A stretch of DNA of 64,000 bases from contig JAKLGH010000001.1 of NCBI GenBank assembly GCA_022710775.1, positions 5,824 to 69,823 on the forward strand, written 5' to 3'. This document shows, piece after piece, positions 1 through 64,000 of this stretch. Position numbers and translations under genes: made by a program. Position 1 is the first letter of the stretch. Each line of letters starts with the position of its first letter. Under the pieces are notes generated by a model, which was not told the DNA's origin, searched no databases, and worked only from the letters and a program-made list of their open reading frames with translations. This stretch comes from Patescibacteria group bacterium (GTDB lineage: Bacteria > Patescibacteriota > Minisyncoccia > Minisyncoccales > UBA5738).

Positions 1-278
1 CCAATTTCGTAGTATCCGGGATTAGACCCGGAAACAAGGTACATGAAACCGGCAATAGCCAGCGCTACCGCTGCAAAGGCGGTCGCGGCTTCAAATAGCA
101 TAAAATCCATCGTTTGCCGCAGCAAAACGAAAAACCAGCAGATGTTGCAATCGGTCTGGCCGGGACCGCCGCAGGGCACTATGCCGGCGGCTTGGGCTTG
201 AAACAGCGGAATGAAAGATAATACCGCCAGAATAGCAACGGTACCGAAAAAAAGAATTTTTTTACCAATATATTTCAT
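1..278 (-). CDS. T4SS-pilin-like (TrbC/VirB2-like) small membrane protein, N-terminal part only; the gene runs off the window edge
   Basis: Not in the ORF track because it is truncated. Hand translation from the ATG (complement of 276-278): MKYIGKKILFFGTVAILAVLSFIPLFQAQAAGIVPCGGPGQTDCNICWFFVLLRQTMDFMLFEAATAFAAVALAIAGFMYLVSGSNPGYYEIG. It has a signal peptide, a Cys-rich loop and two hydrophobic helices, the layout I recall for CPR T4SS-pilin family proteins. Confidence 0.5.
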   Translation of the reverse strand, partial: MKYIGKKILFFGTVAILAVLSFIPLFQAQAAGIVPCGGPGQTDCNICWFFVLLRQTMDFMLFEAATAFAAVALAIAGFMYLVSGSNPGYYEI

Positions 279-286
279 TGTTTTGG

Positions 287-1723
287 TCATTTCTTTAACG
301 GGTCGGTACCGCCCATTGTTTCATTGAGATCGGGCTTACCGTCAAAATCAGTATCGGCTTCGGCCGGGTTGGTTCCAAGGTTCTTTTCCCGGATGTCGGA
401 TAGGCCGTCCATATCAAAATCCAGATCACCCTGGCCAATCGGATTCGACAAATCAGCTATTTCATCGGCATCGTTGATTCCGTCTCCATCGCTGTCTTTT
501 TTAAAACGGTCGCACCCGTAAAAGATCTCGTCGATGTCGTTTAGGCCGTCGTTATCGGTATCGTACAGATCTTGGCCTTTTTTAAGAGGATCGAATCCAT
601 TGTTCCATTCTTCGCCGTCGCTTAGCCCGTCGCCGTCGGTGTCGCTGTTGTCCGGACGGGTGCCGATCTTTTTTTCGATTTCGTCCTCAAGGCCGTCGCG
701 ATCCTGGTCATTCGCAACAGGATCCTTGCCACTGGCAACGGCCTCGCCATCATTAGTGCCGTCATTATCGGTATCGGGCTTGGAACAGGAAGATCGATAA
801 TCGTTGATTTCTTCGTTATCATTCAAGCCGTCGCGGTCGGTATCGACTGCCAGCGGATTGCAATGGTTTGCCATTTCGGCGCTGTCGGGCAAAGTGTCGC
901 CGTCCGTATCTTTTTTTGAAGGATCGGTCCCAAACCAAAGCTCCTGGTAGTCGAAAATGCCATCGGCATCATAATCAAAATTAGAATCTTCGACCATTGC
1001 CTTGCATGCCTGGCGGCCACCCTCGAATTCGATCTTTGCGCAGTCCTCGACGGTTTTGGCGGAGCGATAGGCCAGGTTGGCGTCAAAAGACCGCTGAAAT
1101 TCTTTTTCTCCCGTGCTTCCGGTGAGCTTGATCCCGTTTTTTGAAGCATATAAAATGCAAAGCTTCCCGTATTCCAGGGTTTTTATCTTGGCGCAGTAGT
1201 CAATCGGCAGGGATGTTTCCCCGTTATTTCCGACATTCGTGGCTTTGACGCGGTCAACGCATTCTTGGGTTTCGTAAACATCCTCGTCGCCGTCATCGCA
1301 TAAATCGGGGTTATTGCTGTTTATCGCGATGTCCTGAATGCAGCGCGAACGTTCGGACGCGTTAACCAGCTTTTGGCAATAGCGTCCATCCATTCGCGTC
1401 CGCGCGAGCCTAAAAAGGCAATCGGAGCGGAATGCCATATCATCGAATTCGAGACAGTCCTTGATGTTTTTTGTCGTATATAGGATTTCCGAGAGGCGCG
1501 TCCGGTCATAGCATGTTTTTCTCTTTTTTCGATCACTTATCGACGCGCAATCTCCGGGAACGTCGGGTTCTCCTTCGATCAGCTCATTGGCGTTAGCAGC
1601 GGGTCCATTGGCGGTATCTTTTGGTTTAGGCCAAAAATGAGGTATCAGCACGATCAACAGAAGAACAAGCGAAAACGCTATCAGTAAAATTCCTTTAATA
1701 TATATTTTTTTGGTTTCTTCCAT
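287..1723 (-). CDS. Membrane-anchored extracellular protein with thrombospondin type-3-like Ca-binding repeats
   Basis: 478-aa ORF with an N-terminal TM (IYIKGILLIAFSLVLLLIVLI) and a Cys-rich middle. The C-terminal half carries about 9 DxDxDGxxDxxE motifs (DTDGDTLPD, DTDRDGLNDNEE, DTDNDGTNDGE, DQDRDGLEDE, DTDGDGLSDGEE, DTDNDGLNDIDE, DSDGDGINDADE, DFDMDGLSD, DTDFDGKPD). Confidence 0.8.
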   Translation of the reverse strand: MEETKKIYIKGILLIAFSLVLLLIVLIPHFWPKPKDTANGPAANANELIEGEPDVPGDCASISDRKKRKTCYDRTRLSEILYTTKNIKDCLEFDDMAFRSDCLFRLARTRMDGRYCQKLVNASERSRCIQDIAINSNNPDLCDDGDEDVYETQECVDRVKATNVGNNGETSLPIDYCAKIKTLEYGKLCILYASKNGIKLTGSTGEKEFQRSFDANLAYRSAKTVEDCAKIEFEGGRQACKAMVEDSNFDYDADGIFDYQELWFGTDPSKKDTDGDTLPDSAEMANHCNPLAVDTDRDGLNDNEEINDYRSSCSKPDTDNDGTNDGEAVASGKDPVANDQDRDGLEDEIEKKIGTRPDNSDTDGDGLSDGEEWNNGFDPLKKGQDLYDTDNDGLNDIDEIFYGCDRFKKDSDGDGINDADEIADLSNPIGQGDLDFDMDGLSDIREKNLGTNPAEADTDFDGKPDLNETMGGTDPLKK

Positions 1724-2016
1724 TTTAAAATTTTCGCCTAATCAAAATTATATTCTTAAAATATGCCGCCGATCGGTGTTTTAACCTTGTTTCGTCTTTT
1801 GAACGGAAAAATTGTCTAAAAAATACCTAAGGTCTAATGAGAAAATTAGGCCATTATTTTCAAACACCCGCTTTGCATTGGGTTCTAATCAGCAGAATAA
1901 TGCCCCTTATTCCTATATTATACGTATATTGTTTTGAAAACTCAATTCATTAGGTTATAATATCTTAATGGGATTTTAATATTTTTGATTTTGTAAGTTT
2001 ACAAAACAAAGAACCT

Positions 2017-3930
2017 ATGAAAGCTTTCGAATACAATTTTAATCCGCAGACGTCCGGTTATTTTTTTGACAGTTTTTCGTTTGAGCCAGAAAGCGGCCAT
2101 GAGAAATCGCTGGGCAGCCTTTATATGGTCGGTATTTTAAGCAATGCCCAGCAAAATGACGAGTTTTTCCTTTCCAATCTTGCCAAGAAAATAAGGGAAA
2201 ACCATTACCAGTCCAAAAGCAAGGACCTAGAAACTGCTTTGAATGAAAGTTTACAGCTGGCCAACCAGCATCTTGAAGCTTTGGTGAAAAGCGATTGCGC
2301 CGGCTGGATCAATAACCTTGGTTTTGCGGTAATAGGCATTAAAAACCGGTCAATCAATTTCACAAAGACCGGCCCGGTCAGGATTTTGCTGCTTAGGCAA
2401 GGCGGCGTCATTGATCTTGAGGAAGGAATCGATTTTCCGGAAATGGAAACATGCCCATTGAGGGTTTTTGGCAATTTGGCGATCGGTAAGCTTGAAGAAG
2501 GCGATGCGATAATGGCCGCCACGAACGGAATTGCGGATTTTTTAACGAAGCAGAAAATGGACGTCGATATAGCGGGGCTGGTCGCGCCTGAAAACGCGGA
2601 ACAGAAATTAGACGAAAAAAAATTAGAAAATCTGTTTTCTTCGCACCGGACCGAACTTGGCCAGGTGCCCGGTTCTTGCCTGATAGTGAGTTTAAGGAAA
2701 AACGAAGCGCCGGAAGCCGCAGCCGGATTTTTACCGGCCGCGAATTTAAAGAAGATGGCGCTTCGAGACGCGTTTAAGCCGACTTCTTTATCATCTCCCG
2801 TAAATACTCCTAAGCTTTCTCTGCCATCCGTCCCGCGCCTGCCGTTATTGAAAGCGGGAGCCATAATTCTGGTTATCGCCGCCATCGCCGCCGGCGGATA
2901 CCTTTACCTTCTTAACGAGAATCAAAAGAAAACGCGCGCAACCAGCGATGCTTTTTACGCCATTGAGAATAAGGTAGCTCAAGCTAAAGGCTACCAAGAT
3001 GGCGGCCAAGCCGTTGAAGCAAGCAATCTTTTGCAGGCCAGCCTGCAGGAATTGTCGGTTCTTGAAAGCCAAGCTTCATTGACCCCCGAACTCAAAGAAC
3101 AGGTCCAAGAGCTTAAAGCGCAGATCGGCGATAATATGGACAGCTTGAATAAAGTGGAAGAAACGGCCGCAATCGAACCGCTTTTCGATCTAAAGGATAG
3201 CGGGATCGATCCCCAAAAGCTTTTGCGCTTCAACGGAGAATTTTATTTTTTTGATCCCAAGGTGCAAAACATCTATTATTTGGATAAAAACAATTCGGCA
3301 AAATCCGTTGCCGGCCAGGTGAACTTTGATTCCGCGGCGGCCGGGGCAGAATCCCTTCTTTTTTTCGCCAAACCGAATCTTTTCTCCTATTACTCGAAAG
3401 GAGAGTTCTCTAAAGTAATTACCCTTAAAGACCCTTACGCCGGATATGCTTATGAAGATTTTTATACCTATGCCCAAAATCTTTACCTTATCGATAAGAA
3501 CAGCGGAAAGATCGTTAAATATCCGCATCTTGGCGGGGATTCCTGGGCTTTGCCGCAAGTCTGGCTGAATGCCGATCCGTCAAAACTGGCGATGTTTGCG
3601 TCGATGGCCTTTGATAAAAGCGCCTGGATTCTTAATAAGGATGGTTCTGTTGATAAATATTATTTGGGAAAGCTGGAAACTACGTTTAAAGCCAACTATT
3701 TTCCCGCTCCCGGACAGCCTGCTAAGATAGTAACTTCATTAGATAATCCCAATCTGTATATATTGGATAAAAATCCGCCGCGAATCGTTGTTATGGACAA
3801 GAACGGAACACTGCTAAGACAGGTTAAAAGCAGCCAGTTTAACGACATCCGCGATATCGCAGTTTCCGATGACGGTAAAAATATCTGGATTCTTAACGGA
3901 ACAGCGCTTTACAGGGTGGGCGCGGATTAA
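2017..3930 (+). CDS. Bitopic membrane protein with a cytoplasmic N-domain (weak PP2C/SpoIIE-like pattern), a central TM and a C-terminal beta-propeller-like repeat region
   Basis: 637-aa ORF with a TM segment AGAIILVIAAIAAGGYLYLL near aa 290. The C-terminal part has recurring blade-like motifs (NIYYLDKNN, NLYLIDKNSGKIVKY, SAWILNKDGSVDKYY, NLYILDKNPPRIVVMDKNG, NIWILNGTALYRV). Confidence 0.6.
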   Translation: MKAFEYNFNPQTSGYFFDSFSFEPESGHEKSLGSLYMVGILSNAQQNDEFFLSNLAKKIRENHYQSKSKDLETALNESLQLANQHLEALVKSDCAGWINNLGFAVIGIKNRSINFTKTGPVRILLLRQGGVIDLEEGIDFPEMETCPLRVFGNLAIGKLEEGDAIMAATNGIADFLTKQKMDVDIAGLVAPENAEQKLDEKKLENLFSSHRTELGQVPGSCLIVSLRKNEAPEAAAGFLPAANLKKMALRDAFKPTSLSSPVNTPKLSLPSVPRLPLLKAGAIILVIAAIAAGGYLYLLNENQKKTRATSDAFYAIENKVAQAKGYQDGGQAVEASNLLQASLQELSVLESQASLTPELKEQVQELKAQIGDNMDSLNKVEETAAIEPLFDLKDSGIDPQKLLRFNGEFYFFDPKVQNIYYLDKNNSAKSVAGQVNFDSAAAGAESLLFFAKPNLFSYYSKGEFSKVITLKDPYAGYAYEDFYTYAQNLYLIDKNSGKIVKYPHLGGDSWALPQVWLNADPSKLAMFASMAFDKSAWILNKDGSVDKYYLGKLETTFKANYFPAPGQPAKIVTSLDNPNLYILDKNPPRIVVMDKNGTLLRQVKSSQFNDIRDIAVSDDGKNIWILNGTALYRVGAD

Positions 3931-3990
3931 TCCGTCCTGGATTCTTTTGCTCAGCTGATGATGCGCGGGGGGAATACGGTAACCTTAAAC

Positions 3991-4021
3991 AAAAACGCAG
4001 GACTGCCATCCTGCGTTTTTT
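3991..4021. terminator. Bidirectional rho-independent terminator between convergent genes
   Basis: AAAAACGCAGGActgccaTCCTGCGTTTTTT: a perfect GC-containing hairpin flanked by an A-run and a T-run. Confidence 0.75.
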
Positions 4022-4058
4022 ATTATCGTTCTTCTATGTTGCCGCGCTGTTGCCCTGT

Positions 4059-4796
4059 TTAAAACTTGAACAATGATGCCAGGTAGTCAGCTATCGATTG
4101 GAATAATCCTTTCTTCGGGTTTTCAGTAGTAACAGTAATGCCCGGCTTTTCTCCGTTAGCTTCTACATCGCCTTCCGGGGTGATAGTGATCTCGGGCGTA
4201 ACTTCTTTGGGAGATGCGGGCTCGATTATTGCATTTTCAGACGGCTGCTCTGCTTGATCGGATGCTTGGTTTGCAACGTCCTCCGGTTGTTGGGCTTTTT
4301 CCGCCGGTTCAGTCTTCACTTCGGCAGGCGCTTCTTTGTTTTGGCTTGCACCTTGGGATCCGGCCTTCTGGGCCATCAGCTTTTCCGTAAGAGCGTTTAT
4401 CTCCTTTTTAATTTCGGCTATTCTCTCATTAGCGTCAACTGTGGTGGCCGGAGTTTTAGCGGCAACGGTGTTAGGATGGGCGGCCACATAAGCTTGAACC
4501 TTCTGTGCCAGGATTTCTTTTTCCTTGGCGATGCGCTGGACTTCGGCGGCGATCTCGGCCAGCGTCATTTTTTTAACCGGCGCTTCGGCTTGTTTTGCTT
4601 GAATTTTCGCGGTAAGCTCGGCTATCGTTTTTTGAAGGGTATCTATCTTGGCTTTCAATTGGGCTGTTTTTGCCTGTTCATCCGCTGCTTGCGTTGAAGT
4701 GCTAGCGTCCGCGTAGGCTTTCGGTGCCGAAGCTCCCAAAAAACCGAACGCTAGCATTATTGCCGATAATACGATAATTGCTTTATTTCGCTTCAT
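4059..4796 (-). CDS. Secreted coiled-coil protein of unknown function
   Basis: 245-aa ORF with a signal peptide ending AYA-DA. A long K/A/E/Q-rich heptad-like helical region (QLKAKIDTLQKTIAELTAKIQAKQ) is followed by an acidic tail. Confidence 0.6.
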   Translation of the reverse strand: MKRNKAIIVLSAIMLAFGFLGASAPKAYADASTSTQAADEQAKTAQLKAKIDTLQKTIAELTAKIQAKQAEAPVKKMTLAEIAAEVQRIAKEKEILAQKVQAYVAAHPNTVAAKTPATTVDANERIAEIKKEINALTEKLMAQKAGSQGASQNKEAPAEVKTEPAEKAQQPEDVANQASDQAEQPSENAIIEPASPKEVTPEITITPEGDVEANGEKPGITVTTENPKKGLFQSIADYLASLFKF

Positions 4797-4905
4797 AATA
4801 TTTTATCTGCTTCCTCCCTTTTTTAAATTAACGATGATGGTTGATCCGGCAGTTTATCAGTCGACCGCGCATATTGGCGCTAAACCTAGCCGGATCGTTT
4901 CATGA

Positions 4906-5508
4906 TCATCCTTTCGAATTGTCATCTGGCTGGTCTTCTTGCGGCTTAACGGTGTCTAAGGGTTGTTTAACTTGGCTGGAATCATCGCTTTTTGCCTCTA
5001 TTTTCTTTTTCTTCAATTCTTTTTTGATGGATTTAACCTCTTCGATAACGATCAGCAGAAGCGGAATGGCAACAATGAAGAAAAAACCGATTGGTTTTCG
5101 CACAGCCGAAACCGCGTATCCTACGTAAGGTAAAGTGAGAAAAACTTTGCCGTGCACCGATTTTTCCGCAATTTCTTTGGCGTCGATTGATTCATTAGCA
5201 TCGCCTTTGGTGATGAAATATGTCTGGCCGTTAACAACTTTAACCTCCTTTATCCGATGCGTAACCGGTATTTTATCCTTGCCGATCGCGCCGTATGTAA
5301 CAACATCGCCGATCTTATATGAATCCGCCGGCTTAATCGCTACAATACTGCCGGTTTTAATCGCAGGCTCCATAGAACCCGACAGGACGGTTAACACGAT
5401 ATAATTCCCTTTAGCGGGAATTAAAGAAACCAAAAAAAATGCCGCGAACGAAAAGATCAATGATAAAAATGCATAATACAAAATATGAAAAACCGCAGAG
5501 ATTTTCAT
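4906..5508 (-). CDS. sipW: Signal peptidase I, SipW / archaeal-ER type (copy 1)
   Basis: 200 aa with an N-terminal TM, the catalytic Ser box LSGSMEPAIKTGSIV, the His box PVTHRI, and a C-terminal TM plus charged tail. Confidence 0.85.
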   Translation of the reverse strand: MKISAVFHILYYAFLSLIFSFAAFFLVSLIPAKGNYIVLTVLSGSMEPAIKTGSIVAIKPADSYKIGDVVTYGAIGKDKIPVTHRIKEVKVVNGQTYFITKGDANESIDAKEIAEKSVHGKVFLTLPYVGYAVSAVRKPIGFFFIVAIPLLLIVIEEVKSIKKELKKKKIEAKSDDSSQVKQPLDTVKPQEDQPDDNSKG

Positions 5509-5660
5509 AAGAGTTCGATCTGTCTATCCAAAAAACAGAAACAGCGGCTTTCAGCCATTAAATTTATCGTTGCGGGATGGGACTCATCCTCTTTAAGTAC
5601 TAATACCAAAGTCCGATTATTTTGTAAATGCTTTTTTACGTGATACCGGAAAAATCCGCA

Positions 5661-5776
5661 AGGCTATTATTTTATTAATTTGTAGACCCCGGGACAAGCC
5701 CTTGGAACAAATTAATGAGGAGTCCAGAGGAAACATCCTCTGGTCGCCTCCCGGGGCTCTGCCCCGGGGTAGTTAA
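5661..5776 (+). repeat. Intergenic structured element, copy A (family shared with 59790-59990 and, more distantly, 61430-61606)
   Basis: ATTTTATTAATTTGTAGACCCCGGGACAAGCCCTTGGAACAA matches the reverse complement of 59946-59989 at about 40 of 44 positions. It also shares the hairpin AGAGGAaacaTCCTCTGGTCGCC and a terminal CCCGGGGCtctGCCCCGGGG hairpin. Confidence 0.55.
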
Positions 5777-6526
5777 TTATTGTTCTTCAATGGCCGCATT
5801 GCCCAAAAATTTCTTTAAACCTTTATCGAATATTATGTTGCGGACAAAGGCTTCATAAGCAATTATCTCGGTTGGGAGATTGCTGATTGCCAAAAATTGC
5901 TTACGTTCGGTGATCGAAAAATTCCTTGATCCCAGGTTTTCTTTAATGCTGTTAAAAGGGCTTTTTAAAATTTGGCCGAATGAAGCATCGAAATTGCCAA
6001 GAACCGTCCTGTTAGGCAGCAACTCCAGAGGATTAAGAACCTGGATATACGTATCAACATATTGCAAATAGCGCACTCCGTTTATTAGCCGTGCTTGGTA
6101 GGACCCTTGGAAAACCTTGCCTGATTCGCTGTATTTAACATTGAAATAAGCGGTATAGCCATTGCCCAATTTTTTGATAAAGGCCGATATTCCTCCGGGG
6201 ATAATCTCTCTCAACAGCAAATGGTAATGGTTTGGCATCAACGCGTAGCTGACTATTTCAGCCAGCGGCTCCTGCTTGGGCCAATACTCCGGCCAACGAA
6301 AAAAATTGGGGCTGTTGAGGTTTGACCTCAACAGATTTCTCGGCGAGTATAGCTGGCGCAAAAGGTTTAGCGATGACCGGCTATCGTTAAAGAATCGTAA
6401 TATTGTGAGCATTCGCCACCGATCTTTGTCATCCAAAAAAATCGGCATTTTCCGATTGCCGCAATTATACACATGAACAAAATCTCCAACGTTAAAAGGC
6501 TCTTTCCTCATAGGACAATAGGACAC
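5777..6526 (-). CDS. REP-associated tyrosine transposase (RAYT; IS200/IS605-like Y1 HUH family)
   Basis: 249 aa with the HUH motif MPNHYHLLL and the catalytic-Tyr region YVDTYIQVLNP. The N-terminal strand FVHVYNCGNRKMPIF is present. REP hairpins lie immediately upstream, and one lies inside the ORF. Confidence 0.8.
   Translation of the reverse strand: MSYCPMRKEPFNVGDFVHVYNCGNRKMPIFLDDKDRWRMLTILRFFNDSRSSLNLLRQLYSPRNLLRSNLNSPNFFRWPEYWPKQEPLAEIVSYALMPNHYHLLLREIIPGGISAFIKKLGNGYTAYFNVKYSESGKVFQGSYQARLINGVRYLQYVDTYIQVLNPLELLPNRTVLGNFDASFGQILKSPFNSIKENLGSRNFSITERKQFLAISNLPTEIIAYEAFVRNIIFDKGLKKFLGNAAIEEQ
6312..6334. repeat. REP hairpin copy embedded in-frame in the RAYT ORF
   Basis: CTGTTGAGGTTTGACCTCAACAG. 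The RAYT reading frame stays open through it (peptide ...LLRSNLNSP...). Confidence 0.85.
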
Positions 6527-6554
6527 AATTAATACGCCAATCTACCCCAAAACC

Positions 6555-6639
6555 CTGTTGAGGTCAAACCTCAACAGAAATTGGTCAAACCTCAACAGAA
6601 ATTGCCTCACAAAACTTGTTGAGGTTTGACCTCAACAAG
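6555..6639. repeat. REP cluster (2 full copies and 1 partial copy) upstream of the RAYT gene
   Basis: CTGTTGAGGTCAAACCTCAACAG (6555-6577), a partial GGTCAAACCTCAACAG (6583-6598) and CTTGTTGAGGTTTGACCTCAACAAG (6615-6639). The spacer AAATTGCCTCACAAAA is shared, inverted, with the other doublets. Confidence 0.9.
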
Positions 6640-6802
6640 TTTTGGCTTCAACAAGTAGGGTTATACTAAAGCCGCCTTCTTTGAGGAGAATTGGCGCTAA
6701 TTTGCGTTGTATTGAAACAATGCGGTTTAAATGGTCATTCTTCCCTTTTGAACCATTAATATGTCCTATGAGCAAATAAATGGCTTTAACGGGCATTTCT
6801 AT

Positions 6803-6833
6803 AACAAAAGCGCGCAGAGCTTGCCGCGCGCTT
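6803..6833 (-). terminator. Rho-independent terminator of the 6867..7868 gene
   Basis: Minus strand reads AGCGCGCggcaagctctGCGCGCTTTTGTTAT. Confidence 0.6.
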
Positions 6834-6866
6834 TCTTTGGAACGTTTTTCCTCTTAAATATATCGG

Positions 6867-7868
6867 CTAATCGGCGCTGTCGAACTCTTCGGCTGCGCCC
6901 AACACAATGATCTGTACGGCCGACATTGTTTTTTCCGTCGAGTTAACATCGATGACCCCGCGAGCTTTAACGATATCCCCCACTTCGATATCGGCGAGCG
7001 TTGCGGCAACATCGTTCTTGACAATCTTTGCGTTTGCGGCGGGCGTTACGATGTAATCACCCGTATTTTTTCCGTTATTTACCGTAACCGTGATAGATGT
7101 GCCCGAAGCGGCTGAAACGGTGCCGGTAACCGCCAAATTAAAAGACCCGGCAATGCCGATCCTGGCTGCCTCTATTTCACCGCTGGCATTAAGCGGACCA
7201 ACGGCAATAACGGCAATGCCGTTTACCAAATCGGCCTTTGCGGCGGTTTCTCCGCGTTTCTTGATTACGGTCGCGGCACTCACATTTACTTTAATCGTTC
7301 CCTGCGTCAATCCCTTTTTCTGAAGGGTGATAGTAGTGATGTCGGAGGCGGCGCCGTCGACGGCTATGATAACGCCGGCGATATGCTTGATGCCTTTAAC
7401 GCGCTTATCGCCCTCGGCAACCACAGGTTTTTTGTCGTTGATAATGATGTTAGTTGCTTCAATAATGTTGTTGGCTAAAGCGCCTTTTACTCCGATATTC
7501 TGCCCAACCTCCAAATCGGCCGTTGTTGCCGCTTCTCCATTCATGAGAGTAATTTTGGTGGCCGTGCTGATTTTAACGGTAAGAGGCGCGGCGCTATTTG
7601 CGCCGATCGTTAACGTGAGGCTGGATTTATCGGCCGCAATGTCGGAAATCTCGCCCTTTACCCCCTTGTCGGCTTTTCCCAGGCGGCTGATCAACGATTG
7701 AATCTGGTTTCTAAGCGAGTCAGCCGTTTCTTTCAGGCTGGCCATAAGGCCGGCGGAGACGGATGCCGATTCGCAATCCTTGCATTTTTGAGCGCCAGCC
7801 ACAAAGGCCGGTGCGGCAGAGGCTAAAATTACAGAACATAGAATATAAGCAATAATTTTTTTATCCAT
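6867..7868 (-). CDS. Secreted repeat protein (DUF5666-like beta domains)
   Basis: 333 aa with a signal peptide. It has four repeats of a module of about 60 aa with the pattern ...T.I....a.aadL.vG..v.v.G......ieA..I.i (for example ATKITLMNGEAATTADLEVGQNIGVKGALANNIIEATNIII). Confidence 0.55.
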   Translation of the reverse strand: MDKKIIAYILCSVILASAAPAFVAGAQKCKDCESASVSAGLMASLKETADSLRNQIQSLISRLGKADKGVKGEISDIAADKSSLTLTIGANSAAPLTVKISTATKITLMNGEAATTADLEVGQNIGVKGALANNIIEATNIIINDKKPVVAEGDKRVKGIKHIAGVIIAVDGAASDITTITLQKKGLTQGTIKVNVSAATVIKKRGETAAKADLVNGIAVIAVGPLNASGEIEAARIGIAGSFNLAVTGTVSAASGTSITVTVNNGKNTGDYIVTPAANAKIVKNDVAATLADIEVGDIVKARGVIDVNSTEKTMSAVQIIVLGAAEEFDSAD

Positions 7869-8049
7869 GCTTTTTATTTATAAAATGATCAATATTTAAA
7901 AGCCGTTGCAGCGATATATGCCGACCATTAATAAAATCGCCGATATTATGAGGCTTGATTATATTATTATAATACGATTGCCGCGAACAGCAAACAAACG
8001 AAAGCAGCTTGACAAACTAGCTTAAAATTACGTTAAATAACAACAAAAA

Positions 8050-8115
8050 CTTGTTGAGGTCAAACCTCAACAAGTTTTTGTGAGGAAATTGCTGTTGAGG
8101 TTTGACCTCAACAAG
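8050..8115. repeat. REPIN (inverted REP doublet)
   Basis: CTTGTTGAGGTCAAACCTCAACAAG + TTTTTGTGAGGAAATTG + CTGTTGAGGTTTGACCTCAACAAG. Confidence 0.9.
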
Positions 8116-8172
8116 TAGCGGGTGGATAAAATAAAGCCGCGGTTTTTCTGCCGGCGGCTTAAATATTGTTGC

Positions 8173-8550
8173 CTAAATTTGTGATAAAGCTCGTTCTCTG
8201 GCGATAAGGCTGTTATCGCGTTTCGCCTTGATGTTGGACATGATCTCGGTCATCAGATCGATAACTTCATTGTCTCCGGCATTTTTTGTGTCAACTTCGA
8301 AGTTGACAATGATATCGCCGATCTTTGGAACTTCACCGAACCTGACCGAGCCTTCAATTTTGGTGTTATCAAGGAGAACGCAATGTATCCAGTCGACAGC
8401 CAGCGAGATACCGCTGTCATCAATTGTTAAGGCTGAAAACGCTTGATTTTCTGACCTATTTATTTCGTGGAGACTCAAGATCTCAAGATTTTCCTTTTTT
8501 GAAAATTCCCGGGCTTTTTTCAAAACCAGTATATCGCCTGCATCCATCAA
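8173..8550 (-). CDS. Small cytoplasmic hypothetical protein flanked by REPINs on both sides
   Basis: 125-aa ORF with no signal peptide and no motif I recognise. A hairpin plus T-run lies downstream (about 8134-8160, minus strand). Confidence 0.5.
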   Translation of the reverse strand: MMDAGDILVLKKAREFSKKENLEILSLHEINRSENQAFSALTIDDSGISLAVDWIHCVLLDNTKIEGSVRFGEVPKIGDIIVNFEVDTKNAGDNEVIDLMTEIMSNIKAKRDNSLIARERALSQI

Positions 8551-8604
8551 AATTCACCATCAACATTATATAATGTTTGCTTAATATCGTCAAGGGAAAT
8601 TTAG

Positions 8605-8668
8605 CTGTTGAGGTCAAACCTCAACAAGTATTTATGAGGCAAATTCTGTTGAGGTTTGACCTCAACAG
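8605..8668. repeat. REPIN (inverted REP doublet)
   Basis: CTGTTGAGGTCAAACCTCAACAAG + TATTTATGAGGCAAATT + CTGTTGAGGTTTGACCTCAACAG. Confidence 0.9.
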
Positions 8669-8675
8669 ATTTGGG

Positions 8676-8705
8676 GGAAGAAAAAGCCCCCTTATACAGG
8701 GGGGC
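8676..8705 (-). terminator. Rho-independent terminator of the adhesin gene
   Basis: Minus strand reads GCCCCCCtgtataaGGGGGCTTTTTCTT. Confidence 0.65.
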
Positions 8706-8713
8706 TTTTGGGG

Positions 8714-11700
8714 TTAGAAGATGGAGAGGAAGGCTTTTAGCAGGGCTAGGAGGCTAAAACCTGATGAGGAGTGGGGAGAAACGCCTTTTGGCGGGGCGGA
8801 ATAAACGGGTATTTGCTTTACCGCGGCCGGGGCGTAGAGTTTTACGTCTTTGTCGGGGAGCGAGTAGGATTCGGCGGAGGGATATTGCGACGGGTCAAGA
8901 TCGCCGCCTACTCCGGTGGATACGGTCATAGCGCCTTCAACCATCTTTAGCCTCATAAAATCGGAAACGGAATTAGAGAGATCATGGATCTGCTGTTTAA
9001 GCAGGGCGAGATTAGCGGCGATTTCGTCGAGGGACCACTGCTCGGTAGAAGCGCCGGCCACTTGGGGCGCGACACCGCTGCCGGATCCGCCGCCGGACGT
9101 GTAGCTGGAACGCTTATGGGTGCTGGTTTTATGGGTTGTGGTGGCGTTATCGTCATCATCGCCGGAGTCATCATCACCAGTATCGTCATCAGCCGTGTCA
9201 TCATCTGCATCGTCACCAGAGTCATCGCCGGAGTCATCATCCCCTGTGCTGTCATCGTCGCCCGTATCGTCGTCATCGGCCGTGTCATCACCAGTGTCAT
9301 CGCCGGTATCGTCATCGCCAGTGTCGTCAGACTGGTCGCAGACATCGCCGAAGCCATCGTTGTCAGTGTCGGATTGGCCGGCATTGGCGTTAGCGGGGCA
9401 ATTGTCGCAGACATCGCCGATTCCGTCGCCGTCGGCATCAACCTGATCGGCATTGGCAACGTTAGGACAGTTGTCGGCGGGGTCAAGAATGCCGTCATTG
9501 TCGGTATCGATGCCGGAATCGTCATCATCGCCAGTGTCATCATCTCCGGTGTCATCGCCGGAATCATCATCCCCTGTACTGTCATCATCTCCGGTGTCGT
9601 CATCGCCAGTTGAATCATCGTCGCCGGTCGAGTCGTCATCGCCGGTGTCGTCACCGGTATCGAGACAATCGGCGCTTTCCACAGCTTGAGATGTGTCGGC
9701 GCAATAATCGAAATCTGTGGTTTGGCTGCGGGTTTGGTTCATCCAGCCCGAAGGTTCGGCGCAACCGGCATTGGTCCAACCGGTATAAGCGCAGGCGCAA
9801 GAGGCGTCGGCTTCGTTTACCGGCGAGGTGTAATGGCAATAATGGTAGTTGCCGCCGTAGGTTACGCTGGCTTGGCCGTCGGAGCTGCAGGTGCGGCCGG
9901 TCTCAATTTTTTGGCAAGCGCACCCAGAGTCCGGGACTCTGTCAGTTCGGTCGGCGCCGCAGTAGGAGAAATTGTAGTAAATATAATGGTCGCGGTAGCC
10001 GTCGGCAGAGCAATCAGCGGAGGGATTGTCGGTTTCCACGCAATTGCAAGCCGGGTCATCTAGGTCGCGGGTTTCGGTATTGGATTTGCCGTACTGGTCG
10101 GTGCAAGTCCGGGTTTGGTGCCTGATGCCGTCGGCGGAGCAAGAGCCGGACCAGTCGCCGCAATTATAATTGGAATCGCAGGAATTATCGGAAATCTGGG
10201 CGGAATAGTTTGCGGGGCAATAGGTGAAATTATATTCGTAATTTGCCGTAGCTATGCCGTCGCCGGTGCATGCGCGGGATTTTTCAGCCGCGGCGCAGGC
10301 GCAAGAGGGTTCAGGGTAAGTGGTTGTGCCGCCGGTCAAACCGCAATGGGCGTAGTTCCAGGTATAATCTTTCGAAGCCGTGCCGTCAGCGGTGCAAACA
10401 GGCGAACCATAAACTTTTTGGCAGGCAGGACTGTTGTAAAATACGCAGGAAACGATATCGAGATCGTCAACGTCGATTCCGGTTATGGTTTGGCTTGCCA
10501 AGTCAAAAGCGCCGTTTGAGCCGCTGGAGCCTGTACAGGACGCGGCAGCCAATTTATAATCGGAAGCAGCCGAATTTTCGGCTACGCTGAACGGGCCGTC
10601 TTCATCGTCAACGTCAACCGAAGGCGCGTTGCCCTCATCATTAGTCGTTATATCGGTTGAAAAACCGGTTGCTGTAATATTAAAATTCCAATTGGCAACC
10701 ACATCGCCGGCCGTGGTTTGATCGCCGGTGGTAGCGGGATCGCCGTCGGTATCAATGACCTTGCGGATATTAATGGTACCGCCGCAAAGCGCGGTGCTTA
10801 AATCGGCCAATACACTGCCCAGGGTGGAAATATCACCCATATATACGTCGGCATCGTTAATATCGGAAATGGTTGATACAACCTTAGGGCCGGAAATAAG
10901 CTTTAGATTTTCCAGATTAAGGCCGCCCGCGGTTCCATGGCTGTCAACGCCGATGACCAGAACGCGGCTGTCGGTCTTAATAGCATTGGCGGCGACAATC
11001 GCATCAAAAAGATGGCTCATTGGGCCAGAACTTTCGGTAGGATTTCCATCAGTAATTAAAATCACAAGATCGTTATTTCCAGCCATGGTATCAGCGGTTT
11101 TAAGGGCAGCTTCCCAATTGGTACTACCACTCCTTGAGATACCATTTATGTAACTAGTAATTTGGGCTAAATCTGCGGTAGGGGCAAGGGATTGGACAAC
11201 AGAAGTATCAAATTCAATGACGCCAACTTTTGACGGAGTAGCTGGAATTAATTTTTCAACCAAGGTATTGGAATAGTCTTTAACTAATTGGATATCTGCA
11301 GGGCTTAGGCTGTTTGAACTGTCAAGCAGGAGTATAATGTTTGAGCCGCATGTATTTGTCATAGCGGGGTTCTGTGCCGGAACAACACCAGGGATATATT
11401 TAATCGTAACCGATATTTCAGATACAACGGCTGGCGAGGACCCTGAAGTTTTCTCTACACCAAAATACATAGAATTAACACTATCAATAGTCCAGGTGTT
11501 ACCATTGAATGGGTTGGTAGCCAACGGCAAAGTCAAGTTAGCAAAATCGGCAGAGTCGAGATTATATTCTATATTATTCGAATAATAATTGCCGCTGCCC
11601 GGTCCTTTTTCAAGAAAAAGCTTCACGGTTGCTGAATTCATTATCGAAGTTGTAGCACGCACCGACAAATCAACCGATTGGATCACGGAATTGGAAGCTA

Positions 11701-12016
11701 TATCAAGGGCGGAAATGGAAAAACTTTGCTTTTTATTGTCCAGCGATTTAATGAAAGTCGAATTATTGCCATCGGATACCAGAGATACTTTATCTGAGCC
11801 AATCCAACCGTCATAATTGCCTATGCCCGCGGGGTTAAGAAGGACAGTAGCTGTTTCCGCCAAAACCGGCGAATAAAAAACCATGTTTTGTAAACAGACG
11901 GCAACTACCAAAACAACCGCCAACAATCTTTTAGAAAAAAGGGTGGACAAAATCGCCTTTTTAAAAAGATGCCGTTTCGGATATCGGTTAATATGCGCTT
12001 TTTTTTGCCTAGCCAT
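8714..12016 (-). CDS. Giant secreted adhesin-like protein with a vWA domain, Cys-rich repeats, poly-acidic linkers and thrombospondin type-3 repeats
   Basis: 1100 aa with an N-terminal signal/TM. The vWA MIDAS motifs are [20 protein letters not shown] and [11 protein letters not shown]. There are about 6 Cys-rich modules of 35-40 aa (for example [29 protein letters not shown]). The TSP3 core is [58 protein letters not shown], and D/T/G/S tracts are present. Confidence 0.85.
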
Positions 12017-12041
12017 TTTTTTATATTTACAAATTTTCCCT

Positions 12042-13013
12042 CTAGAGAAGCGAGTCTTTCTCGGAACGATTAGCCAGTTTTTTGAAAAACTTTTTGCTGG
12101 CTAGCGCGATAAGCGCCAACACCATCAAAAAGCCCACGGTAAAGGAAACAGTATGCGTGTTTATCGACTTAATCACGGCAGCTAAAACAACGTCTTTTTC
12201 AGAAATGATTGTAAAAGGAATGACCGCCTTTCCTACAACGGAGTCTTTCGCTAAAACTTCTATCGAGGCCACATAGGTGCCAACTTTTCCATCCATGGAC
12301 CGCCATTGAATAGGGTCAAGAGCGATAGTTGTGCCGGGATGAATAGCTTCCTTGGCGTCGGGAAAGGGATAGATAACATCAAAAACAGGATTACCGTCAG
12401 AAACAATGTTGAAGTGAACATTAGGCTTAATACTAACATTGCTTTCATTGCGAACATTAATATTAACGGTAAAATTCTCGGACGACGAGTATGTGTATTT
12501 TGAAGGAATGATCGAAACTGAAGCTGCAATATTTTCCTGATCAGTCACAGTGATTGTTACTGCGCGGCTGATTATTTGCCCAACGCTGACATTAACAGCG
12601 TCCTTATTGCTAGAATCAAGGGATTGGGGCACGGATTTAATATTAATAAACCCGGTATAAGTTCCATTGGGAATATCAGCTGGAATCTTAAAAATGGCAA
12701 CGGCTTGCATTCGACCATTGGCAGCCAAGGTAAATTCGCTAGTTAACGGAGTGCTTTTATCAGCCGTGGTATAAAAAGAGGTAAATTCGGCTGTTTTGCC
12801 GCCGGCAGACACGAGAAATTGCTCCTTGATATTATCAGAGTTGACAAAATATAAATCAACAGCCACCTCTTCGCCGCGCATCGCATTGTCAATCACGATG
12901 GGCGCGGTAATTTGCCCGACCGCAAAAACCGGCGAATTAACAATTAGCAAAGAAAATAATACAGATAAAAACACAGAAACCGTCAAGCATTTAGAAAGTT
13001 TAAATATTTTCAT
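12042..13013 (-). CDS. Cell-surface protein with a signal peptide, two Ig/CARDB-like beta domains and a C-terminal TM anchor
   Basis: 323 aa with a signal peptide ending VFA-VGQ, the C-terminal [19 protein letters not shown] and a basic tail. It starts 25 nt after the next gene on the minus strand ends. Confidence 0.65.
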
Positions 13014-13104
13014 ATTTTTAGGAAGTTCAGTGTTATGCTAAACTTTCTCGGTTTTTTTGTCAAGGGCTATTATTATATGAAATAGCCAGGGAAATCGCGT
13101 AGTA

Positions 13105-13135
13105 ACAAAAAAAGGCGCATACGCGCCCTTTTTTG
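13105..13135 (-). terminator. Rho-independent (bidirectional-looking) terminator
   Basis: AAAAAAAGGCGCatacGCGCCCTTTTTTG, 25 nt downstream of the stop at 13160. Confidence 0.7.
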
Positions 13136-13159
13136 CAAATTGGCTTGCACTAAATACTT

Positions 13160-14341
13160 TTATGTTCCGCAAGTCAAATGAGGAGCCTGGGTACCTTTCA
13201 ACCACATTGTGCCGGTGTAAGGGCCAGTGCCTTCAAACTTATCAACCAAGACGCCAAAATCGATTTCGTCATCAGTTGACAAATCGATGGTCTTGTCAAG
13301 CAAATGATAATCGCAATCAACAGGATCGCCAGCGACGCCGTATTTCTTGAACGGGTCGTAAGGAGCGTAAACACCATCGGTATTAATCTTGGCCTTGTAA
13401 TGGACATTCCAAGATGTGGAAGTAGGCGTCAAATCACGATCGCCCATTTGCATATCGTCCTGGGCAACATTGATTGCCAAGCGAGTGTTGCCGACATTCC
13501 TGATCGTCGGTCTACCGTCACCAAGCACGAAATCTTCATTGCCGGGAGCAACCACCCAATTATTCAAGGTAACCGCACCGTAAGCAACGTTGGAAAAATC
13601 GGTCTGGAACGCAGTTCCGGGATTGTAGGTGAAATAATTCACTAACGCATCGCTGGTAGCATTGGTTTTGCTCTGCGCCCAAACGTCAACCTTATATTCG
13701 CCGGAAGGATCTTCGTAGGAAAGATTCTTGTCGCAGCAATATACATACGCAACATCCTTTTTGATCCAACCATCGTTGGAACAAATTGTATCAAAGGTTT
13801 CGCCGTTCGCAAACGTGGGAAGCGTGCCGGTATTTTGGTTGCGAACTTTGTTGCAGAATAAATCCAAAGATGCATTTTTGTTCGCAAGGTGGTCATCGCC
13901 AGCAATCTTTATCATTGTGCACTCCGAACCAACCCTAGTGCTGCAACCCTGGCGGTCAGCGGGATGGTTAGGTCCAAGGGCAATATCAGGATAATAAACA
14001 TCACCATAAACGGCGTTGATATCAGTTAAGGACTGATCGTAAATCACGCCGCAGATGGAAATAACTTTGTTAACATTATGTTGCATTGACGGATCAAATT
14101 GAGCGTTTGCAATAGCCGGATAATCATCCTTGGCAAGCCCGGAAGTACCTAAAGCAGCCGACCACGGACCGTTCATTTCCCATTTGGCTTTCACGATGGG
14201 CGCAACGCCGCCGGTGCCTTTGGTCAAGCCGGTGCCAACCGTGCCAGAACCGATAACTACGGTTTGAGCTGTAGCAATAGCCGGACCAGCGGTCATAACG
14301 GCCAAAGCTACGAGCAAACAGATAGAAATAACTTTCTTCAT
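13160..14341 (-). CDS. Secreted Cys-containing protein, paralog A (unknown family)
   Basis: I place the start at the internal MKKVISICLLVALAVMTAGPAIATAQ (ATG = complement of 14339-14341), because that gives a canonical signal peptide. It shares many blocks with 15356..16642. Confidence 0.75.
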   Translation of the reverse strand: MKKVISICLLVALAVMTAGPAIATAQTVVIGSGTVGTGLTKGTGGVAPIVKAKWEMNGPWSAALGTSGLAKDDYPAIANAQFDPSMQHNVNKVISICGVIYDQSLTDINAVYGDVYYPDIALGPNHPADRQGCSTRVGSECTMIKIAGDDHLANKNASLDLFCNKVRNQNTGTLPTFANGETFDTICSNDGWIKKDVAYVYCCDKNLSYEDPSGEYKVDVWAQSKTNATSDALVNYFTYNPGTAFQTDFSNVAYGAVTLNNWVVAPGNEDFVLGDGRPTIRNVGNTRLAINVAQDDMQMGDRDLTPTSTSWNVHYKAKINTDGVYAPYDPFKKYGVAGDPVDCDYHLLDKTIDLSTDDEIDFGVLVDKFEGTGPYTGTMWLKGTQAPHLTCGT

Positions 14342-14502
14342 ATTTTTTTCGTTTTTTTCGGATTTTAGGAGAATCCGCAACCTTTTTATTTCTACCCGCC
14401 CGATCTTTTGCACTCTAATGATTTGTCGATAATCTGATAAGACATCAGCCGCGACAGCATACAGTGCAAAATCCCGGACGGGTCCCGGTCGACCACCTCC
14501 CG

Positions 14503-14558
14503 CAATCATTAATCATTGATCCTTAACCGTTAATCCTTGATCATTAATCATTAACAGC
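14503..14558 (+). repeat. Heptanucleotide array, TAAYC/TGATC type (8 units)
   Basis: caatcat taatcat tgatcct taaccgt taatcct tgatcat taatcat taacagc. Confidence 0.8.
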
Positions 14559-14694
14559 AAGGGATTGAATTTTGATTGGCGGGCCTTCTTTATTAAATTT
14601 CGGCGGCATGGCTTCGACGGCCTGTTTCGACGGCTTTCAATAAAGTGCGGGTCGCGGCTTTCCTCCCGGGAAACGCGATCCAAACTTTATTGGG

Positions 14695-14874
14695 TGAACA
14701 TTGAACGATGAACCTTGAACTTTGAACGATGAACATTGACGATGAACATTGACGATGAACCTTGAACTTTGAACTTTGAACCTTGAACGATGAACCTTGA
14801 ACTTTGAACTTTGAACGATGAACATTGAACTTTGAACATTGAACGATGAACATTGAACGATGAACATTGAACTT
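14695..14874 (+). repeat. Heptanucleotide tandem array TGAACNN (26 units)
   Basis: tgaacat tgaacga tgaacct tgaactt ... The variable dinucleotide is only AT, GA, CT or TT, and two units are 6-mers (tgacga). The array ends 3 nt from the stop codon of the four-helix-bundle gene. Confidence 0.95.
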
Positions 14875-14877
14875 TTA

Positions 14878-15249
14878 TTATTGTTTTGCTAAGAAATTTG
14901 TAAAACCTTTTAATCGTTTCGCGAGACTGGCAGCGGCTTCCAGAACTTTACCTTGATGGGCCTTGCTGATCAAATTTTCGTCGAGCGCGCAATCCAGGCC
15001 GGCGACTACCTCGTCTAATGAGCAATGAGCCCGGTTGATATAAACGCGGCGTTCTTTATCGGTGCTTTTATTGGCGCTTTCGGCGATATTAAGTATTATC
15101 GAGAGCGATGCCCTTCTAAGCTGATCGGTTAACCCAAACCTTTCTTCTTTTGGGAACAAATTCGCGGTTTCATAAATTATGGACCTGAATTTTAACGCAT
15201 CTTTATAAATATCCCAATTCCTGAATTTAAATCCAAGATCATCAATCAT
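14878..15249 (-). CDS. Four-helix-bundle protein (23S rRNA intervening-sequence protein / Avd-like family, TIGR02436-type)
   Basis: 123 aa. The sequence [80 protein letters not shown] fits the family pattern ([27 protein letters not shown]...). Confidence 0.8.
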   Translation of the reverse strand: [123 protein letters not shown]

Positions 15250-15250
15250 A

Positions 15251-15358
15251 GTTCAAGGTTTATTTTTTTGTTCATCAGCCATAGTTCATAGTTTAATGTT
15301 TATTGTTGTCTGTTCATCAGCCATAGTTCATAGTTTAATGTTCATTGTTTATTGTTCA
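15251..15358 (-). repeat. Inverted-orientation heptad region (TGAAC cores on the minus strand) containing a 31-bp direct repeat
   Basis: GTTCA (plus strand) occurs at 15251, 15270, 15284, 15312, 15326, 15340 and 15354. From 15270 onward the spacings are 14 or 28 nt; 15251 is 19 nt from the next core and out of phase. GTTCATCAGCCATAGTTCATAGTTTAATGTT occurs twice (15270-15300 and 15312-15342; period 42 = 6 heptads). Confidence 0.8.
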
Positions 15359-16642
15359 CTCATTGGAGCATTGGTAATGATCGGTTCCGGTGGCGCTTAG
15401 CGTAAGCGTACCGCTGTATTCGCTGGTCAGGGCGTCGGGGTACTTAAAGACCGTTACGCCCAGCTCCACCGCTTCGCTGGTCGAAAGATCGATCTCTCCG
15501 GGCAAGGCGGCTGACTCATTTGGCCAATAATACGTCCAGGGATTGTTACCCACGGCGTAGCGCGCGTGATAACGGATATTATAGCGGCCATCGGTTTTGC
15601 CCAGACCCATATCGTTTTGCTCGATCGAAACCCGGACGCGGGTATTGCCAAGGTTGCGGATATAAGCGGCGCCCAAGGTTTGCTTGCCGTCTTTACCATA
15701 ATATTGCGCCGTTTTATCCAGATTGGCCGCAACCGTACCGTAATTTACGCTGTTAAAATCAGCCTGGACCGCGGTAATGGGCAGGTATTCGACATTGCTT
15801 AACAGCAGGTTGGAAAAGATCCCGGCGCTGTTCTGGGCAATGACGGAAGCGCGGTAAATGCCGGAAATATCATCGTAAGCCAGGGATTGGCCGCAGCAAT
15901 ACACAGCAGCTGTTTGCTTTTCCAATTCGGCGCAAACCGCGTCGTAATTATAGCGTTCGCCTTCGGTTCCGGTGTCGCCAAAAACCGGCAAACTGGCATT
16001 ATCGTTTTTAATCTTTTGGCAAAATAATTCCAAGCCATTTGAAGCTTCCAAGGGTTTCATTTGGCAGATCGGCGAAACGGCCTGGCCGCAGCCTTGGCGC
16101 TTTTTTGCGTCGTTGGGGGCGAAAGCCGAGTTGCCGGGATATGAAAACTGGCTGTAAACTCCGAAGCTGTCATTTGGACCGGCACCGGGCCGCACCGCGC
16201 CGCAGATCTGAAAATCCGCGGAAACATCCAAGGCTCCGCTGGGCAAAAACTGGGCCAAAGGATCGGCTGAAGCGTCGGTTCCGTTATTCAGCATGGCCCA
16301 AGCCGCCATTACCGTGGGATTTGGGTTTAAAATGTCCGCTTCGCCGCTCGGGGCGGCGCCAGAAGGCGCGCCGTTGGATGAGCCGGCAGGTTCTAGGGCT
16401 GGCTGGGTTTCCCCTGCCGGGGTTATACCCGGATCGCTGACCGGATCGGTAGACTGGATTTTGCCGGTTTCCTCGGTTGAAGCGGCTGTGCCGTCATCGG
16501 TGGTGGTGGCTTCCTCAATAGAATCAGCCACCGGATCGGTGGAAGTGGCATTTTCTTCCTGGTTTTCCGCAACTAAAACCACCGGGCCAAGAATTCCCGC
16601 TAACAAAACCGCCGCCAGTAATAACGCGATAGGTCTTTGCAT
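15356..16642 (-). CDS. Secreted Cys-containing protein, paralog B (same family as 13160..14341)
   Basis: 428 aa with the signal peptide MQRPIALLLAAVLLAGILGPVVLVA and an S/T/E/P-rich linker containing QEENATST. Shared blocks include IRNLGNTRVRVSIEQNDMGLG / IRNVGNTRLAINVAQDDMQMG, VYCCGQSLAYDDISGIY / VYCCDKNLSYEDPSGEY and IDLSTSEAVELGV / IDLSTDDEIDFGV. Confidence 0.8.
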   Translation of the reverse strand: MQRPIALLLAAVLLAGILGPVVLVAENQEENATSTDPVADSIEEATTTDDGTAASTEETGKIQSTDPVSDPGITPAGETQPALEPAGSSNGAPSGAAPSGEADILNPNPTVMAAWAMLNNGTDASADPLAQFLPSGALDVSADFQICGAVRPGAGPNDSFGVYSQFSYPGNSAFAPNDAKKRQGCGQAVSPICQMKPLEASNGLELFCQKIKNDNASLPVFGDTGTEGERYNYDAVCAELEKQTAAVYCCGQSLAYDDISGIYRASVIAQNSAGIFSNLLLSNVEYLPITAVQADFNSVNYGTVAANLDKTAQYYGKDGKQTLGAAYIRNLGNTRVRVSIEQNDMGLGKTDGRYNIRYHARYAVGNNPWTYYWPNESAALPGEIDLSTSEAVELGVTVFKYPDALTSEYSGTLTLSATGTDHYQCSNE

Positions 16643-16766
16643 TTGGTTTTACGATTCCTTACAAAACCGCTGTGCGCCGCGCGTTCTTAACGCCGCGCTT
16701 ATCGCCATCAGACCCGCTATGAGAAGGCTTGCAATATAGGAAGCCTTTTCGCAAAGGGCCGAAGAA

Positions 16767-16976
16767 TGAACTTTGAACGATGAACGTTGAACGTTAACTA
16801 ATGAACCTTGAACGTTGAACTTTGAACGATGAACGTTGAACGTTAACTAATGAACCTTGAACGATGAACCTTGAACGTTGAACGTTGAACTTTGAACGTT
16901 AACTAATGAACCTTGAACGTTGAACTTTGAACGATGAACCTTGAACGTTGAACTTTGAACGTTAACATTTGGACTT
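16767..16976 (+). repeat. Heptanucleotide tandem array TGAACNN (30 units) with TAACTAA punctuation and a 49-bp super-repeat
   Basis: Units are tgaac + tt/ga/gt/ct. TAACTAA falls at units 5, 12 and 20, and TAACATT at unit 29. Units 1-7 are nearly identical to units 8-14. Confidence 0.95.
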
Positions 16977-17220
16977 TTTAAAAAAATGGAGTCCAAGTCC
17001 AACTTCCCCAATGTGAAAGACGGATTTGCACTCCATTATAATTTGACGCTTGATGGCAGAATAGTTCGTATTCAATTTCACGCGTCCATTTGCCCTCTCC
17101 GCAAATGGATTTTAATCATTTAAAACCCTGACTGTATTCTGATAGTATACGTTTCCCGAGCCGTGTCAAGCTTTTGACTGAAAAATTCTAGCAGTAAAGC
17201 GGACGCGCGGTCAATAGAGG

Positions 17221-17240
17221 TTATCCACAGGTTATCAACA
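17221..17240. promoter_or_regulatory. Two tandem DnaA-box-like 9-mers
   Basis: TTATCCACA (perfect consensus, 17221-17229), then GG, then TTATCAACA (one mismatch, 17232-17240). Confidence 0.4.
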
Positions 17241-17244
17241 GTGA

Positions 17245-17253
17245 ATTATAACA
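17245..17253 (-). promoter_or_regulatory. Candidate extended -10 promoter element (TGTTATAAT) reading toward the heptad array and paralog B
   Basis: The minus strand reads TGTTATAAT, followed 4 nt later by the two DnaA-box-like sites. The palindrome TGTCAAtTTGACA at 17271-17283 lies upstream. Confidence 0.35.
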
Positions 17254-17295
17254 ATGACAGTAGGCCATTTTGTCAATTTGACATGGGACAAAATT

Positions 17296-17425
17296 TAATC
17301 GCTAATCGTTAACTTTTAATCCTTAATCATTGATTGTTAACCTTTAACCATTGATTGTTAACATTTAATCATTGATCCTTGATCGTTAACCTTTAACCAT
17401 TGATGATTAACAATTAATCCTTTAA
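17296..17425 (+). repeat. Heptanucleotide array, TAAYC/TGATY type (about 18 units)
   Basis: taatcgt taacttt taatcct taatcat tgattgt taacctt taaccat tgattgt taacatt taatcat tgatcct tgatcgt taacctt taaccat tgatgat taacaat taatcct. Confidence 0.9.
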
Positions 17426-17563
17426 CGACGAGTGCGGGTATTTGGCGAGGATTGGCCTCAAAAAGACCGGAGGCCTAACCTCTCAAATTCCCAATACCGA
17501 ATTCATACTTTCCCAATATTCAACAACCCCGGCCTGAAGGCCGGGGCTTGCGACCCGGTTAAG

Positions 17564-18187
17564 TCAAGGAAAAGCGATTTTTTTTACCTGGTTTTTTAGA
17601 AAATCTTTAATTTCCTCGAAATCAATTTGGCCGCCGCTCTTAAAATTTATCGGCTCCATTACCAGATCATCAAAAAAAACCAGGCTTTTTAAAACCAGAT
17701 TTTCATCCAGCCCGGGAAGTTTTTTTGATAACGCGGACAAAATATCCTTAAGGGGCGTCATTTTCAAAATGTAATACAGGTCAATATAATCTTTGTTGGT
17801 TCCCCGGCCGGTAATGGCCGATAGCTTCATACAGGCAATATCTTCAATCGAAGCTATATTTAGATAAGGCTCGCTGATCAAGCTATTAACCAATTCATAC
17901 GGATAAAAGAAAAAGCTTAATTTAAGGCTATCATCGATAAAAACAGTAAGCGTTCCGGCTTCTTCCTGGGCTTTGATAATTTTATGGCCGGCAAATGCTT
18001 TCGCGGTTTGCTCGAAAACCGCCGAAGTATTAATTTCGGTTTGGGAAAAAAAATCAAAGTCAACGCTATCGCGATGGCCTATCTGCAAAGCAAGGCCGGT
18101 GCCGCCGGCCAGGTAGAATTGATCCTTGAATACATTTAAAAGCGGAAGGATGGCGCTTCTTTTTTCATCTAAAATTTCGTAATGCAT
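17564..18187 (-). CDS. Nucleotidyltransferase AbiEii/AbiGii-type toxin family protein
   Basis: 207 aa. The N-terminal pattern FYLAGGTGLALQIGHRDSVDFDFFS matches the family signature as I recall it (LAGGTALAL..GHR.S.DLDFF). Confidence 0.7.
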   Translation of the reverse strand: MHYEILDEKRSAILPLLNVFKDQFYLAGGTGLALQIGHRDSVDFDFFSQTEINTSAVFEQTAKAFAGHKIIKAQEEAGTLTVFIDDSLKLSFFFYPYELVNSLISEPYLNIASIEDIACMKLSAITGRGTNKDYIDLYYILKMTPLKDILSALSKKLPGLDENLVLKSLVFFDDLVMEPINFKSGGQIDFEEIKDFLKNQVKKIAFP

Positions 18188-18193
18188 AAGCGA

Positions 18194-18475
18194 TTATTTA
18201 GCGAGCCGCCTTTTAGAAATTTCCTGTTTATTTATTTCGAGCAAAAAACTCCAATAATTCAATGATTTCGGGCTTAATTCGCCGGAGCCATGCCGGATAA
18301 TGGTTTTTGTTATTACATCGCGCGGATAATATCGCAACAGCCAATCGGAAGCCAGCCGATCGCCCAGGTTTAAAACGTTAAGGATTATTCTTTCCCTGTT
18401 TTCTTTAAGGTCAATTTGGGTTAGGTCGCTGGACCAAAGATATTTTGCCACGCCCGGAGGCAGGTGTTCGTTCAT
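18194..18475 (-). CDS. Small partner protein of the AbiEii-like gene (putative antitoxin-side component)
   Basis: I place the start at MNEHLPPGVAKYLWSSDL (ATG = complement of 18473-18475; 93 aa). It ends 6 nt before the AbiEii-like start. The longer ORF-track version (196 aa) overlaps the upstream gene with an R/P-rich, implausible N-terminus. Confidence 0.55.
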   Translation of the reverse strand: MNEHLPPGVAKYLWSSDLTQIDLKENRERIILNVLNLGDRLASDWLLRYYPRDVITKTIIRHGSGELSPKSLNYWSFLLEINKQEISKRRLAK

Positions 18476-18521
18476 AGGCCTATTATAGCACAATTTAGGC
18501 TTAAATTGAACCTGCCGATTC

Positions 18522-19862
18522 TTATTGGATGGGTGTTGAGGTGGCGTTTTCTTCGTTTGATTGCTGGGGGATGATGGCCGGCGGGCCGGTGATGGCTTCA
18601 ACAGCCTGGCCGGGGTTGCCGCTTCCGGGCGCGGCAAACGGCACAATCTCGATGGCCCGGCCCGGATCGAGCAGCACGCTATCCCCTGTTGTCTCCGTGC
18701 TGGTGGCGTTGCGGATAATATCAATAGCCTCAACGATATCTTGCGGAGGCATCGGCGCAATATCCGAGGGCGGCAGGGCGGCATCGGATATTGCTTGCGG
18801 AGCGGCAGAGGCGCGGCCGGAGTTTGAGGCTTCCTCTTCGGCCGCGATTTGGTTCATTAAGTCTTCCATTGACATCATGGGCGGGCAAAAATCACGCTCG
18901 CTGACCGCTTCGCCGACAAACGCCGCGTTGTTCCTTCCATAAGCAACCACTTTGATCCGGGCCGTATGCGTAACATAAGCGGTATCGTAGGGAAGCATCC
19001 ACAGATACGAGCCGGTATTGGGCAAGGGGGCCGGATTGATCTTAGGCAGCCAGTGGCGGCCGCTGTCGTTTGAATAATAAATATCGATGAGCAAATCGCT
19101 GTCCGGACCATAGGGATTATGGGCCGTCCAGCGGATATTGTACTGGCAGTTAGCATTCATCGCATCGGGCTTACGTTCAGTGCACCATTTGCTGCAAGCC
19201 TGATCGCGAGGGCACTGTGGCGCCACCACATACCAATGCTGTCCGCCATCGGGATAAATGACATCGACATCGGGCGTATTGCGGACTACCCGGATGTGGC
19301 TAGGAAGGTTTTCGATATGACTAAAGCCTGTTCCGTATAGCTGGCGCGCCCGGAAAATAATATCGAAATAGCAATCGGAATCGTATATCACGCTGGCCAT
19401 ATTATCCACCCGAGCCGAGAATGACCATTCCGCGGTCGAGGAGGCGTATTCCCCGGCATCATAGGCAAAATCAACCAACGGACCGCTATAAACTACCGAA
19501 TTTCCAAGCGAGGCATCAAGCAACAAGTTATCACAGACATCAAGCGTAGTTGTGGCCGCCTGGATTCCGACATCATACTGAAAATCAATAGTTCCGGCGG
19601 CAATAATGCGGATAGCGCGTTCAGATACGCCAACTTGCGCATTAATTTCCGGGAATTCGGCAGGTGAAACAAGAGAAAAGTCAATCATACCAATCCGGAA
19701 CGTATTGCTATCACTAGACCTGGTTCGGGAAAAATACGCCCAAACCGGTGCCGGAATCATAAGACTGGGAAGAACAATCAGAATAATCAAAAAACCACTG
19801 ATCAGAGACCGCAGCAATTTTCCGAATTCAAAATACCTATGATTCTTAAAAACGTTGATCAT
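18522..19862 (-). CDS. TasA/camelysin-like secreted protein with a SipW-cognate-type N-terminus, an Ig-like domain and an S/T/P-rich tail
   Basis: 446 aa. The N-terminal TM is followed by VWAYFSRTRSSDSNTFRIGMIDFSL. The Ig-like block is YNIRWTAHNPYGPDSDLLIDIYY. The tail contains N-x-T motifs (IRNATSTE, EENATST). The start overlaps the sipW stop as ATGA. Confidence 0.75.
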   Translation of the reverse strand: MINVFKNHRYFEFGKLLRSLISGFLIILIVLPSLMIPAPVWAYFSRTRSSDSNTFRIGMIDFSLVSPAEFPEINAQVGVSERAIRIIAAGTIDFQYDVGIQAATTTLDVCDNLLLDASLGNSVVYSGPLVDFAYDAGEYASSTAEWSFSARVDNMASVIYDSDCYFDIIFRARQLYGTGFSHIENLPSHIRVVRNTPDVDVIYPDGGQHWYVVAPQCPRDQACSKWCTERKPDAMNANCQYNIRWTAHNPYGPDSDLLIDIYYSNDSGRHWLPKINPAPLPNTGSYLWMLPYDTAYVTHTARIKVVAYGRNNAAFVGEAVSERDFCPPMMSMEDLMNQIAAEEEASNSGRASAAPQAISDAALPPSDIAPMPPQDIVEAIDIIRNATSTETTGDSVLLDPGRAIEIVPFAAPGSGNPGQAVEAITGPPAIIPQQSNEENATSTPIQ

Positions 19863-20401
19863 ACCTTGTGATCTTCACGGTTTTTAACCGCGTGCAGCTG
19901 GCAGAAAATTTTTTGGAATTCATTATAAATGACCAGGCTCGCCGGTATAAAAACAATAGCCGTAAAAACAATCGGCTTTTTTGCCCACCCCAGCAAGAAG
20001 CCCACCCAAGGAAGCGTAAAAATAACTTGGCCGATTATTTCGTTTGGTTTAACTGGATCAGAATCCTCAAATTCGTTCCCATCTCCCTTAACAATATAAA
20101 CCGTTTCGTAATTATCCTGTTCAATCCTGGTAATCCGATGCGTTACCGAGACCATTTTATCCTCAACAGTCGAAAAAGAAATGATATCCCCAACTTTGTA
20201 TTCTGATCGAGGGCTGACCACTACAACACCTCCTGTTTTGATAGCAGGCTCCATGGAGCCTGACATAACGGAAAAAAATTTAATATTTCCGGGAACCGGC
20301 AAAATAGTAATAGCTAAAAAAAACGCAACTGAAACCAATAGGACAACGCATAACTTTTTTAATATATTGATAATTCTTTTCAAATTTAACATATTCATCA
20401 A
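19859..20401 (-). CDS. sipW: Signal peptidase I, SipW / archaeal-ER type (copy 2)
   Basis: 180 aa with an N-terminal TM, the Ser box MSGSMEPAIKTGGVVVV, the His box SVTHRI and a C-terminal TM. Confidence 0.85.
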   Translation of the reverse strand: MMNMLNLKRIINILKKLCVVLLVSVAFFLAITILPVPGNIKFFSVMSGSMEPAIKTGGVVVVSPRSEYKVGDIISFSTVEDKMVSVTHRITRIEQDNYETVYIVKGDGNEFEDSDPVKPNEIIGQVIFTLPWVGFLLGWAKKPIVFTAIVFIPASLVIYNEFQKIFCQLHAVKNREDHKV

Positions 20402-20475
20402 CTAAATATTTCTATCTGGAAAATAAATCTTTTAGCAGCCGCCCCAGCGGCTGAGGCGGCCAAAAAAGACTTAAA

Positions 20476-21219
20476 CTACCAATTAACACCACCGGCTATT
20501 CCGGGATCATTCGCTTGATGAATAGTGACACTGGCAATAGCTTCAATTGAAGCGTCTTGAAGAGTATCTGGCGCGTCGCCATCAAGCTGTACCATTAATT
20601 CTGTCTCGTGAACATCATCCTGGTTCCAAACAACCTCATCACCACCGCTATAATCACGATAATAGATTGTTATTGTTGAAAGGCCGAACAGGGTCGGGGC
20701 AAGATTAGGCATGGCAACACCGTCAACTGTAATATCTCCTGGTGCTAAACGCTGAATATACCCTTGAGCGATGCCATCAGCTTCCGAGAGGCCCGCATCT
20801 TCCAAGATTCTCTTGGCCCAATACGCTTGCCTGTCTAAAGCAGTTCCATCTAGCTTGGCATTCGTTATTATCATTTCTTTGGCAATATTGTCTGTCGTGG
20901 CATCACCGATGCCCGAATACGACATCTCAACTTTCACTTTTCCGGGAATCGGTTTTCCGTTCTTTACCTGTAAAGTAAACGGTCCAACTTCCAAGCCGGG
21001 ATACATATCGTTGTGAGTAGCAAAAACAACGTTTTCGGTTGTGAATTGATCGTCTCCGTTTGCCAGCAATAAGTCTATCCTTGTCATCGAAAAGGTATTG
21101 CCAGTGCTCGTTCTTGTTCTCGCCCAATAAGCATATGTAATGCCGCCCGCGATTGTTGCAACAACAAGAATCGTGGCAATGCTTGCTAAAATTTTTTGAT
21201 TCATTTTTTTGTTAATCAA
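20476..21219 (-). CDS. TasA/camelysin-like secreted protein (candidate fibre subunit)
   Basis: 247 aa. The N-terminus ILASIATILVVATIAGGITYAYWARTRTSTGNTFSMTRIDLLL is the SipW-cognate signal pattern. A single beta-rich domain follows. Confidence 0.75.
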   Translation of the reverse strand: MINKKMNQKILASIATILVVATIAGGITYAYWARTRTSTGNTFSMTRIDLLLANGDDQFTTENVVFATHNDMYPGLEVGPFTLQVKNGKPIPGKVKVEMSYSGIGDATTDNIAKEMIITNAKLDGTALDRQAYWAKRILEDAGLSEADGIAQGYIQRLAPGDITVDGVAMPNLAPTLFGLSTITIYYRDYSGGDEVVWNQDDVHETELMVQLDGDAPDTLQDASIEAIASVTIHQANDPGIAGGVNW

Positions 21220-21611
21220 TTATGTGTTTTTTAATCTTTATACATTTCAACTTACGGTGCCCCGGCGATTAAAGGATGCCAGCACCGGCGGACACATTTA
21301 AGCCTGGATCTTGGCGGGCCGGCTCGACCGTATAGGCCGGGCAATAAAAAAACGGCCCGGCGCCGCGTAATTAAAAAACCAAAAAACATTTGAAAACCAC
21401 TAGTAATCAATACCCGGCCTACGCGCGGACTTGTACGCCCGCGCATTCGGTGGAACACCTCAAACATTTTACTGTTTTCGGCCATTTAGTGTTTAAAACG
21501 AAAATTTAAAAAATACCGTACTTTTAATTTTAGGCCGTTGAACCGGCGGGTCAAATTAAAAGATATGCACACTTGGGGATAACCGTCCTAGGCCATAACA
21601 ACGAACTCCAA

Positions 21612-21644
21612 TTTTTAAAAAAACAAAACCCCAAAAGAATGGGG
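21612..21644 (-). terminator. Rho-independent terminator after the 551-aa gene
   Basis: Minus strand reads CCCCAttctttTGGGGTTTTGTTTTTTT. Confidence 0.6.
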
Positions 21645-21759
21645 CAAGTTTTGCCGGGTCTATTAATTTAACCTCCCAGAAGTATTTTTCCCATAATGAT
21701 GGTTGATGCTGATCGCGCGATGTCGAACGGCGGGCCGGATTTCCCGGCCCGCCATACGT

Positions 21760-23415
21760 TTAAAGGGTGGATGCCGGCTTGTTGCCAGGCATTGATGAGT
21801 TGGCAAATTGGACATTCTTAGAACCGCTAAGCCGGATAACGCCGGCGGCCTTGCGGCGGTCGTATTCGTATCCAACGACCGTGGCGGCCAGCAAAGCGAT
21901 GAACGGCCACCAAGGCAGGCAGCGCTGAGCGAAATACGCCCAGACAGCCAGGCCGACCGGCAGAAGGCTGGAATAGATCCAGGCGCGGCCCGAAGCGTTA
22001 AAGAATTTCTTTTGCGTTTGGTCGATCGTTTCTTTAGCTTCGTTGAACCGCGAACGGCTTTTATACATGGGGTAGGCGGCAAAAACCAGGAACAGCCACC
22101 AAGGGACATAGGGCGAGCAGGCCTGCCAGCCGGTCAGGCCGGCTATTCCCCCAAGCATATCCCAAAGGCTCCCGGCCATCAAAGGCGACAAAGCTTTAGT
22201 GGAACCGTTTTGTTCTGCCTGGCCGGTTAACGGATCCATGGCATCATCGCTTCCCTGCTCGGTTTCAAGACCAAGGACGTTGCCGCTGTTTGAACTGCTT
22301 GACAGGAGGCCCGCTACACCCGCGCCGCTGGCGCCGGACGCGTTGTTTTGCGGACACGCCGTCACAAACCAGTAGCCTTCGCTAATGCTGGGAGCGGGGG
22401 CCGAGGCGCGGCTGACAACGCGATAGTAATAGGTTTGGCACTCTTTTAAACCGCTTAACCCGACGGTGTGGCTGGCAACCAAATCGCGGCCAGCTTCTCC
22501 GGGGTAAATGGCCATATAGCCATACGCGGGCAAATCGTCGAGATCCAACGAAGTATCGCCGCCGGCCGGAGAAATAATCACCTGGCTGGTGGCATCTAAA
22601 TTGGTGTCCCATTTGATCGAAACGGCGGACGCGGTGATATCTTCGGCCCGGACATTGGTAATGAGCAAGCCCGGAACACCGCCGCTGATAAACCCGGATG
22701 TGCGGCGCCTTACCGGGCCGCTGTCATCGGAATCGTCATCGCCGGTCGAGTCATCATCGGAGTCATCATCGCTGTCGTCGTCAGAGTCGTCATCCGGAGC
22801 GGCATCGTCATTAGCGTCATCATCCGGGGCAACATCATCATCGGCGTCGTCGGAATCGTCATCGCTGTCGTCGTCAGCGTCGTCAGAATCGTCGGAATCG
22901 TCAGAGTCATCATCGCCGCCAAGGTCGTCGCTGGCGTTAACGGCCAAATCGAAACCGACGGTCTTGCCCTGGTAGGCATTACCGGCCAGGCGGTCGAACT
23001 CTAGCGTAAAGTCGTATGATTCAGCGGCATAAGCACCCAGCGTTGAAAGAAGGACATGGCCTCCGTTAAAGAAATTGGACAGCGAATCATTATAAAGCGT
23101 ATCGCTACCTCTTTTAATCGTAAGCCGCATGGCATCGCCCAATCCGCCTGAATTTGATACATTATCCGCCCAGACCGTAATGTTCTTTGGGGAAACATCG
23201 AGGTTGCGCGCCCTGACCCATGAAGCGTCGCTGTCGCCGGGCATATAGCCGGTAAAGTTAAACATGGGCCCGGAACCGTTTTCGAAAACGATCTCGACTC
23301 CGGACACTTCGGTGGCCGATGCCGAAGCGGCTAAAGCCAAACCGGCCAAGCAGCAAACCGCGGACATTAGCAGCGACCCGATGGGAAATAATTTACTCAT
23401 GGTAATGTGTTTCAT
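21760..23415 (-). CDS. Membrane-anchored TasA-like / poly-acidic / fibronectin-III protein (candidate fibre anchor)
   Basis: 551 aa with a signal peptide (ALAASASA-TEV). The N-domain carries MFNFTGYMPGDSDASWVRARN. A D/S tract of about 65 aa follows, then an Fn3-like domain (ITASAVSIKWDTNLDATSQVIISP...YYYRVVS) and about 3 C-terminal TM helices. Confidence 0.7.
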   Translation of the reverse strand: MKHITMSKLFPIGSLLMSAVCCLAGLALAASASATEVSGVEIVFENGSGPMFNFTGYMPGDSDASWVRARNLDVSPKNITVWADNVSNSGGLGDAMRLTIKRGSDTLYNDSLSNFFNGGHVLLSTLGAYAAESYDFTLEFDRLAGNAYQGKTVGFDLAVNASDDLGGDDDSDDSDDSDDADDDSDDDSDDADDDVAPDDDANDDAAPDDDSDDDSDDDSDDDSTGDDDSDDSGPVRRRTSGFISGGVPGLLITNVRAEDITASAVSIKWDTNLDATSQVIISPAGGDTSLDLDDLPAYGYMAIYPGEAGRDLVASHTVGLSGLKECQTYYYRVVSRASAPAPSISEGYWFVTACPQNNASGASGAGVAGLLSSSSNSGNVLGLETEQGSDDAMDPLTGQAEQNGSTKALSPLMAGSLWDMLGGIAGLTGWQACSPYVPWWLFLVFAAYPMYKSRSRFNEAKETIDQTQKKFFNASGRAWIYSSLLPVGLAVWAYFAQRCLPWWPFIALLAATVVGYEYDRRKAAGVIRLSGSKNVQFANSSMPGNKPASTL

Positions 23416-23426
23416 TTCGTTTTACG

Positions 23427-25283
23427 TCAAATTTCTCCTTTCGGGTCATCGACGGCAATTTCTTGCGTCGAGGTCGCGGTTCCGTTCGACTGGGAAACCG
23501 GCAAACCATTACTTTGGCCGCTATCGGAAAGCGGGTTATCGTTAAGCGTCAATGAATTGGTTGTGGCCGGATTGGCGGTAATTCCGGAATCGGTCTGGCT
23601 GGTTGATGTGCCGGTCAATTGCTCTTCGGTGGCGATCAAATCAATGACCGGAGCGGTCGAGGTGCCGTTATCGATCTCAATTTCGGGAATGACTGATACG
23701 GCGCCGTCATCAGTGGTGGTGGCATTATCATCAACGGGAATGGTGGATGTGGCATCGGTTGTTGTAGCGCTGCTGCCGCCGTCGCCTCCGGGCACGTAGT
23801 CAAGGATTTCTTCATCGCTGGAAGGCGGAGGAGGAATAATATCGTCACTGTCGGGTTCAAAAATCGCGCGGCTGCGGGTTAAGCCCGTTACCATGAAGTT
23901 ATCGGTGTTCCTGACAACCGCTTTAATCCAAACATAGCCGAAGAAATGGAATGGGCCAGAAATCGTTAAATTGTACTTTCCGCTATAGGCCAAGCCGGCC
24001 GCGATAGGAATCACCGAATCGGTCGAATCGTAAGCATTGTTGCCGTTGGTGTCCATTATGTAGTACAGATCAACCAGCAAATTGCTGTCGGGGCCGCTGG
24101 GGTTGGACGCCGTCCAGGAGATCGCGTATGTCCGGCCGTAAATATACATGCCGGTGGTGCCGACCGACGTAATAGTAATCGTGGGCATCGCGTAGTCTTT
24201 CCAATCGGCTACGGTATCGGTATCGGTTCCGCTGGGATAGCGCCCCAAAGCATGGCCTTGGCCGGCATCAACGACGCCCGGATTCCAGACATTGGCGTTA
24301 TACAACGGCCAAGCCGGATCAGGAGTGCCGTAATTCATTTGGTCGGTAATATGGCCGTCGGGATCTTTTAGGATGACCATTCCGTTATCGTTATTTAGGG
24401 CGATGGTCAGCGCGCCTTCGACAAACTGGTCGATCTTAATAACCCCGGCCGGAATCGTCCAATAGCCCCAAGTGGCGCTTTTCGGCGAAACCAGGGCAAA
24501 GCCTTCGGCCGGTATCCAGGAATCGTTCTTAACCGTTTCGCAGGCCGACTGGTTGCAAATTTTCCAATTCTTCAAATTGACGGCCTCATCGTTCGGGTTA
24601 TAAATCTCAATCCATTCATTGTTGGGATCGGTACCCTTGCCGCAGGCCACATCGTAATAGATCTTATTGACGATCATGGGGATGTTCGCGCCGCAATCGC
24701 CCCGGGTGATCAAATTCGCTATTGTTTGCCCGTCGGTAAACCCACCGCCGGACAAATTCATTTGCCAGCTGGCATAGGCAAAATCGAAACTGCAGGTGCT
24801 GTTATCCGGCGCGTTGGCCGCCCACTCGGCCTCAAACGTCCATTCATGGGTGGTGCCCGGACCGATCTCGGAAAAGACCTGATCGTTGCATTCAAAACCT
24901 ACCAGGTTGCCGGAGCAGACCGGGACACCGTCGAGGCTGGCTTGCAAAGTCAAATATGGACATAGGCCCCCGGTGACATTGGCGGTTTTGAGCTTATAGC
25001 GGAAAGGGTTGCCTAAATTTGTAATGGTTATTTTTCTGCTCGGCTTTGCCTCGCATTGGCCCTGCGGGGTGAAATCGGACGCCGACGAGAGATTGAAATG
25101 AAGATTTCCCATGGCGAACAAATTATTCGCGAGACCTTCAATATCGCTGAAATTAGCTTTGGTCGCAACGATACCTAAACTGCCAATTCCCACCGTTATG
25201 AGAAAAGCTAATGCCAAGTATATCTTGTTGCTAGTTCTCGAAATCACGCCGCAATTGGTATTTTGGATTATTACCGTGTTCAT
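23427..25283 (-). CDS. Large TasA-like secreted protein with a lamin-tail domain (LTD), an Ig-like domain and an S/T-rich tail
   Basis: 618 aa with the N-terminus LGIVATKANFSDIEGLANNLFAMGNLHFNL. The LTD pattern is NEWIEIYNPNDEAVNLKNWKI. The Ig-like block is YAISWTASNPSGPDSNLLVDLYY. The tail has DNATTT, DNGTST and SNGTATST. Confidence 0.75.
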   Translation of the reverse strand: MNTVIIQNTNCGVISRTSNKIYLALAFLITVGIGSLGIVATKANFSDIEGLANNLFAMGNLHFNLSSASDFTPQGQCEAKPSRKITITNLGNPFRYKLKTANVTGGLCPYLTLQASLDGVPVCSGNLVGFECNDQVFSEIGPGTTHEWTFEAEWAANAPDNSTCSFDFAYASWQMNLSGGGFTDGQTIANLITRGDCGANIPMIVNKIYYDVACGKGTDPNNEWIEIYNPNDEAVNLKNWKICNQSACETVKNDSWIPAEGFALVSPKSATWGYWTIPAGVIKIDQFVEGALTIALNNDNGMVILKDPDGHITDQMNYGTPDPAWPLYNANVWNPGVVDAGQGHALGRYPSGTDTDTVADWKDYAMPTITITSVGTTGMYIYGRTYAISWTASNPSGPDSNLLVDLYYIMDTNGNNAYDSTDSVIPIAAGLAYSGKYNLTISGPFHFFGYVWIKAVVRNTDNFMVTGLTRSRAIFEPDSDDIIPPPPSSDEEILDYVPGGDGGSSATTTDATSTIPVDDNATTTDDGAVSVIPEIEIDNGTSTAPVIDLIATEEQLTGTSTSQTDSGITANPATTNSLTLNDNPLSDSGQSNGLPVSQSNGTATSTQEIAVDDPKGEI

Positions 25284-25336
25284 TCCTTGAATAGTCTTTA
25301 AGCTTATTAAGCTACTTAGGCCTTTTAAGCGGATAA

Positions 25337-25390
25337 TTCTTACTCTTCTTACTCTTCTTACTCTTCTTACTCTTCTTACTCTTCTTACTT
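25337..25390. repeat. 9-bp tandem repeat TTCTTACTC x6 in the 5' region of the 618-aa gene
   Basis: Six consecutive copies (the last is TTCTTACTT), 55-105 nt upstream of the start codon at 25283. Confidence 0.95.
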
Positions 25391-25406
25391 ACTGTCTGGC
25401 TCCTAC

Positions 25407-25454
25407 GGTGCTATTCTTGCAAGGTGCTATTACTGACAGAGCTATTGTTGTTAG
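25407..25454. repeat. 16-nt imperfect tandem repeat x3 (GGTGCTATTnnTGnnA)
   Basis: ggtgctattcttgcaa / ggtgctattactgaca / gagctattgttgttag. Confidence 0.8.
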
Positions 25455-25550
25455 GCTTTTGACATAGCTTTTCCGAAGCCCGATACCCTCCACGGCTCAT
25501 CGCCGCGAAGGGCTTCCGGCTCCCGAAAAATCCGGGATCAGAAATTGCGA

Positions 25551-26348
25551 CTATTGGCAGGTAGGACCGCCGTCGCCATTAGGATTGTTCATTGATTGAA
25601 TGACAGCAAATTCAACGTCCAAGTTCAAGCTGTCTCCCTGGGCTTCGTTGCCGATGGCAAGACCATCGCAATCGTATCCGCCGGCGGAGTTTACAACCCA
25701 GTTACCGGCGCACCAAGAAACGCCCACGCAATAAGTTGTGTCCGGATCCAGAGGGACATAATCGCCGCATCCGGTCGGGCCGCAGCCTTTGCTAAGCTTA
25801 ATTACTTCACAAGAACTAATAGCTTCATTGGTCTTGAAAATATGCTCTCCGGCATCGAGCTGGTTATTGCAGGCATGGACTCCTCCGCCATCGTACGTGT
25901 CTTGCCAGACAAGATAATGAAGGTTGTTGGCCAATTCGCCTTCGCCGTTTCCGGGAGTGCCGCAAGTGGTATCAACCTTGCCTTCAGGCTCGTTGCAGCC
26001 ATTTTCAAGATTTTGTACCGCGTCAATTTTCATCCAAGCCCAGGCTGGATTGTCGTCAACGTGCAAGCTGATGGTGTTTTCACCCCAAGAACCGGGCTTG
26101 ATATCATCGAAATTGAAAAACTTGTGCACTCCGGCTTCCAGATCGGTCAAAGCCCATGTGCTGTTCGCATCCGGACAATTACCAGAGCCGTAATGACATT
26201 GACTGTCAATTTTGAGGTCGATATTTCCGGCCGTGAAAGTGTTTCCCGTGGATTCTTCAGTGTCGCTAAAATACGCAATTGTTCCACCAGCCATCACCGC
26301 GGTTGCGGCCGCGATAACAGCCAGGCTCATTACTATTTTTTTGTTCAT
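25551..26348 (-). CDS. TasA/camelysin-like secreted protein, first gene of the locus (candidate major subunit)
   Basis: 265 aa. The N-terminus MSLAVIAAATAVMAGGTIAYFSDTEESTGNTFTAGNIDLKID is a textbook SipW-cognate signal plus TasA-family start. FFNFDDIKPGSWGENTISLHV follows. Confidence 0.8.
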   Translation of the reverse strand: MNKKIVMSLAVIAAATAVMAGGTIAYFSDTEESTGNTFTAGNIDLKIDSQCHYGSGNCPDANSTWALTDLEAGVHKFFNFDDIKPGSWGENTISLHVDDNPAWAWMKIDAVQNLENGCNEPEGKVDTTCGTPGNGEGELANNLHYLVWQDTYDGGGVHACNNQLDAGEHIFKTNEAISSCEVIKLSKGCGPTGCGDYVPLDPDTTYCVGVSWCAGNWVVNSAGGYDCDGLAIGNEAQGDSLNLDVEFAVIQSMNNPNGDGGPTCQ

Positions 26349-26722
26349 ATTTACAATTATATTTTTATTTTCTATTTTTAACCTTTTAGGTTCAGATCGA
26401 CCTTTGGCGTTATCGCGTCAACTGTTCTGCTTTTTCCAATTTTGGGTAACAAAAAACTCAACCGCTGGCCTTCTAGAAGAAGGATATTGGTTGAATTTTT
26501 GTGATCTTTGGCTTGGCTATTTTGCAGAAAAAAGGCACAGTATATTATCTCCTTTCCCCCCGCAGAGATATTTACCGCGAATCACTATTCACAGCCTAGC
26601 AGAACCGCATATCCGCCGTCAATATTGACAACAAAATATTTGATGTCGTGCAAAAATTTCAAAAAAAATAATTACGATCTTTGCCCAGACCGGCGATATT
26701 TTTGCGCTACTCGTTTAAATTG

Positions 26723-26785
26723 CTGTTGAGGTCAAACCTCAACAGGGTTTAAGCTTGAATATTTGTTGAGGTTTGACCTCAACAG
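26723..26785. repeat. REPIN (inverted REP doublet)
   Basis: CTGTTGAGGTCAAACCTCAACAG + GGTTTAAGCTTGAATAT + TTGTTGAGGTTTGACCTCAACAG. Confidence 0.9.
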
Positions 26786-27037
26786 GTTGGTGTCCTATGG
26801 TTTAAAACAAAAACGGCTTTTAGGCCGTTTGGGAACAAGTACTGTTATGGCACCGGATTAGGGAGGAAATGAATTAATAACCCGGCGCCATAACAATATT
26901 TGTTAGGTCATCTATGAAAAGGTGTTCAGTGTCCTTAGGACATTGCGAATATAATGGTTATATCATCGGACACGTCCAAAGTCAAGCCAGAAATTAACTA
27001 TTCCTAAAACCTTGCCTTAATTGAGCGATAGCGCTAT

Positions 27038-27066
27038 TTGACTTAAATGGCCTTTTCTTTTATGAC
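27038..27066 (+). promoter_or_regulatory. Candidate sigma70-type promoter of 27121..27825
   Basis: TTGACT, a 17-nt spacer, then TATGAC. A perfect 10-bp palindrome ATAGCGCTAT (27028-27037) abuts the -35 element. The RBS GGAGGG lies 7 nt before the ATG. Confidence 0.4.
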
Positions 27067-27120
27067 AAAGCCAGCACCTTTAAACCATTAACTTACCAGA
27101 TAGGAATGGAGGGTTGATAA

Positions 27121-27825
27121 ATGAATCCGAAACCAAACAACCATAAAGCCGGAAGATCGGAGCCAACCGTGCAGCTGATGGTTAACGACTACGACATGCT
27201 GCGCCTGGCGGGAAAATTACTGACGCTGACAAACAGCGTGTTCGCAAAAAGAAATACGCCGGAATTTAACAGCAAGGAAAATAAATATATTCAAGGTTTG
27301 CTGTTAACTCTGAACGATTGGTGGCTTAGCGAAACCCGAGACGGAAGCCGCGTACCCGGAAGTACCAGCGCCCACGTCTTGGGCTCGGCGGCGGCCTACA
27401 GCATGATACTGGCCAAGCGGTTGAAAACCCAAGCAGATCGCGCAAATGCTGACGATATCAAAAGCATGCGCCAAGCCGTCATTACTGCCTACGATATAAC
27501 GGTGATGCTAAGGTGCTTGACCGATAACGCGCAAGGCATCAATATGCGACCCGCCGTAAACCGCTACTTTGACGGAGTTACGGCTGTCTTAGCTGGCGAG
27601 GAGGCAGATTTAGCCGAATATGAAAAGGATATTCCAAAGCTCTACAAATATCCGTCTATCGCGCGGGTATTCACAATGACCACGGATATCGGAGGCGGAG
27701 GAGACCTTCGTTACTATTATCAGCGAAGGCCCGATGGAAGCGAGCAAGTTTACGCCGGATCCGATGAAGCCGGAAAACTTTTTATCAGAGCGATGAATAA
27801 AGCCAAGCAAAAGAGAGGTAAATAA
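27121..27825 (+). CDS. Hypothetical cytoplasmic protein, paralog 1 of a tandem pair (no family recognised)
   Basis: 234 aa. It shares EPTV.L, AGK, LL..N.W, R.GS.VP, LG....MIL and YAG...AGK blocks with 28040..28741. It has its own RBS and terminator. Confidence 0.75.
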   Translation: MNPKPNNHKAGRSEPTVQLMVNDYDMLRLAGKLLTLTNSVFAKRNTPEFNSKENKYIQGLLLTLNDWWLSETRDGSRVPGSTSAHVLGSAAAYSMILAKRLKTQADRANADDIKSMRQAVITAYDITVMLRCLTDNAQGINMRPAVNRYFDGVTAVLAGEEADLAEYEKDIPKLYKYPSIARVFTMTTDIGGGGDLRYYYQRRPDGSEQVYAGSDEAGKLFIRAMNKAKQKRGK

Positions 27826-27844
27826 GCGGCCTATGAGCCAAACA

Positions 27845-27867
27845 AAGGGTAGCAATACCCTTTTTTC
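27845..27867 (+). terminator. Rho-independent terminator of paralog 1
   Basis: AAGGGTAgcaaTACCCTTTTTT. Confidence 0.75.
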
Positions 27868-27887
27868 GTTAACAGCCCCGCTGACGT

Positions 27888-27949
27888 GTTGAGGTCAAAC
27901 CTCAACAGGAAGTTCCCGAACAAAATCTGTTGAGGTTTGACCTCAACAG
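27888..27949. repeat. REPIN (inverted REP doublet)
   Basis: GTTGAGGTCAAACCTCAACAG + GAAGTTCCCGAACAAAAT + CTGTTGAGGTTTGACCTCAACAG. Confidence 0.9.
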
Positions 27950-27959
27950 ATCTTTAGGC

Positions 27960-27988
27960 TTGACTAAAAACGGTTTTTCTGTTATGGT
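27960..27988 (+). promoter_or_regulatory. Candidate sigma70-type promoter of 28040..28741
   Basis: TTGACT, a 17-nt spacer, then TATGGT. It has the same -35 hexamer and spacing as the paralog-1 promoter. The RBS GAGGTGG precedes the ATG. Confidence 0.4.
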
Positions 27989-28039
27989 ACGAGCAGTTCT
28001 TCCCATGGTTTTTTTGGAAGCATCGTTTGAGGTGGAAGT

Positions 28040-28741
28040 ATGGCAGATAATTCAGCGGAAGCAGGCAAAAAGATGATCGAACCTACCGTCAGACTGGAAA
28101 TTACGGCAGAACAGGTGTTGTTGTTCGCGGGCAAGTCAATGAATTTGTTTGCAACATTGTTCGGAAAGCAATTCGAATACTCAAGTAAGCTGGCAAACGC
28201 CAAGTCGCAGTTGCTTTGGGTCAATAATTGGTTGCGAAACGCCACTCGCGGCGGATCGGTGGTGCCCCAAGAGACAAACGTCTGGAAGCTGGGAGCGACT
28301 TTGGGACATTGCATGATTCTGCACATAATGACCCAGGAGCTTGCAAATAAGGTGAGCGAGGCGGATAAACAATGTCTGGAACGCGCCGTCATGAATGCCC
28401 GGGGCATGATAAATATGCTCAACCGCTGGGTCGAGGAGTCGGACGGTATAAGCGAGAATCGCAAACTACGGCGCTTTTATCATGGATTCGCCGTAGCGCT
28501 TGTCAGGGGAAACGTATCGATGACCGATTACATCGATCTGTTGCCAAATATGCCGGGCAGTCCGATATTGGTTCAGGTTTTGTCGATGACACTGGGTTCC
28601 CCCAACGAGTTCATATATTGCGAAAGCGACTTTGGCGGAGACCGGCTTTACGCCGGAAAAAACCAGGCCGGAAAATGGTTGGCGCAAATGCTCACGAACG
28701 TAAAAAGCGGAAAGGCGAACGCCGAGAACACTTCGGCATAA
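28040..28741 (+). CDS. Hypothetical cytoplasmic protein, paralog 2 of the tandem pair
   Basis: 233 aa, roughly 25-30% identical by eye to 27121..27825 along its full length. Confidence 0.75.
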   Translation: MADNSAEAGKKMIEPTVRLEITAEQVLLFAGKSMNLFATLFGKQFEYSSKLANAKSQLLWVNNWLRNATRGGSVVPQETNVWKLGATLGHCMILHIMTQELANKVSEADKQCLERAVMNARGMINMLNRWVEESDGISENRKLRRFYHGFAVALVRGNVSMTDYIDLLPNMPGSPILVQVLSMTLGSPNEFIYCESDFGGDRLYAGKNQAGKWLAQMLTNVKSGKANAENTSA

Positions 28742-28764
28742 AGGGAATTATCATCCCTTTTTTT
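28741..28764 (+). terminator. Rho-independent terminator of paralog 2
   Basis: AAGGGAattatcaTCCCTTTTTTT, starting at the stop codon. Confidence 0.75.
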
Positions 28765-28794
28765 AATACATTTTCCGCTGACTTGAGACAAGCA

Positions 28795-28823
28795 ACAAAA
28801 AAAGCCCGGTTGGGCTTTTTTTG
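28795..28823. terminator. Bidirectional terminator (serves rplL on the minus strand)
   Basis: AAAAAAAGCCCggttGGGCTTTTTTT. Confidence 0.75.
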
Positions 28824-28848
28824 AGCAATGCTGGTGCGGAATGACGTT

Positions 28849-29259
28849 TTATTTCAATTCCACTTTCGCGCCGGCGGCTTCGAATTTTTTCTTCATTTCC
28901 TCGGCCTCTTCCTTTTTGGCGTTCTCCTTTACCACCTGGGGGGCGGCAGCCGAAGCGTCAACGAGGTCTTTGGATTCTTTTAAACCCTTCTGGGTAATGT
29001 CGCGGACAACCTTGATCACTTCGATCTTCTTGTCTCCGGGAGCGGCAAGCACAACCGTGAAGGATGTTTTCTCTTCCGCGGCGGGAGCGGCGGCTCCGGC
29101 GGCGGCGCCAGCCACCATAACGGGAGCGGCGGCGGATACGCCGAACTTCTGCTCAAGGATCTTAACCAGCTCGGCCAAGTCCAAAACTGACATTTCTTCG
29201 ATCTTTTTCACGAGGTCGGCGAATTTTGCCGGAACCTCGACTTTTTCTGCGTCTGCCAT
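28849..29259 (-). CDS. rplL: 50S ribosomal protein L7/L12
   Basis: 136 aa with an Ala-rich hinge ([14 protein letters not shown]) and the C-terminal domain [24 protein letters not shown]...[12 protein letters not shown]. Confidence 0.95.
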
Positions 29260-29322
29260 TTTTTTATTGTATGCGCCCGGTTTTATAGGGATAAACCCTT
29301 CGGCCGGACGTACGGTTAATAT

Positions 29323-29841
29323 TTATTCAGCTTTCTTGATCTGCGATAAGGCGCGCACCAAACCCGTGATATTGGCCTGCAAAACGTAGGCAAAATTGCG
29401 GGCCGGGCTGGACATACTGCCAACCATATTGGCCAGCAATTGCTGGCGGCTGGGAAGCATTGCCAGCGCCTGAACCTCGGATAAACCGATTTCCTTGTTT
29501 TCCAGATAACCGCCAAGGATCTTAATAAACTTGTTGGTCCTGGAAAACTCGTAAACCACCCGGGCCGGAGACACCTCGTCGGAGTAACCCATTACGAGAG
29601 CTATCTCCCCCTGCATCTTTTTGGGATCGGCGGCAATTTTCTTATCCTTGAAAACGATAGTCATCAAGGTTTTTTTGGCCACTTTGAGCTCGGCTCCGTT
29701 TTCGCGAAGCTTTTTCTTGAGCTCGACCATGTCTTTTACTTTAAGGCCGGTAAAATCGGCAAAAACCATCGCTTTCTGTTTGGCGACTTTTTCGCCCAGC
29801 GATTTCACTATTTCTTTTTTCTTATCTTTTGATATCGCCAT
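29323..29841 (-). CDS. rplJ: 50S ribosomal protein L10
   Basis: 172 aa, MAISKDKKKEIVKSLGEKVAKQKAMVFADFTGLKVKDMVELKKKLRENGAELKVAKKTL, immediately upstream of rplL. Confidence 0.9.
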   Translation of the reverse strand: MAISKDKKKEIVKSLGEKVAKQKAMVFADFTGLKVKDMVELKKKLRENGAELKVAKKTLMTIVFKDKKIAADPKKMQGEIALVMGYSDEVSPARVVYEFSRTNKFIKILGGYLENKEIGLSEVQALAMLPSRQQLLANMVGSMSSPARNFAYVLQANITGLVRALSQIKKAE

Positions 29842-30036
29842 GTGGGTAAACTTGTAACAAAAAAATCCGCTTCCGCAGATTCAGACCAAGATCGGCGATA
29901 CGAGAAGCAAAATACCGAACGCGTTCGATGCTTTGCCTAACAGGCTGCCATCCTCGGCAGGATTTAGCGGGTTTTTACGCCCTTACCTGCTGTCTGCGGA
30001 TGGTTAGATATTAACAAACAACCAGTTCATTGTCAA
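29842..30036 (-). promoter_or_regulatory. rplJL promoter plus structured leader/attenuator (L10-leader-like)
   Basis: Minus strand: TTGACA (complement of 30031-30036), a 17-nt spacer, then TAATAT (30008-30013). A leader of about 150 nt has long-range pairing CCGCAGA...TCTGCGG. A hairpin ATCTGCggaaGCGGAT plus T7 (29859-29880) lies 18 nt before the rplJ ATG. Confidence 0.5.
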
Positions 30037-30040
30037 ATCC

Positions 30041-31150
30041 CTATTGCTCAACGCAAAGCAAACGGAGCGAAGAATTGCAGCTTTTGCCAATCAAACCGGT
30101 CGCGCCTTCGTTGGAAACAACCGAGCTGTACGCTCCGACGTAGTTGGCCGGTATGCTTTTGCCCTGGCTGTTGTAGCACCGTTCCAAACCCGCAAAATCG
30201 GGCACGTTGCCCGTATAGATCTTATCTTTGCTTTGCGACCAGTTCTGGCAAGTCGTCGAATAGGAATAACTGTCTTCGGAATTCATGATGGTCAAACAAT
30301 CTTTTTTGGCGTTGGGAGTGAGCCGTCCGACCCATACCCTCCCGAAATTCTTGATAAATTCTGGATCGAGCTTGATCTTCGCCGTTTCCGCGGACAAAGT
30401 GAACTTTTCGATCAGTTTCTCGGTATTTTCAGCCAGCAGACGGTGGCAGGTAGTGCCTTCGACCAATGACGATGAACCCGAAGCGAGCACATACACGCTC
30501 GGATCTTTAAGCCGTTCCTTGGCGGAAACCGAATCGTTGCCCAAAAAGGCGATAAAATTGCCCTGATAGCCCAGCTTCTCCGCTTCTTTGGCACACTTTT
30601 TGTCGGCGCCCTCAAATCCGTCAAGGTTGCCGTTATAGTTGTTAGCGGTAATAAAAACCTTTCGGATATTTTCGTAGTTGCTGGCGATAAACGGGTATTC
30701 CGCTTCTACCGACAACGCCTCGCAAGAAACGTATTTCGAGCTGAGAATTTCGATTTTTTTGTTCGAATACGCCACCAGATTGCCATCTTTCCAAGGATAC
30801 TCGAAAACCACAATCCGGAAATCGTTGCCGCCGCGCTGGTAAACAAAAGTTTTCCAATCATAAATCCCCTGTTTTCCCGGCAGGTTCCGCGCAATCCATT
30901 GGACCCCGGACGGAGAATACAATATAATACCCACCTTATCAACCTTGCCGGCAGCCCATTTTATCGTATAGGAATCCCCGGCTTTTAAAACCACCGGATC
31001 CTTGCCTTCAACGATGGTTAATGACCGCTTGGTGATCAAAAAGGTTGCCGCAAGAACGATCGCGAGAATCAATACAATCATTCCCGCCACAATCAGCACG
31101 GCATATCTTTTGAATACCGACTGCCCTTCGTTTGATTCGTCGTTTTCCAT
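30041..31150 (-). CDS. Membrane-anchored extracellular protein with a DUF1554-like C-terminal domain
   Basis: 369 aa with the N-terminal TM AVLIVAGMIVLILAIVLAATFLI. The motif VFITANNYNGNLDGFEGADKKCAKEAEKLGYQGNFIAFLGNDSVSAKERL fits the DUF1554 pattern as I recall it. Confidence 0.55.
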   Translation of the reverse strand: MENDESNEGQSVFKRYAVLIVAGMIVLILAIVLAATFLITKRSLTIVEGKDPVVLKAGDSYTIKWAAGKVDKVGIILYSPSGVQWIARNLPGKQGIYDWKTFVYQRGGNDFRIVVFEYPWKDGNLVAYSNKKIEILSSKYVSCEALSVEAEYPFIASNYENIRKVFITANNYNGNLDGFEGADKKCAKEAEKLGYQGNFIAFLGNDSVSAKERLKDPSVYVLASGSSSLVEGTTCHRLLAENTEKLIEKFTLSAETAKIKLDPEFIKNFGRVWVGRLTPNAKKDCLTIMNSEDSYSYSTTCQNWSQSKDKIYTGNVPDFAGLERCYNSQGKSIPANYVGAYSSVVSNEGATGLIGKSCNSSLRLLCVEQ

Positions 31151-31220
31151 TTTTGGATTGCCGGGACTTTGCCCGAAATTTATTTCCGCCCTTTGGCGGA
31201 ATTATTGCGACATATTTAAG

Positions 31221-31580
31221 CTACCGTTTTATTTCTTCCTTTATGGCAGGGGGCGCCGGAGGTAAATTCTTGGACATATCAACCGGAAGGTTATCCTCGG
31301 ATATCCGGTCTTCGGGGTAAAAAATTCCCCTCGAGCCGCGCCAATCGCCGATTATAGCGACAGAAAAATAAACAATAAGCAAACCGAATCCGATCACTCC
31401 AGCCAGCGACAAAGAGGCCAGCAAGTCCCTCATTTTTGCGCCATCCAGGGTTTGATCGGCTCCGCTATCGGAATCGCGGTCAGCGCCCAATTTAAGCTGA
31501 ACAACGATAGATACGAAGAACAGCGCGACAGAAAGGTAAAAAGTAACCGGTATTGAAAGCAATATGTTTAGGAATGACAT
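31221..31580 (-). CDS. Small membrane protein
   Basis: 119 aa with two predicted TM helices. It is tightly spaced between co-directional genes. Confidence 0.5.
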   Translation of the reverse strand: MSFLNILLSIPVTFYLSVALFFVSIVVQLKLGADRDSDSGADQTLDGAKMRDLLASLSLAGVIGFGLLIVYFSVAIIGDWRGSRGIFYPEDRISEDNLPVDMSKNLPPAPPAIKEEIKR

Positions 31581-31591
31581 CGGCGTAAGCG

Positions 31592-33691
31592 CTAAAATTC
31601 AAGCTCGTTCACTTTTTCAAAATTTTGGGACGATACTACGATTATTTTATCATCACTGACGACATAAAAGAAATCCCCAAGATATAAAGCGCGCTTAACC
31701 GCATTGCCAGCCAAAGCCTTTTTTAATTCCAATTTGCCGTTTTTATACGAGAAGAAGTATCCGCCTTTGGAACCGGGCATGAAAAAAAGCTTGTTTGCGC
31801 GGTCCAGCAAGAAAGCATGGTGATTGCCTTCAACCTCGGTCCAGTAATCATCGAGGTTGTATTTGGCCAGTTCCCGCGGCTTTGACGGCAAGGAAACGTC
31901 GAATAACGACACCTTGACCTTCCAGTTTTCTTTTCCAATGCCCAAAACCAAATTTTTATCAAGCGGATGCAGATAAGCCGAGTATCCCGGAATCTGCAAT
32001 TCCCCCTTCAGCTCCGGTTTTTTCGGATCGGACAAGTCAATGACAAAAAACGGATCAGTCTGCTTGAACGTGACCAAATAACCAAGTTCGTTGACAAAGC
32101 GCGCGGAGTAAATCCGTTCGTCCAATCCCAAGTCTTGGAGCGAACCAAGCAAGGCCAAGCCGCCGTCTAAAACATAAACATCGTTGGCGCTTTCACCCAT
32201 AGATCCAAACATGCTCCAGCCGCCTCCGACCGTTGTGGCTATGCGCAAATTGCCAAGGTATTCGTCAAGCGCAAACTGATTCAAGGGGGAACCGGGGACG
32301 CTTCCCGAAGCAACAATTTGCAGATCTTGGACATTTAATTTAACGATTCCCGTACGCTCCAATTCGCGCGAGCGCAACTTGGAAAAATCGGCCAGCCGGT
32401 TGGCCAGCTCGTTATCGAATTTTACCCGGTCATCGGCCGACAAGGTTGCCCGATAATTGGACATGACAGTTGTTACTTCGGTAAGCTTGGCAGCCGCGCT
32501 GATATCATAGGAAGCCAGCCGCCCGATCCTTTCGACGAGATAGGTCGGCACCAGGCCGGCTGCCTTGTCCGAAAGGAAATCGTGATAGAACTTGATGTAA
32601 TCTCCGGCATATCCCCAAGTTACGTAAATTCCTGACTGGGACATGTATAATAGGGAGGATCCGGAAGATCCGACAAAAGAGAGGCTTTTTTCGATAGTGC
32701 CCGAAACCGCGTCAACGATAACCGCGGTATAGATGACGTCGGCGCTGAAATCCGGATCCGGGTGGTAAATATCGCCGCACTGCACGATCATTGGCGAATC
32801 GCCGGCCGCGAAAGGCCGCACCGGGCAGGGATGATAGGCATCGATAACAGTCTTGGAAACAAGGTAAATCTTTGATCCGTACAAGCGCGAGCCGACCAGC
32901 TGGTTATTATCCTCAAGCTTGATCGTCCAAACTTCTGACGGTTTCTTCGGATCGGTTATGTCGTATCCGTAAATTTGGCTGCTGGAAAAAACGGCTAACC
33001 GGTTCTTTGCGATCAAAAGCTCGCCGCCAGCCTGGATCGATCCGCTTTTGGCCAGCTTATCCGGCGGAAAAGCGTCAAAAACGGCAGTTTCGCCCTTGGG
33101 CTGGACGGGAACGCCGACACCGCCCTTTTGCGGAGCGGAAATTACATCATCATAGCGCGTCCAATAGTACGACATCGGCTGGGAATAAAAAATCGTTTTG
33201 CCGTCGGTTTTAACAATATCGGGCTCATCGATGCCGGCAACCTGCACATTTGTTTGCGAAACGCGGCCCGCGGCCTCGCCAGCGCCAAAACCGTCGTCAA
33301 CCGAGGTTTTTCTTTCCGCGGCGGGAACCGCTATTCCCATTGCCGCAATATCGTTCGCGGCGCCGCCGGTGCCAAATCCGCCCGATTTCGTTTGCGTAAG
33401 CTGGACTTCGGCCAGGAATTTTTTAAAATCGTCCTCGGATGAAAATTTAGAAATGCCTTTTATCGATATAACCGAGGTTTTATCGCCGGTGGGCTGGTTG
33501 CCGACTGCGTTATTGACAACATTGGTAAAAGGGAGGGAAATTTGATCATTTACCGAGGAGATCTGGATTATAAGAAAAAAAGCGACCGTTATGGCAAAAG
33601 CCGCTAAAAAACCAAGCGCGAATTTCTGGTTGATCTGGCCAGAAATTTTCGGGTTGGGAGCATTAGTATCGGAAGTATTGGTTTCGGGCAT
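31592..33691 (-). CDS. Beta-propeller domain-containing secreted protein (Beta_propel family)
   Basis: 699 aa with an N-terminal TM. The motif VSQTNVQVAGIDEPDIVKTDGKTIFY is typical of that family. Confidence 0.65.
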   Translation of the reverse strand: MPETNTSDTNAPNPKISGQINQKFALGFLAAFAITVAFFLIIQISSVNDQISLPFTNVVNNAVGNQPTGDKTSVISIKGISKFSSEDDFKKFLAEVQLTQTKSGGFGTGGAANDIAAMGIAVPAAERKTSVDDGFGAGEAAGRVSQTNVQVAGIDEPDIVKTDGKTIFYSQPMSYYWTRYDDVISAPQKGGVGVPVQPKGETAVFDAFPPDKLAKSGSIQAGGELLIAKNRLAVFSSSQIYGYDITDPKKPSEVWTIKLEDNNQLVGSRLYGSKIYLVSKTVIDAYHPCPVRPFAAGDSPMIVQCGDIYHPDPDFSADVIYTAVIVDAVSGTIEKSLSFVGSSGSSLLYMSQSGIYVTWGYAGDYIKFYHDFLSDKAAGLVPTYLVERIGRLASYDISAAAKLTEVTTVMSNYRATLSADDRVKFDNELANRLADFSKLRSRELERTGIVKLNVQDLQIVASGSVPGSPLNQFALDEYLGNLRIATTVGGGWSMFGSMGESANDVYVLDGGLALLGSLQDLGLDERIYSARFVNELGYLVTFKQTDPFFVIDLSDPKKPELKGELQIPGYSAYLHPLDKNLVLGIGKENWKVKVSLFDVSLPSKPRELAKYNLDDYWTEVEGNHHAFLLDRANKLFFMPGSKGGYFFSYKNGKLELKKALAGNAVKRALYLGDFFYVVSDDKIIVVSSQNFEKVNELEF

Positions 33692-33747
33692 GGATATAGT
33701 ATTTTACTGGTTTTATTTTACTTTTTACCCTATCCTATACTTTAATT

Positions 33748-34797
33748 TTATTTTAAATACGTCCGCTTTGCAACCACATGATCCTGGAAGTTGCGCGAGA
33801 AAATCGTCCGGCCGTCGTAGGCCGTAAGATAAAAGAAATAATCGGTTTTTTCCGGATAAATAGCAGCCATTATACTTTCCAGCCCGGGATTGCAAATCGG
33901 GCCCTTGGGCAGTCCGCGGTAAACGTAAGTGTTATAGGGAGAATCAATTTTGGTATCGGCAATCGTAAAACGGGTGGTATGCTTGTCGGTTATATAAGCC
34001 AGGGTCGCATCTATCTGCAAGGGCATGTCTGCTTTCAGCCGATTAGCCATTATACCGGCAACTTTCCGCTTGTCGGATTGGCTGCGCACCTCTTTTTCGA
34101 TCAACGATGCCATTGTAACAATTTCGTAAACCGATTTTTTCTGTTCTTTTATCGCGTCTAGAACGTCAGGCGTAATTTTAGCCTCGAAATTTTTCAGCAT
34201 CCGGCGCGCCACGCTGTCATGATCATCTTCGGCCGTAAACCGATAAGTGTCCGGATAAAGATATCCTTCCAGCGACGCATCGTCGGGAGCATCTTGCAAA
34301 AAAGCGAAACGATTCTTAAAATCTTTAACCCGGTAGTATGAAAGCACAATCTTTTTTCCACACCTGGAACCGCAGACCTTTGGATCGTTGAAGCGGGCAT
34401 TCAGCGATGCTTCGATCTGGCTGATATCGAAGCCTTCGAAGATAGTAACTCCGATCTTGATCGTATCGCCGCTGCGAAGCTTGGCCACAATATCGGAAAA
34501 ACCCATTGAAGCGCTTAGCGCGTAATCACCGGCCTGCAAGGAACCGCTTACCCCTTTAAAAAAAACATATGCCCGAAACAGCAGTTCATTGGAAATCAAT
34601 CCCTGGGTTTTCAAATCGCGGGCGATATTTTTAAGGCTGGCGCCGGGTTCGATATTGAAAACCACAAAATTGCCTAACGGGTCCTGAACCGCCGGAAGCA
34701 AACCATCGGCAGCGTTTGCCATTAAGGGAAAAGCGTTAACCGCGAAAGCAAATGCCAGATAGAGGGCAACAATAAACGATAATATCTTTTTAGCCAT
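33748..34797 (-). CDS. mltG: Endolytic murein transglycosylase MltG (YceG-like)
   Basis: 349 aa with an N-terminal TM, ASLIEKEV, and the motif PYNTYVYRGLPKGPICNPGLESIMAAIYPEKTDYFFY. Confidence 0.9.
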   Translation of the reverse strand: MAKKILSFIVALYLAFAFAVNAFPLMANAADGLLPAVQDPLGNFVVFNIEPGASLKNIARDLKTQGLISNELLFRAYVFFKGVSGSLQAGDYALSASMGFSDIVAKLRSGDTIKIGVTIFEGFDISQIEASLNARFNDPKVCGSRCGKKIVLSYYRVKDFKNRFAFLQDAPDDASLEGYLYPDTYRFTAEDDHDSVARRMLKNFEAKITPDVLDAIKEQKKSVYEIVTMASLIEKEVRSQSDKRKVAGIMANRLKADMPLQIDATLAYITDKHTTRFTIADTKIDSPYNTYVYRGLPKGPICNPGLESIMAAIYPEKTDYFFYLTAYDGRTIFSRNFQDHVVAKRTYLK

Positions 34798-34912
34798 TTT
34801 TCGTCTCGTTTTGGATCAATCAGTTGCTCTGAGCGAGGAACAATGATAACCCCGGATAATGAAATTATACTTTAAAACGCAAGATTCGCCAAAATTCCAA
34901 CGAAATAAGTTA

Positions 34913-34985
34913 CAGAGTCCCGGTCTCTGGAAGCTGGTCCAGAGTCCCGGTCTCTGTTTGACAATTGTTGGTTTAATGATATTAT
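34913..34985 (+). promoter_or_regulatory. Two 17-nt direct repeats (candidate operator pair) followed by a strong sigma70-type promoter
   Basis: CAGAGTCCCGGTCTCTG occurs at 34913-34929 and 34940-34956 (period 27). Then come TTGACA (34958-34963), a 16-nt spacer and TATTAT (34980-34985). The ATG of the next gene is at 35004. Confidence 0.55.
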
Positions 34986-35003
34986 TCCGCCAGAGGCTTT
35001 AGA

Positions 35004-35642
35004 ATGACGGACGATGCAAAAAAGGATTGCCCGCTCGCGTGCGGGTATGAAGCACTAAGAAAAACCAAATTCTGGTGGGCTTATAAAGGTAAGGACATTG
35101 CGCTTACGATTTGGCTGATTTTCGCGATACCGCTCTTAGCGGTTTTACTCTGGGGTGAAAAATCGGGCTGGCTGAATGTAAACGGATGGTGGAACGCACC
35201 AGTAATAGCTCTATTCATCATCGGAATCGTGGGGGCTGTAATGGATGTTGTTATTACCGCTATTGTGGCCGCGGAGTACTTTAAAAGAATATCGAAGAAG
35301 AAAAATGGTTTTATGCAAAAATTACCGCTCGACGAAGTTATCAAGTTTACCTTTGTCGCCGGTTCCCCGGTTTACGCGGTCTGGTTTGGAGCCGCGCGGC
35401 ATAGCGGCGAGCTTGCTAAAATTTCTGAAGATGCATTGCTGGTCGTAGCGATTGTCGAGCTTTTCGCCATCGCCGGCTGTATTTATGACGCCAATTGGCT
35501 GTTCGGCGACTATGTCAGGCACATCTGGGCAAACCAAGATAAAAACGCGATCGGCAGCGTGAAACGCTCGATCATCCGCCTTATCGGCCACGGATACATT
35601 GCGGCCGGGAAATGCGACCTTGTCAAAAGATCAACCAGATAA
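35004..35642 (+). CDS. Integral membrane protein of unknown function
   Basis: 212 aa with about 4 hydrophobic helices. The promoter above and the terminator below delimit a monocistronic unit. Confidence 0.6.
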   Translation: MTDDAKKDCPLACGYEALRKTKFWWAYKGKDIALTIWLIFAIPLLAVLLWGEKSGWLNVNGWWNAPVIALFIIGIVGAVMDVVITAIVAAEYFKRISKKKNGFMQKLPLDEVIKFTFVAGSPVYAVWFGAARHSGELAKISEDALLVVAIVELFAIAGCIYDANWLFGDYVRHIWANQDKNAIGSVKRSIIRLIGHGYIAAGKCDLVKRSTR

Positions 35643-35668
35643 AAGCAAAAGAATTTAACCTAAAGCAT

Positions 35669-35691
35669 ATCGGCAAACGCCGATTTTTTTT
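35669..35691 (+). terminator. Rho-independent terminator
   Basis: ATCGGCaaacGCCGATTTTTTTT. Confidence 0.7.
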
Positions 35692-35699
35692 ACGCCCGC

Positions 35700-36932
35700 C
35701 TATTCGTATTTGCGCAAAGCTTCGATCGGGCGCAGTTTGGCCGCCCGGCGCGCCGGAAGGATCCCGGCGGCGCAGCCAACGATAAAGGAAAAAGTAAGTC
35801 CGAACAAAATAATCCACGGAGAGAATGAAGCGCGAAAATAAAACATGGGGTGCACCTGGCCATAGAGCTCGACAGACCATGCGGCAAGCAATCCCAAAGC
35901 TGTTCCGGCAAATCCGCCGACCAAGCCGATAATACCCGCTTCAAAAAGAAAAATGCTTAAAATAGCGGAGTTTGGAGCTCCAACCGCTTTCATAATTCCG
36001 ATCTCGCGGGTTCGCTCGCGAACCGCCGTATACATGGTATTGGTAATGCCGATGCCGCCGACGATTATGGCAATGCTGGCAAAGGCCAGCACGGCTAGCT
36101 CAATCACTCCCAGCACGTCTCCGGCGATTCCCTTGATTTTTTCGGCTGTTATAACGGCGTAATTCAAGTCGTCGCTTCCAAATTGCTTCTTTTGGGATCT
36201 TTTCAGGCTGTCTTTGATCTTCTCGGCCACAACGTTCGGATTCGCGCCTTCGGCAACGGTCACCATTGCCATTCGGGCGGTGCCCCTTTTTTCGCCGGTG
36301 ATATCGTAGAACAGCTCGATATCCATAAAGATCGCTGCGTCATCGTCTTTAGCCCCCAAGGAATTCAAAATTCCGGTTACAATTAATTTTTTTCCTTTAA
36401 TGTTGAACTCATCGCCTATTTTAACCTTTTCGTCGAAAACATCTTCTCTAAACCGGCTCCCCACGACAATCTCTTTTTTGCCTGTCTTTGGCCATTCTCC
36501 TTCCGCCAGGCTCCAGCCCTGCATCAGGCGCAAGGCATCCAGCCCGGTTTCGATCGGCAAGCCTTCTATAGCCAAGGATTTGTTATAATCCTTGAAGCGG
36601 ACGTTAACCCCGCGGTAATCGAACGGCACTACCGTATCGACCCCATCGGATTTCTCAATCATCGTCAGATCCCCTTTTTCCAGCTTGTCGCCGCCATACA
36701 TCATGCTCGCCATCGGGTTAGACTCGTCGCCGGGCATCACGATTATCATATTGCCGCCCAGCGACATCAGTTGCTTCTCAACGGTCATTTTTATTCCCTC
36801 GGACAGGGACAATAGGCTCATGATGAGAAAAACGCCCATAATGATGCCAAAGATGGTAAGCCAGGAACGCAAAGAGCGCATTTTGAGATTTCTCACCGCC
36901 ATTTTGAAATATTCCTTGGTATTTTCAAACAT
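35700..36932 (-). CDS. ABC transporter permease, MacB/FtsX type
   Basis: 410 aa with an N-terminal TM, a large extracytoplasmic domain and three C-terminal TMs in an FtsX-like arrangement. Confidence 0.85.
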   Translation of the reverse strand: MFENTKEYFKMAVRNLKMRSLRSWLTIFGIIMGVFLIMSLLSLSEGIKMTVEKQLMSLGGNMIIVMPGDESNPMASMMYGGDKLEKGDLTMIEKSDGVDTVVPFDYRGVNVRFKDYNKSLAIEGLPIETGLDALRLMQGWSLAEGEWPKTGKKEIVVGSRFREDVFDEKVKIGDEFNIKGKKLIVTGILNSLGAKDDDAAIFMDIELFYDITGEKRGTARMAMVTVAEGANPNVVAEKIKDSLKRSQKKQFGSDDLNYAVITAEKIKGIAGDVLGVIELAVLAFASIAIIVGGIGITNTMYTAVRERTREIGIMKAVGAPNSAILSIFLFEAGIIGLVGGFAGTALGLLAAWSVELYGQVHPMFYFRASFSPWIILFGLTFSFIVGCAAGILPARRAAKLRPIEALRKYE

Positions 36933-36985
36933 TGGTTTGATCGGCAGCCAGCGAACGCCGGCGGAGCTCCGGCATATTCTGAAAG

Positions 36986-37702
36986 TTAAATCAGTTTTCG
37001 GCCAAACGCGCTTACCTCGTCGACAATTTGTCCGTCTTTGATGAAAATCCGCTGGCGCCCGTAAGCGCCGATATTCGGATCGTGGGTAACAATCATCAGC
37101 GTCTTGCCGTTTTTGTTTTGAAAATTGATGAGGATCTCCATGATCTTCTTTCCGTTGATAGAATCCAGATTTCCGGTGGGTTCGTCGGCGATCACCATTT
37201 CCGGATCATTGACGAAAGCGCGCGCGATGGCAACCCTCTGGCGTTCTCCGATCGAAAGTTCCGACAACTGATGGTCAACCCGCGCCTCCAAGCCGACAAG
37301 CGCCAGCAGTTCTTTTGAACGCATTTCGCGCCTGGCCTTAGATACCCCCTGAAAAATCATCGGAATTTCCACGTTCTCCCAGGCTTTCAAATAAGCCAAA
37401 AGATGGAACTCCTGAAACACAAAACCGATTGAGCGTCCCCGCAAAACTGAAAGCTCGCTTTCGGCAAGCTTCGTAACGTCTTTCCCCTTTAAATAAACTG
37501 TTCCTTTCGTAGGAACATCAAGCAAACCGATAAGGTTTAAGAGAGTGGATTTTCCCGAACCCGACGGACCCATTAACGTAATCAAGGATCCGGGCATTAT
37601 TTCCAAATTTACGCCGCGAAGGGATTGGACTTCGGCTTTTCCCAGCCGGTAAATTTTCCAGACATTCTCCAATTTGATGATCGGTTGGGCGCCCTGATCC
37701 AT
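36986..37702 (-). CDS. ABC transporter ATP-binding protein (MacB/LolD-like)
   Basis: Walker A GPSGSGKSTLLN, signature LSIGERQRVAIARA and Walker B MVIADEPTGNLD. Confidence 0.9.
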   Translation of the reverse strand: MDQGAQPIIKLENVWKIYRLGKAEVQSLRGVNLEIMPGSLITLMGPSGSGKSTLLNLIGLLDVPTKGTVYLKGKDVTKLAESELSVLRGRSIGFVFQEFHLLAYLKAWENVEIPMIFQGVSKARREMRSKELLALVGLEARVDHQLSELSIGERQRVAIARAFVNDPEMVIADEPTGNLDSINGKKIMEILINFQNKNGKTLMIVTHDPNIGAYGRQRIFIKDGQIVDEVSAFGRKLI

Positions 37703-37705
37703 AGA

Positions 37706-39313
37706 TTAGGGAATGATTACCTGATCTCCGGCTTTGAGCCCCGATACGATCTCCGCCTCGGTTTTTGATCTGACCCCGATCGTTACCGGAATTTCCTTCA
37801 CATTGCCGTTTTCCAGTATCTGCACGAAGAAAGAGTTTTGTTGTTCGCGCAACGCGTTTTCCGGTATTTTAACCACTCCAACCCCCAAAATAGTTATAAT
37901 CTCGACATCAACGCTCATTCCGGGTTTCAAACCTTCGGGGGCGCCGTCGAAAACGATCTTAACCGGATAGTAAACTACGCCGCTCACCAGCTTATCGGCC
38001 GGTTCGATAAACGCCACCTTGCCCGAAAAAGTTTTATCGGGATAGGCCGTAAGAACAATCCTGACAGGATCATTAAGCTTTAATTTCACTATGTCTTCTT
38101 CGTAAATATCAACTTCTATCTGGAAAGGATCGGATGGCAGAACGACAAGCACCGGATCAGACGGTACCGGCTGGGCCAGCTCGCCGACGCGCTTATTGAC
38201 AGCAATAACCTCTCCGTTAACCGGGCTGGCCAACACGGTATCGCCCACCTGATTTTTAAGAAGTTCGTACTCGGCGGCGCTTTGGGCTACCTGCGTTTTC
38301 AGCAAAGCCACATCCTCAAAACGGGGCGGAGCAATAAGACTGGCATATTCATCTTGCGCTGACTGCAACTGGCTGTTGGCCGCATTTAAAGCCGCGGAAG
38401 CCGTATTAACGCTGTATTCGCCGGATAGCGTTTGATTAGCGATGGCCTGGCTGGCCGCGGTTAGATCGGCGGCGGCGGCAATAATATAATCGCGGTGGTT
38501 ATTAAGGGATGTTTTGTCGGTTTCCGCTACGGTATCGCGCCAAGACGGCTTTTCACAGATCTCGCGGATCCGCAACAAAGACCCGGATATTTCACCGATC
38601 TCGGATGCTGCCGATTTAAGCGCGCTTTCAATCGCTGGCCGATCGCCCGCCATTGCCGAATCAACGCTGGCTTTAATATTGCCGGTTTTGCGCCTAATCA
38701 GATCAGAATTTTCGTAAACGGTTATACCATCAGTGCTTTGGGGCGTGAAATAAGTGCGCTGCAGCAAGCTTGAAAAGTTTTGCGCGTTGAACGCAACCTG
38801 GTAAACATCGGATAAAACATCAAGGGCGTCATCATAAGCATTGGCCAACCGCTCGTCGGCTGTTTTTTTTACGTCGGTTAGGTTTTGGCCGGCATTAGCT
38901 GACGCGATCGTCGCGCTGGCCACCCGGGATTCAGCGATCTTCAACTCTTGGGCGCTCGCTCCGTTTAAAAGACGGTCAAGTTTGATTTGGGACAGATTTA
39001 AACCGGCTTGGGCCTGGGCAAGTTTTAATTTAAGATCGCCGGCATCAAGTTCGGCCAGCGCATCGCCAGGCGCTACGGTTTGCCCAACGGCAACATTTAT
39101 TTTTTCAATGCGCCCGCTGTTTTTAAAATTCAGATTGATCGCTTCGCCCTTCTTAACGGTGCCGGTTTCCGATATCTCCTGGACAATATCGCCAACGAGC
39201 ACATCAGCCGTATTGTAAACAACCGAAACGGGCTGGAACTTTCTGTATACAAAAAAAACCACTACTATTAACAAGAAAATGGCTGTAAAAAGAGTCGTTT
39301 TTTTAAATTTCAT
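37706..39313 (-). CDS. Efflux periplasmic adaptor (HlyD/MacA-like membrane fusion protein)
   Basis: 535 aa with an N-terminal TM, lipoyl-like motifs, a long coiled-coil hairpin and a C-terminal beta-barrel domain. It ends 3 nt before the ATPase gene. Confidence 0.8.
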   Translation of the reverse strand: MKFKKTTLFTAIFLLIVVVFFVYRKFQPVSVVYNTADVLVGDIVQEISETGTVKKGEAINLNFKNSGRIEKINVAVGQTVAPGDALAELDAGDLKLKLAQAQAGLNLSQIKLDRLLNGASAQELKIAESRVASATIASANAGQNLTDVKKTADERLANAYDDALDVLSDVYQVAFNAQNFSSLLQRTYFTPQSTDGITVYENSDLIRRKTGNIKASVDSAMAGDRPAIESALKSAASEIGEISGSLLRIREICEKPSWRDTVAETDKTSLNNHRDYIIAAAADLTAASQAIANQTLSGEYSVNTASAALNAANSQLQSAQDEYASLIAPPRFEDVALLKTQVAQSAAEYELLKNQVGDTVLASPVNGEVIAVNKRVGELAQPVPSDPVLVVLPSDPFQIEVDIYEEDIVKLKLNDPVRIVLTAYPDKTFSGKVAFIEPADKLVSGVVYYPVKIVFDGAPEGLKPGMSVDVEIITILGVGVVKIPENALREQQNSFFVQILENGNVKEIPVTIGVRSKTEAEIVSGLKAGDQVIIP

Positions 39314-39393
39314 AGCTTTGTCCCAACACAGATATTACGCATCAATGCGGCATGGTTGCCGTATAAAATTTCTAGATGATTTTGATAGGACGG

Positions 39394-39732
39394 CTATTTG
39401 ATCCGGAATAGGACTTGGTGCCAATCGTTATAACAGGATATACCCTGATAAGCCAAACCGCCCAGCATCCCGATCACGAATTGATCGGAAACAAAAGCCA
39501 GATTGTAATGAATGGCAACCGGTATAACGGTAAGGCACAAGACCCAGTGATGCAAATGAAGCCGGTATTTACCTAAATCAAAGATCAAGGAACGGACATA
39601 GCCTTCCATGCCGGTTTCCTTGCCGGCGAGAAAGAGCGCTCCGATATATCCGAGAAGAGCCCCTATATATATTTCAAATGAAACGATTGCCAACGGAACT
39701 GCATACAAAAGCTTACGTTTGGAAATTTTCAT
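39394..39732 (-). CDS. Small membrane protein
   Basis: 112 aa with 3-4 hydrophobic helices. Confidence 0.5.
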   Translation of the reverse strand: MKISKRKLLYAVPLAIVSFEIYIGALLGYIGALFLAGKETGMEGYVRSLIFDLGKYRLHLHHWVLCLTVIPVAIHYNLAFVSDQFVIGMLGGLAYQGISCYNDWHQVLFRIK

Positions 39733-39815
39733 AAAGGATAGCGCGGCCGTGAGTGAATGGCTGCGAAGTCTTGTTGAATATTTAAGAATTTAGTTTGCTA
39801 TGCTGCGTCGATCAG

Positions 39816-39886
39816 CGGGGACGCCAGGATTCGAACCTGGAACAAAAATTTTGGAGATTTCCATGATGCCATTTCACCACGTCCCC
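39816..39886 (-). tRNA. tRNA-Trp (anticodon CCA)
   Basis: Hand fold: acceptor GGGGACG/CGTCCCC; D arm GTGA-AATGGCA-TCAT; anticodon arm GAAAT-CTCCAAA-ATTTT; T arm CCAGG-TTCGAAT-CCTGG; discriminator G. Confidence 0.9.
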
Positions 39887-40036
39887 CTTGGCTGGCCCGA
39901 GCGAAACCTCCATTAGTATATTATACAAGATAGGGATTTTCTTGCCAACACCAAGATATTCACAGCCTTTTATTTTGAGCTTAAGAGCTTTTTGGCCCTT
40001 AAGCCGCGCTTAACAAGCTGCTTAATCAAGCTGTGC

Positions 40037-40198
40037 TTATTTCTTTAGTTCCTTATGTTTAACGCGTTTGCGGCACTTTTTGCAAAATTTGACCAAATCC
40101 AATTTGCCCTCCATAGTTTTTGACTTATGGGTGTTGTAATTTATTTCTTTGCAGGCAGTGCATTGCAATTTTACGTATGGTTTCTTTTTTGCGGCCAT
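40037..40198 (-). CDS. rpmG: 50S ribosomal protein L33
   Basis: Below the ORF-track size cutoff. Hand translation: MAAKKKPYVKLQCTACKEINYNTHKSKTMEGKLDLVKFCKKCRKRVKHKELKK (53 aa), with the two CxxC pairs typical of L33. Confidence 0.9.
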   Translation of the reverse strand: MAAKKKPYVKLQCTACKEINYNTHKSKTMEGKLDLVKFCKKCRKRVKHKELKK

Positions 40199-40359
40199 AT
40201 TTTTTTAAACTCGAAGCACGAAGCACGAATATTCGAAACAATTCTCAAATTATCAAATGACTTAATGTCCAAAAAATTAGTTTTGAGCATTCGAACTTTT
40301 TAACATTTGAATTTGTTTCGGATTCCGAACATTCGAACATTCGGATTTTGCTTGTCGTG

Positions 40360-40431
40360 AGCCCGAGAGAGGAGTTGAACCTCCGACCTACTCCTTACCA
40401 TGGAGTTGCTCTGCCTCTGAGCTACCCGGGC
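40360..40431 (-). tRNA. tRNA-Thr (anticodon GGT)
   Basis: Hand fold: acceptor GCCCGGG/CTCGGGC; D arm GCTC-AGAGGCA-GAGC; anticodon arm ACTCC-ATGGTAA-GGAGT; T arm GGAGG-TTCAACT-CCTCT. Confidence 0.9.
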
Positions 40432-40565
40432 GCATTCACTGAATAATTTTCAATTTTAATTCAATAAATGATCAATGCGGCAATTTTCAAATAAAACGCA
40501 TGTTTGCCCGTTTTATAGAAACATTGAAAATTAATTGAAAATTGATTATTGCCAATTGACAATTA

Positions 40566-40901
40566 CGAAGCGAACTCGTGTCGGCTGGGAGGGATGGATT
40601 CGGACTTACTCACCATTCCCCTAGTGCTTAAACAAACTTCATCTTCTACTGCTCGCCCTGAGTGAGCGAAGCGATCGAAGGGTGGGCTGGGAGGGATGGA
40701 TTCGGACTTACTCACCATTCCCCTAGTGCTTAGACAAACTTCATCTTCTACTGCTCGCCCTGAGTGAGCGAAGCGATCGAAGGGTGGGCTGGGAGGGATG
40801 GATTCGGACTTACTCACCATTCCCCTAGTGCTTAGACAAACTTCATCTTCTACTGCTCGCCCTGAGTGAGCGAAGCGATCGAAGGGTGGGCTGGGAGGGA
40901 T
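40566..40901. repeat. 102-bp tandem repeat, about 3.3 copies, whose last copy is the 3' end of tRNA-Tyr
   Basis: GGCTGGGAGGGAT recurs at 40583, 40685, 40787 and 40889 (exact period 102). Copies are nearly identical, with one A/G difference. Each unit carries the tRNA segment ATCCCTCCCAGCCCACCC (minus strand). Confidence 0.95.
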
Positions 40902-40970
40902 TTGCACCCCCGAAGGCGTGAAGCCACCGCGTTTACAGCGCGGTCCATTTGGCTACTTTGGTACCAACCC
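40887..40970 (-). tRNA. tRNA-Tyr (anticodon GTA), type II with a long variable arm
   Basis: Hand fold: acceptor GGGTTGG/CCAGCCC; D arm CCA-AAGTAGCCAAA-TGG; anticodon arm CCGCG-CTGTAAA-CGCGG; 15-nt variable arm; T arm GGGGG-TGCAAAT-CCCTC; discriminator A. The T loop is unusual (G where U55 is expected). Confidence 0.75.
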
Positions 40971-41143
40971 GCTGAGAATAGTTAATGAGTGCTTAGTTTA
41001 TAAGTTTATGAAATAACAACAAAATCCGCTCATCGCACATAGGCGCGCAGCGCCAGTTTCGCCATTAATCGCTATTCTCTTTTTTAAACAAATTAAGTAT
41101 ACAGTGTTTCGCAAAAAAAACAAGGCATCATTAACTGAAAGCG

Positions 41144-41854
41144 TTAGGCTAAGCGTTTGGCGCTGCCTATAAATCGGCCATGTTTTCTACGCCACTCGTT
41201 CACCTTTTTAGGGTCGCCCGACAGCAATTCCGGCGGCACTTTCCAGTTAACGCCTTTTTGGGGCGAAAAAACGGCGGGGCGGGTATATTGCGCGCTTTCA
41301 AAAAAACCGTCTTTTGAACTTCGATCAGCCAAAAAACCGGGTTTCCCGATAACTCCCGGAATAAGACGCGAGACCGTTTCAATAATCGCCATCGCCGCCA
41401 CTTCGCCCCCCATTAGGTCGAAATCTCCGATAGAAATCTCCAAATCGGACATTTTTTTGGCAACCCGCTCATCCACTCCTTCGTAGCGGCCGCAAACGAA
41501 TACCAGCTTCTTTTCGCGTGCCAATTTAGCGGCCATCTTTTGATCGAATTTTTTTCCGCGGGGGCTTAAAAGAATCACCTTTGTTCGAGCGGAAGGCTTG
41601 AATTTTGAACCAGTTTTTTTTAAGCCAGCGGTAATCTTTAACGCTCTGAAAATCACGTCCGGCTTCATAACCATGCCAAAACCGCCTCCATAGGGGCTGT
41701 CATCAACGCTCCGGTGCCGGTCTAGCGCGAAATCCCGAAGATTTGAAACATTGATTTTCACCAGCTTCATTTCCTGGGCCCTTTTCAGGAGGGATTCGGA
41801 GGCGTAAGCGGCAAAAATCTCCGGAAATATCGTCAGTATCTCGAACGTAATCAT
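41144..41854 (-). CDS. trmD: tRNA (guanine37-N1)-methyltransferase
   Basis: 236 aa: MITFEILTIFPEIF..., DDSPYGGGFGMVMKPD, GRYEGVDERV. Confidence 0.95.
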   Translation of the reverse strand: MITFEILTIFPEIFAAYASESLLKRAQEMKLVKINVSNLRDFALDRHRSVDDSPYGGGFGMVMKPDVIFRALKITAGLKKTGSKFKPSARTKVILLSPRGKKFDQKMAAKLAREKKLVFVCGRYEGVDERVAKKMSDLEISIGDFDLMGGEVAAMAIIETVSRLIPGVIGKPGFLADRSSKDGFFESAQYTRPAVFSPQKGVNWKVPPELLSGDPKKVNEWRRKHGRFIGSAKRLA

Positions 41855-41933
41855 AATTTTCTATACAATCATTTTATCATTTAAACCGCCGTCTTAAAAA
41901 AGCGGGAAAAAAACAAAGGGTCTTACCCTTTGA

Positions 41934-42188
41934 TTATGCTTTCGGATCGTGCCAGTGCAGGTAATCGGAAATTCCGATTCCGACGAATGAGCCGAATACC
42001 GCGGACAGCGGCGTTGCCGGCTCTTTCAGGCATAGCGCGAGTATGAACAGCAGGGCCAATGTGCCGGATAACTGCAGCCTTGCCGGTTTTCTCGCGCTCG
42101 TGCGCAAGAGAAACAGGTAAATCACGCTATTCAATACCAGCCCGATAAAGGCGCCGTAAATTATCATTACCATCGTTTCGACAACCAT
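41934..42188 (-). CDS. Small membrane protein (occupies the position where rimM is usually found)
   Basis: 84 aa with 3 hydrophobic helices. Confidence 0.45.
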   Translation of the reverse strand: MVVETMVMIIYGAFIGLVLNSVIYLFLLRTSARKPARLQLSGTLALLFILALCLKEPATPLSAVFGSFVGIGISDYLHWHDPKA

Positions 42189-42272
42189 CTTAGCACCTGC
42201 AATACTTTAACATATTGGCACTATTTGTCAAACTAAAAACCCCTTCCGGGGTTTTCAGTTTTATATCGCGAA

Positions 42273-42593
42273 CTAAATTTTTAAATCGTCGAGGTCTTCT
42301 GAGACCGGCTGCTTCGCTTCTTCACGAACCTTTCTTCCGCCCTCTGGTTCTTCGATCTTGAGATTCACTCTGGCGTGGTTCTTGAGGCCGATGATCCGGA
42401 CCAGATTCCTGATCGCCCTGGCGGTGCTACCGCTTCTTCCGATGATCTGACCCATATCTTCAGGGTTGACCTTCAGAGAAAGCAGGACGCCCATTTCATC
42501 AACCGATCGATTAACCCTGACATCGTCAGGATGGTCAACCAACGCTTTGATGATGAATTCAAGGAAATCCTGGTCAACAGTTTTTTTGTCCAT
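42273..42593 (-). CDS. KH-domain RNA-binding protein (YlqC/UPF0109-like)
   Basis: 106 aa with IGRSGSTARAIRNLVRI (the GxxG KH loop). It follows rpsP, as in many bacteria. Confidence 0.8.
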   Translation of the reverse strand: MDKKTVDQDFLEFIIKALVDHPDDVRVNRSVDEMGVLLSLKVNPEDMGQIIGRSGSTARAIRNLVRIIGLKNHARVNLKIEEPEGGRKVREEAKQPVSEDLDDLKI

Positions 42594-42749
42594 GTTCTGT
42601 ATAGCCTTATCCGTATTTTAAATCATTCTAGTAGCCCGACCTTTTCAGCCGATCCCTATCAGAAACCGGGAGAAGCCGAATCGCTACCTTGTAAAAATTA
42701 TAGCTCTTGGCTCTGATTTGTCAATCAAAAAACGTTAATCAACTCCCTG

Positions 42750-43073
42750 CTAGGCTTTGGCTGGGGCATCGGGTGCTTTTGCCGCCGCCGCTTCTTCTTT
42801 CTTTTTGGGCTGTTTATGGACAGCGATCTTTTTTTCGGAAATGATTTTCTCGGAAACCAGCAAATTATGGATGCTGGCGGACGGCTGCGCTCCTTGAGAA
42901 AGCCAATATTTGATTCTATCTTTGTTCAACTTGCTTTCCTTCCTGGCGCGGTTTAGCGAACCCACTTCCTCGCAAAAACTTCCGGCCGCGGCGGATTTCC
43001 TTTTATCAACGACAACGATCCTGAAGGTCGGTTGATTCGTTTTTCCGATGCGATGTAATCTAATTACCAACAT
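42750..43073 (-). CDS. rpsP: 30S ribosomal protein S16
   Basis: MLVIRLHRIGKTNQPTFRIVVVDKRK...WLSQGAQPS. Confidence 0.95.
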   Translation of the reverse strand: MLVIRLHRIGKTNQPTFRIVVVDKRKSAAAGSFCEEVGSLNRARKESKLNKDRIKYWLSQGAQPSASIHNLLVSEKIISEKKIAVHKQPKKKEEAAAAKAPDAPAKA

Positions 43074-43144
43074 ATTTTTTTATCCTTTTTATTCTTTTTA
43101 TTCTTTTTTCTTTTTTTGCTTTTAATTTCCTCTAAATTCTTACG

Positions 43145-43858
43145 CTACCATCCCTTGGTTTCCAGGGCTATCCGCGCCGTTTCCTCTTCGGCTTCCTGCT
43201 TGGACGTTCCTCCGCCTTTGGCAATAAGCTCCGGTCCGATATAGACGCCGACCAAGAATTGCTTGTTATGATCGGGCCCCTTTTCTTCCAGCACCCGATA
43301 GGTCGGCGTTATTTTCATTTTTTCCTGGGCGACTTCCTGAAAGCGCGATTTTGAATCTTTGTAAAGCTTTTTCTCGATAATCTCGGGTAATTCGCGGATC
43401 AAACTTTCATAGATGAACTGCCGGCAAGCTTCATATCCGGAATCCAGATATAAGCTTCCGATAAATGCTTCATAGGTGTTCGCCAGGATATACTGCCTTG
43501 ATTTGCCTTCTTCTTTCGACTCGCCCTTCGACAGAAGAAGAAAATCGCTGAATCCTAGTTTATAAGCCACAGAGGAAATCATTTTCGTGTTAACCAGCGC
43601 CGCTCTCCAGCTGGTAAGCTCCCCTTCAGGCTTGCCCGGATACTTACGGTAAAGATATTCAGTGGCTACCAATTCCAGAACCGCATCCCCTAAAAATTCC
43701 AGCCGTTCGTTATTGCCCAGGCCGATCTGCGGATTTTCGTTCAGATATGAGCGGTGGATAAAAGCCTGCGTCAACAGATTTTTATCTTTAAAAGCGATCT
43801 TCAGCTTCTGTTCCAGCGCCGTAAAGTCTTTGGACGCATTTTTTTCATTATTATTCAT
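43145..43858 (-). CDS. rnc: Ribonuclease III
   Basis: I place the start at [10 protein letters not shown] (complement of 43856-43858). Signature [21 protein letters not shown] and a C-terminal dsRBD ([10 protein letters not shown]). It overlaps the nusB stop by 8 nt. Confidence 0.9.
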
Positions 43859-44390
43859 TGGTCTGTTTTTCCGGCTCTTGCGACTCCGCCTCGTTATCGG
43901 CCTCACCGGCCGTTTCGGCGTCGGGCGGCTCGCTTTTCGATATTTCCTTATAAATCGTGCCCAATACACCGTTAATGAACTTTCCACTGCTGTCGCCTCC
44001 AAAATTTTTTCCCAGTTCTATCGCTTCATTGATTGCTACCTTGGGAGGGACGGCTTTCCGGTCTTCGTAAAGCAATTCATAAAGACCGATGCGCAAAATA
44101 TTGCGGTCAACGATGCTGATCTGCTCGATCGGCCACTGCGGCGCCGCCTTCGAGATAATCTTATCCAGCCCTTCGATCTTGCTCAAAACCCCCTCCGTAA
44201 GCTCGGCCGCAAAGCCTTTTTCCTCCAATCCGGGCCCAAACTCCTGCAGATTGCGTTCCAGAATCTGCTTTAAATCTCCGAGTTTGCCGGCAAAATCCCA
44301 TTCAAAAAGGGATTGCATCACTATTGATCTTGTTAAGTGCCTAGAGGCCATAGAGCTTGTATATTTTGATATTCGGCCCTTTGGCCGCAA
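43851..44390 (-). CDS. nusB: Transcription antitermination factor NusB
   Basis: [18 protein letters not shown]..., [27 protein letters not shown]. The true start may be the internal MASRHL at 44351. It has an acidic C-terminal tail. Confidence 0.85.
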
Positions 44391-44403
44391 GCGCGCGAAT
44401 GGA

Positions 44404-44688
44404 TTATTTCTTTTCCTCGGCTGTATCTTTTGCCGCGGGCTTTGCGCCCTCTTTTTCGTAATCCTTGATTTCCTTTTCTTTCCTTTTTCTTTCTTTACGG
44501 TCGAGCTTTTCCATTACATTAATCACTTCCCGGCCCTTGTAATAGCCGCAAGAAACGCAAACTCGGTGCGGCAAAACCGCTTTGCCGCATTTGGGACAAA
44601 CGGATAACGACGGACTGTTCAAATATAAATGCATCCGGCGCTGGTTCCGGCTTGATTTTGTATGTCTTTTTTTCGGTACGCCACCCAT
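44404..44688 (-). CDS. rpmF: 50S ribosomal protein L32 (with a K/E-rich C-terminal extension)
   Basis: [18 protein letters not shown]...[25 protein letters not shown]. Confidence 0.9.
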
Positions 44689-44888
44689 GGGATTATCTAT
44701 AACCGATCGCGCGCAAGCTGGAAGGCAAACGGCGCGATTCAGATGTGTTTAATCTTTTTCCTTCATCCTGACCTAGTTCAATCGGAAAGAAAAAGAGTAT
44801 TGGATTCAATACTTGACCTATCATAACAGATAATTAAAAAAATTCAAGGGCTCTAGAGCCTGGCTGCCGCGCCTTACCGCCCGCGATG

Positions 44889-45380
44889 CTATTCCGCGGG
44901 GGTGGAATCCGAAACCTGGAACACGCCGCTGAAAACTCCGATATCATCTTGCGGAGCGTCGGAATAGAAAGTATATGTTTCGGATTTGTCGGGGAAACTT
45001 CCGGCGGCAACTACCCTGAAATTCCCGGCTTCCACGATTCCGCTGTTCAAACCGAGGGCGTCTATCACGAACGAATGAGGATTTACTCCGGTATTCCTTA
45101 TAACAACGGTAATATCTTCGTTGGCGGAAAACTGAAAAGCGTTGTTGGCAAAGCCATTATCGGTTACTTCGATATCGACGCTCCTGGGCGTTTTTGCGGC
45201 TGGTTGTTCTGCCTTGGCGGCCATGGAGCAGTCCGGGCATCTCGGGCAGGCGCTTTGCATATCGTCAAGCCTGATATTTAAATACAATAGGATGCCAAGA
45301 GTCCAGATAATCGTGAATGTGAGACAAAAATTTAAAATGAAGCTTAATAATAAATACAAACTGATTTTTTTTTCTTCCAT
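44889..45380 (-). CDS. Membrane-anchored cupredoxin-like domain protein
   Basis: 163 aa with an N-terminal TM. VDIEVTDNGFANNAFQFSANEDITVVIRNTGVNPHSFVIDALGLNSGIVEAGN resembles EfeO-type cupredoxin-like domains. Confidence 0.55.
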   Translation of the reverse strand: MEEKKISLYLLLSFILNFCLTFTIIWTLGILLYLNIRLDDMQSACPRCPDCSMAAKAEQPAAKTPRSVDIEVTDNGFANNAFQFSANEDITVVIRNTGVNPHSFVIDALGLNSGIVEAGNFRVVAAGSFPDKSETYTFYSDAPQDDIGVFSGVFQVSDSTPAE

Positions 45381-45579
45381 GTTTTAGTTGTTTATTAATT
45401 AGTTTACTCTAGCCGACCTCGCAAAATTGCCGCAATTTTCCTGGAACGCAACGATGTCAACCAGCATTCGTTATAATTTCCAGACGGCAACTTTGAACCA
45501 TATGAAATGTTAAATCTTTAACCGGTTAGTTAATTATAACCGATAGCCGGAACGGACGCAAAATAGACGTTAAGCTTAA

Positions 45580-46800
45580 TCAGCGATTAGGCTCGGTTTG
45601 AAGCAAACGGGAAGCCGAACATGTATATCCATCGGAGTCTGTAACCGATAAAGTGATATTTTTTATTCCAACTTCTTTAAAATACGCGCGAATCCCCTGA
45701 TCGTACGATATGGCGGGATTGCCGTCCTCCAACGACCATAACCAGCGGACTTTGGTGGAAGATCCGTAAACTTCGGATTCGTCGATAAATTCCACGGGAT
45801 CGCCGACAATAGGATTTTTAGGCGTCCAGATAAAACCGACCTTCGGATAGGGATGAAGAGGCGTATCAAAAGGTATCCCCTCCGACCATTCAGAGCTTAA
45901 ACCAGCTTCATTCCAAGCCTTAACGCGCCAATAGTACCGTTTTCCCCATGATAGCTTTCCCCCGGGCGTTGCATAATTGAGGCTTGAAGAATCAATTTTG
46001 CCGGAATCATGGACCAAAGAAGAAAAGTAGGAACGGTTGCTGATCTGAACCTGGTAGGCAGACTGGTTCCGGCCGGCCGGATCAAGCCATTTCCAGTAAA
46101 GAATGGCCGCTGCCCCGGATGACGAGCAATAATCGGATTGCACGGCATTGGTTGCCAAAACTTCGGGAATATCCCGGCTTGGCTCATCGCTAATTCCGAT
46201 CTTTCCCTTTTGATAGGCAATAAGCCAGCGGAAACGGCTTATTCCCGAAGCTTCGGCTACGTTGCCGCCGTATCGGATGTAGAAGCGGACCGGGCCGGCC
46301 AACGCCAAATTTTTTGGCAGCACGAAAGTTTGGCTGAATTCAACGCTGTAATCACCGGAATTCAAACTTCCGATAGAATCGCCAATTTTAAGCTCTCCGA
46401 GTTTGATTACGTTTCTAGCCGGATATTCAATAATACCAAATGCCTCAGCTGGCGGAACAGATCCGCAATCCGAGGGAACCGGACATACCGCGGGCTTAAT
46501 ATCGCAAGAAGCTGCCGGCTGCCCCAAACAGTCGAATTGAGCTATGTCGGAATCGGGGGCGACAAAGAATGAAATACTGGCACATTTGCCCGAGCTGACC
46601 ACGCTGCCCGGCAGCCAGATCCGCCCGTCGAACAATATCCGGTCGCCTGGAGCAAAAACGGCATCGGGAACCGGCTTGTTGATCGTCGCCGACAATTCGG
46701 GAGTCGAACAGCGCGGAGCCGACGGCGCAGCCAAAGCCGAGCCCGCCAAAAACGAAGGGAAAACTGCGGCAAACAACAGTAATTTAGCGATGATATTCAT
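45580..46800 (-). CDS. Secreted protein with Fn3-like and PKD domains
   Basis: 406 aa with a signal peptide. The Fn3-like block is AYQVQISNRSYFSSLVHDSGKI...KRYYWRVKAWNEAGLSSEWS. The PKD pattern is FIDESEVYGSSTKVRWLWSLEDG...ITLSVTDSDGYTC. Confidence 0.7.
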   Translation of the reverse strand: MNIIAKLLLFAAVFPSFLAGSALAAPSAPRCSTPELSATINKPVPDAVFAPGDRILFDGRIWLPGSVVSSGKCASISFFVAPDSDIAQFDCLGQPAASCDIKPAVCPVPSDCGSVPPAEAFGIIEYPARNVIKLGELKIGDSIGSLNSGDYSVEFSQTFVLPKNLALAGPVRFYIRYGGNVAEASGISRFRWLIAYQKGKIGISDEPSRDIPEVLATNAVQSDYCSSSGAAAILYWKWLDPAGRNQSAYQVQISNRSYFSSLVHDSGKIDSSSLNYATPGGKLSWGKRYYWRVKAWNEAGLSSEWSEGIPFDTPLHPYPKVGFIWTPKNPIVGDPVEFIDESEVYGSSTKVRWLWSLEDGNPAISYDQGIRAYFKEVGIKNITLSVTDSDGYTCSASRLLQTEPNR

Positions 46801-48254
46801 TTTGGCGATTTAAAACGCTTATTCCGCTTTTCGATTTCATCAAATTCGTCCAACAAAGCTCCTAACGAACCGCTATTCACAGCGGATTTATTCGCGAATT
46901 TCTTTTTAGAGCGAAGCTTTTTCTTTGCTTTCAAGTAAGGAGCGATAACTTTAAAGCCGTAAACAACAGCGCCAATCAGAACAAAACCCGAAAATACCGC
47001 GATATACAGAGAAAACCGGGTAAAGAACAACGGCCAGAAACCAGGCAATACCGGTTCCGGGATCTTTACTTGGCCTTCAGAAGAATTTGCTTCTTGCTCT
47101 TTGGCCAAAAATTCATAATTATCGACCGGATGCCCGCCGATGCTTAATATCAGCGACGCTTTGGGATTATCAGCCTCCTTGGTTATCGGGATCCGCAACA
47201 ACGCTTCGCGGTCGGACATTTTGACGGCCTTAACCGCCTCACCAGCTATCGCGCCATCGCCAGCCAGTATTTTAGCCGCCACGCTTAACTCCTTGTCGGC
47301 CCCGATAATCCAATCCACGGCAGAAAACCCGACCCGAAGACTCGCGATCGATCCGGCCGGATAAGTATCTTTATCCAATGACGCATAATGGATTTGCGCG
47401 TTTCCCTGCGGTTCTTTTACGATCCAGGCGTATTCCAAACTATTGGAAACAATATCCCCGGATCCTTTATTGACCATTCTAACCACGGTACGGTAGAAAC
47501 CCGGTTCCGCAAAAACCGGCAATCTGTAGGCAATAGTTTTGCGGCTGGCCGCATCCAGTTCCAGGGGCAGTTCCGATTCGCGGCACGACTCACTCCCTTT
47601 TTTGCAAGTTTGGTATCGTATGACCTTGGAAATCATTTCGCCCTGTCTTAAGTCCGGCGGCGAGGTCATAGTAAACCGAACTTCCGGGCTTCCGCCGGGC
47701 GAAAGGATGCCGGGATTTTTCGAAGACGGATCGGCCAGGTAATCGAGCGTAAAAAAAGCTCCCGCGGCATCCGAATAAATGATTTTGTCCGTCCAGGCTA
47801 AAACGGTTCCCAGGGAATTTGCGACCTTGACCCTGAGCGTGAGGCCTCCATCACCCATCTGAATCCGGCTGGGCAGCTTGTAGGGCAGCCAATACTCGAA
47901 TTTAAACGATCTTCTTTCTCCGGCCGCCAATGCGAACGGTACGCCGGTGCGGGAATCAAGGATCTTTTTTGCGCCGGGAGGGCCATAACTAAGTTCGTAG
48001 CCGAGCGTCAAGTCGCTGGCGGGAGCGGCCTCGTAATTCCAGAGCGCAATCGAACCAGCTATTTTTCCTCCGGGCGGAACTTGGACCCGGTCCAGAACGC
48101 AATCGGTAAAATAAATCCGGGGAAGCTCGAAACCAAAAACAGCCCCTGCCGGCCATAACAACAGGGCTAAAAAACACGCCAGCGATCTTAAAACTAGTTT
48201 GGCCGTTGATTGCCTAAAGAGCATCGGCTTAAAAGCAAGGTGAAAACTTCTCAA
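46797..48254 (-). CDS. Surface protein with a signal peptide, Ig-like repeats, a C-terminal TM and a Lys-rich tail
   Basis: 485 aa. It overlaps the downstream gene by 4 nt. The TM is LYIAVFSGFVLIGAVVYGF, followed by KAKKKLRSKKKF. Confidence 0.6.
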   Translation of the reverse strand: MRSFHLAFKPMLFRQSTAKLVLRSLACFLALLLWPAGAVFGFELPRIYFTDCVLDRVQVPPGGKIAGSIALWNYEAAPASDLTLGYELSYGPPGAKKILDSRTGVPFALAAGERRSFKFEYWLPYKLPSRIQMGDGGLTLRVKVANSLGTVLAWTDKIIYSDAAGAFFTLDYLADPSSKNPGILSPGGSPEVRFTMTSPPDLRQGEMISKVIRYQTCKKGSESCRESELPLELDAASRKTIAYRLPVFAEPGFYRTVVRMVNKGSGDIVSNSLEYAWIVKEPQGNAQIHYASLDKDTYPAGSIASLRVGFSAVDWIIGADKELSVAAKILAGDGAIAGEAVKAVKMSDREALLRIPITKEADNPKASLILSIGGHPVDNYEFLAKEQEANSSEGQVKIPEPVLPGFWPLFFTRFSLYIAVFSGFVLIGAVVYGFKVIAPYLKAKKKLRSKKKFANKSAVNSGSLGALLDEFDEIEKRNKRFKSPK

Positions 48255-48269
48255 GTTACTATTGCTATT

Positions 48270-49007
48270 TTAGATACGCTTATTAGTGAAATTATCCCAT
48301 AATCGGGCAACCGGAGCAAATGTTTTTCTGTGCACAGGCAGGATACCCAGAGATTCCAAAGCTGCAAGATGCCGCCGGGTTCCATAACCTTTATGGGCCG
48401 AAAACCCGTATCCCGGATATTCAGCCTCATAAGAATCCATCAGCCGGTCGCGGCTCACCTTGGCAATGATGCTAGCCGCCGAAATCGAGAAAATCAGCCG
48501 ATCACCGGAAATGAACGAAGTTTGAGGGAGGGCGGTCCGAATCGAAAAATTACCATCGATAGCCAGGCAGGCCTTTTTGAGACAGAATGGCGGAAAGCGT
48601 CCAAGCGCGCGACTGGCCAGATCATCAACCGCTTTTCGCATCGCCGATTTGGTGGCCTCCAGGATGTTCATTTCATCGATCGCCTCGCTTGATTCGCTGG
48701 CAACACCCCACAAAACATCATTGCGGGCAGTAAGATGGGCGAATAACTCCTCTCGGAGGCGGCTGCCAACCTGCTTTGAATCACGAATTTTATTTTTCAG
48801 CAACTCAAAAACCGGATCGCTCGCGTTCGGATCCGTAAAACAGACTGCGGCAGCGTAAACCGGACCGGCCAGCGGACCGCGGCCCGCCTCATCGATACCG
48901 ACCACAAAACAGCCGCTGTTTTTCAGGGCCGTTCTTTCGTATTCTAAACGGTTTTCCGCCAATTGTTGATGCGATAGGCGCGCAATCCCGCAATTTTTAT
49001 TTTTCAT
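48270..49007 (-). CDS. rnhB: Ribonuclease HII
   Basis: VVGIDEAGRGPLAGPVYAAAV, DSKQV and SIIAKVSRD motifs. Confidence 0.9.
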   Translation of the reverse strand: MKNKNCGIARLSHQQLAENRLEYERTALKNSGCFVVGIDEAGRGPLAGPVYAAAVCFTDPNASDPVFELLKNKIRDSKQVGSRLREELFAHLTARNDVLWGVASESSEAIDEMNILEATKSAMRKAVDDLASRALGRFPPFCLKKACLAIDGNFSIRTALPQTSFISGDRLIFSISAASIIAKVSRDRLMDSYEAEYPGYGFSAHKGYGTRRHLAALESLGILPVHRKTFAPVARLWDNFTNKRI

Positions 49008-49372
49008 ATTAATCGGCCGCTAAACGCTCATAGCAACAAGGAATACCGGAAAAGGCCTGTTAATAATCCGGCTGCAAAACATACAAGCATTGCAACATCG
49101 ATGGCCCGGAGCTTTTATTCGGATCAAACAGCAATATTCTTTTCCTTTTTTATATATTATACTATAATTAATTAATCTATTTTTAAATCAGATTATTAAA
49201 GCATTGTGCCAGTAAAGCTATCTTATTTGAAAAATCCGGTTTTAAACGTTAAATCAGATTCAGATACATATTGAACGCTTAGGCAATGCCGCGGAATATA
49301 TCACTTTCAATGCGGCCATTAGAAAACCGTGAGACATTGCGCTTATGTTTCATTTAGATACTACGCATTAAT

Positions 49373-50041
49373 ATGGAAGACAGAATTCTCAATAAAGCAG
49401 ACGTAGACAACGAAATAGAAACTGCGATAATGGAACGCCGCGAGGCTAATTTTACCGGAAAGCGCCTAGAATGCCTGGCTCTGGCGGAAAAAAATATCGA
49501 TGTCGGAATCAATCTCCAGGATAGCGTTGTGTACGGCAATGTTTTTTTGGCAGACACGGTTATCAACGGAAACATAGATCTATCGGGCGCAACAGTTGCC
49601 GGATCCTTGTTTTACGGGCGCGGAAAATTGATGGGAAACCTATCTATGCGCAAGGCGAAGATTTCACAGACCATCAATCTGGTCGGCATTAATATTACCG
49701 GCTCGGTATACGGACAAAACGCCCGGATCAGCGGATTCATCAGCCTTACGAAAGCCGTTATTCTGGGCGACATTGATTGTTCAAAGATCGAGGTTCGCGA
49801 TTTCACTAAGGATGATTTGACCATCAAAGGCGATATTTATCTGAAAAGCGCCCAGGTAAATGGCTATTTCAGCATGGAAGACGCGGTAATTTGGGGCATG
49901 GTCAACTTTGAAAACGCTTTGGTTAGAAAAAGCCTGAATTTAAAAAACGCGATCGTGAAAGAAAATATCTTTTTGAAAAAATCAATAATCAAGGAGGGAT
50001 GCGATCTTACCGGAATCGCTCCGGAAAAAGTGATCCGCTGA
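49373..50041 (+). CDS. Beta-helix repeat protein (pentapeptide/bactofilin-like, uncertain)
   Basis: 222 aa with a repetitive hydrophobic-G/N pattern of about 20 aa (VVYGNVFLADTVINGNIDLSGATVAGSLFY...). Confidence 0.45.
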   Translation: MEDRILNKADVDNEIETAIMERREANFTGKRLECLALAEKNIDVGINLQDSVVYGNVFLADTVINGNIDLSGATVAGSLFYGRGKLMGNLSMRKAKISQTINLVGINITGSVYGQNARISGFISLTKAVILGDIDCSKIEVRDFTKDDLTIKGDIYLKSAQVNGYFSMEDAVIWGMVNFENALVRKSLNLKNAIVKENIFLKKSIIKEGCDLTGIAPEKVIR

Positions 50042-50124
50042 AAAATCGAAGCAGGCGGAAATTCAAACAATTTTTATCGACAAAAGAACAGCCGGCCACG
50101 GCCGGTTTTTATGACCGAACCAAT

Positions 50125-53100
50125 ATGCAATTCACCCATCTCCACGTCCACTCGCACTACAGCCTGCTTGACGGTCTGGCCCAGATAGACCCGCTTTTGG
50201 ATAAAGTAAAGGCTCTGGGAATGAAATCGGTGGCCATCACCGACCACGGCAATATGTACGCCGCCGTTGAATTTTACAACAAGGCTAAAAAACGCGGGAT
50301 CAAACCCATCATTGGCTGCGAAGTTTATGTCGCACTCGACCGGCGCGAGCAAAAAAGGCCCGGAATCGACGATATGCGCTACCATTTGGTGCTGTTGGCT
50401 AAAAACCAGACCGGATACAGAAATCTGGTAAAATTGGTAACCAAATCGCACTTAGAGGGTTTTTATTATAAGCCGCGGGTCGACGAAGACCTGCTTAGCC
50501 GCTACGGGGAAGGGCTTATCGGGATGTCGGCGTGCATCCAGGGAAAAATACCCCGGCTGATCCTATCAAAAAAAACGGATGAAGCGCTTGAAACAGCGCT
50601 GCGTTACCAGGATTATTTTGGCAAGGGAAACTTTTTTTTAGAGCTGCAACACCATAAGCATATAAGCGAGCAGGATACGGTGAACGCCGGCCTGGTTGAA
50701 ATCGCAAAAAAAACCGGGATCGGGCTGGTCGCTACCAATGATTGCCATTACCTTGATGCCAGCGACGCTGAAGCCCAGGACATTTTAATGCTTATCAACA
50801 CCGGAGCCGATATTAACGATCCCGGAAGGCTGACGATGAAAAACGAGGACTTTTCGATGAAAAGCCCTAAACAGATGGCGGAGGAATTCAAAGACTTTCC
50901 CGAAGCCATAGCCAACACCCAGAAAATTTCTGAAGCCTGCGTTTTTGAATTTGAACTGAAAAAAACCAAATTGCCGAAATTCGATCCGCCCGAAGGCAAA
51001 ACGACCGAGCAATACCTGCGAGACCTCTGTCTTGCCGGAATTGAGAAGCGCTACGGTAAAGAACCGCTAAAGGAAATCATCGACCGATTCGAATACGAGT
51101 TCTCCTCGATCAAGCAGCTGGGTTTTGTCGAATATTTTCTGATTGTGCAGGATTTCGTGAACTGGGCCAAGAATAACCGGATCGTGGTCGGACCGGGCCG
51201 CGGCTCCGCAGCCGGATCGCTGGTATCCTATTTGCTCAATATAACCGAGCTTGATCCGCTGAAGTACGGCCTCATCTTCGAACGTTTCTTAAATCCCGGC
51301 CGGATGCAGGTTTCCCTGCCTGATATCGATATGGATTTTGCGGATCGCAGGCGGCCCGAAGTGATCGCATACGTAGGCCAGAAATACGGAACCGACCACG
51401 TCGCGCAGATAATTACTTTCGGAACAATGGCCGCGCGCGCGGTAGTGCGCGATGTCGGACGCGTGTTGCAATATCCGTATAGCTATTGCGATCAACTGGC
51501 CAAAATGATACCGGCCGGAATGGATCTTAAAGAAGCTTTGGAAAAGAACGACGAACTGCGAAACTTCGTTTTAAGCGACGATAAAGCGGGCCGTCTGATG
51601 GAATTCGCCAAAAAGCTCGAAGGTTGCGCGCGCCACGCTTCAACCCATGCCTGCGGAGTCGTCATTTCGCCCTTGCCTTTGGACGAGATCGTACCGGTGC
51701 AGCATCCCACGGCCGATGACAGCGGTTTGGTATCCCAGTACGAATGGCATGCAATCGTCGATATGGGCTTTTTGAAAATGGATTTTTTGGGATTGAAGAA
51801 CTTAACCATCATTGAAGACACCCTCTCGCGGATCTATGTCGTCCATAAAACAAATATTGATTTAAAAACAATCCCGATGGATGACCGCGCGACTTACGAA
51901 CTAATGAAGCGCGGCGATACCGTGGGCGTCTTCCAGCTGGAAAGCGCGGGGATGCAAAGATATTTAAAACAGCTTAAGCCGACCCAGTTCGAAGATATTA
52001 TTGCCATGGTCGCGCTTTACCGCCCGGGCCCGATGCAGTTTATCCCCGAATTCATCGAAGGCAAGAACGGTTTGAAAGTTCCGGTTTATCTGCACCCTAA
52101 ACTTGAATCGATCCTCGGACCCACATACGGAATTATTCTGTATCAGGAGCAGACAATGAAAATCGCCCAGGAATTAGCCGGATTTTCGATGGCCGAAGCC
52201 GATACCCTCCGAATGGCTATCGGAAAAAAGATTAAAGACTTGATGGCGTCATCGAAATCTAAATTCGTCGAAGGCTGCCAGCAAAACGGCATTGCTAAAA
52301 AAGTCGCTCTAGAAATCTGGAGCTGGATCGAGCCCTCGGCTGATTATTCCTTCAATAAGGCGCACGCAGCTTGTTACGCCATGGTCGCATACCAGACAGC
52401 TTATCTTAAAGCCCATTATCCGGTGGAATTCATGGCCGCGCTCATCACTTCGGAGAAAAACGACGTCGAACGCGTCGGCTATCTGATCGGGGAATGCAAA
52501 ACCATGGGAATTGAAGTCCTGCCGCCCGACGTCAATGAAAGCTATCGCGGTTTCACGGTAATCCCAAACGTCAATAAGATCAGGTTCGGCCTTTCCGCCA
52601 TTAAGAACGTTGGTGAAAACCTGGTCGAGGATATCGTCAATGTCAGGAAAGCTGGCGGGCCGTTTACCGGCATTTTCGATTTTATGGAGAGAATTAATCC
52701 TAAAACCGTAAACAAAAAATCGCTTGAGGCCCTCATTAAATCCGGTACGTTCGACCTTATGGGCGAACGCAACACTCTGCTGGTAAACATCGACCGGCTG
52801 CTTGAGATCGGCCGTGAGATCCAAAAAAATAAATTAAACGGCCAGATCGGCCTGTTTGGCGGCGGGAATAATCCGGCGGCAGCCAAATCGCCCGTTCAAA
52901 TGGAAAAAGCGCGGGAAGCGTCTAAAGCTGAAAAGCTGATTTGGGAAAAAGAACTGCTCGGGCTCTTCGTAACAAGCCATCCGCTGGAGGAATACCGGAG
53001 CGCTATGGAAAAAAAATGCATGGAAATAACGCGAGTCAAAGACAGCCAGGCAGCCCGCCTGGTCAAGATCGGAGGCGTTATTACCGTGGTTAAAAAAATT

Positions 53101-53334
53101 GTCACTAAATCCGGCAAACCCATGCTTTTTATGAGCGTCGAAGATCTTACCGATAAGATCGAGATCGTAGTTTTCAATTCAATCTTGGAAAAGAACATGA
53201 TCGCGCTCCAGGTCAACAAAGTGGTTTTTGTTTACGGCCGCGTGGACAACCGGGACGGCGAGATCAAAATCGTAGCCGATAAAGTTGAGGAAGTTATCGA
53301 AGTTTCAGCCGGTTTTGGCCGCGATATTTTGTGA
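50125..53334 (+). CDS. dnaE: DNA polymerase III alpha subunit
   Basis: I place the start at MQFTHLHVHSHYSLLDGL (PHP domain), which trims the 42-aa ORF-track extension. The length of 1069 aa and the GVFQLES and LYRPGPM motifs fit. Confidence 0.95.
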   Translation: MQFTHLHVHSHYSLLDGLAQIDPLLDKVKALGMKSVAITDHGNMYAAVEFYNKAKKRGIKPIIGCEVYVALDRREQKRPGIDDMRYHLVLLAKNQTGYRNLVKLVTKSHLEGFYYKPRVDEDLLSRYGEGLIGMSACIQGKIPRLILSKKTDEALETALRYQDYFGKGNFFLELQHHKHISEQDTVNAGLVEIAKKTGIGLVATNDCHYLDASDAEAQDILMLINTGADINDPGRLTMKNEDFSMKSPKQMAEEFKDFPEAIANTQKISEACVFEFELKKTKLPKFDPPEGKTTEQYLRDLCLAGIEKRYGKEPLKEIIDRFEYEFSSIKQLGFVEYFLIVQDFVNWAKNNRIVVGPGRGSAAGSLVSYLLNITELDPLKYGLIFERFLNPGRMQVSLPDIDMDFADRRRPEVIAYVGQKYGTDHVAQIITFGTMAARAVVRDVGRVLQYPYSYCDQLAKMIPAGMDLKEALEKNDELRNFVLSDDKAGRLMEFAKKLEGCARHASTHACGVVISPLPLDEIVPVQHPTADDSGLVSQYEWHAIVDMGFLKMDFLGLKNLTIIEDTLSRIYVVHKTNIDLKTIPMDDRATYELMKRGDTVGVFQLESAGMQRYLKQLKPTQFEDIIAMVALYRPGPMQFIPEFIEGKNGLKVPVYLHPKLESILGPTYGIILYQEQTMKIAQELAGFSMAEADTLRMAIGKKIKDLMASSKSKFVEGCQQNGIAKKVALEIWSWIEPSADYSFNKAHAACYAMVAYQTAYLKAHYPVEFMAALITSEKNDVERVGYLIGECKTMGIEVLPPDVNESYRGFTVIPNVNKIRFGLSAIKNVGENLVEDIVNVRKAGGPFTGIFDFMERINPKTVNKKSLEALIKSGTFDLMGERNTLLVNIDRLLEIGREIQKNKLNGQIGLFGGGNNPAAAKSPVQMEKAREASKAEKLIWEKELLGLFVTSHPLEEYRSAMEKKCMEITRVKDSQAARLVKIGGVITVVKKIVTKSGKPMLFMSVEDLTDKIEIVVFNSILEKNMIALQVNKVVFVYGRVDNRDGEIKIVADKVEEVIEVSAGFGRDIL

Positions 53335-53782
53335 TTTTTAAACGGGGCAAAAAGAAAGCCGCTCGCTGTTGAGCGGTTTTATTGCGCCTGATCGTTCGCG
53401 CCAATTCATCGGCGATCGAAGGCAACGCCTTTTCGAATTGCTGATAATACAACGCCAGCTGGCATTTACCTTCGGTAACCCGGACCATCTCTTCATCAAT
53501 ACATACCAGATTTATCATCAGCGGGCTTAACATAATCCGGTGAATGGTTTGTTCGTGGCGCGGCACAACCGGATTTTCGTCGTTGTATCGGAGAACGGCG
53601 ATCATGTTTTGCCCGCGCTGGCGCACGGAAATTCTTCGGAATTGGGTTACCGCATTGCTTAAATTCATCCACTTTTTAACCAGGCTTTTGTCGTTGATCA
53701 GCCGGGAATTAGGAACGGTTTCAAAAAATCCAATCCTAGCGCTTAGTTTATCCCCTAATCTTGCTATCTTTTCAATACCCAA
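53294..53782 (-). CDS. Hypothetical protein (doubtful; its 3' end overlaps dnaE and its terminator)
   Basis: 162-aa ORF with no recognisable motif. It is convergent with dnaE, overlaps its last 41 nt and contains the dnaE terminator hairpin. Confidence 0.35.
   Translation of the reverse strand: MGIEKIARLGDKLSARIGFFETVPNSRLINDKSLVKKWMNLSNAVTQFRRISVRQRGQNMIAVLRYNDENPVVPRHEQTIHRIMLSPLMINLVCIDEEMVRVTEGKCQLALYYQQFEKALPSIADELARTIRRNKTAQQRAAFFLPRLKITKYRGQNRLKLR
53359..53383 (+). terminator. Rho-independent terminator of dnaE
   Basis: CCGCTCgctgttGAGCGGTTTTATT. Confidence 0.65.
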
Positions 53783-53927
53783 CTATTAACCCTCCAAATT
53801 AATTAGATAATCCGTAGATCAAAAAACATGCTGGCTACTGTAAAATATATAGTAATCTGGCTTTTGTCAAGGTTGGCAACCAAGGTTTTTTACGTTATGC
53901 TGACTCAATAGACGCAGACTTAAATCT

Positions 53928-55751
53928 ATGAAAAAAACGGAAAATTCCAGCGCACAAGATATTAACGTTGCCCGCCATTCCATGGCCCATATTCTGGCTT
54001 ACGCGGTCTCAGAACTTTACCCGGGAGTAAAACTTGGCATGGGGCCGGCCGTCGAGAACGGTTTTTACTATGATTTCGACTTTACTCCGATTAATGCATC
54101 CATTACGCCCGAAAACCTTTCAAAGATCGAAAAAAGGATGCGGGAGACTTTAAAGCAACGCCTTGATTTCGAAAAAACGGACATATCCATCGCGGAAGCC
54201 AAAGAGCTGTTCAAAGATCAACCGTTCAAATTCGAGCTGGTGGAGGACTTGGAAAAACAAGGAAGCGATAAAGTTACCATTTATAAAACCGGGAAATTTA
54301 CTGATCTGTGCTCCGGGCCTCATGTCGCAACCACGCGAGATCTGGCTATCGATGGTTTTAAATTGCAACGTCTTGCCGGCGCTTACTGGAAAGGATCGGA
54401 GCATAATCCCATGTTGACGAGGATATATGGCGTCGCGTTCAAAACGGCAGCCGAATTGGCTGATTTTCTGGTTAAAGAAAAGGAAGCTCAGAACCGCGAC
54501 CACCGGATTCTTGGAAAAAGATTGGATTTGTTCCATATCGATGAAGAAGTCGGGCTTGGCTTGGTACTTTGGCATCCTAAAGGAGCTCTTGTGTGGCGCC
54601 TGATCGAAGATTTTTGGTATCAAAAACATTTGGAAAAAGGCTATGAACTCGTACGCTCCCCGCATATAGGGAACCGGACTCTTTGGGAGCGATCGGGCCA
54701 CTGGGGATTTTTTTCCGAAAACATGTACCCGCCGCTGGAAGTCGGCCAATCTCTTGATGAATTAAAGAAAAAAAAGTCCGTTGCCAACTCGGAGCAGTAC
54801 TTATTGAAACCGATGAACTGCCCGTTTCATGTCCGCATTTATAACAACAGCCCGCATTCCTACCGTGAACTGCCGTTGCGCTGGGCGGAAACCGGCACGG
54901 TCTACCGATACGAAAAAAAAGGCGAGTTATCCGGCCTTACACGCGTGAGAGGTTTTACGCAGGATGACGCCCATATAATTTGCCGGAAAGACCAGGTAGA
55001 AAAAGAACTCAAAAATGTCGTCGATTTTATTCTTTACATGTATAAAGCATTTGGTTTCGGCATCGATTCGGTTAATGTTTATCTTTCTTTGCGCGATCCG
55101 GCCAACAAAGAACATAACGCTGGCGACGATGCAGGATGGGAATTCACGGAATCGGTCTTAAGAAAAATCGCAATTGAGAAAAAGCTGAAATTCAAGGAGG
55201 ATGTCGGAGAAGCCGCATTTTATGGGCCAAAACTTGACTTTAAGATTAAAGATGCCTTGGGGCGCGAATGGCAGTGTTCAACCCTGCAATTTGATTTCAA
55301 CTTGCCGGATCGTTTTGACATGACGTTCATTAACTCAAATGGAGATAAAGAACGACCTTATATGCTTCACCGGGCGCTATTCGGATCTTTCGAGCGGTTC
55401 ATCGGCCTGCTTATCGAGCACTATGCCGGAAACCTGCCGTTGTGGCTCGCGCCGGTCCAGGTCGCGGTCCTGCCGGTGGGAAAAAACCACCAGAAATACG
55501 CCAAGGAACTGATAAAGTCCCTTACAGAACGCGGCATCCGCACGCTGCTGATGGACGAAAACGACAGCGTGGGCAAAAAGATCCGCGAGGGCGAAACGCA
55601 AAAAATCCCCTATCTGCTGATTGTTGGAGACAAGGAGGCCAAATCTAAAACCGTCAGTGTCCGCCGCTCCGGAAAAGGCGATGCCGGTATTGTCAAATTC
55701 AAAAAATTCCTCGAGGATATCGAGCTTAAGATCGAAAAGAAAAAAAAGTGA
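53928..55751 (+). CDS. thrS: Threonine--tRNA ligase (no N-terminal TGS domain)
   Basis: 607 aa. It starts at the editing/SAD region (HSMAHILAYAV), then has class II motifs (FRDE-like YRYEKKGELSGLTRVRGFTQDDAHI) and a C-terminal anticodon-binding domain. Confidence 0.95.
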   Translation: MKKTENSSAQDINVARHSMAHILAYAVSELYPGVKLGMGPAVENGFYYDFDFTPINASITPENLSKIEKRMRETLKQRLDFEKTDISIAEAKELFKDQPFKFELVEDLEKQGSDKVTIYKTGKFTDLCSGPHVATTRDLAIDGFKLQRLAGAYWKGSEHNPMLTRIYGVAFKTAAELADFLVKEKEAQNRDHRILGKRLDLFHIDEEVGLGLVLWHPKGALVWRLIEDFWYQKHLEKGYELVRSPHIGNRTLWERSGHWGFFSENMYPPLEVGQSLDELKKKKSVANSEQYLLKPMNCPFHVRIYNNSPHSYRELPLRWAETGTVYRYEKKGELSGLTRVRGFTQDDAHIICRKDQVEKELKNVVDFILYMYKAFGFGIDSVNVYLSLRDPANKEHNAGDDAGWEFTESVLRKIAIEKKLKFKEDVGEAAFYGPKLDFKIKDALGREWQCSTLQFDFNLPDRFDMTFINSNGDKERPYMLHRALFGSFERFIGLLIEHYAGNLPLWLAPVQVAVLPVGKNHQKYAKELIKSLTERGIRTLLMDENDSVGKKIREGETQKIPYLLIVGDKEAKSKTVSVRRSGKGDAGIVKFKKFLEDIELKIEKKKK

Positions 55752-55786
55752 TTTTTTTTGCAAAAAAATAGCCTCTTTACATCAAA

Positions 55787-55811
55787 CCTGCTTTTTCTTG
55801 CGGGTTTTTTG
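55787..55811 (+). terminator. Probable terminator of thrS
   Basis: CCTGCtttttcttGCGGGTTTTTTG (one G-U pair). Confidence 0.5.
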
Positions 55812-55889
55812 TTAATGTGGCGATGCTTTTATTGGAATAATTTTCTTTATTTGCTAGAATAACTTCAGTTTTTTAGGCTTTGCGGAAAA

Positions 55890-57170
55890 ATGCAATATTA
55901 TATCATCACATACGGTTGTCAGATGAACCATTCCGATTCCGAAAGAATCGCCGATCATCTGGAGGCTAAAGGGATTCCCATGGCTGAAAGCCTCGAAAAA
56001 GCGGATATGATAATCGTGAATATGTGTTCGGTGCGCCAAGCTTCTGTGGATCGCGTTTTTGGTTTATCCGACCGCTTCCGCGCTTTAAGAACGGCTAAAC
56101 CCGGCCTGATAACCGTTCTTACCGGCTGCATAGTTAAAACGGATAAAAAAAAATTCGATAAAATTTTTGACCGCGTTGTCGAAATTAATTCCTTCGCTGA
56201 CTGGCTGGATTCGCTAGCAGGCGTGGTTAATTCAGAAACGAAGCCAGAAGCGAAAAGAAATACTAAAATAAGCGTGGGAATACCCATAACAACTGGCTGC
56301 GACAATTTCTGTGCCTATTGCGTCGTCCCTTATACCCGCGGTCCTCTGATTTCGCGCGACTGGAGAATAATTCTTGAGGAAGTGGAAAAAAGGGTAGAAA
56401 AAGGCGCTAAAGAGATCTGGCTGCTGGGCCAGAATGTCAACAATTATCATTTTGACGGTGTTGATTTCGCGCAACTAATCGAAAAAGCCAACGCCATTCC
56501 CGGTGATTTCTGGATCCGTTTTACATCGCCCCATCCCAAGGATTTCAACGACGCGGCCGTAAAAGCAGTCGCTTCCTGCGTGAAAGTAACGCCGTATTTC
56601 AACCTTGCGGTCCAATCCGGAGACGACACGATTCTGAAAGCCATGGCTCGCCCTTATACCGCCAAACAGTATATTGAGCTGGTTGACAAGATCCGCCAGG
56701 CCTTCCGCGAATGCCGAACCGGCATCGAATCGACGGTTGCCCTTTCAACCGACGTTATCGTCGGATTCCCGGGCGAAACCGAAGATCAATTTCTTAACAC
56801 CGCTGCCTTGTTTAAAAAGATCGGCTTTGATATGGCCTATATCGCGCGCTACTCGCCCCGCTCGGGTACGGCTGCCGCAAAATTATCCGACGATGTCTCT
56901 GAATCGGATAAGGAACACCGTTTTCTCGAACTTACGAAAATTCTGTTTGCGACATCCCAAAGAAATAACGAAAAATATGTTGGAACTGTTCTGCCAGTCC
57001 TGGTTAACAAAGTTTTTGAAAAAGAGGGCCGGTGGGCAAGCGGTAAAACGCGAAGCTATAAAACAGTTAAGTTCAGGCTGGATAAAGGAATTGAATGCGC
57101 AGCCGGGGACATCGTGAACGTTAGGATCACAGAAGCCTTACCTTTGGGATTGGGCGCCAAACTCCCATGA
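55890..57170 (+). CDS. miaB: tRNA-i6A37 methylthiotransferase MiaB
   Basis: MQYYIITYGCQMNHSDSERI (UPF0004 domain), radical-SAM motif GCDNFCAYCVVP and a C-terminal TRAM domain. Confidence 0.9.
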   Translation: MQYYIITYGCQMNHSDSERIADHLEAKGIPMAESLEKADMIIVNMCSVRQASVDRVFGLSDRFRALRTAKPGLITVLTGCIVKTDKKKFDKIFDRVVEINSFADWLDSLAGVVNSETKPEAKRNTKISVGIPITTGCDNFCAYCVVPYTRGPLISRDWRIILEEVEKRVEKGAKEIWLLGQNVNNYHFDGVDFAQLIEKANAIPGDFWIRFTSPHPKDFNDAAVKAVASCVKVTPYFNLAVQSGDDTILKAMARPYTAKQYIELVDKIRQAFRECRTGIESTVALSTDVIVGFPGETEDQFLNTAALFKKIGFDMAYIARYSPRSGTAAAKLSDDVSESDKEHRFLELTKILFATSQRNNEKYVGTVLPVLVNKVFEKEGRWASGKTRSYKTVKFRLDKGIECAAGDIVNVRITEALPLGLGAKLP

Positions 57171-58072
57171 AACAGTCAGTTTTGAAAAAATTGATCGTAA
57201 TCGTCGGGCCAACGGCATCAGGCAAATCAGATCTGGCGGTTCGACTAGCGCAAAAATTCAACGGGGAAGTTGTCTCCGCCGATTCGCGCCAAGTTTACCG
57301 AGGAATGGATATCGGATCCGGCAAGATCACGCGGCTGGAACAGCGCGGCGTTAAGCATCACTTGCTCGATGTAGCCGATCCGAAGCGATCTTTTAGCGTT
57401 GCCCGCTACCAAAAGATGGCTCAAATTGCCATCAACCAAATCAGACAAAACGGAAAAATACCCATCATTTGCGGCGGAACAGGTTTTTACATCAAATCAG
57501 TCGCGGAAATGACGTCGATACCTACCGTACCCCCGGACCCGATACTGCGGAAAAAGCTTGAGAAAAATAACTCCGCCCGGCTTTATAAAATGCTGGAAAT
57601 TAAAGACAAGGATTCGGCCCAACGAATTGGCCATTATAACACCAGGCGGCTAATCAGGGCGCTGGAAATCGTATTAAAAACAAAAAAACCCGTCCCCAAA
57701 ACAGCCTCTGTTCCTTTGCCTTATCCGGTCCTAACGATCGGATTATCGGTTGATCGGGAGAAATTAAGCCGGCTTATCGCAAAACGCCTAAACAAGCGCC
57801 TGCGCCGGGGAATGATTGCCGAAGTTAAAAAACTCCGCGCTAGCGGCTTATCTTGGAAAAGGTTGGAAAATTTTGGCTTGGAATACCGATATGCCGCCCT
57901 TTTTTTGCAAAAAAAAATAACCTTAAGCGAGATGAAATCAAAAATCCAAATCGAGTCGCAGCGTTACGCCAAGCGGCAGCTTACCTGGTTTAGAAAAGAC
58001 CATTCTGTCAAGTGGATCAAACATCCCAGTGAAGCTAACAAACTCGCCGCAAGCTATCTTAGGGCAAAATAA
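57167..58072 (+). CDS. miaA: tRNA dimethylallyltransferase MiaA
   Basis: VIVGPTASGKSDLAVRLAQKFNGEVVSADSRQVYRGMDIGSGK. The ATGA overlap with the miaB stop suggests translational coupling. Confidence 0.95.
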   Translation: MKQSVLKKLIVIVGPTASGKSDLAVRLAQKFNGEVVSADSRQVYRGMDIGSGKITRLEQRGVKHHLLDVADPKRSFSVARYQKMAQIAINQIRQNGKIPIICGGTGFYIKSVAEMTSIPTVPPDPILRKKLEKNNSARLYKMLEIKDKDSAQRIGHYNTRRLIRALEIVLKTKKPVPKTASVPLPYPVLTIGLSVDREKLSRLIAKRLNKRLRRGMIAEVKKLRASGLSWKRLENFGLEYRYAALFLQKKITLSEMKSKIQIESQRYAKRQLTWFRKDHSVKWIKHPSEANKLAASYLRAK

Positions 58073-58141
58073 ACCGCCACACCCCAGGATCCGGGCATTC
58101 GGGCCGAATAATCATCCGGGCTTATAAAATATCCGTTATGT

Positions 58142-59653
58142 TCAAATCTCGTCTAATTTCTTTTTCAGAATCTCGCGCGCTATCTGGGGATTCGCTTTTC
58201 CGCGCGACTTAGACAAGATTTGGCCCACCAGAAATTGAAACGCATTTTCCTTGCCTTTCTTAAAATCTTCGGCCGCTTTGGGATTATTTTTAATAACTCC
58301 GGCAACCAGCGCCTCGATCTCAACGCCGTCGGATATTTGCGCTAACCCTTTATCCGCGATGATATTGGAAGGATCCGCGCCAGTTTCCATCATAACCTGC
58401 AAAACAATTTTGGCGATCTTTGACGATATTTCGCCCTTGTAAATCATTTTTATGAATTCCGCGAAATTTTCCGGGCTGGTTTTGAATTGGCCTTGACTGA
58501 AATTCTGGTTCTTAAGCAAACCCAATACGTCCGTTACCAGATAGTTGGAAGTTAGCTTGCATAATTTAACAAATTCTTCCGCTAAAACATCTTCTTTCAT
58601 ATCTTGTTCTTTCACCCAGTTGGCAAGTTCAGAAATCGTTTTTTCAAAATATGACCCTAAATCACGATTTTTAACGTAGATATCAACCGTTTTGCCGTCT
58701 AATGAAAACTCCGAGGCGAATCTGCTTCTTTTGGCCGCCGGTAACTCGCCTATTTCGGACCTGGTTTTTCTTATCTCTTCATCGCTTACTCGGTAGGGAG
58801 CCAGATCAGGCTCTGGGAAATAGCGGTAATCGAAGGCTTCTTCTTTCTCCCGCTGGGAGAAAGTTTCCAGCTTCGCTTCGTTCCAACCCCTGGTCTCCTG
58901 GATAACCTTTGCGCCACTCTCGATCACTTTGCGCTGTCTTTCGATTTCATAGGCGACAGAACCTTCAACCGCTCTTAGCGAGTTCAGGTTTTTAATTTCT
59001 ACCTTGGTACCCAATTTTCCGTCATCAGGGCCGACAATCGACAAGCTGATATTGACCTCAACCCGCATTTTGCCTTTATCCATGTCCGCATCCGAAACGC
59101 CCAAATACCGCAGGATCAACTGAAGCTCTTCGGCAAACCGCCGAGCTTCAACAGCCGACGCGATATCGGGCTCGGTTACCAATTCCATCAGCGGGACACC
59201 GGACCGGTTAAAATCTACCAGCGAGTGGTCTTCGCCGTCGGGATGCAACAATTTAGCCGTATCCTCCTCCAAATGTACGCGCGTCACGCGAATGGTTTTG
59301 GGCGCTCCAGTCCCGTCCTCAATCTCAATCTTTCCGCCCAGGCAAAACGGCAGGTCATATTGCGATATCTGATATCCTTTGGGAAGATCGGGATAAAAAT
59401 AGTTTTTCCGGTCGAATTTACACTCTTTTAATATTTCAGATCCGATGGCTAAACCGGTCTTCATTACCAGTTTGATGGCTTCTTGGTTGGCTACGGGCAA
59501 AGTACCCGGATGACCCATGCAAACCGGGCAAACATTCACATTCGGTTTAACCTCCCCATTGCCGTTTGGGCACGAGCAAAACATTTTTGACCCGGTGTTC
59601 AATTCGCAATGGATTTCAAGCCCGATTGTCGGTTTGTATTGGTCGCTGGACAT
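58142..59653 (-). CDS. gatB: Asp-tRNA(Asn)/Glu-tRNA(Gln) amidotransferase subunit B
   Basis: 503 aa: YKPTIGLEIHCELNTGSKMFCSC, VCPVCMGHPGTLP, and a C-terminal YqeY-like domain. Confidence 0.95.
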   Translation of the reverse strand: MSSDQYKPTIGLEIHCELNTGSKMFCSCPNGNGEVKPNVNVCPVCMGHPGTLPVANQEAIKLVMKTGLAIGSEILKECKFDRKNYFYPDLPKGYQISQYDLPFCLGGKIEIEDGTGAPKTIRVTRVHLEEDTAKLLHPDGEDHSLVDFNRSGVPLMELVTEPDIASAVEARRFAEELQLILRYLGVSDADMDKGKMRVEVNISLSIVGPDDGKLGTKVEIKNLNSLRAVEGSVAYEIERQRKVIESGAKVIQETRGWNEAKLETFSQREKEEAFDYRYFPEPDLAPYRVSDEEIRKTRSEIGELPAAKRSRFASEFSLDGKTVDIYVKNRDLGSYFEKTISELANWVKEQDMKEDVLAEEFVKLCKLTSNYLVTDVLGLLKNQNFSQGQFKTSPENFAEFIKMIYKGEISSKIAKIVLQVMMETGADPSNIIADKGLAQISDGVEIEALVAGVIKNNPKAAEDFKKGKENAFQFLVGQILSKSRGKANPQIAREILKKKLDEI

Positions 59654-59789
59654 AATATTGTTTGATATTTATTGCTTTAAAACAGGTAAGCTGTGGAATA
59701 TGCAGAAAATAAGAAGACAAGGCAAGAGGTTGAGCACAAGGCCCGATCTAACAATATCGAATTTATATTTTTCTATCGGTATTTCGCCT

Positions 59790-59990
59790 CCCTGGGTACG
59801 AACCCCCGGCGGTGACCGAAGGAAATCCCGAAGCATTGAGGGGCGGCCAGAGGATGCTTCCTCCCCCGCATGATGCGGAGCGGAGTACCTAAGTCCTCCT
59901 CCTTTCTTCCCGCTTTTTTGCGGGAAGGAAACTGTAAGTTTCCTTTTGTTCCTAGGACTTGCCCAGGGTCTGCAAATTAATAAAATTAAA
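59790..59990 (-). repeat. Intergenic structured element, copy B (homologous to 5661-5776, with inserted hairpins)
   Basis: Minus strand reads ATTTTATTAATTTGCAGACCCTGGGCAAGTCCTAGGAACAA...GGAGGAagcaTCCTCTGGCCGCC...CCCAGGG. The 5' CCCTGGG and 3' CCCAGGG can pair, where copy A has CCCCGGG / CCCGGGG. Confidence 0.55.
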
Positions 59991-60001
59991 GAATTAAAAG
60001 A

Positions 60002-60697
60002 TTATTTCTTCTTTAATTTCAGCTTCTTGCCGACGATTTCCGGCCCGCTTGATGTTCCAATTATATCGGCGCCCGCTTTAATCGCTTCACGCGCATCTTT
60101 GGCCGTTTTGATGTTTCCGGAGGCTTTCATCAACAATCCCGGAGCCGCCTTTTGCATAATCTTTAAATGGAAATGTTTTTCCTTTAACTCTCGGTGCTCC
60201 AGCGGATCTTTGGCTGTTGCTGTTTTGACGCAGATCGCTCCGGCCTTTTTTACGATCGCTGAAACTTTCGCGATTTCCTCGTCGGTAAGGTATCCGGAAC
60301 CAATAATGACTTTGGTCGGCATAATCGCGCAGATCTCCGATAAATCATTGTAAATATCTTCCCATAGCTCGTGTTTGATGTTTGGAATTGACGCAACCAC
60401 ATCCAATTCATCGGCTCCGTCTTCCTGGGCGGTTTTACAGGCCTGCACGCGAAGCGTGTGAACGCTGTCTCCGATGGGATCGTCTATTAAACAAATTACT
60501 TTTGCATTTGAATCGCGAAGCTCCATTTTTGCCGTTCTTACCCACTGGGGATTCACGCAGATGCCCCTAAAACCGTAATCCCTTACCTCCGCGCTGGCCT
60601 TTTTAATATCCTTTAACGTTACTTTAGGGCCGATTTTTGTCTGATCGATTGTTGCGGCTAGACTGATTTTCTTTTTAGAGCTTTTTTTTGTTGCCAT
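60002..60697 (-). CDS. deoC: Deoxyribose-phosphate aldolase-like class I aldolase
   Basis: 231 aa. It carries ICVNPQWV, DELDVV, ICVKTATA (Schiff-base Lys region) and MKASGNIKTAKDAREAIKAGADIIGTSSG. Confidence 0.7.
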   Translation of the reverse strand: MATKKSSKKKISLAATIDQTKIGPKVTLKDIKKASAEVRDYGFRGICVNPQWVRTAKMELRDSNAKVICLIDDPIGDSVHTLRVQACKTAQEDGADELDVVASIPNIKHELWEDIYNDLSEICAIMPTKVIIGSGYLTDEEIAKVSAIVKKAGAICVKTATAKDPLEHRELKEKHFHLKIMQKAAPGLLMKASGNIKTAKDAREAIKAGADIIGTSSGPEIVGKKLKLKKK

Positions 60698-60774
60698 ATT
60701 TTTGTAAGTGTTCTAATTAATCTTTTTTTTGTTAGACGGAATAGGATTGGGTAAGATAATCCCGAGGGCCGGAT

Positions 60775-61407
60775 CTAAAGTTTCCAGCCATCGATTTTTT
60801 TTCCGGCAATAATTTTTTCGACTTCCTCAAATATCTCCGGAACGGGCCTGTCCCCGTTGATTACCCTGATATCGGCCTCGGATTTAAACCTCTCCACTAG
60901 CCTAAGGTAATTTTCCCATACTTTTTGCAATTTTCCAACTTTTTCGAACAGTTCCACGGAAAACCTTTCTTTAGCCATGCGTTTCATGCAAATATCGGGA
61001 TCGGACTTTAGAATAATCGTTAAGTCTGGCAGTAAAAAATTATCGTTGGCCTTAATCAGCCAGTCAAGGTCGCAATCGAGCGCACCGTAGGCAAACGATG
61101 AAAAAAAATACCGGTCGCAAACCACGTTAATCCTTTTTTTCAGCGCCGGAAATATTTCTTTTTCCAAATGGTATGCCCGATCGGCGGCGAATAACAGCTG
61201 CAAGCAATCCGGAGAACTTTTCCAGTCATTGGCCAAAAAGCTCCTGATCAGCCCGCCAATCAGATATTGAGTCGGTTCAAAGGTTTTATGCGACTTAATG
61301 GAGTTTTTATTCATTTTCTTAGCCAAAAGCCCGGCTTGCGTGGACTTGCCGGATCCGTCTAAGCCTTCAAAAACGATAAATTTTCCCTCGTATCGATTTT
61401 TAATCAT
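60775..61407 (-). CDS. tmk: Thymidylate kinase
   Basis: FIVFEGLDGSGKSTQ P-loop and DRYFFSSFAYG. Confidence 0.9.
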   Translation of the reverse strand: MIKNRYEGKFIVFEGLDGSGKSTQAGLLAKKMNKNSIKSHKTFEPTQYLIGGLIRSFLANDWKSSPDCLQLLFAADRAYHLEKEIFPALKKRINVVCDRYFFSSFAYGALDCDLDWLIKANDNFLLPDLTIILKSDPDICMKRMAKERFSVELFEKVGKLQKVWENYLRLVERFKSEADIRVINGDRPVPEIFEEVEKIIAGKKIDGWKL

Positions 61408-61429
61408 ATTCCGATAGAACGATTTAGTT

Positions 61430-61606
61430 TAATAAACTTCCCCGGGTAAAGCCCCGGGGTATTCCTACCGCTCTGCCTGCGCTTCGCGGATAGGAAAAGT
61501 ATGTTTTTCCTTCGCTATCCTCGCATTAAGCGAGGCCCAGGCAAACCGCTTGGGGCTGGCATTCATCCTGCGCGGCAAAGCCGGCGGGGTATTCTGCCAG
61601 ATTAAT
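61430..61606 (-). repeat. Intergenic structured element, copy C (distant member of the A/B family)
   Basis: The minus strand starts ATTTTATTAATCTGGCAGAATACCCC and ends ACCCCGGGGCTTTACCCGGGGAAG. The 5' box and the terminal CCCCGGGG hairpin are shared with copy A. Confidence 0.4.
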
Positions 61607-61784
61607 AAAATATATAATATTCTGGCCAATAATAAAAAACGCCGTACGATATTACGCCATTCCTTATTTGTCCATCATCGAATGAAGCAATCACTTTAGG
61701 CTCATTATCCGGCTTTTCGATATCCGTGCTAGATAAAACCATATTTAGTTTTTTTAGCATCACTTGGCCGCCTTGATCTGCCAA
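61602..61784 (-). CDS. Very small hypothetical ORF in the position where rplA is expected (doubtful)
   Basis: 60 aa with no motif. It overlaps the start of element C. Confidence 0.25.
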   Translation of the reverse strand: MADQGGQVMLKKLNMVLSSTDIEKPDNEPKVIASFDDGQIRNGVISYGVFYYWPEYYIFY

Positions 61785-61843
61785 ATCAATGGCGATCTTT
61801 TCGGCGCATTGGTTCTTTTCGCCTCATAAAAAAGGAAAAACGA

Positions 61844-62266
61844 TCATTCGATCGTTATTCCCATATTTTTGGCCGTACCCGCAATAATCTTCATCGCGGC
61901 ATCGATATCGGTTGTATTCAAATCCGGCATTTTCCGCTCCGCAATCTTTCTGAGCTGGTCTTTGGAAATCTTCGCTACCTTAATTTTGTTCGGCTCCTTT
62001 GAACCCGTGTCAATCCCGGCGGCTTTTTTGAGCAATTCCGAGGCCGGCGGCTGCTTTAGAACAAACGTATACGTACGGTCCTCAAAGACAGTTACTTCAA
62101 CGGGGATCTTGAATCCCATCATATCTTTCGTCGCTTCGTTGAATTTTTTGCCAAAGTCGCCGATATTGATACCCTGCTGCGCTAAAGTCGGTCCGACCGG
62201 CGGCGCCGGCGAAAACTTTCCGGCCTGAATTTGAACTTTTACTATTCCTTTGATTTTTTTTGCCAT
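61844..62266 (-). CDS. rplK: 50S ribosomal protein L11
   Basis: [48 protein letters not shown]. Confidence 0.95.
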
Positions 62267-62293
62267 GATAGTCTGATCTCTTTCGAGAATTGT

Positions 62294-62839
62294 TTACATC
62301 TTTTTGATCTGGAGTGAATCCAATTCAACTGGAGTGTCGCGTCCGAACATGCTCACCAGCACCTTTACTTTGCCGCGCTCTTTGTCAATCTCGGAAACTT
62401 TACCGTCGAAATCCTTGAACGGCCCATCGGTAATCTTAACCATTTCCCCGATATTAACCTCGATGGTATATTCAGGCTCATCCAGCTCCATTCTTTTTTT
62501 CAAGCTGTTGATCTCGTCGGGCGACACCGGGATAGGCGTGGTTCCCGCTCCCACAAAACCCGTTACGTTAGGCGTATTCCTAACTACGTACCAAGAATCG
62601 TCGGTAACGACCATCTCCACCAGGATGTATCCTGGATAAATCTTTTCCTCAATCACCTTCCTCTTGCCTTCCTTAATCTTGATCTTTTTTTCCTTTGGCA
62701 CGATTACGTTAAAAATCTTGTCTTCCATCCCGAGAGATTCGATCCTTTGTTTGAGATTTTTAGCCACAGCCTCCTCGTAACCCGAATACGTGTGGATGAC
62801 GTACCAATTTTTCTCCGGTAATATTTGTTGTTTTGGCAT
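62294..62839 (-). CDS. nusG: Transcription termination/antitermination factor NusG
   Basis: KNWYVIHTYSGYEEAV (NGN domain) and a C-terminal KOW domain (GEMVKITDGPFKDFDGKVSEID). Confidence 0.95.
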   Translation of the reverse strand: MPKQQILPEKNWYVIHTYSGYEEAVAKNLKQRIESLGMEDKIFNVIVPKEKKIKIKEGKRKVIEEKIYPGYILVEMVVTDDSWYVVRNTPNVTGFVGAGTTPIPVSPDEINSLKKRMELDEPEYTIEVNIGEMVKITDGPFKDFDGKVSEIDKERGKVKVLVSMFGRDTPVELDSLQIKKM

Positions 62840-62975
62840 AAGTGGTCAAATGATATTAATCCGGAAAACCGGATAAAAAAGGTCGCGCAGCTGCCAAGCT
62901 TTGCCGGATAACCGCGCAAATCGCCCCCGCAGCAGGCAAAGGCCGGATAAAGTTTTTGAGGCTTGCTTTCTAAAT

Positions 62976-63173
62976 TTATTTTTTAAGAATAAACTCGTTC
63001 AAAAGGCTGGAAAAACCAAAATCCAACACTCCAAAATAAAAAGCCATAAATAAAACAACTCCTACTACAAGCAGCGTGTAATTGATTATTTCCTGGCGGG
63101 TAAGCCAATTCACCTTTTTCATTTCCAGCCTCACTTCTTTAAGGAAGGTCGTGGTATTTTCTATGATTTTCAT
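62976..63173 (-). CDS. secE: Preprotein translocase subunit SecE
   Basis: 65 aa with FLKEVRLEMKKVNWLTRQE followed by a single TM. It lies upstream of nusG. Confidence 0.85.
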   Translation of the reverse strand: MKIIENTTTFLKEVRLEMKKVNWLTRQEIINYTLLVVGVVLFMAFYFGVLDFGFSSLLNEFILKK

Positions 63174-63317
63174 CTTTCGATTTCACAGCTTTGTGGCGGA
63201 GCCGCTTTAATTAAATATGTCCCTTTGTTAAAAGAACCCAAAGGGCCTGCTAAAAATATATCAAAATTTAGGCATTATGTCAAATTCGGCCATTGATCGA
63301 TCCTGACATTCCTAGTG

Positions 63318-64000
63318 TTAGATATCCAGGTTTTTTACGTGTTTGGCGTACGTTTGGATGAACTTTTTCCGTGGAAGCACCTCGTCTCCCATGAGCATAT
63401 CGAAAACCTTATCGGCTTCCAGGGCATCGGCCGCGGTTACTTGCAGCAGCAACCGGTTTTGCGGGTTCATCGTCGTCTCCCAAAGTTCTTCCGCGTTCAT
63501 CTCGCCCAAGCCTTTATAACGCTGGATATTCAAATTGGGCTTGTTAAATTCCTTTGCGACTTTGATTCTTTCTTCCTCGGTATAAGCGTAGCGTATCTCC
63601 TTGCCGGCCTGAATCTTATATAAAGGCGGCTGGGCAATGTATAAATATCCTTTTTCTATAATCGGTTTAAAATGGCGGTAAAACAAAGTCAGAAGCAATG
63701 TGCGGATATGATTTCCATCGCTATCGGCATCAGCCATGATGATAATGTGGTGATAACGCAATTTTTCAAGATTGAAGTCCTCCGCCACGGCCGTACCCAT
63801 GGCAATAATAAGCTGCTTGATTTCCTTAGAATCCAACATCTTATCGAGCCTGGCTCGTTCCACATTCAGGATCTTTCCGCGCAGAGGCAGAATTGCTTGA
63901 AAACGGCGGTTGCGGGCTTGCTTACCAGAACCGCCGGCCGACTCGCCTTCCACGAGGTAAATCTCGGAATCTTCAGGACTCCGCGACGTGCAATCCGCCA
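63318..64000 (-). CDS. gyrB: DNA gyrase subunit B, C-terminal part (the gene continues beyond the window)
   Basis: Toprim [52 protein letters not shown], and an ending ...VKNLDI. The frame stays open to position 64000. Confidence 0.85.

Follow-up and report, generated by a model that had tools for sequence, protein, structure and literature searches.

Two heptad repeat arrays beside secreted-protein genes of a Minisyncoccales genome: probable gene-less members of a hairpin class that carries PF05635 genes

The two arrays of TRATC-type heptads in the window (the whole stretch of 64,000 nucleotides that was analysed) are probably gene-less members of a class of heptad hairpins whose full form carries a gene of the PF05635 family, and therefore not dedicated control sites of the neighbouring secreted-protein genes. 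This assignment is based on relatives of the organism, in which the same alphabet of units is used for the arms around PF05635 genes and in a hairpin of 23S rRNA. Members of this class, found in Patescibacteria, are made of degenerate 7-nt units – a 5-nt core and two variable bases each – and the full form has two inverted arms of such units around the PF05635 gene.

The window is G000:C1:5824–69823 of a 1.16-Mb genome in 33 contigs (G000), and was compared with relatives in the same family, including MAGs labelled Minisyncoccales and Candidatus Paceibacterota. Its secreted-protein genes, paralogs A and B, adjoin a surface-fibre cluster, and the genes flanking array 2 on both sides are all on the minus strand. 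The solved structure nearest to the PF05635 protein of the window is 2gsc (E 1.6e-10). The features of the locus are listed in Table 1. Other repeats in the window include a REP-type hairpin of about 40 nt just after AbiEii (17520–17563), which is found at 85–100% identity at at least ten sites in the genome; a 102-bp unit repeated 3.1 times at 99% identity (40583–40901, TRF), preceded by AATTGAAAATT-type heptads at 40523–40564; and, in the region of the TasA-like cluster, a perfect 9-bp repeat, TTCTTACTC, in 5.9 copies (25337–25389, TRF).

Table 1. Features of the heptad array locus, with positions in the window
Feature	Position	Strand	Remarks
Secreted paralog A	13160–14341	-	
Conserved leader of paralog A	14342–14497	-	Ends in motif 1 (GGTCGACCGGGAC, sense strand)
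Slot-1 hairpin enclosing array 1	14498–14586	-	Closing stem CCCGCAATCA / TGATTGGCGGG (predicted fold)
TRATC heptad array 1, 8 units	14503–14558	+	z 6.5; absent in G225
Conserved non-coding framework: motif 2, motif 3, hairpin	14587–14693	-	Between array 1 and TGAAC arm
Spacer, 136 bp			Between array 1 and TGAAC array 14695–14872
TGAAC heptad array, 3' arm of four-helix-bundle cassette	14695–14872	+	z 11.0; 28-bp higher-order period
Four-helix-bundle gene, PF05635 (23S rRNA intervening-sequence protein)	14878–15249	-	Pfam E 1.3e-23
Degenerate GTTCA array (TGAAC on minus strand), 5' arm of cassette	15246–15358	+	z 6.3
Paralog B	15356–16642	-	
Solo TGAAC array, 28 units	16767–16963	+	z 11.6; 49-bp higher-order period; absent in G225
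Spacer, 332 bp			Between solo TGAAC array and TRATC array 2
TRATC heptad array 2, 18 units	17296–17425	+	z 8.3; T-R-A-H-C-N-T on + strand; 49-bp higher-order period
AbiEii gene	17564–18187	-	
RNase III gene rnc	43160–43816	-	TIGR02191, 241.6 bits, above cut-off; G000:C1:48983–49639

The number of heptads in the original prediction was confirmed: there are 18 in phase plus a partial unit in array 2, and 8 in array 1. Identity between positions seven bases apart (lag 7) is 0.63 in array 2, compared to 0.31 ± 0.04 in shuffled sequences (z 8.3), and 0.69 in array 1, compared to 0.29 ± 0.06 (z 6.5), with the observed value reached by none of 2000 dinucleotide shuffles. Generic AT-rich low complexity, the possibility raised with the prediction, is rejected by these shuffles. 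At lag 14 the identity is as high as at lag 7 in both TRATC arrays, and the remaining lags are at background. The arrays were detected independently by TRF, with higher-order periods of 21, 28 and 49 bp. The 49-bp period, equal to seven units, is common to both arrays upstream of B (16767–16954 and 17308–17422), and the cassette arm has a 28-bp period.

The consensus needs revision. T-R-A-W-Y-N-T, as first proposed, fits only 9 of the 18 units of array 2 and 5 of the 8 units of array 1, because TAACC units have a C at position 4. T-R-A-H-Y-N-T fits 14 in-phase units of array 2 and 6 of array 1; this pattern has 311 occurrences in the 64-kb window, so that about 0.6 would be expected per 130 nt. 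T-R-A-H-C-N-T is a better consensus than T-R-A-W-Y-N-T. The short palindromes said to form at many of the junctions between units are present, but not many: GTTAAC is found four times in array 2 and not in array 1, TGATCA only once, in array 1, and ATTAAT once in array 2 and twice in array 1. The shorter TTAA is frequent, with 12 occurrences in array 2 and 5 in array 1.

TRATC arrays were first described at two sites, but there are five in this genome. Besides arrays 1 and 2, these are an array in one orientation immediately 5' of a nifS-like gene (C1:107171–107249) and two true two-arm hairpins (C32:16945–17015 and C32:22250–22330), one 5' of a ychF-like gene and the other between convergent genes. 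Three-unit strings are common to arrays at different loci. Genome-wide, arrays with a lag of 7 outnumber two- to threefold those with lags of 4, 5, 8, 10 and 11, none of which is a multiple of 3. Gene-less heptad hairpins with other cores are also present, with GGTTAGG/CCCTAAC at C19:148–320 (-73 kcal/mol, on a 735-bp contig) and AATTTCC/GAAAATT at C28:11148–11325.

About 20 TRATC sites were collected from the genomes of the family. Two-arm hairpins with short loops account for five of them (L006, L007, L017, L019, L020), and the remainder are single arrays immediately after stop codons, between the genes of operons or between tRNA genes. Accompaniment of the arrays by secreted-protein paralogs, as originally described, holds at this locus; elsewhere, copies adjoin nifS-like, ychF-like, ribosomal-protein, tRNA and rRNA genes. 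Runs of the TRATC alphabet are polar – 18 of 35 end in TAAC followed by A, G or T, which in the hairpin copies is the end facing the loop. In genome G273 there are perfect (TGATCAT)n repeats at the ends of contigs (the end of C5, L003, and C7:1–56). A pattern of four TRAHYNT units was tried as a counter of the family over 401 genomes of the order, 157 of which matched, and was rejected as too permissive, because most matches had other cores (TGATTTT, TGAATTT, TGACTTT, TAATTCT) and a reversed-pattern control matched too.

This genome has four PF05635 genes, and inverted heptad-like arms flank each of them, with a different core in every case (TGAAC, AGCAAG, TTAAG and TTCGAA). The arms of the cassette in the window, at 14695–14872 and 15246–15358, pair far above the composition control. 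Among 31 cassettes from this genome, the family and more distant CPR MAGs, arm pairing exceeded the composition control in 24 (p 0.001), and the number of 6-mers shared between one flank and the reverse complement of the opposite flank exceeded the cross-cassette 95th percentile in 12 of 26. There was no preference for the sense strand, as judged by G-U pairs, in the arm pairing of the 31 cassettes (16 vs 15), which fits inverted repeats at the DNA level as well as it does RNA.

The alphabet of arrays 1 and 2 is found as the inverted arms of PF05635 genes in three loci (L001, L053 and L057). In L001, from genome G124, a PF05635 gene has TAATCNT arrays on one side and an inverted GATTA array on the other, in the region upstream of A that is orthologous to the one in the window. 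In L053 and L057, the latter from a Saccharibacteria MAG, TAATC and GATTA arms surround PF05635 genes whose products are 55–61% identical to that of the window. The same clade of genes is also found with TGAAC arms (in G000 and G182), TGACNAT arms and GAGAATG arms. Orthologues of the window gene are in the same slot in G182 (73% identity) and G124 (59–60%). Orthologous cassettes in this one slot thus differ in the alphabet of both arms, TAATC/GATTA in one case and TGAAC/GTTCA in the other, while the proteins are 59–73% identical; judging from these sequences, both arms of a cassette change alphabet in concert. TRATC differs from TGAAC at core positions 2 and 4. The TRATC arrays, originally described as a second family, are not a separate kind of object: TRATC is the arm alphabet of the same clade of four-helix-bundle genes in relatives.

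Copies of the TRATC alphabet are also found with no gene. One of these, L023, is at the orthologous site upstream of A, and in genome G299 the DNA upstream of A carries TRATC and GATTA arrays without a gene. In genome G156, a site with the TRATC alphabet is inside a 23S rRNA gene (Rfam LSU, 2312 bits). There, a GATTA array (L049 2885–2945) forms the 3' side of an extension of about 60 nt to a variable 23S helix, with the 5' side pairing to it via G-U pairs, and the hairpin has a predicted fold of -36.9 kcal/mol on the rRNA strand, compared to -20.4 kcal/mol on the antisense strand. In the 23S rRNA of G000 (C30:1935–4911), the same helix is plain (C30:2213–2303), with no heptad extension. The arrays of the window are intergenic, not inside a helix of 23S or 16S rRNA.

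The arrays appear to be younger than the genes they accompany. Paralogs A and B are about 32% identical, and the gene order p323-A-B is found in most of the family genomes that carry these genes, with a TasA-like gene past B where the fetched stretch extends that far. Because this order is conserved in most family genomes carrying both, the A-B duplication is old, and so the arrays would be later additions. Genome G225, of the same genus, encodes both A and B, and has none of the four arrays and no four-helix-bundle gene. The intergenic DNA of the two genomes can be aligned, in blocks that are 84% and 93% identical. The leader of A is 84% identical over 140 nt, including identical runs of 37 and 48 bases. 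This homology upstream of A runs at 84% to GGTCCCGGTCGACC and resumes beyond the array-1 stretch, where about 45 nt with a short plain hairpin in G225 correspond to about 115 nt with array 1 in G000. The 332-bp spacer upstream of B is native, with blocks 93% and 73% identical to G225, in which the solo TGAAC array is missing. Array 2 starts exactly where homology to G225 ends, at the left edge of a G000-specific stretch that also holds the REP-type hairpin and the AbiE pair. The possibility that array 2 is part of the AbiE toxin-antitoxin module was rejected, as the AbiEii homologues in the family do not adjoin TRATC arrays.

From these alignments, the arrays would have been added after the divergence of G000 and G225, or lost in G225. 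Neither a cassette nor arrays are found beside A in G225, G322 and G079. A cassette is beside A, separating it from B, in G000 and G182, and in G124 the contig stops a short way beyond the cassette and does not reach a B gene. Arrays 1 and 2 are in native spacers that are not homologous to each other – a hairpin slot in the leader of A, and the edge of an insertion upstream of the promoter region of B. As originally claimed, the order of the TRATC and TGAAC arrays differs between the two loci, with the same orientation. The accompanying claim, of arrays built or inserted independently rather than of a segmental duplication of the loci, is supported by the age of the paralog pair, the absence of the arrays in G225 and the non-homologous native spacers. 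Metagenomes were scanned for alleles differing in number of units; a scan with exact flanks found none, and the matches of another were limited to a G225-like contig and one attributable to chance.

The region upstream of A has a common framework in eight genomes: the leader, motif 1, a variable slot, motifs 2 and 3 with a hairpin, and a second variable slot, in which the cassettes sit. The part of the framework between the two slots is homologous in 7 relatives at 73–86%. The content of the first slot varies. In G000 and G124 it is occupied by TRATC/TAATC arrays, whereas G182, G299 and G243 have AAATGCA heptads there, closed by a perfect stem of 10 bp. G225 and G333 have a short plain hairpin, and G322 has 65 nt without an array. 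Where it is readable in relatives, this slot is a hairpin, either filled by an array or a plain stem. The consensus fold of the framework has two hairpins with seven compensatory pairs, and its pairing is 84% on the A-sense strand (with 16 G-U pairs) and 80% on the other strand (with 7 G-U pairs), modest evidence in that the structure was derived from the same sequences on which it is scored. Neither the arrays nor the spacers nor the conserved leader gave a credible match in Rfam. With its three invariant motifs and two hairpins, the framework upstream of A (14342–14497 and 14587–14693) is a candidate cis-regulatory leader RNA. Array 1 resembles an expanded hairpin tip within this structured leader, as the G156 array does in rRNA.

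Both TRATC arrays of the window are in a single orientation, with no separate inverted partner, and there are closing stems at both sites. Array 2 is predicted to fold on itself at -30.8 kcal/mol on the minus strand and -27.8 kcal/mol on the plus strand (z -5.8 and -5.9). For array 1, the fold is -19.6 kcal/mol on the strand of A transcription, compared to -8.9 kcal/mol on the other. The solo TGAAC array folds (z -6.6), and the cassette arm at 14695–14872 does not fold on itself (z +0.95). A specific mirror order of units, as in a collapsed two-arm hairpin, was considered and rejected: shuffles of the unit order fold equally well, so folding comes from the near-palindromic alphabet and not from an arm-to-arm design.

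The two arrays upstream of B differ in their position relative to predicted signals. Promoters of B are predicted on the minus strand at 17214–17185 and 17169–17142, and there is a terminator-like hairpin after AbiEii at 17482–17470. The solo TGAAC array lies between these promoters and the start codon of B, a position that would probably place it in the B leader. Array 2 is upstream of the predicted B promoters and downstream of the terminator-like site, and may thus be in a poorly transcribed gap.

If the arrays are gene-less members of the hairpin class, they would have colonised, or grown out of, two intergenic sites near the resident cassette in the G000 lineage, and then lengthened by duplication of blocks of several units, as indicated by the higher-order periods. 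The near-palindromic TRATC core (TGATCA, TTAA) makes an array in a single orientation self-complementary in many registers, and as a result such an array can form a long imperfect hairpin with no separate partner arm. A transcribed array 1 would form an extended stem, which could be cut by the double-strand-specific RNase III. This role in RNA is plausible for array 1, by analogy with rRNA intervening sequences and the hmw1A leader of Haemophilus influenzae. It is doubtful for array 2, which may only be a passenger at the DNA level. Transcription, RNase III cleavage, an effect on expression and the mode by which copies spread are all steps that we infer.

Several other explanations can be weighed against this one. 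It is unlikely that the arrays are neutral satellites – products of slippage or unequal crossover at AT-rich hairpins, with no functional or historical tie to the cassettes and with an alphabet that reflects mutational preference. Periods of 21, 28 and 49 bp do indicate local block duplication, no design is detectable in the order of units, and the perfect repeats of G273 resemble ordinary microsatellite growth. Most TRATC sites in the family are also far from any PF05635 gene, with only one site family-wide directly adjoining such a gene, and the counts of TRATC sites and PF05635 genes in 15 family genomes, which are not independent, are not significantly correlated (rho 0.34, p 0.21). Against neutral satellites speak the recurrence of the alphabet as paired inverted arms around three PF05635 genes that are related to each other and include one from a Saccharibacteria MAG, the recurrent polarity of the runs, the specific enrichment of lag-7 arrays over other lags, and the three-unit strings common to different loci. 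Even less probable is a set of tandem binding sites for a DNA- or RNA-binding protein, either the four-helix-bundle protein or another repeat-binding regulator, that controls A and B. Units with a conserved 5-nt core and two free bases are what multi-site protein targets look like, TRATC-type arrays are upstream of the A orthologue in G000, G124, G182 and G299, and array 2 begins 13 nt upstream of a conserved palindrome containing TTGACA, with an extended -10 element. Yet A and B are kept without an array in G225, G322 and G079, and the conserved leader is kept as well in G225 and G322; array and start codon are separated by anything between about 40 and 240 nt, and G182 differs in where the array stands relative to the conserved motifs; and a period of 7 bp does not keep in phase with the DNA helix. 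The same arrays also turn up next to unrelated genes, in the gaps between convergent genes or between tRNA genes, and within 23S rRNA.

Contingency loci, in which a change in the number of units shifts the expression of a surface or secreted protein, are known from hmw1A of H. influenzae, and we consider this very improbable here. The heptanucleotide (ATCTTTC)n in the 5' UTR of hmw1A is transcribed with the leader and folds into a long hairpin that RNase III processes, and the length of the repeat tunes expression (PMC12721329), a precedent that joins a heptamer repeat, a leader hairpin and RNase III. The heptamers of the window are likewise 7-nt tandem repeats upstream of secreted-protein genes, beside a surface-fibre cluster, and array 1 and the solo TGAAC array are comparably placed, probably in 5' leaders. 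In contrast to the identical, phase-variable hmw1A units, which pair with a separate G-rich arm, the window units are self-complementary and degenerate, differing in both core and variable bases; at a lag-7 identity of 0.63–0.69, slippage would be strongly lowered relative to perfect repeats. Array 2, furthermore, is outside the predicted B transcript. As for an origin of replication, a perfect DnaA box and one with a single mismatch (17221–17240) are 56 nt from the 130-bp tract of array 2, which is 26% G+C and contains GATC, and the tract could be read as the AT-rich unwinding element. This reading is extremely unlikely and was rejected: there is no minimum of cumulative GC skew, which is flat to weakly positive and then falls steadily, the minus-strand genes on both sides show no strand switch, the sequence resembling the DnaA boxes is kept in G225 in the absence of an array, and the same arrays are found at four further sites in the genome.

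The class of hairpins to which we assign arrays 1 and 2 resembles several known systems in part. Small bacterial genomes commonly contain tandem repeats of seven bases, for which we know of no accepted explanation. The STRR heptanucleotide repeats of cyanobacteria, reportedly described by Mazel and colleagues in 1990, are said to be intergenic tandem heptamers with several sequence families per genome and no established function, as here; they belong to another phylum and are said to have other sequences. REP and BIME elements are short intergenic palindromes tied to the RAYT transposase, a nuclease. Like the heptad arrays, they are scattered at the ends of genes and in operon spacers and are tied to one small gene family; they differ in being unit hairpins of 20–40 nt and not periodic arrays. 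We know of no catalytic activity in PF05635 proteins, and of no function for this large family.

The intervening sequences (IVS) of 23S rRNA occur in ORF-bearing forms, as in Coxiella burnetii and Leptospira with an S23p/PF05635 ORF, and in short ORF-less forms (PMC4990558; PMC11270868). Both short ORF-less insertions and PF05635 ORFs have been catalogued in the rRNA genes of CPR bacteria (PMC11270868). IVS and heptad hairpins have in common that they are extra stem-loops at the tip of an existing helix, with a full form that has a PF05635 gene in the loop and short forms with no ORF, and that their distribution among close relatives is patchy. The 23S helix of G156 is extended by the very heptad alphabet seen here, and G000 encodes an RNase III. 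The arrays of the window differ from IVS in being located in mRNA leaders or intergenic DNA and in having a palindromic core instead of a partner arm. Their stems are also made of degenerate 7-nt units, a feature not mentioned in the IVS papers that were searched. Full-text searches of the literature yielded no paper that connects heptad arrays with PF05635 genes or with intervening sequences.

A more speculative extension, which we regard as fairly unlikely, is that heptad arrays and PF05635 genes form a gene-and-repeat partnership like that of RAYT and REP. An oligomeric protein would recognise nucleic acid with a 7-nt period (a 5-nt core and two free bases), and would promote its copying, its spread and its concerted rewriting. 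The TRATC arrays would then be satellites seeded in trans by a cassette lineage that switched from TAATC, still at the orthologous site in G124, to TGAAC. Arrays would preferentially extend hairpins that already exist in RNA or DNA, growing at their tips, including those in rRNA helices and mRNA leaders.

The arrays have practical consequences, as they break short-read assemblies (contigs of G273 end in them), and the many short open frames within them confuse gene callers. This locus combines a resident cassette with gene-less arrays of two alphabets and with a conserved leader whose hairpin is variable. It is thus a comparative system for selfish insertions versus RNA-processing signals, for the concerted change of arm alphabets, and for the effect of such arrays on secreted-protein genes.
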